Shown piece after piece: positions 1 through 5,478 of a stretch of DNA of 5,478 nt. The number at the start of each line of letters is the position of its first letter. Within the stretch, counting starts at the first letter, position 1. The DNA comes from Promethearchaeota archaeon. GTDB taxonomy: Archaea; Asgardarchaeota; Sifarchaeia; Borrarchaeales; Borrarchaeaceae. Under the pieces are notes generated by a model. It searched no databases and was not told where the DNA came from. It was given only the letters and a program-made list of their open reading frames with translations. The position numbers and the translations under genes were made by a program. The DNA is taken from assembly GCA_048940375.1 (NCBI GenBank), contig JBHLOP010000147.1:1-5478 (forward strand), written 5' to 3'.

Positions 1-533
1 AAAGGCCAATCATCAAGAAACCATTCTACAGGAAACTCAATCAACTTTTTGGCAATATTTGGAAACTGTATAATATAAGGTCGATCATCCGCCATCAGAC
101 TCGAATCATAAATATAACCCATCTCTGAAATCAACTGAAGTGTATTATGAGCCAGTCTCCAATATGGTGCTCTAAACCCCTTTACTGAACCTGAACCTCC
201 AATTTTTTCAAGAGCCTTGTGAGTCCTTTGAAGTGCTTCTTTTTGCTCATAGACTGAGAGGGTGTCAAAATTCTCATGTAGATAGCCATGTGCGGCAATT
301 TCGTGGTTTTGTGAAACGATTTCGCTTACAGTGTCTGAATACTCATCTGCAACCCATCCACAAGTAAAAAATGTTCCTTGAATTTTGTGTTTCTTAAAGA
401 GCTCAAGTATTCTAGACAAGCCTCGATTAACCGCAAATTGTCCTTTTGAGACTCTTACTGCTTCTTCAAGTGCTCGAATTTGGACACTTTCTGCATCATA
501 GTCAAAAGTCAAGCATACAATAATATCTGTCAT
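1..533 (-). CDS. Polysaccharide deacetylase / NodB-homology (CE4) family protein; N-terminal 177 codons, 3' end runs off the window
   Basis: Absent from the ORF track because there is no stop codon inside the window. Manual minus-strand translation from ATG 533-531 is open to position 1: MTDIIVCLTFDYDAESVQIRALEEAVRVSKGQFAVNRGLSRILELFKKHKIQGTFFTCGWVADEYSDTVSEIVSQNHEIAAHGYLHENFD...VKGFRAPYWRL...GYIYDSSLMADDRPYIIQFP...FPVEWFLDDWP. NodB-domain hallmarks are present: a TFDxD motif, a GTFF strand and an HxxxH metal motif (HGYLH). There is no signal peptide. GTGAT (minus strand of 538-542) lies 4 nt upstream of the ATG. Confidence 0.8.
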   Translation of the reverse strand, partial: MTDIIVCLTFDYDAESVQIRALEEAVRVSKGQFAVNRGLSRILELFKKHKIQGTFFTCGWVADEYSDTVSEIVSQNHEIAAHGYLHENFDTLSVYEQKEALQRTHKALEKIGGSGSVKGFRAPYWRLAHNTLQLISEMGYIYDSSLMADDRPYIIQFPNIAKKLIEFPVEWFLDDWP

Positions 534-551
534 ATTTATCACTTTTTAGTT

Positions 552-568
552 AAAAAAAATTATATAAT
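552..568 (-). promoter_or_regulatory. TATA-like box (minus strand ATTATATAA, 568-560) followed by a T8 run (559-552), between the membrane-protein gene and the deacetylase gene
   Basis: Read on the minus strand, the sequence after the upstream stop (588-586) is tagtctcaaaataatggATTATATAATTTTTTTTaactaaaaaGTGATaaatATG. The TATA centre is about 31 nt from ATG 533, which suggests a very short leader. The T8 run could also act as an archaeal oligo-T terminator for the upstream gene. The two roles cannot be separated from sequence alone. Confidence 0.35.
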
Positions 569-585
569 CCATTATTTTGAGACTA

Positions 586-1116
586 TTATTTTCTTTTGCG
601 CTTTTTCTTCTTCCTTGTGCCAAATAATTCTATTGCAGATACATATGCAAGTGCTACTGCTCCAATACATATTCCTGCAGCCGCAATAATCAGAAATACG
701 GGGTTTTCAGATGTTTCTCTTTCTGGAGGATTAATAATGGTAACACTAGATTGTCCGTAATAGGTATCTCCTCCAGCTTGGACTTCTGCTGTCAAATTCC
801 ACGTTCCAATTGTTAAGGACGAAGTGTTAAAAGTCGTTTTGTAAACACCAGGTTGGAGTTTTGCAAACATTGAAGATTTTACTTCAAACTCTTTTGATAG
901 TTGACTAAAAGTGAGTTTAATTCTAGCGTTTCCGACTGGGTTTCCATTATCAAAAACGGTTACATTGATATCAAGCATAGTACCTTTGACAACTTGATTT
1001 TCAAAGGGGATGATATTGACTGCAACGTCTGCGTGAGTTTCTTTAGGATATATACTTAATGAGATCGTAAGAACAAACAAGATTGAAATTAAAATCCATT
1101 TCCTGTTTCGGTACAC
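586..1116 (-). CDS. Small secreted, C-terminally membrane-anchored protein: signal peptide, single beta-sandwich (Ig/CARDB-like) ectodomain, TM helix, polybasic tail
   Basis: 176-aa ORF with a GTG start at 1116-1114, preceded by GGGGG and a 7-nt spacer. The N-terminus VYRNRKWILISILFVLTISLSIYPKETHA-DV has the charged, hydrophobic and small-x-small layout of a signal peptide. The middle ~110 aa alternate beta-strand-like segments (NVTVFDNGNPVGNARIKLTF, GTWNLTAEVQAGGDTYYGQSSVTII). The C-terminus is PPERETSENPVFLIIAAAGICIGAVALAYVSAIELFGTRKKKKRKRK, a TM helix followed by eight K/R. No family is recognised. Confidence 0.7.
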   Translation of the reverse strand: MYRNRKWILISILFVLTISLSIYPKETHADVAVNIIPFENQVVKGTMLDINVTVFDNGNPVGNARIKLTFSQLSKEFEVKSSMFAKLQPGVYKTTFNTSSLTIGTWNLTAEVQAGGDTYYGQSSVTIINPPERETSENPVFLIIAAAGICIGAVALAYVSAIELFGTRKKKKRKRK

Positions 1117-1158
1117 ATATAAGCCCCCGTTTTTTAAAGATGGATAAATTTCGCTAAT

Positions 1159-1184
1159 AAGACTTATAAAATCTGCTAAGTCTT
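1159..1184. promoter_or_regulatory. 8-bp perfect inverted repeat (AAGACTTA 1159-1166 / TAAGTCTT 1177-1184) bracketing a TATA-like TTATAAAA, in the divergent intergenic region
   Basis: Read directly: taAAGACTTAtaaaatctgcTAAGTCTTttt. The spacer is 10 nt. The TATA-like element 1164-1171 overlaps the left arm. The site lies between the divergent starts at 1116 (-) and 1246/1276 (+). It is a candidate promoter with an operator. The TATA centre is about 50 nt from GTG 1116, which would leave a leader of roughly 25 nt. Confidence 0.3.
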
Positions 1185-1275
1185 TTTAAACTTATCATGT
1201 AAAGTTTATTTGCTTCGTTTATATGAAATAATATATAGTTGAGTTTTGAGGGAGGCGCTAAATCAATTGCAAACG

Positions 1276-1815
1276 ATGAAACGTGTGAAAGAAGGAGTTT
1301 TACAACTGCTTGAAAACAGAAGATATGAAGTCGAATCGATCGAGGAGACCGAGTCAGAAATTGATATCCTCGCAAAAAAGAAAGAGGATAAAAAAGAACT
1401 AAAGTTTTTAGTACGCATTCCTAGTAAAAATGTTGTCGGCGTTGCATTAGTACGAGCATTAGATAAAGCAATGAAAAAACATAGTGTAGATCAGGCGCTA
1501 CTTGCAACTTTAGAAAGATATACGCCTGCCGCAAAAGCTGAATCAAAAAAGAAGAATATTGAATTACTTCCAACAAAGTATCCCATTTTTAATATTTTTG
1601 AGCATGTTCTTGTTCCAAAACATGAATTATTGTCTGAAAAGGAAGCGAAAGAAGTTTTAAAACACTATAACATTAGCAAATTTCAACTTCCTGCGATTAA
1701 AGCAGCGGATCCCGCAGCAAAAGCTATAGGTGCAAAACCTGGACGAATAGTAAAAATATATCGAGAAAGCCCAACTGCTGGTTTACACATCGTCTATCGA
1801 GTCGTTGTAGAATAG
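1276..1815 (+). CDS. rpoH: DNA-directed RNA polymerase subunit H (Rpo5/Rpb5 homologue), long form with an N-terminal Rpb5-N-like (restriction-endonuclease-fold) domain
   Basis: The C-terminal ~75 aa (nt ~1582-1812), [75 protein letters not shown], match the archaeal RpoH / eukaryotic Rpb5 C-domain signature (H-x-LVP-x-H, QLP-x-I, DP-x-A, Y-R). An additional ~105-112 N-terminal residues are in frame with no stop. The start is unresolved: TTG 1246 (track), TTG 1267 (11 nt after the SD-like GAGGGAGG at 1248-1255) or ATG 1276. The stop is TAG 1813-1815. Confidence 0.85.
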
Positions 1816-1817
1816 TC

Positions 1818-1823
1818 TTTTTT
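1818..1823 (+). terminator. Oligo-T (T6) archaeal-type termination signal just after the rpoH-like stop
   Basis: TAG tc TTTTTT ac, read directly. Archaeal RNAP terminates at T-runs without needing a hairpin. Read-through into cofD, 48 nt downstream, cannot be excluded. Confidence 0.4.
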
Positions 1824-1855
1824 ACATTTCCGCGGATTATTGTTTTGTTATTATT

Positions 1856-1863
1856 AGGAGGTG
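1856..1863 (+). promoter_or_regulatory. Strong Shine-Dalgarno element AGGAGGTG serving cofD
   Basis: An 8-nt match to the SD consensus AGGAGGTGAT, 7 nt upstream of in-frame ATT 1871 and 19 nt upstream of TTG 1883. Confidence 0.7.
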
Positions 1864-1870
1864 CGCAGTA

Positions 1871-2809
1871 ATTCGCATTACGTTGTTAAGTGGAGGGACT
1901 GGTACTCCAAAATTACTACAAGGTCTTATAAGGCTTGTTTCTGAGGAAAATTTAACAATAATTTGCAATACTGCAGATGATTACTATTTTTATGGTCTTT
2001 ATGTCTGTCCAGACATTGATTCTGTACTCTACTGCCTAAAAAGTTTTTTAGATGAAGAAAAATGGTGGGGGATAAAAGGCGACACTTTTAACTGTCTTGA
2101 AATGTTAAAACTATATGGTTATGATCCATGGTTTCAATTAGGGGATCGCGATCTTGCGCTTCATATCCATAGAACGCGTTTATTAAATGAAGGTCTTTCT
2201 TTATCTGAGATTATCAATGATGTCTGCATGCGCTTGAATATAGCGCCTCATGTAATTCCCATGACTGATCAGAAAGTCACCACAATGGTCTTCACTGACA
2301 AGGGTAAATTGAATTTTCAAGAGTTTTGGGTACGGGAACATGCAAATGTAAAGGTATTCTCAGTCGAATTTGAAGGAATTAGTAGAGCAGAGCCAACCCA
2401 AGATGTAATTGACTCAATTATAGAAAGTGATGCCATAATTATCGGACCAAGTAATCCTGTTACCTCAATAGGGCCTATTCTGGAAGTACAAGGTGTCAAA
2501 ACAGCCTTAGAAAGGACGCAAGGCATGAAAATCGCGATTTCTCCTATAATCGGAGAACAACCATTGAGCGGTCCTGCAGGTCAACTTATGGAGACTCAAA
2601 ATCTTAGTGTTTCTCCGTATGCTATTGCAAAGATCTATTCGAACTTCTTAGACGTTCTAATTATACATAGTACTGATAAAGGATTGGTTCCTCAAATTGA
2701 AGAACTTGGAATTTCTGTGGTTTTAACTAACATCATAATGAAGAGCCTTGATGATAAAATCAATCTAGCCCAAGAAATCCTTCGTTTAATTGAGGAAAAA
2801 ACATGTTAA
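1871..2809 (+). CDS. cofD: 2-phospho-L-lactate transferase (LPPG:FO 2-phospho-L-lactate transferase), coenzyme F420 biosynthesis
   Basis: The protein shows the CofD family pattern throughout: LSGGTGTPKLLQGL, CPDIDSVLY, WWGIKGDTF, FQLGDRDLALHIHRT, IPMTDQKVTT, IIGPSNPVTSIGPIL, ISPIIGEQPLSGPAGQLM. The frame opens after TAG 1808-1810. I place the start at ATT 1871 from SD spacing and N-terminal completeness (IRITLLSGGTG). The track start, TTG 1883, is the conservative alternative. The stop is TAA 2807-2809. Confidence 0.9.
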   Translation: MRITLLSGGTGTPKLLQGLIRLVSEENLTIICNTADDYYFYGLYVCPDIDSVLYCLKSFLDEEKWWGIKGDTFNCLEMLKLYGYDPWFQLGDRDLALHIHRTRLLNEGLSLSEIINDVCMRLNIAPHVIPMTDQKVTTMVFTDKGKLNFQEFWVREHANVKVFSVEFEGISRAEPTQDVIDSIIESDAIIIGPSNPVTSIGPILEVQGVKTALERTQGMKIAISPIIGEQPLSGPAGQLMETQNLSVSPYAIAKIYSNFLDVLIIHSTDKGLVPQIEELGISVVLTNIIMKSLDDKINLAQEILRLIEEKTC

Positions 2810-3603
2810 AGTTGCAAAATCCTGCAATACTATCCGCAATAGCAGGAGTTACTAATGGCGATTTTTGTGCACGAGTTGCGAAAGCTGGGGCTGGTATGAT
2901 CACTCTTGGCGGATTTAATTTTGATAAAGCAACGCTTAGCGCAGCAAGACTGATCACAACTAGAGAAAGGCCAGAATTTATTATAGCTCTCGAGGAACTG
3001 CCAGAATATACTGAACGTCAAGTTTCAGTTGCCCGTGAAGGAAAAACTCTCGTAAATATAAATATACGTGTTTCCTCAAGAAATGGATTACTTCTGGCAG
3101 CAAAAATATCACAGGATTCAGGTGCGGATGCTCTTGAACTAAATGCACATTGTAGGCAACCGGAAATTATTGATCTAGGAACTGGACAAGCACTCCTAAA
3201 AAACTCCAAAAAATTGTGTCAGTGGATTAAAATCCTCAAAAATAATGTGAATATCCCTCTAATTGTTAAAATTCGGGCAAACATTGTTGATGAAGTGACT
3301 TTAGTGAAAAAGATAGTTATAGCAGGTGCAGATGCTATTCATGTCGATGCAATGAAACCTGGATATCCTTACGCTGACTTAGACATTATAAAAAGGATAT
3401 CCTACAATGTCGATACATTTTTGATAGGTAATAATTCTGTAAAAGACATTAATTCAGCAATACAAATGCTGAACGCCGGTGCCGATGCATTTTCTATTGC
3501 TAGGGCTGCTATTAATAATCCTGAAATAGTTGGGCAAATTGGGAACGCTATAATGAAAGAATTCAAAGAAAGATTAAAAAAACGTTACATTCTCTTTAAG
3601 TAA
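2803..3603 (+). CDS. Archaeal Dus/NifR3-like FMN-dependent TIM-barrel oxidoreductase (dihydrouridine-synthase / dihydroorotate-dehydrogenase superfamily); precise substrate unknown
   Basis: 266 aa. The motif LELNAHCRQPEIIDLGTGQALL parallels the Dus motif (D/E)-x-N-x-G-C-P...G-x-G-x-x-L-L, including the catalytic Cys. This is followed by IPLIVKIR (the FMN-contacting K-x-R strand), GADAIHVDA, and LIGNNSV...GADAFSIARAAINNPEI (the phosphate-binding C-terminal strands). As I recall, short, exclusively archaeal NifR3-related TIM-barrel proteins form a recognised family. ATG 2803 overlaps the cofD stop (ATGTTAA), and GAGG lies 7 nt upstream. Confidence 0.7.
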   Translation: MLKLQNPAILSAIAGVTNGDFCARVAKAGAGMITLGGFNFDKATLSAARLITTRERPEFIIALEELPEYTERQVSVAREGKTLVNINIRVSSRNGLLLAAKISQDSGADALELNAHCRQPEIIDLGTGQALLKNSKKLCQWIKILKNNVNIPLIVKIRANIVDEVTLVKKIVIAGADAIHVDAMKPGYPYADLDIIKRISYNVDTFLIGNNSVKDINSAIQMLNAGADAFSIARAAINNPEIVGQIGNAIMKEFKERLKKRYILFK

Positions 3604-4085
3604 GCTGGGACTTCAAGTACTTCAATGTAAAATTCACATTCAGGGTCTCCTTTTCCATAGCACCTGATCTCGCGCACAAGACATCGTCTGTCTTTTAATC
3701 GTTCAATGACACCTGAAATGAGTCCTGTTTCAAAGCTACATGCAGGCTTTCCTAGATTTGGCAGACCTGCAGATGATAGGGTCTCCAATAATATCAGATT
3801 TCCATTTCCTTTATCTGAATCAAATGAAAATGTTTTTGTTCTTGCAATACCTTTCTTTTCCATCCACTGCAAAAATTCTTCGAATTCCTTAAATTTTGTT
3901 CTCCTACCCAATGCTTTACCACCCGCATAAGCTAGTGTTTTTGACGCATCCTCTCCAACGACATCACGTAGGCTGAATAAACTTAATGCTCTGAATAGTC
4001 GAATGTCGATAGTTGCGCCTAAATTAGGCCGGTCAACAATATCAAGTTCTGGCATTCTAACCTTTTCCAATATTCCCAACTCCAA
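3585..4085 (-). CDS. Stand-alone V4R (4-vinyl reductase) domain protein, predicted small-molecule-binding
   Basis: The C-terminal half, ETLSSAGLPNLGKPACSFETGLISGVIERLKDRRCLVREIRCYGKGDPECEFYIEV, fits the V4R pattern E-x...C-x-x-x-x-G-x-x-x-G...E-x-x-C-x-x-x-G-D-x-x-C-x-F. The N-terminal half (LFRALSL...GEDASKTLAYAGGKALG) matches the helical part of COG1719-type hydrocarbon-binding proteins. The start is uncertain: TTG 4085 (track) or ATG 4055. The stop is TAA (3587-3585). Confidence 0.75.
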   Translation of the reverse strand: MELGILEKVRMPELDIVDRPNLGATIDIRLFRALSLFSLRDVVGEDASKTLAYAGGKALGRRTKFKEFEEFLQWMEKKGIARTKTFSFDSDKGNGNLILLETLSSAGLPNLGKPACSFETGLISGVIERLKDRRCLVREIRCYGKGDPECEFYIEVLEVPAYLKRM

Positions 4086-4133
4086 AAAGTAAGATAACCA
4101 TTAGTCCTTATGTCATCTCACCTTTCGACCTAG

Positions 4134-4138
4134 AAAAA
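4134..4138 (-). terminator. Oligo-T (T5) run 15 nt downstream of the leuB-like stop on the minus strand
   Basis: Minus strand reads TAA tttcttccaaaagaTTTTTctagg. This is a weak signal. The V4R gene 67 nt downstream may still be co-transcribed. Confidence 0.3.
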
Positions 4139-4152
4139 TCTTTTGGAAGAAA

Positions 4153-5169
4153 TTAAAATCTGGAAAGTAACTCTCTTATGAAGTCGTTCGTAGTATTTTT
4201 ACCGCCAAGATCTGGAGTTCTAATGTTGGTTTCTTCATATATTTGTAAAATAGAGTTTTCAAGATCTTTTGCTGCCTGTTTTGCATCATTTATCGAATAT
4301 TTTTCACTTAGCCAATCTAGCATCATCGAGCAACTTAACAATATTGCAGTAGGATTCGCTATACCCTTTCCTTCAATATCAAAAGCCGCACCATGGACTG
4401 GTTCAAACATAGCAATATCCTGTCCGAGGTTTGCAGAAGGAAGAATGCCCAAACTTCCAGTCACCCCTGCAGCTTCATCGCTTAGAATATCTCCAAACAT
4501 GTTAGTAGTAACTAGGGTATCAAATTGTTGAGGATTAATCACCAGTTGGTATGCTGCGTTATCTACATACATTTCGTTTATATCGATCTCACTAAAATTC
4601 TTTGCAATTTCTATGCAGACATTTCGAAAGAATATGCAACTTATCATCACATTAGCCTTATGAACAATAGTTAGTTTTTTGCGCCTTTCCTTTGCTATTT
4701 TACAAGCAACAGTCATGATACGTTCAGTTGCTTCCTTTGTGATCATTCGAACATTAATCGCACATTCTTTTGTTATATCTTCTATTTTCTTATAGAGCCC
4801 CTCAGTATTTTCTCTAACAATTACCAAGTCAACTCCTGAATGAATACTCGGAATGACAGGAATAGTTTTTGCGGGCCTGATGTTTGCGAAGAGGTTGAGT
4901 TCTTGTCTAAGGGGCAAAACTACGTATCTTGCTGTTTCACCAATCGGTGCTTTCAGGCAACATGAACACTTTTTAATTTCGTCTATGGCATTACTGGGCA
5001 ATGCATGACCAGTTTCCTTTAGAGCCTTGTCACCTGCAAATATCTCCTTAAACCGAAAGGAAAAATTATATTTATCTGATAACATCTCAAGCACTTTGCT
5101 TGTAGCAGTAGTTATCTCAGGTCCAATTCCATCCCCTGAAATAACGGCGATTTCAAATGTCTTTGTCAT
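4153..5169 (-). CDS. leuB: 3-isopropylmalate / homoisocitrate dehydrogenase family enzyme (short archaeal LeuB type beta-decarboxylating dehydrogenase)
   Basis: Family signature NMFGDILSDEAAGVTGSLGILPSANLG, plus GDGIGPEI, LRQELNLFANIRPAK, VIVRENTEGLY, HKANVM, YVDNAAYQL and FEPVHGAAFDIEGKGIANP. All substrate- and metal-binding R/Y/K/D positions appear present. I prefer ATG 5169 (MTKTFEIAVISGDGIGPE) over the track's GTG 5178, because that GTG is part of a GTGAT SD-like element 4 nt upstream of the ATG. Substrate specificity (isopropylmalate, homoisocitrate or AksF-like) cannot be decided by eye. Confidence 0.85.
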   Translation of the reverse strand: MTKTFEIAVISGDGIGPEITTATSKVLEMLSDKYNFSFRFKEIFAGDKALKETGHALPSNAIDEIKKCSCCLKAPIGETARYVVLPLRQELNLFANIRPAKTIPVIPSIHSGVDLVIVRENTEGLYKKIEDITKECAINVRMITKEATERIMTVACKIAKERRKKLTIVHKANVMISCIFFRNVCIEIAKNFSEIDINEMYVDNAAYQLVINPQQFDTLVTTNMFGDILSDEAAGVTGSLGILPSANLGQDIAMFEPVHGAAFDIEGKGIANPTAILLSCSMMLDWLSEKYSINDAKQAAKDLENSILQIYEETNIRTPDLGGKNTTNDFIRELLSRF

Positions 5170-5214
5170 ACTTATCACATTGAACGATGATAGCTAAAAA
5201 GTGTTAGTGTAATC

Positions 5215-5222
5215 TTTATAAA
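5215..5222. promoter_or_regulatory. Perfectly palindromic TATA-like box TTTATAAA in the leuB-like / cofC divergent intergenic region
   Basis: Read directly. The box reads the same on both strands. Its centre is about 49 nt from ATG 5169, which gives a minus-strand leader of roughly 22 nt that includes the SD. For cofC, a second TATA-like element, TATTTACA (5240-5247), is better placed. Confidence 0.35.
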
Positions 5223-5295
5223 CGTATGTCTTTCCTCGCTATTTACAGAAGACTAAAATTCATAGTGGCATTTGACCTTTGTAAACGGTGATATT

Positions 5296-5478
5296 TTGAA
5301 CATATATGCGCTTATTCCATTGAAAAAATTGGAGAATTCAAAAACACGCATAAGCAATTTATCTCTTGAATCTCGAAAAATGCTTACCAAAGCTATGCTT
5401 TGTGATGTAGTTCAATCAACTTTAGAAGCAAAAAATATCAGCGAAACTTTTGTGATGTCACCAGATCAGGAGATAGTT
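5296..5478 (+). CDS. cofC: 2-phospho-L-lactate guanylyltransferase (CofC), N-terminal 61 codons; 3' end runs off the window
   Basis: Absent from the ORF track because there is no stop codon inside the window. Manual translation from TTG 5296: (M)NIYALIPLKKLENSKTRISNLSLESRKMLTKAMLCDVVQSTLEAKNISETFVMSPDQEIV. This matches the CofC N-terminal pattern x-A-(I/L)-IP-(V/L)-K-x-L-x-x-(A/S)-K-(S/T)-R-(L/I)...L-x-x-x-x-R-x-x-L-x-x-A-M-L-x-D-V. The frame opens after TAG 5263-5265. GGTGAT (5287-5292) lies 3 nt upstream of TTG 5296. An alternative TTG is at 5272. Confidence 0.75.
   Translation, partial: MNIYALIPLKKLENSKTRISNLSLESRKMLTKAMLCDVVQSTLEAKNISETFVMSPDQEIV

Follow-up and report, generated by a model that had tools for sequence, protein, structure and literature searches.

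Does an Asgard archaeon encode an RNA polymerase subunit H that already carries the jaw domain of eukaryotic Rpb5? Rpb5 is part of RNA polymerases I, II, and III alike. Downstream DNA is contacted by its jaw domain, to which TFIIB, HBx, RAP30, Bud27/URI, and RSC bind (PMC6690254, PMC13257274), and in the yeast protein a DNA-contact role has been assigned to TPSA/P118 (PMC6690254). Archaeal RpoH is described in reviews as being without this N-terminal domain (PMC6690254, PMC3906176), and a 2012 survey of the PD-(D/E)xK superfamily lists Rpb5_N as eukaryote-only (PMC3424549). The question is raised by one gene in a 5,478-nucleotide stretch of DNA from Candidatus Borrarchaeum, a member of the Borrarchaeaceae (contig JBHLOP010000147.1; hereafter, the window), which an original prediction, made from the letters alone, had proposed to be a full-length, eukaryote-style Rpb5. 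A search of open-access papers and preprints turned up no account of a long archaeal Rpo5.

The gene, a long form of rpoH (rpo5), occupies positions 1276..1815 of the forward strand and encodes 179 amino acids plus a stop codon, as read from the ORF list and its translation. An ORF of 179-189 aa, as predicted, is present at 1246..1815 (+) and measures 189 aa from an alternative TTG start at 1246 and 179 aa from the in-frame ATG. From the 'CAAACG' just before ATG 1276 onwards, the sequence is identical in the window and in two Borrarchaeum genomes, and the 10 nt upstream of it, inside the TTG-started extension, are wholly different between them. The nearest homologues, P0008 and P0009, likewise begin MKRVKEG. 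Since the invariance of the sequence begins just before the ATG and the starts of P0008 and P0009 agree with it, ATG 1276 is the likelier start; TTG 1246 is less likely, given the divergent 10 nt within the extension.

We found that residues 105-179 (1588..1812, +) are a canonical RpoH/Rpb5_C assembly domain. They match PF01191 across profile positions 1-73 of 73 (105 bits against a cut-off of 23.5, E 1.8e-30; Pfam), and the protein scores 107.8 bits against the NCBIfam RpoH equivalog model NF007129, for which the cut-off is 83. A phmmer search of PDB sequences matched Pyrococcus Rpo5 over 75 residues (E 4.8e-25, 91.7 bits). In the predicted model, the domain superposed on archaeal Rpo5 chains with an rmsd of 0.9-1.4 Å (Foldseek), and the structural alignment gave 61% identity to Pyrococcus and Thermococcus Rpo5. 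To our knowledge, every solved archaeal or eukaryotic polymerase has the RpoH/Rpb5_C domain docked on its largest subunit, and from the orthology of the C-domain we infer that the long protein is incorporated into RNA polymerase in the same way.

Residues 1-104 (1276..1587, +) form an additional domain that Pfam, AlphaFold2 (AF2) modeling, profile comparisons, and fold matches together identify as a restriction-endonuclease fold of the Mrr type, with a predicted dead site, equivalent to the Rpb5 jaw. The original prediction had seen a likeness to Mrr-type nuclease cores in this part of the protein, and two PD-(D/E)xK families were matched above their Pfam cut-offs: Mrr_cat (PF04471; 45.4-47.3 bits, cut-off 21, E 1e-11 to 2.6e-12) and NA-iREase1 (PF22722), an inactive REase domain (36.9-38.8 bits, cut-off 27, E 3.9e-9). 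The AF2 model of the N-domain (pLDDT 92.9) has an alpha-beta-beta-beta-alpha-beta-alpha order, and the alpha-beta-beta-beta-alpha-beta core of Mrr_cat is present in the AF2 models. Against the Pfam model of the jaw itself, RNA_pol_Rpb5_N (PF03871), the window N-domain scored 14.5 bits, under the cut-off of 27. The best archaeal long form against PF03871, P0117, reached 17.8 bits, also below the cut-off. The N-domains of eukaryote-type P0165 do match PF03871, their best stretch running from residue 7 to 88 against profile positions 3-87; the model has 89 positions, and in our own alignment the span matched by P0165 includes an insert found only in eukaryotes.

The remnants of the catalytic site were located by aligning the window protein with eight true Mrr nucleases and with further long forms. 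The position of the Mrr (E/Q)xK motif reads R47-I48-P49 in the window protein (1414..1422, +), which corrects the V-R-I given previously and leaves unchanged the conclusion that had been drawn from it. The first catalytic Asp of Mrr nucleases is kept as D29, within E-I-D-I-L (1360..1362, +), and the V-G turn and the (F/Y)-T-x-x-A motif of these enzymes are also preserved. In Bathyarchaeia long forms, both the catalytic Asp and (E/Q)xK are gone. Across 30 N-domains T83 never varies and A86 hardly does, and the segment T83-P84-A85-A86 (1522..1533, +) aligns as the counterpart of the eukaryotic Rpb5 'TPSA'. Because (E/Q)xK is replaced by R-I-P, the domain is predicted to be nuclease-dead and, as judged from its sequence, is probably an inactive derivative rather than a nuclease. 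An active Mrr nuclease fused to RpoH was rejected, as (E/Q)xK is absent.

The likeness to eukaryotic Rpb5 extends over the whole protein. Human RPB5, in a sequence verified as identical to PDB 29tk_E, and the window protein gave one collinear BLASTP alignment of 201 columns with 29% identity (E 1e-27), in which all of the segment pairings originally drawn by eye were reproduced. HVLVPKH pairs with human HELVPEH, and another segment pairs with human QGMTPSAKQ. The spacing had been said to match Rpb5 apart from the loop after helix 1, and the largest gap in the alignment, of 14 residues, falls at this eukaryotic loop. With phmmer, window residues 27-177 align with human residues 56-209 and Arabidopsis residues 54-205. 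The insert that follows helix 1 and precedes the first strand in the eukaryotic protein (human ~30-55) is absent in the window protein and in all aligned archaeal long forms, and a proline at the former catalytic Lys position is common to the window protein and to human and Arabidopsis Rpb5, which read F-F-P there.

The full-length AF2 model (pLDDT 89.8) likewise bore out an Rpb5-like fold. Human, yeast, and K. phaffii Rpb5 superposed on it with TMq 0.80-0.84 and an rmsd of 3-4 Å over ~200 columns (Foldseek), although the predicted inter-domain geometry may in part echo the Rpb5 structures on which AlphaFold was trained. The top 34 PDB fold matches comprised only full-length chains of Rpb5 and the ASFV homologue (TMq 0.68-0.84, ~200 columns), whereas archaeal Rpo5 chains matched just the C-terminal half of the model and reached only TMq 0.40 against the whole (Foldseek).

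We also compared the N-domain in isolation. Eukaryotic Rpb5 N-domains (E 1e-5 to 2.6e-4) were the sole significant matches of an N-domain-only profile among PDB sequences, in which no nuclease chain was matched at E <= 10, and hhalign paired the window and human N-domains with 93.8% probability (E 1.8e-7). By fold, the N-domain alone matches Rpb5_N and the Mrr-type AF1548 and MspJI about equally (E about 2e-3 for both). A eukaryotic Rpb5_N profile aligned with named Asgard N-domains over 101 columns that include helix 1 (97.2% probability, E 3.4e-11; hhalign), compared with only 39 columns for 51 true Mrr nucleases (E 1.6e-6); its match to the Borrarchaeum-type N-domain was weak (62.9% probability, E 7e-5). 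In a library of 1.8 billion proteins, true Mrr nucleases matched the archaeal N profile at least as well as a eukaryote-type Rpb5 did (~1e-7 against ~1e-5). Moreover, archaeal N-domains match the 51 true Mrr nucleases at E 1e-12 to 1e-22 (hhalign), and the archaeal domain therefore bridges Rpb5_N and the Mrr nucleases. We conclude that the N-domain, judged independently of the C-domain, is homologous to the eukaryotic Rpb5 jaw domain.

The long RpoH is a member of a large family of Asgard archaea and Bathyarchaeia and not a Borrarchaeum curiosity. A survey for long archaeal RpoH homologues, as originally suggested, recovered 212 long forms, which come from independent assemblies and group into at least 27 clusters. 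Copies 95-96% identical are present in two Borrarchaeum genomes, and the named lineages comprise Hodarchaeales, Heimdallarchaeota, Heimdallarchaeaceae, Kariarchaeaceae, Odinarchaeota, Hermodarchaeota, and Bathyarchaeia. The matches of a mixed profile (A3) were nearly all Bathyarchaeia and added no names, and a Heimdall/Hod-only profile was needed to obtain more. Two Heimdall-labelled clades were compared as candidate paralogues, and the two Kariarchaeaceae proteins come from different assemblies. The window protein is 46-54% identical to Bathyarchaeia forms and 37-45% identical to Heimdall-type forms.

The gene neighborhood is conserved as well. Directly downstream on the forward strand lie cofD (1883-2809) and then a Dus-like TIM-barrel gene (2803-3603), both assigned by Pfam and neither functionally part of the subunit, and the order rpoH-cofD-dus recurs at loci L001/L002, L082, and L083 of other Asgard genomes. 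A chimeric assembly or a frameshift is excluded by the many independent assemblies, the conserved linker, and the conserved synteny; the fusion of N- and C-terminal parts is present in more than 200 proteins. The window neighbors identified by Pfam (cofD, dus-like, Iso_dh, and V4R) include no defence genes. None of the 74 loci scored has an rpoB-sized ORF within 1.5 kb downstream of the long rpoH, the only large ORF there being a subtilase (L019, 1553 aa). According to accession numbers, Helarchaeota and Thorarchaeota likewise encode Rpo5 at a distance from Rpo1 (PMC13257274), and an rpoH unlinked from rpoB is therefore normal in Asgard archaea.

In our reading, which we hold with considerable confidence, the gene encodes archaeal RNA polymerase subunit H (Rpo5) in a two-domain, Rpb5-like form, whose N-terminal half is a predicted dead Mrr domain homologous to the jaw, and the eukaryotic jaw most likely had its origin in an archaeal fusion. 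By analogy with Rpb5, the N-domain may function as a lower jaw. It would contact downstream duplex DNA via its T-P-A-A loop, with which its net charge of +6 is compatible, and would help to keep downstream DNA in place while the open complex forms and in early elongation. It could also give regulators a docking surface, as Rpb5 does.

As for its origin, an inactivated Mrr-type domain would have been joined to RpoH within archaea. This fusion is now found widely in both Asgard archaea and Bathyarchaeia, and it is most likely the ancestor of the eukaryotic Rpb5 jaw. We lean, with less assurance, towards a fusion that predates eukaryogenesis and survives in Bathyarchaeia and in Asgard archaea, Hodarchaeales and Heimdallarchaeia among them, so that eukaryotes inherited a subunit of two domains and gained the helix-1 insert afterwards; the long Rpo5 would then be an informational 'eukaryotic signature' of Asgard archaea that has been overlooked. 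This signature would be concealed in part by those annotations in which the gene is cut to the expected ~80 aa. In a neighbor-joining (NJ) distance tree of 47 sequences and 183 columns with 200 bootstraps, eukaryotes were monophyletic, and the best archaeal sister grouping was recovered in only 46/200 replicates. The suggestion that the protein is an evolutionary intermediate for Rpb5 is thus backed by the profile comparisons and not settled by the NJ tree. We make no claim that any particular Asgard lineage is the sister of eukaryotes, as the distance tree leaves the closest archaeal lineage undecided.

Three other readings deserve consideration. RpoH and Rpb5 might each have gained an inactivated Mrr-like N-domain independently, their likeness then reflecting common membership in the Mrr group. 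Such convergence is made conceivable by the mobility of Mrr-like domains, which occur in several architectures, including forms without RpoH_C and tandem copies, and several comparisons fit it: Mrr_cat scores far above Rpb5_N in Pfam (45 vs 14.5 bits), AF1548 and MspJI are level with Rpb5 by fold, Mrr nucleases lie at ~1e-7 from the archaeal N profile, and the NJ tree does not settle the relationship (best 46/200). We nevertheless consider it unlikely. Two separate fusions would have had to arrive at the same domain order and linker length, with collinearity from helix 1 to the C-terminus, and to lose (E/Q)xK and place a proline at the Lys position in both proteins. The eukaryotic N profile, moreover, spans 101 columns of the Asgard N-domains and only 39 of the Mrr nucleases, the predicted model superposes on Rpb5 with both domains together, and the long form is found in archaeal lineages usually placed closest to eukaryotes. 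Giant viruses also encode a two-domain Rpb5, and transfer in the opposite direction can be imagined, in which archaea gained the long form from eukaryotes or giant viruses and it then spread among sediment archaea. The eukaryote-specific insert, however, is missing from all archaeal forms aligned, and archaeal N-domains are much closer to prokaryotic Mrr nucleases (1e-12 to 1e-22) than is eukaryotic Rpb5_N (1.6e-6). The existence of a viral two-domain homologue (ASFV 8q3b_E, TMq 0.68 to the model) is in keeping with such a transfer, and the greater similarity of the window protein to Bathyarchaeia (46-54%) than to Heimdall-type forms (37-45%) fits some lateral movement among archaea. Since the C-domain resembles archaeal Rpo5 (91.7 bits, 75 residues) more than it does eukaryotic Rpb5, and the family is deeply diversified (at least 27 clusters) with synteny conserved within Asgard, we regard secondary transfer as highly improbable.

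It is equally doubtful that the protein is no polymerase subunit at all but a paralogue, for instance a regulator or a protein of defence, in which an RpoH-like domain has another purpose, the polymerase itself using a canonical short RpoH. The C-domain reaches the equivalog level for RpoH (107.8 bits, cut-off 83) and shares 61% identity with Rpo5 of Pyrococcus and Thermococcus. The protein has no (E/Q)xK catalytic motif, and the genes nearby (cofD, dus-like, Iso_dh, and V4R) are not defence genes. A paralogue would agree with an N-domain whose families (Mrr_cat and NA-iREase1) occur in restriction and conflict systems and with a long rpoH that never adjoins rpoB in the loci examined; the latter distance is, however, normal in Asgard by the accession numbers (PMC13257274). 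The loci span 6-10 kb around each hit, and a second rpoH copy may lie elsewhere in these genomes.

Should RpoH across Asgard archaea and Bathyarchaeia indeed carry a folded, nuclease-dead domain like that of Rpb5, the origin of one more feature of the eukaryotic polymerase would shift back into archaea, and the family would provide a sequence bridge from a restriction-endonuclease domain to a polymerase jaw. Jaw function would become testable in a simpler archaeal system, and, as chimeric Rpb5/RpoH complementation experiments exist (PMC3906176), the long forms could serve in them as natural intermediates. There is also an annotation problem, in that some public records shorten these genes to the canonical short RpoH.

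Canonical archaeal RpoH/Rpo5 (Pyrococcus 8cro_H, Thermococcus 4qiw_H, and Sulfolobus 2waq_H) has a C-terminal domain orthologous to that of the window protein. The solved archaeal chains measure 77-84 aa, in agreement with the original statement that archaeal RpoH is normally short, and consist of this domain only, whereas the window protein has 104 additional N-terminal residues that are predicted to fold into a domain. With the Mrr-type catalytic domain (PF04471; AF1548 1y88, MspJI 4f0p), the window N-domain has in common its fold and significant sequence similarity; unlike these nucleases, it is without (E/Q)xK, so that catalysis is not expected, and it is joined to a polymerase subunit rather than to DNA-recognition or NTPase modules. 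The association with NACHT from which NA-iREase1 (PF22722) takes its name is absent in the window protein, where the partner is RpoH_C.

The closest architecture is that of eukaryotic Rpb5 (RPABC1/ABC27), in which an REase-fold N-domain, the jaw, is likewise joined by a short linker to an Rpb5_C assembly domain. Both proteins have a putatively dead nuclease site with a proline in place of the former Lys, together with a T-P-(S/A)-A motif. The eukaryotic subunit is longer (205-215 aa vs 179 aa for the archaeal long form) and carries a ~21-residue insert after helix 1 that the archaeal domain does not have. Its N-domain is acidic (net charge -3 to -7), whereas that of the window protein is basic (+6). 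Unlike eukaryotic Rpb5, the window protein retains an N-domain that is still recognisably Mrr-like and a C-domain that is closer to archaeal Rpo5.

The open reading frame that the original prediction assigned to rpoH lies on the forward strand at 1246..1815, encoding 189 aa from a TTG codon or, from an in-frame ATG (1276..1815), 179 aa. The ATG at 1276 is the likelier start on sequence grounds, since an alignment of the window with its two closest genomes shows no variation from 'CAAACG', just 5' of the ATG, onwards, and the nearest full-length homologues begin with MKRVKEG. The 10 nt 5' of 'CAAACG', within the putative TTG extension, differ wholly between the window and these genomes. GC content of the window is ~36%. 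The genes around rpoH were identified with Pfam as cofD (1883-2809, forward), a Dus-like TIM-barrel gene (2803-3603, forward) that overlaps cofD by 7 nt (2803-2809), a V4R-domain gene and a member of the isocitrate/isopropylmalate-dehydrogenase family. The reverse-strand gene at 586-1116 encodes a predicted FixH/YtkA-like membrane protein with a weak Ig-type domain match; it has an N-terminal hydrophobic segment and a C-terminal one, the latter leading into a poly-basic end, RKKKKRKRK. Between this divergent gene and rpoH, intergenic positions 1130-1260 are ~95% identical to two Borrarchaeum genomes, a level of conservation like that of coding sequence, with the 10-nt block just 5' of the ATG as the only variable part; the region includes TATA-like A/T-rich stretches and a GGGAGG box. 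Scans of the whole window found no tRNAs or Rfam families, and positions 1-585 additionally hold no ORF >69 aa.

Residues 105-177 of the 179-aa protein correspond end to end to RNA_pol_Rpb5_C (Pfam, E 1.8e-30), and the NCBIfam RpoH equivalog scores 107.8 bits (cut-off 83). Two further Pfam models score above their cut-offs over residues 6-98: Mrr_cat at 45.4 bits (E 1e-11, cut-off 21) and NA-iREase1 at 36.9 bits (cut-off 27). Pfam's Rpb5_N gives only a weak match (residues 3-46, 14.5 bits, cut-off 27). As no archaeal form scored reached the cut-off of PF03871, we class the window protein as homologous to the Rpb5 jaw and not as a member of that family. In PDB sequence searches, archaeal Rpo5/H chains (77-84 aa) aligned with residues 105-179 only, and residues 27-178 aligned unbroken with plant and human Rpb5. 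BLASTP against human RPB5 gave one collinear alignment over residues 1-177 (29% identity, 201 columns, E 1e-27), which recovered each segment pairing with Rpb5 proposed by eye; its largest gap, 14 residues, falls at the eukaryotic loop after helix 1 that had been described as missing. The human and yeast references were identical to PDB chains 29tk_E and 1dzf_A, and the K. phaffii, S. pombe and Arabidopsis sequences were taken out of search alignments.

To consider the N-domain alone, we aligned 30 sequences with the RpoH part removed. The profile of this alignment matched Rpb5 among PDB sequences (E 1e-5 for Drosophila, 1.8e-4 for human, 2.6e-4 for Arabidopsis and 0.036 for S. pombe) and no nuclease chain at E <= 10, and hhalign matched the human N-domain alone to the archaeal profile with 93.8% probability (E 1.8e-7). 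In a library of 1.8 billion representatives, the N-domain profile gave 352 matches at E <= 0.001; the best 150 of the 352, which were classified, included a large and diverse set of long RpoH proteins, true Mrr nucleases whose D...(E/Q)xK is intact (~1e-7) and a eukaryote-type Rpb5, P0165 (1e-5). Profiles were then compared by group, with five verified sequences representing eukaryotic Rpb5_N. The eukaryotic profile matched named Asgard N-domains with 97.2% probability (E 3.4e-11, 101 columns including helix 1), those of Bathyarchaeia with 92.6% (62 columns), those of the Borrarchaeum group with 62.9% (E 7e-5, 85 columns) and 51 true Mrr nucleases with 90.1% over 39 columns only. Each archaeal N-domain group in turn matched Mrr nucleases at E 1e-12 to 1e-22 over 64-98 columns. 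At the level of sequence profiles, these comparisons place the archaeal RpoH-fused domain as a bridge from Mrr nucleases to the jaw of eukaryotes. N-domain net charge forms a declining series, from ~+10 in the main Bathyarchaeia cluster through +6 in Borrarchaeum and ~0 to -2 in Hodarchaeales/Heimdall-type proteins to -3 in yeast and -7 in human.

An AlphaFold2 model of the window protein, built on an alignment of 51 sequences (pLDDT 89.8, pTM 0.72), has an N-domain with the order alpha-beta-beta-beta-alpha-beta-alpha. The full model superposes on full-length Rpb5: in a Foldseek search of the PDB, ranks 1-34 went to full-length eukaryotic Rpb5, interspersed with two ASFV homologues (query-normalised TM 0.68-0.84, ~200 columns, lowest E 3e-15). 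Next came archaeal Rpo5 chains, over the C-terminal half only (query-normalised TM 0.40, rmsd 0.9-1.4 A), and the Mrr-like AF1548 first appeared at rank 49. On this ranking, the two domains and the way they sit relative to each other are predicted to be Rpb5-like, in a model from a method trained on Rpb5 structures. The N-domain modeled separately (pLDDT 92.9) was about equally close to AF1548, many Rpb5 chains and MspJI (E ~2e-3 to 7e-3), so that by predicted fold alone it lies as near to Mrr nucleases as to Rpb5_N.

True Mrr nucleases carry the motif G-x-D-h-h ... V-Q-x-K ... V-G ... F-T-x-x-A, whereas the window protein reads E-I-D-I-L ... V-R-I-P ... V-G-V ... Y-T-P-A-A. Alignment and translation show that the Mrr Asp is retained and that (E/Q)xK has become R47-I48-P49; the original V-R-I reading was one position off, but its conclusion that the domain is probably nuclease-dead holds. 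The same position reads (V/A)-R-(I/F)-P in Heimdall/Hod forms, W-C-(I/V)-P in Bathyarchaeia and F-F-P in human and Arabidopsis, so a Pro aligned with the former Lys is common to these archaeal forms and to human and Arabidopsis Rpb5. Yeast T117-P118-S119-A120, the 'TPSA' element for which DNA contact has been reported (PMC6690254), has T-P-A-A as its aligned counterpart in the window protein.

The window protein is 95-96% identical to those of Candidatus Borrarchaeum weybense and B. yapensis and 88% to that of a partial Candidatus Sifarchaeum locus, all from Asgard archaea; of the other loci retained from the species-level genome collection, nearly all were titled Bathyarchaeia/Bathyarchaeota. 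Every scorable locus (74/80) had the long form except L003, a contig-end fragment. Further names came from look-ups of clusters and from a search with a Heimdall/Hod-type profile, whose top 120 matches were all 158-333 aa: Hodarchaeales, Heimdallarchaeota (including the complete 3.16-Mb chromosome CP070760.1), Heimdallarchaeaceae, Kariarchaeaceae, Odinarchaeota, Hermodarchaeota and Promethearchaeota. The sequences gathered here include 212 long forms, which at 50% N-domain identity fall into at least 27 clusters. The order rpoH-cofD-dus-like(-cofC) of the window (1276-3603) recurs in two other Asgard assemblies (L082:101-3329 and L083:6001-8928), keeping a polymerase-subunit gene beside genes of F420 biosynthesis, and at other Heimdall/Hod loci an OST48/IFT52-like gene adjoins rpoH. 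This breadth and the conserved synteny rule out a chimeric assembly. Long rpoH was not linked to rpoB at any locus examined, and accession numbers suggest that Helarchaeota and Thorarchaeota, too, have Rpo5 and Rpo1 unlinked (PMC13257274). Two bacteria-titled MAGs with archaeal long RpoH (L065, Candidatus Acidoferrum sp.; L073, Krumholzibacteriaceae bacterium) are probably mis-binned archaeal contigs.

Several architectural variants were observed. In many Heimdall-type long RpoH proteins (220-333 aa), the RpoH domain is followed by a K/A/P/T-rich repeat tail (P0443, P0452, P0440, P0197; L082:101-988), in one example with 'KKPAAKPKEAT' ~5 times; some tailed forms match PF07382. Archaeal RpoH with at least two N-domain-profile stretches ahead of a single RpoH_C include P0101 (481 aa), P0139 (436 aa), P0171 and P0132, and in the eukaryote-type P0165 (456 aa) three PF03871 Rpb5_N domains stand in tandem ahead of a single Rpb5_C. 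P0108, P0111, P0120, P0124, P0125, P0134, P0143 and P0187 have the same kind of N-domain without RpoH_C and are possible free-standing jaw-domain relatives; those covered in full or at greater length, such as P0124, P0125, P0143 and P0111, run on into another kind of C-terminal region, which contains Cys.

An Rpb5/RpoH distance tree united eukaryotes in one clade (200/200 bootstraps) but recovered no archaeal lineage as their sister group. In it, Heimdall-labelled long RpoH fell into two separate clades, with cofD-linked or OST48-like-linked neighbourhoods (L083, L084); the label 'Kariarchaeaceae' occurs in both, on two proteins from different assemblies, which may reflect paralogy or inconsistent taxon labels.

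In databases, long forms are already entered under the name 'RNA polymerase subunit H' and have precomputed Mrr_cat matches, and the JGI name for two of them is RPABC1; the sequences therefore count as catalogued. We found no published interpretation of them in open-access papers and preprints. In a survey of PD-(D/E)xK proteins, Rpb5_N is given as eukaryote-only (PMC3424549). Long forms of Rpo6, and none of Rpo5, are described in a 2026 survey of archaeal small-subunit domains (PMC13257274), and Rpb5 is missing from a Hodarchaeales ESP list that has RPB8 among its entries (PMC10307638). Some NCBI records shorten long rpoH to 72-91 aa (P0224, P0225, P0226, P0320; clusters of P0089 and P0115): P0224 (OGD57471.1, 81 aa) begins 'MPPTLPTF', the internal 'IPPTLPTF' of a 182-aa form, and P0320 (91 aa) begins at an internal Met of P0115. 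Start choice guided by short RpoH models seems to remove the N-domain.

The Rpb5-like interpretation of the N-domain is supported, and long RpoH is a real variant of a subunit already known, with a wide distribution across Asgard archaea and Bathyarchaeia. From orthology and geometry, we infer that the archaeal N-domain would act as a jaw. Eukaryotic Rpb5 differs in having an insert of ~21 residues after helix 1, absent in all archaeal forms aligned, and the archaeal long form most likely represents the precursor of the eukaryotic Rpb5 jaw.

Follow-up and report, generated by a model that had tools for sequence, protein, structure and literature searches.

Genetic organization of the cofD locus and sequence features of the downstream gene

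The window analysed here, a stretch of 5,478 nucleotides from an Asgard archaeon (Ca. Borrarchaeum), carries a cofD gene (2-phospho-L-lactate/enolpyruvyl transferase, 308 aa) at positions 1883..2809 (+), followed by an ORF of 266 aa with an ATG start at 2803..3603 (+), which we refer to as X. The upstream gene is a true CofD, scoring 340.5 bits against the TIGR01819 equivalog (cut-off 257) and 2.8e-53 against PF01933. The start codon of X and the stop codon of cofD share the 7 nt ATGTTAA (2803..2809, +), which is read as ACA TGT TAA in cofD and as ATG TTA AAG in X, and a GAGG Shine-Dalgarno-like motif is present at 2792..2795 (+), inside the cofD coding sequence and 7 nt upstream of the ATG of X, a layout expected for translational coupling. 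About 1.7 kb downstream of X, the N-terminal fragment of cofC (5272..5478, +) starts probably at the TTG at 5272 or at 5296 and is cut by the end of the window. This fragment is near-identical to the N-terminus of the full-length CofC of L001 (12636-13304), which matches PF01983 at 6.9e-30. These results confirm the first-pass annotation, which had described the overlap, the GAGG motif and the downstream cofC.

To determine the family to which X belongs, we compared its translation with curated profile models. X matched the Pfam Dus domain PF01207 at 3.7e-24 and reached the cut-off of TIGR00736, 'MJ0144 family RNA dihydrouridine synthase-like protein' (221.0 against 218.7 bits), an uncharacterised family that corresponds to the 'archaeal Dus' of Kasprzak 2012. 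The gene is real, as homologues reach 89-91% identity and the family shows strong purifying conservation. The predicted catalytic loop ELNAHCRQPE (residues 112-121; 3136..3165, +) contains the putative proton donor Cys117 and aligns with the catalytic-Cys loop INMGCPAKK of DusB, and its residues E112, N114, H116, C117, R118 and Q119 are invariant across Asgard, haloarchaeal, methanogen and other members. In addition, the invariant K156 and R158 of KIRAN (residues 156-160; 3268..3282, +) correspond to the Dus KxR motif, as observed in alignments with DusB and DusC, while HVDAMKPG (residues 180-187; 3340..3363, +), in which H180 and D182 are invariant, carries a family-specific HxD in place of the Dus HxR, in agreement with the R-to-D replacement noted by Kasprzak 2012. 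NAHCR (residues 114-118) and HVD (180-182) thus present the signature motifs NxHC[R/K] and HxD of the MJ0144 family, instead of the Dus motifs NxGCP and HxR. Finally, GNNS (residues 209-212; 3427..3438, +) is located after barrel strand 7, with N211 invariant across one of our two family alignments (A2) and G209-S212 invariant in the other (A1).

Predicted fold and comparison with tRNA-dihydrouridine synthases

To evaluate whether X might be an RNA-modifying enzyme, as its annotation indicates, we examined its predicted structure and its relationship to genuine Dus proteins. The AlphaFold model (pLDDT 91.9) is a (beta/alpha)8 barrel that ends about 30 residues after strand 8, with only short helices at 234-261. 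Although the Pfam Dus match is well above its threshold (85.8 against 20.4 bits), it covers only profile positions 49-237 of 311, and family members are 235-270 aa long, against 305-340 aa for Dus. The C-terminal helical tRNA-binding domain is therefore absent, confirming what the first-pass annotation had noted as an apparent lack. The tRNA-dihydrouridine synthases DusA/B/C and Dus1-4 (PF01207, COG0042) are the closest sequence relatives (DusB at 3e-15 in a profile search), yet the scores of X against the equivalog models were far below their cut-offs (DusB, 79.3 against 293.3; DusA, 40.1 against 397.2; DusC, 25.6 against 395).

The possibility that X is an archaeal tRNA (or other RNA) dihydrouridine synthase, with no functional meaning in its position next to cofD, is in line with the Pfam match, with the retention of the catalytic Cys and the KxR motif, and with the classification of the family by Kasprzak 2012 and later reviews. 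However, that classification rests on bioinformatics alone, and the altered NxGCP and HxR motifs, the missing helical domain and a pI ranging from 4.8 to 9.6 within the family, with some members strongly acidic, argue against it. Moreover, dihydrouridine is absent from Haloferax volcanii tRNA although the family is widespread in Halobacteria (presence of X in H. volcanii itself was not established), and it is rare or absent in hyperthermophilic archaea. Together with the genomic context described below, this makes a role in RNA modification very unlikely.

A search for the nearest solved folds retrieved DHODB, OYE, Dus and DPD, flavin enzymes that reduce or oxidise a C=C conjugated to a carbonyl or carboxylate. 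The best match was class 1B dihydroorotate dehydrogenase PyrD (5ksw, E 4.5e-13, TM 0.76), in which a Cys acts as acid/base in this chemistry. Nevertheless, the resemblance is at fold level only and membership in the DHOD family was rejected, since X scored below the cut-offs of PF01180 (17.3 against 27 bits) and of the PyrD equivalog models (NF005574, 47.6 against 269). Its set of active-site residues is different and Arg-rich, and its genomic context differs. No hit to the nitroreductase fold (PF00881) was obtained. The invariant Cys117 and Lys156 sit among several invariant Arg residues (R56, R89, R118, R158 and R234), which would suit an anionic phospho-carboxylate substrate.

Conservation of the cofD-X linkage

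The first-pass annotation had proposed X as a candidate ene-reductase of the F420 pathway, a reading that would be refuted if the adjacency to cofD were not conserved in relatives. To test this, we examined the neighbourhood of X homologues in distantly related archaea, using separate gene calls for the high-GC haloarchaeal loci. In Asgard archaea the order was cofE-cofD-X-cofC, or cofD-X with cofC three genes on, with overlaps of 4 or 7 nt between cofD and X recurring in most loci, while a 'Thermoproteota' lineage presented the rearranged order cofD-X-cofC-cofE. In these two groups together, cofD was directly upstream of X in 28 of 28 loci. It was also directly upstream in 6 of 6 haloarchaeal genera examined (cofD-X-CitG-like-DUF447), and two genes upstream in 85 of 92 Methanobacteriales loci (cofE-cofD-arfA-X, where arfA codes for GTP cyclohydrolase III). 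One apparent CofD-X fusion (P0305) contained a low-complexity, wrong-frame middle section and was treated as a gene-call or frameshift artefact that shows adjacency only. Since the surroundings differ between these lineages, the adjacency is not inherited gene order, and it survives operon rearrangement in at least five lineages. The CofE proteins encoded in these operons are single-domain, with no nitroreductase domain. Every taxon named as carrying the family belongs to an F420-associated lineage, although this is not based on a genome-by-genome profile.

In contrast, in the Methanosarcinales-like clade (36 loci) X had no cof neighbour (0/33) and was fused to the Cys-rich methanogenesis marker 9 (Mmp9) domain, a situation not foreseen in the first-pass annotation. 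X~Mmp9 fusions occur in several divergent clusters, and one cluster is fused to a GGACT gamma-glutamyl cyclotransferase-like domain. In Methanobacteriales, arfA lies at -1 in 92/92 loci and X is followed by atwA (component A2 of methyl-coenzyme M reductase, MCR) and mmp9, which could point to an MCR-related role. An AlphaFold model of the Methanoperedens X~Mmp9 fusion gave a pLDDT below 50 for the Mmp9 part and was uninformative about cluster binding or domain docking. These contexts argue against a role in F420 synthesis and raise the possibility that X performs some other flavin-dependent redox step, such as one in FO or riboflavin precursor supply, in handling of the gamma-glutamyl tail, or in electron transfer with marker 9 and component A2 during activation or modification of MCR. 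We consider this improbable, given that Asgard archaea and Halobacteria lack MCR yet keep X next to cofD, that Asgard, 'Thermoproteota' and haloarchaeal operons lack arfA but keep cofD-X, and that the archaeal riboflavin-pathway reductase has probably been assigned already, to MJ0671. In addition, none of these alternatives explains the cofD-X-cofC core.

A candidate reductase for archaeal F420 biosynthesis

The archaeal route to F420 has had a gap for years. The L-lactate kinase 'CofB', postulated as a GTP-dependent enzyme providing the lactyl phosphate moiety, was never found, and after the bacterial pathway was revised, Bashiri 2019 could not explain the archaeal reduction step and searched only for PF00881 neighbours of cofE. 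MjCofC plus MjCofD make only dehydro-F420-0 in yeast, and papers from 2019 to 2024 still call the archaeal reductase unknown. A search for MJ0144 found nothing, and in the literature searched no paper links this family to F420 or pairs cofD or F420 terms with dihydrouridine.

Our results support the first-pass proposal and suggest, with somewhat better than even confidence and in the absence of biochemical or genetic evidence for any member, that X is an FMN-dependent ene-reductase of the Dus/DHOD superfamily that works in biosynthesis of the F420 side chain, not on tRNA. In the pathway we propose, CofC activates phosphoenolpyruvate (PEP) with GTP and CofD transfers the enolpyruvyl phosphate to FO, giving dehydro-F420-0. 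X would then reduce the enolpyruvyl C=C, with reduced FMN delivering a hydride to the terminal CH2 and Cys117 protonating C2 to give the L-lactyl group of F420-0, which is then glutamylated by CofE. FMN binding, the substrate, the electron donor and all of this chemistry are inferred. The closest chemical precedent is probably MurB (UDP-N-acetylenolpyruvoylglucosamine reductase), which appears to reduce an enolpyruvyl group to a lactyl group in a flavin-dependent manner, with hydride to C3 and proton to C2. X would be an analogue, not a homologue, of the nitroreductase-fold C-terminal domain of bacterial FbiB and of the stand-alone NTR enzymes of Thermomicrobia, with which it shares the proposed reaction and the genomic association with cofC, cofD and cofE homologues, while differing in its predicted TIM-barrel fold, its coupling to cofD rather than fusion to cofE, and its predicted catalytic Cys. 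In methanogens, the Mmp9 domain, fused to X or encoded nearby, would feed electrons to the flavin, an arrangement that recalls PyrD and its Fe-S/FAD partner PyrK.

The main alternative, which we regard as less likely but do not exclude, is that X is a PEP reductase that makes free 2-phospho-L-lactate (2-PL), the substrate of CofC, by the same chemistry (FMNH2 hydride to C3, Cys117 proton to C2) before guanylylation. X would thus fill the place of CofB, although it has no nucleotide-binding kinase features. The operon evidence applies equally to this reading, as X lies between cofD and cofC in most Asgard and 'Thermoproteota' loci, and a compact single-domain barrel with many invariant Arg residues fits a small tri-anionic substrate. 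It would also reconcile the failure to find a kinase with the observation by Hasan 2022 that the M. jannaschii CofC/CofD pair prefers 2-PL and accepts PEP only as a minor substrate, and it would explain 2-PL as a natural product of methanogens, in whose extracts both 2-phospholactate and a GTP-dependent phosphorylation of lactate seem to have been detected (Graupner and White 2001). If archaea really start from 2-PL, no dehydro-F420-0 reductase is needed. However, the apparent phosphorylation of labelled lactate by extracts also argues against a PEP reductase, and free production of 2-PL could be costly, since it inhibits central-metabolism enzymes (Bashiri 2019). Furthermore, X follows cofD and not cofC: in Halobacteria and Methanobacteriales cofC is absent from the locus while cofD-X persists, which favours action on the CofD product.

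What is new here is the synteny that links a family so far known as 'archaeal Dus' to cofD. F420 is essential for methane production in methanogens, and it also matters for antibiotic biosynthesis and biocatalysis, where a gene set of cofC, cofD, X and cofE could provide an all-archaeal route for heterologous production. In its broadest form, which we consider about as likely as not, our hypothesis would mean that the whole 'archaeal Dus' family is misnamed and represents the missing enzyme of archaeal F420 biosynthesis, converting the PEP-derived enolpyruvyl group into the lactyl group with the help of methanogenesis marker 9 in methanogens. This would show that archaea, like bacteria, start from PEP, settle the 2-phospholactate/CofB controversy and imply that most archaea have no dedicated Dus at all. 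It would also correct a 'tRNA-dihydrouridine synthase' annotation now spreading through archaeal genomes and RNA-modification reviews, and would give the orphan methanogenesis marker 9 a first function.

Gene content and family assignment of X

To place the ORF located at 2803-3603 (+), here called X, in its genetic surroundings, we first examined the gene content of the window. It has 36.5% G+C and matches contigs of Candidatus Borrarchaeum (Asgard archaea), with about 90% protein identity over the X gene. From left to right, it includes a polysaccharide-deacetylase-like gene running off the left end (-), a FixH/YtkA-like membrane protein (586-1116, -), a two-domain RpoH (1246-1815, +), cofD (1883-2809, +), X, a V4R-domain protein (-), an isopropylmalate/homoisocitrate dehydrogenase family gene (-) and the first ~70 codons of cofC, which runs off the right end (+). 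All sequence-level statements of the first-pass annotation were confirmed, namely that the start of X overlaps the cofD stop (ATGTTAA), that a GAGG motif is located 7 nt upstream and that cofC lies about 1.7 kb downstream on the same strand.

Two of the neighbouring genes presented notable features. RpoH/Rpo5 is 189 aa long and has an N-terminal Mrr_cat/restriction-endonuclease-like domain (PF04471, 8.8e-12) in addition to Rpb5_C. It aligns with eukaryotic RPB5 over residues 37-188 (plant and human RPB5 residues ~55-209), which includes much of the eukaryote-type N-terminal domain, while solved archaeal Rpo5/H chains are only 77-84 aa. This Asgard archaeon therefore has a eukaryote-like two-domain Rpb5, which is conserved in two of the related loci that we collected (L001 and L004). 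The FixH/YtkA-like protein, assigned on weak Pfam hits, has an N-terminal signal or anchor segment and a C-terminal membrane helix followed by a run of Lys/Arg (KKKKRKRK), and is conserved next to rpoH in the same two loci.

To determine the family to which X belongs, we compared it with the Pfam and NCBIfam profiles. X matched Pfam Dus (PF01207, 3.7e-24) over only the barrel part of the model, and reached the curated cut-off of NCBIfam TIGR00736, 'MJ0144 family RNA dihydrouridine synthase-like protein', which NCBI classes as a hypothetical equivalog, while it fell far short of the DusA, DusB, DusC and PyrD equivalog cut-offs. This same group was defined as 'archaeal Dus' by Kasprzak et al. 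(2012) on bioinformatic grounds only, an assignment repeated in reviews, and these authors noted NxHC(K/R) in place of NxGCP and HxD in place of HxR. An AlphaFold model (pLDDT 91.9) predicted a plain (beta/alpha)8 barrel that ends soon after strand 8, so the helical tRNA-binding domain of Dus is absent. The nearest solved structures were DHODB PyrD, Old Yellow Enzymes, Dus and dihydropyrimidine dehydrogenase, all of them flavin enzymes acting on activated C=C bonds, and no member of the family has a solved structure. The family is small (64 clusters at 50% identity with E <= 1e-30) and sharply conserved, with R56, F59, R89, E112, N114, H116, C117, R118, Q119, K156, R158, H180, D182, N211, S231 and R234 being invariant from Asgard archaea to Halobacteria and methanogens. 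Of these, C117 and K156 align with the catalytic Cys and Lys of DusB and DusC.

The absence of the helical domain, the altered motifs and the scores far below the equivalog cut-offs argue against X being a tRNA dihydrouridine synthase, as its annotation implies. In agreement with this, the pI ranges from 4.8 to 9.6 within the family. Furthermore, dihydrouridine is reported to be absent from Haloferax volcanii tRNA although the family is widespread in Halobacteria (the presence of X in H. volcanii itself was not verified), and it is rare or absent in hyperthermophilic archaea, yet the family is named after a Methanocaldococcus jannaschii gene.

X is linked to cofD in distant archaeal lineages

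To evaluate if the proximity of X to cofD was conserved, we collected 167 related loci from genomes and metagenomes, excluding two duplicates of earlier ones, annotated their neighbours with profiles built for this purpose, which were checked with Pfam and NCBIfam, and grouped the loci by 60% identity of X. In five Asgard groups (Borr-/Sif-, Frey-/Jord-/Loki-, Baldr-archaeia and others) the gene order was cofE-cofD-X-cofC or, in Borr- and Sifarchaeia, cofD-X with two reverse-strand genes before cofC, while a 'Thermoproteota' group presented the rearranged order cofD-X-cofC-cofE. Together, these groups had cofD at position -1 in 28/28 loci, with cofD-X overlaps of mostly 1-7 nt, and CofE in these operons is single-domain, about 250 aa, with PF01996 only. 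The two reverse-strand genes, observed in Borr- and Sifarchaeia only (3585-5178, -, in the window), encode the V4R-domain protein, which has an MsvR-like C-terminus, and the isopropylmalate/homoisocitrate dehydrogenase family protein; the 3' end of the V4R gene overlaps the 3' end of X by 19 nt in the window. In addition, a conserved protein of about 144 aa with no Pfam or NCBIfam match lies next to cofE in Frey-, Jord- and Lokiarchaeial F420 operons (L005 7636-8070, L007 7760-8161, L008 7610-8044 and others), or next to X in locus L006, and may be a further member of the cluster.

In Halobacteria, a conserved four-gene operon with overlapping genes, cofD-X-CitG-like (PF01874)-DUF447, was found in 6/6 genera (Halovivax, Halorubrum, Halococcus, Haloarcula, Haladaptatus and one Haloquadratum-like; loci L084, L085, L086, L087, L168 and L169). 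A protein from a haloarchaeal metagenome contig (P0305) appeared to be a hybrid of the CofD C-terminus and X, but its middle is low-complexity wrong-frame sequence and it is most likely a frameshift or gene-call artefact in high-GC DNA, although it still shows that cofD and X are contiguous there. In Methanobacteriales the order was purO-cofE-cofD-arfA(GTP cyclohydrolase III)-X-atwA-mmp9-sirC-hemA, with cofD at -2 in 85/92 loci and arfA at -1 in 92/92. The genes flanking the cof-X block differ between lineages, so the linkage is not inherited gene order but has been kept through rearrangement.

In contrast, no cof neighbour was observed in Methanoperedens and other Methanosarcinales-like lineages (0/33), where X is fused to the methanogenesis marker 9 domain (TIGR03277; L046 9950-11074 and about 35 other loci, e.g. 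L100 and L150), including several divergent clusters. In Methanoperedens the fused gene lies divergent from NuoA/NuoB-type complex I genes that we take to be the fpo (F420H2 dehydrogenase) operon. The marker 9 domain has no known function and carries two Cys-rich CCPPxKPCP-type motifs, while in Methanobacteriales the same domain is a separate gene (L017 12494-12970) located two genes after X and tightly coupled to atwA (MCR component A2). One singleton locus (L151) also showed no cof neighbour upstream, its contig ending at X. Interestingly, in a cluster of 10 metagenomic members of unknown taxon and genomic context (protein P0250), X is fused at its C-terminus to a GGACT/AIG2-like gamma-glutamyl cyclotransferase domain (PF06094, 6e-11), which is suggestive because F420 carries a gamma-glutamyl tail.

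Discussion

The archaeal route to the lactyl moiety of F420 is incompletely assigned, and a 2021 review still lists the lactate kinase CofB as unidentified. Bashiri et al. (2019) showed that bacteria use PEP, with dehydro-F420-0 being reduced by the C-terminal nitroreductase domain of FbiB, wrote that they 'cannot explain' how archaea would do this and suggested an unknown reductase. Their context search looked only for PF00881 near cofE, so it could not have seen a TIM barrel. Hasan et al. (2022) found that M. jannaschii CofC/CofD prefer 2-phospholactate but accept PEP, while Lee et al. (2024) found that the same two enzymes make only dehydro-F420-0 in yeast and called the archaeal reductase 'yet-unknown'. 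Pfeiffer & Dyall-Smith (2021) list the origin of the phospholactate moiety in haloarchaea as an open issue and name no candidate. In the literature searched, no paper combined cofD or F420 terms with dihydrouridine synthase and 'MJ0144' did not occur at all. The proposal is novel relative to that literature.

The first-pass annotation had proposed X as a candidate for the missing ene-reductase of archaeal F420 biosynthesis, and our results support this interpretation as a candidate. Gene context is the decisive evidence and, although none of it is biochemical, it indicates that X is very likely an F420 biosynthesis protein. All named carriers of the family are F420-associated lineages, although this phyletic profile is only qualitative. 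The marker 9-fusion clade and the atwA neighbour in Methanobacteriales leave room for an additional or different role in methanogens. The fusion itself suggests a dedicated electron-input module in methanogens, an inference made from Cys content only, because the AlphaFold model of that domain was uninformative.

The fold and catalytic residues of X fit the reduction of a C=C conjugated to a carboxylate, and the enolpyruvyl group derived from PEP is the obvious such bond in this pathway. The main alternative is that X reduces free PEP to 2-phospho-L-lactate, which would explain why archaeal CofC/CofD like this substrate and why no kinase was ever found, and the present data cannot separate the two possibilities. 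Older tracer and extract work, in turn, seems to support direct use of lactate. We nevertheless favour dehydro-F420-0 as the substrate, since X stays with cofD in every linked lineage, including those where cofC is elsewhere (Halobacteria and Methanobacteriales). The tight start/stop overlap with cofD also suggests stoichiometric co-production of the two proteins, perhaps for product hand-over.
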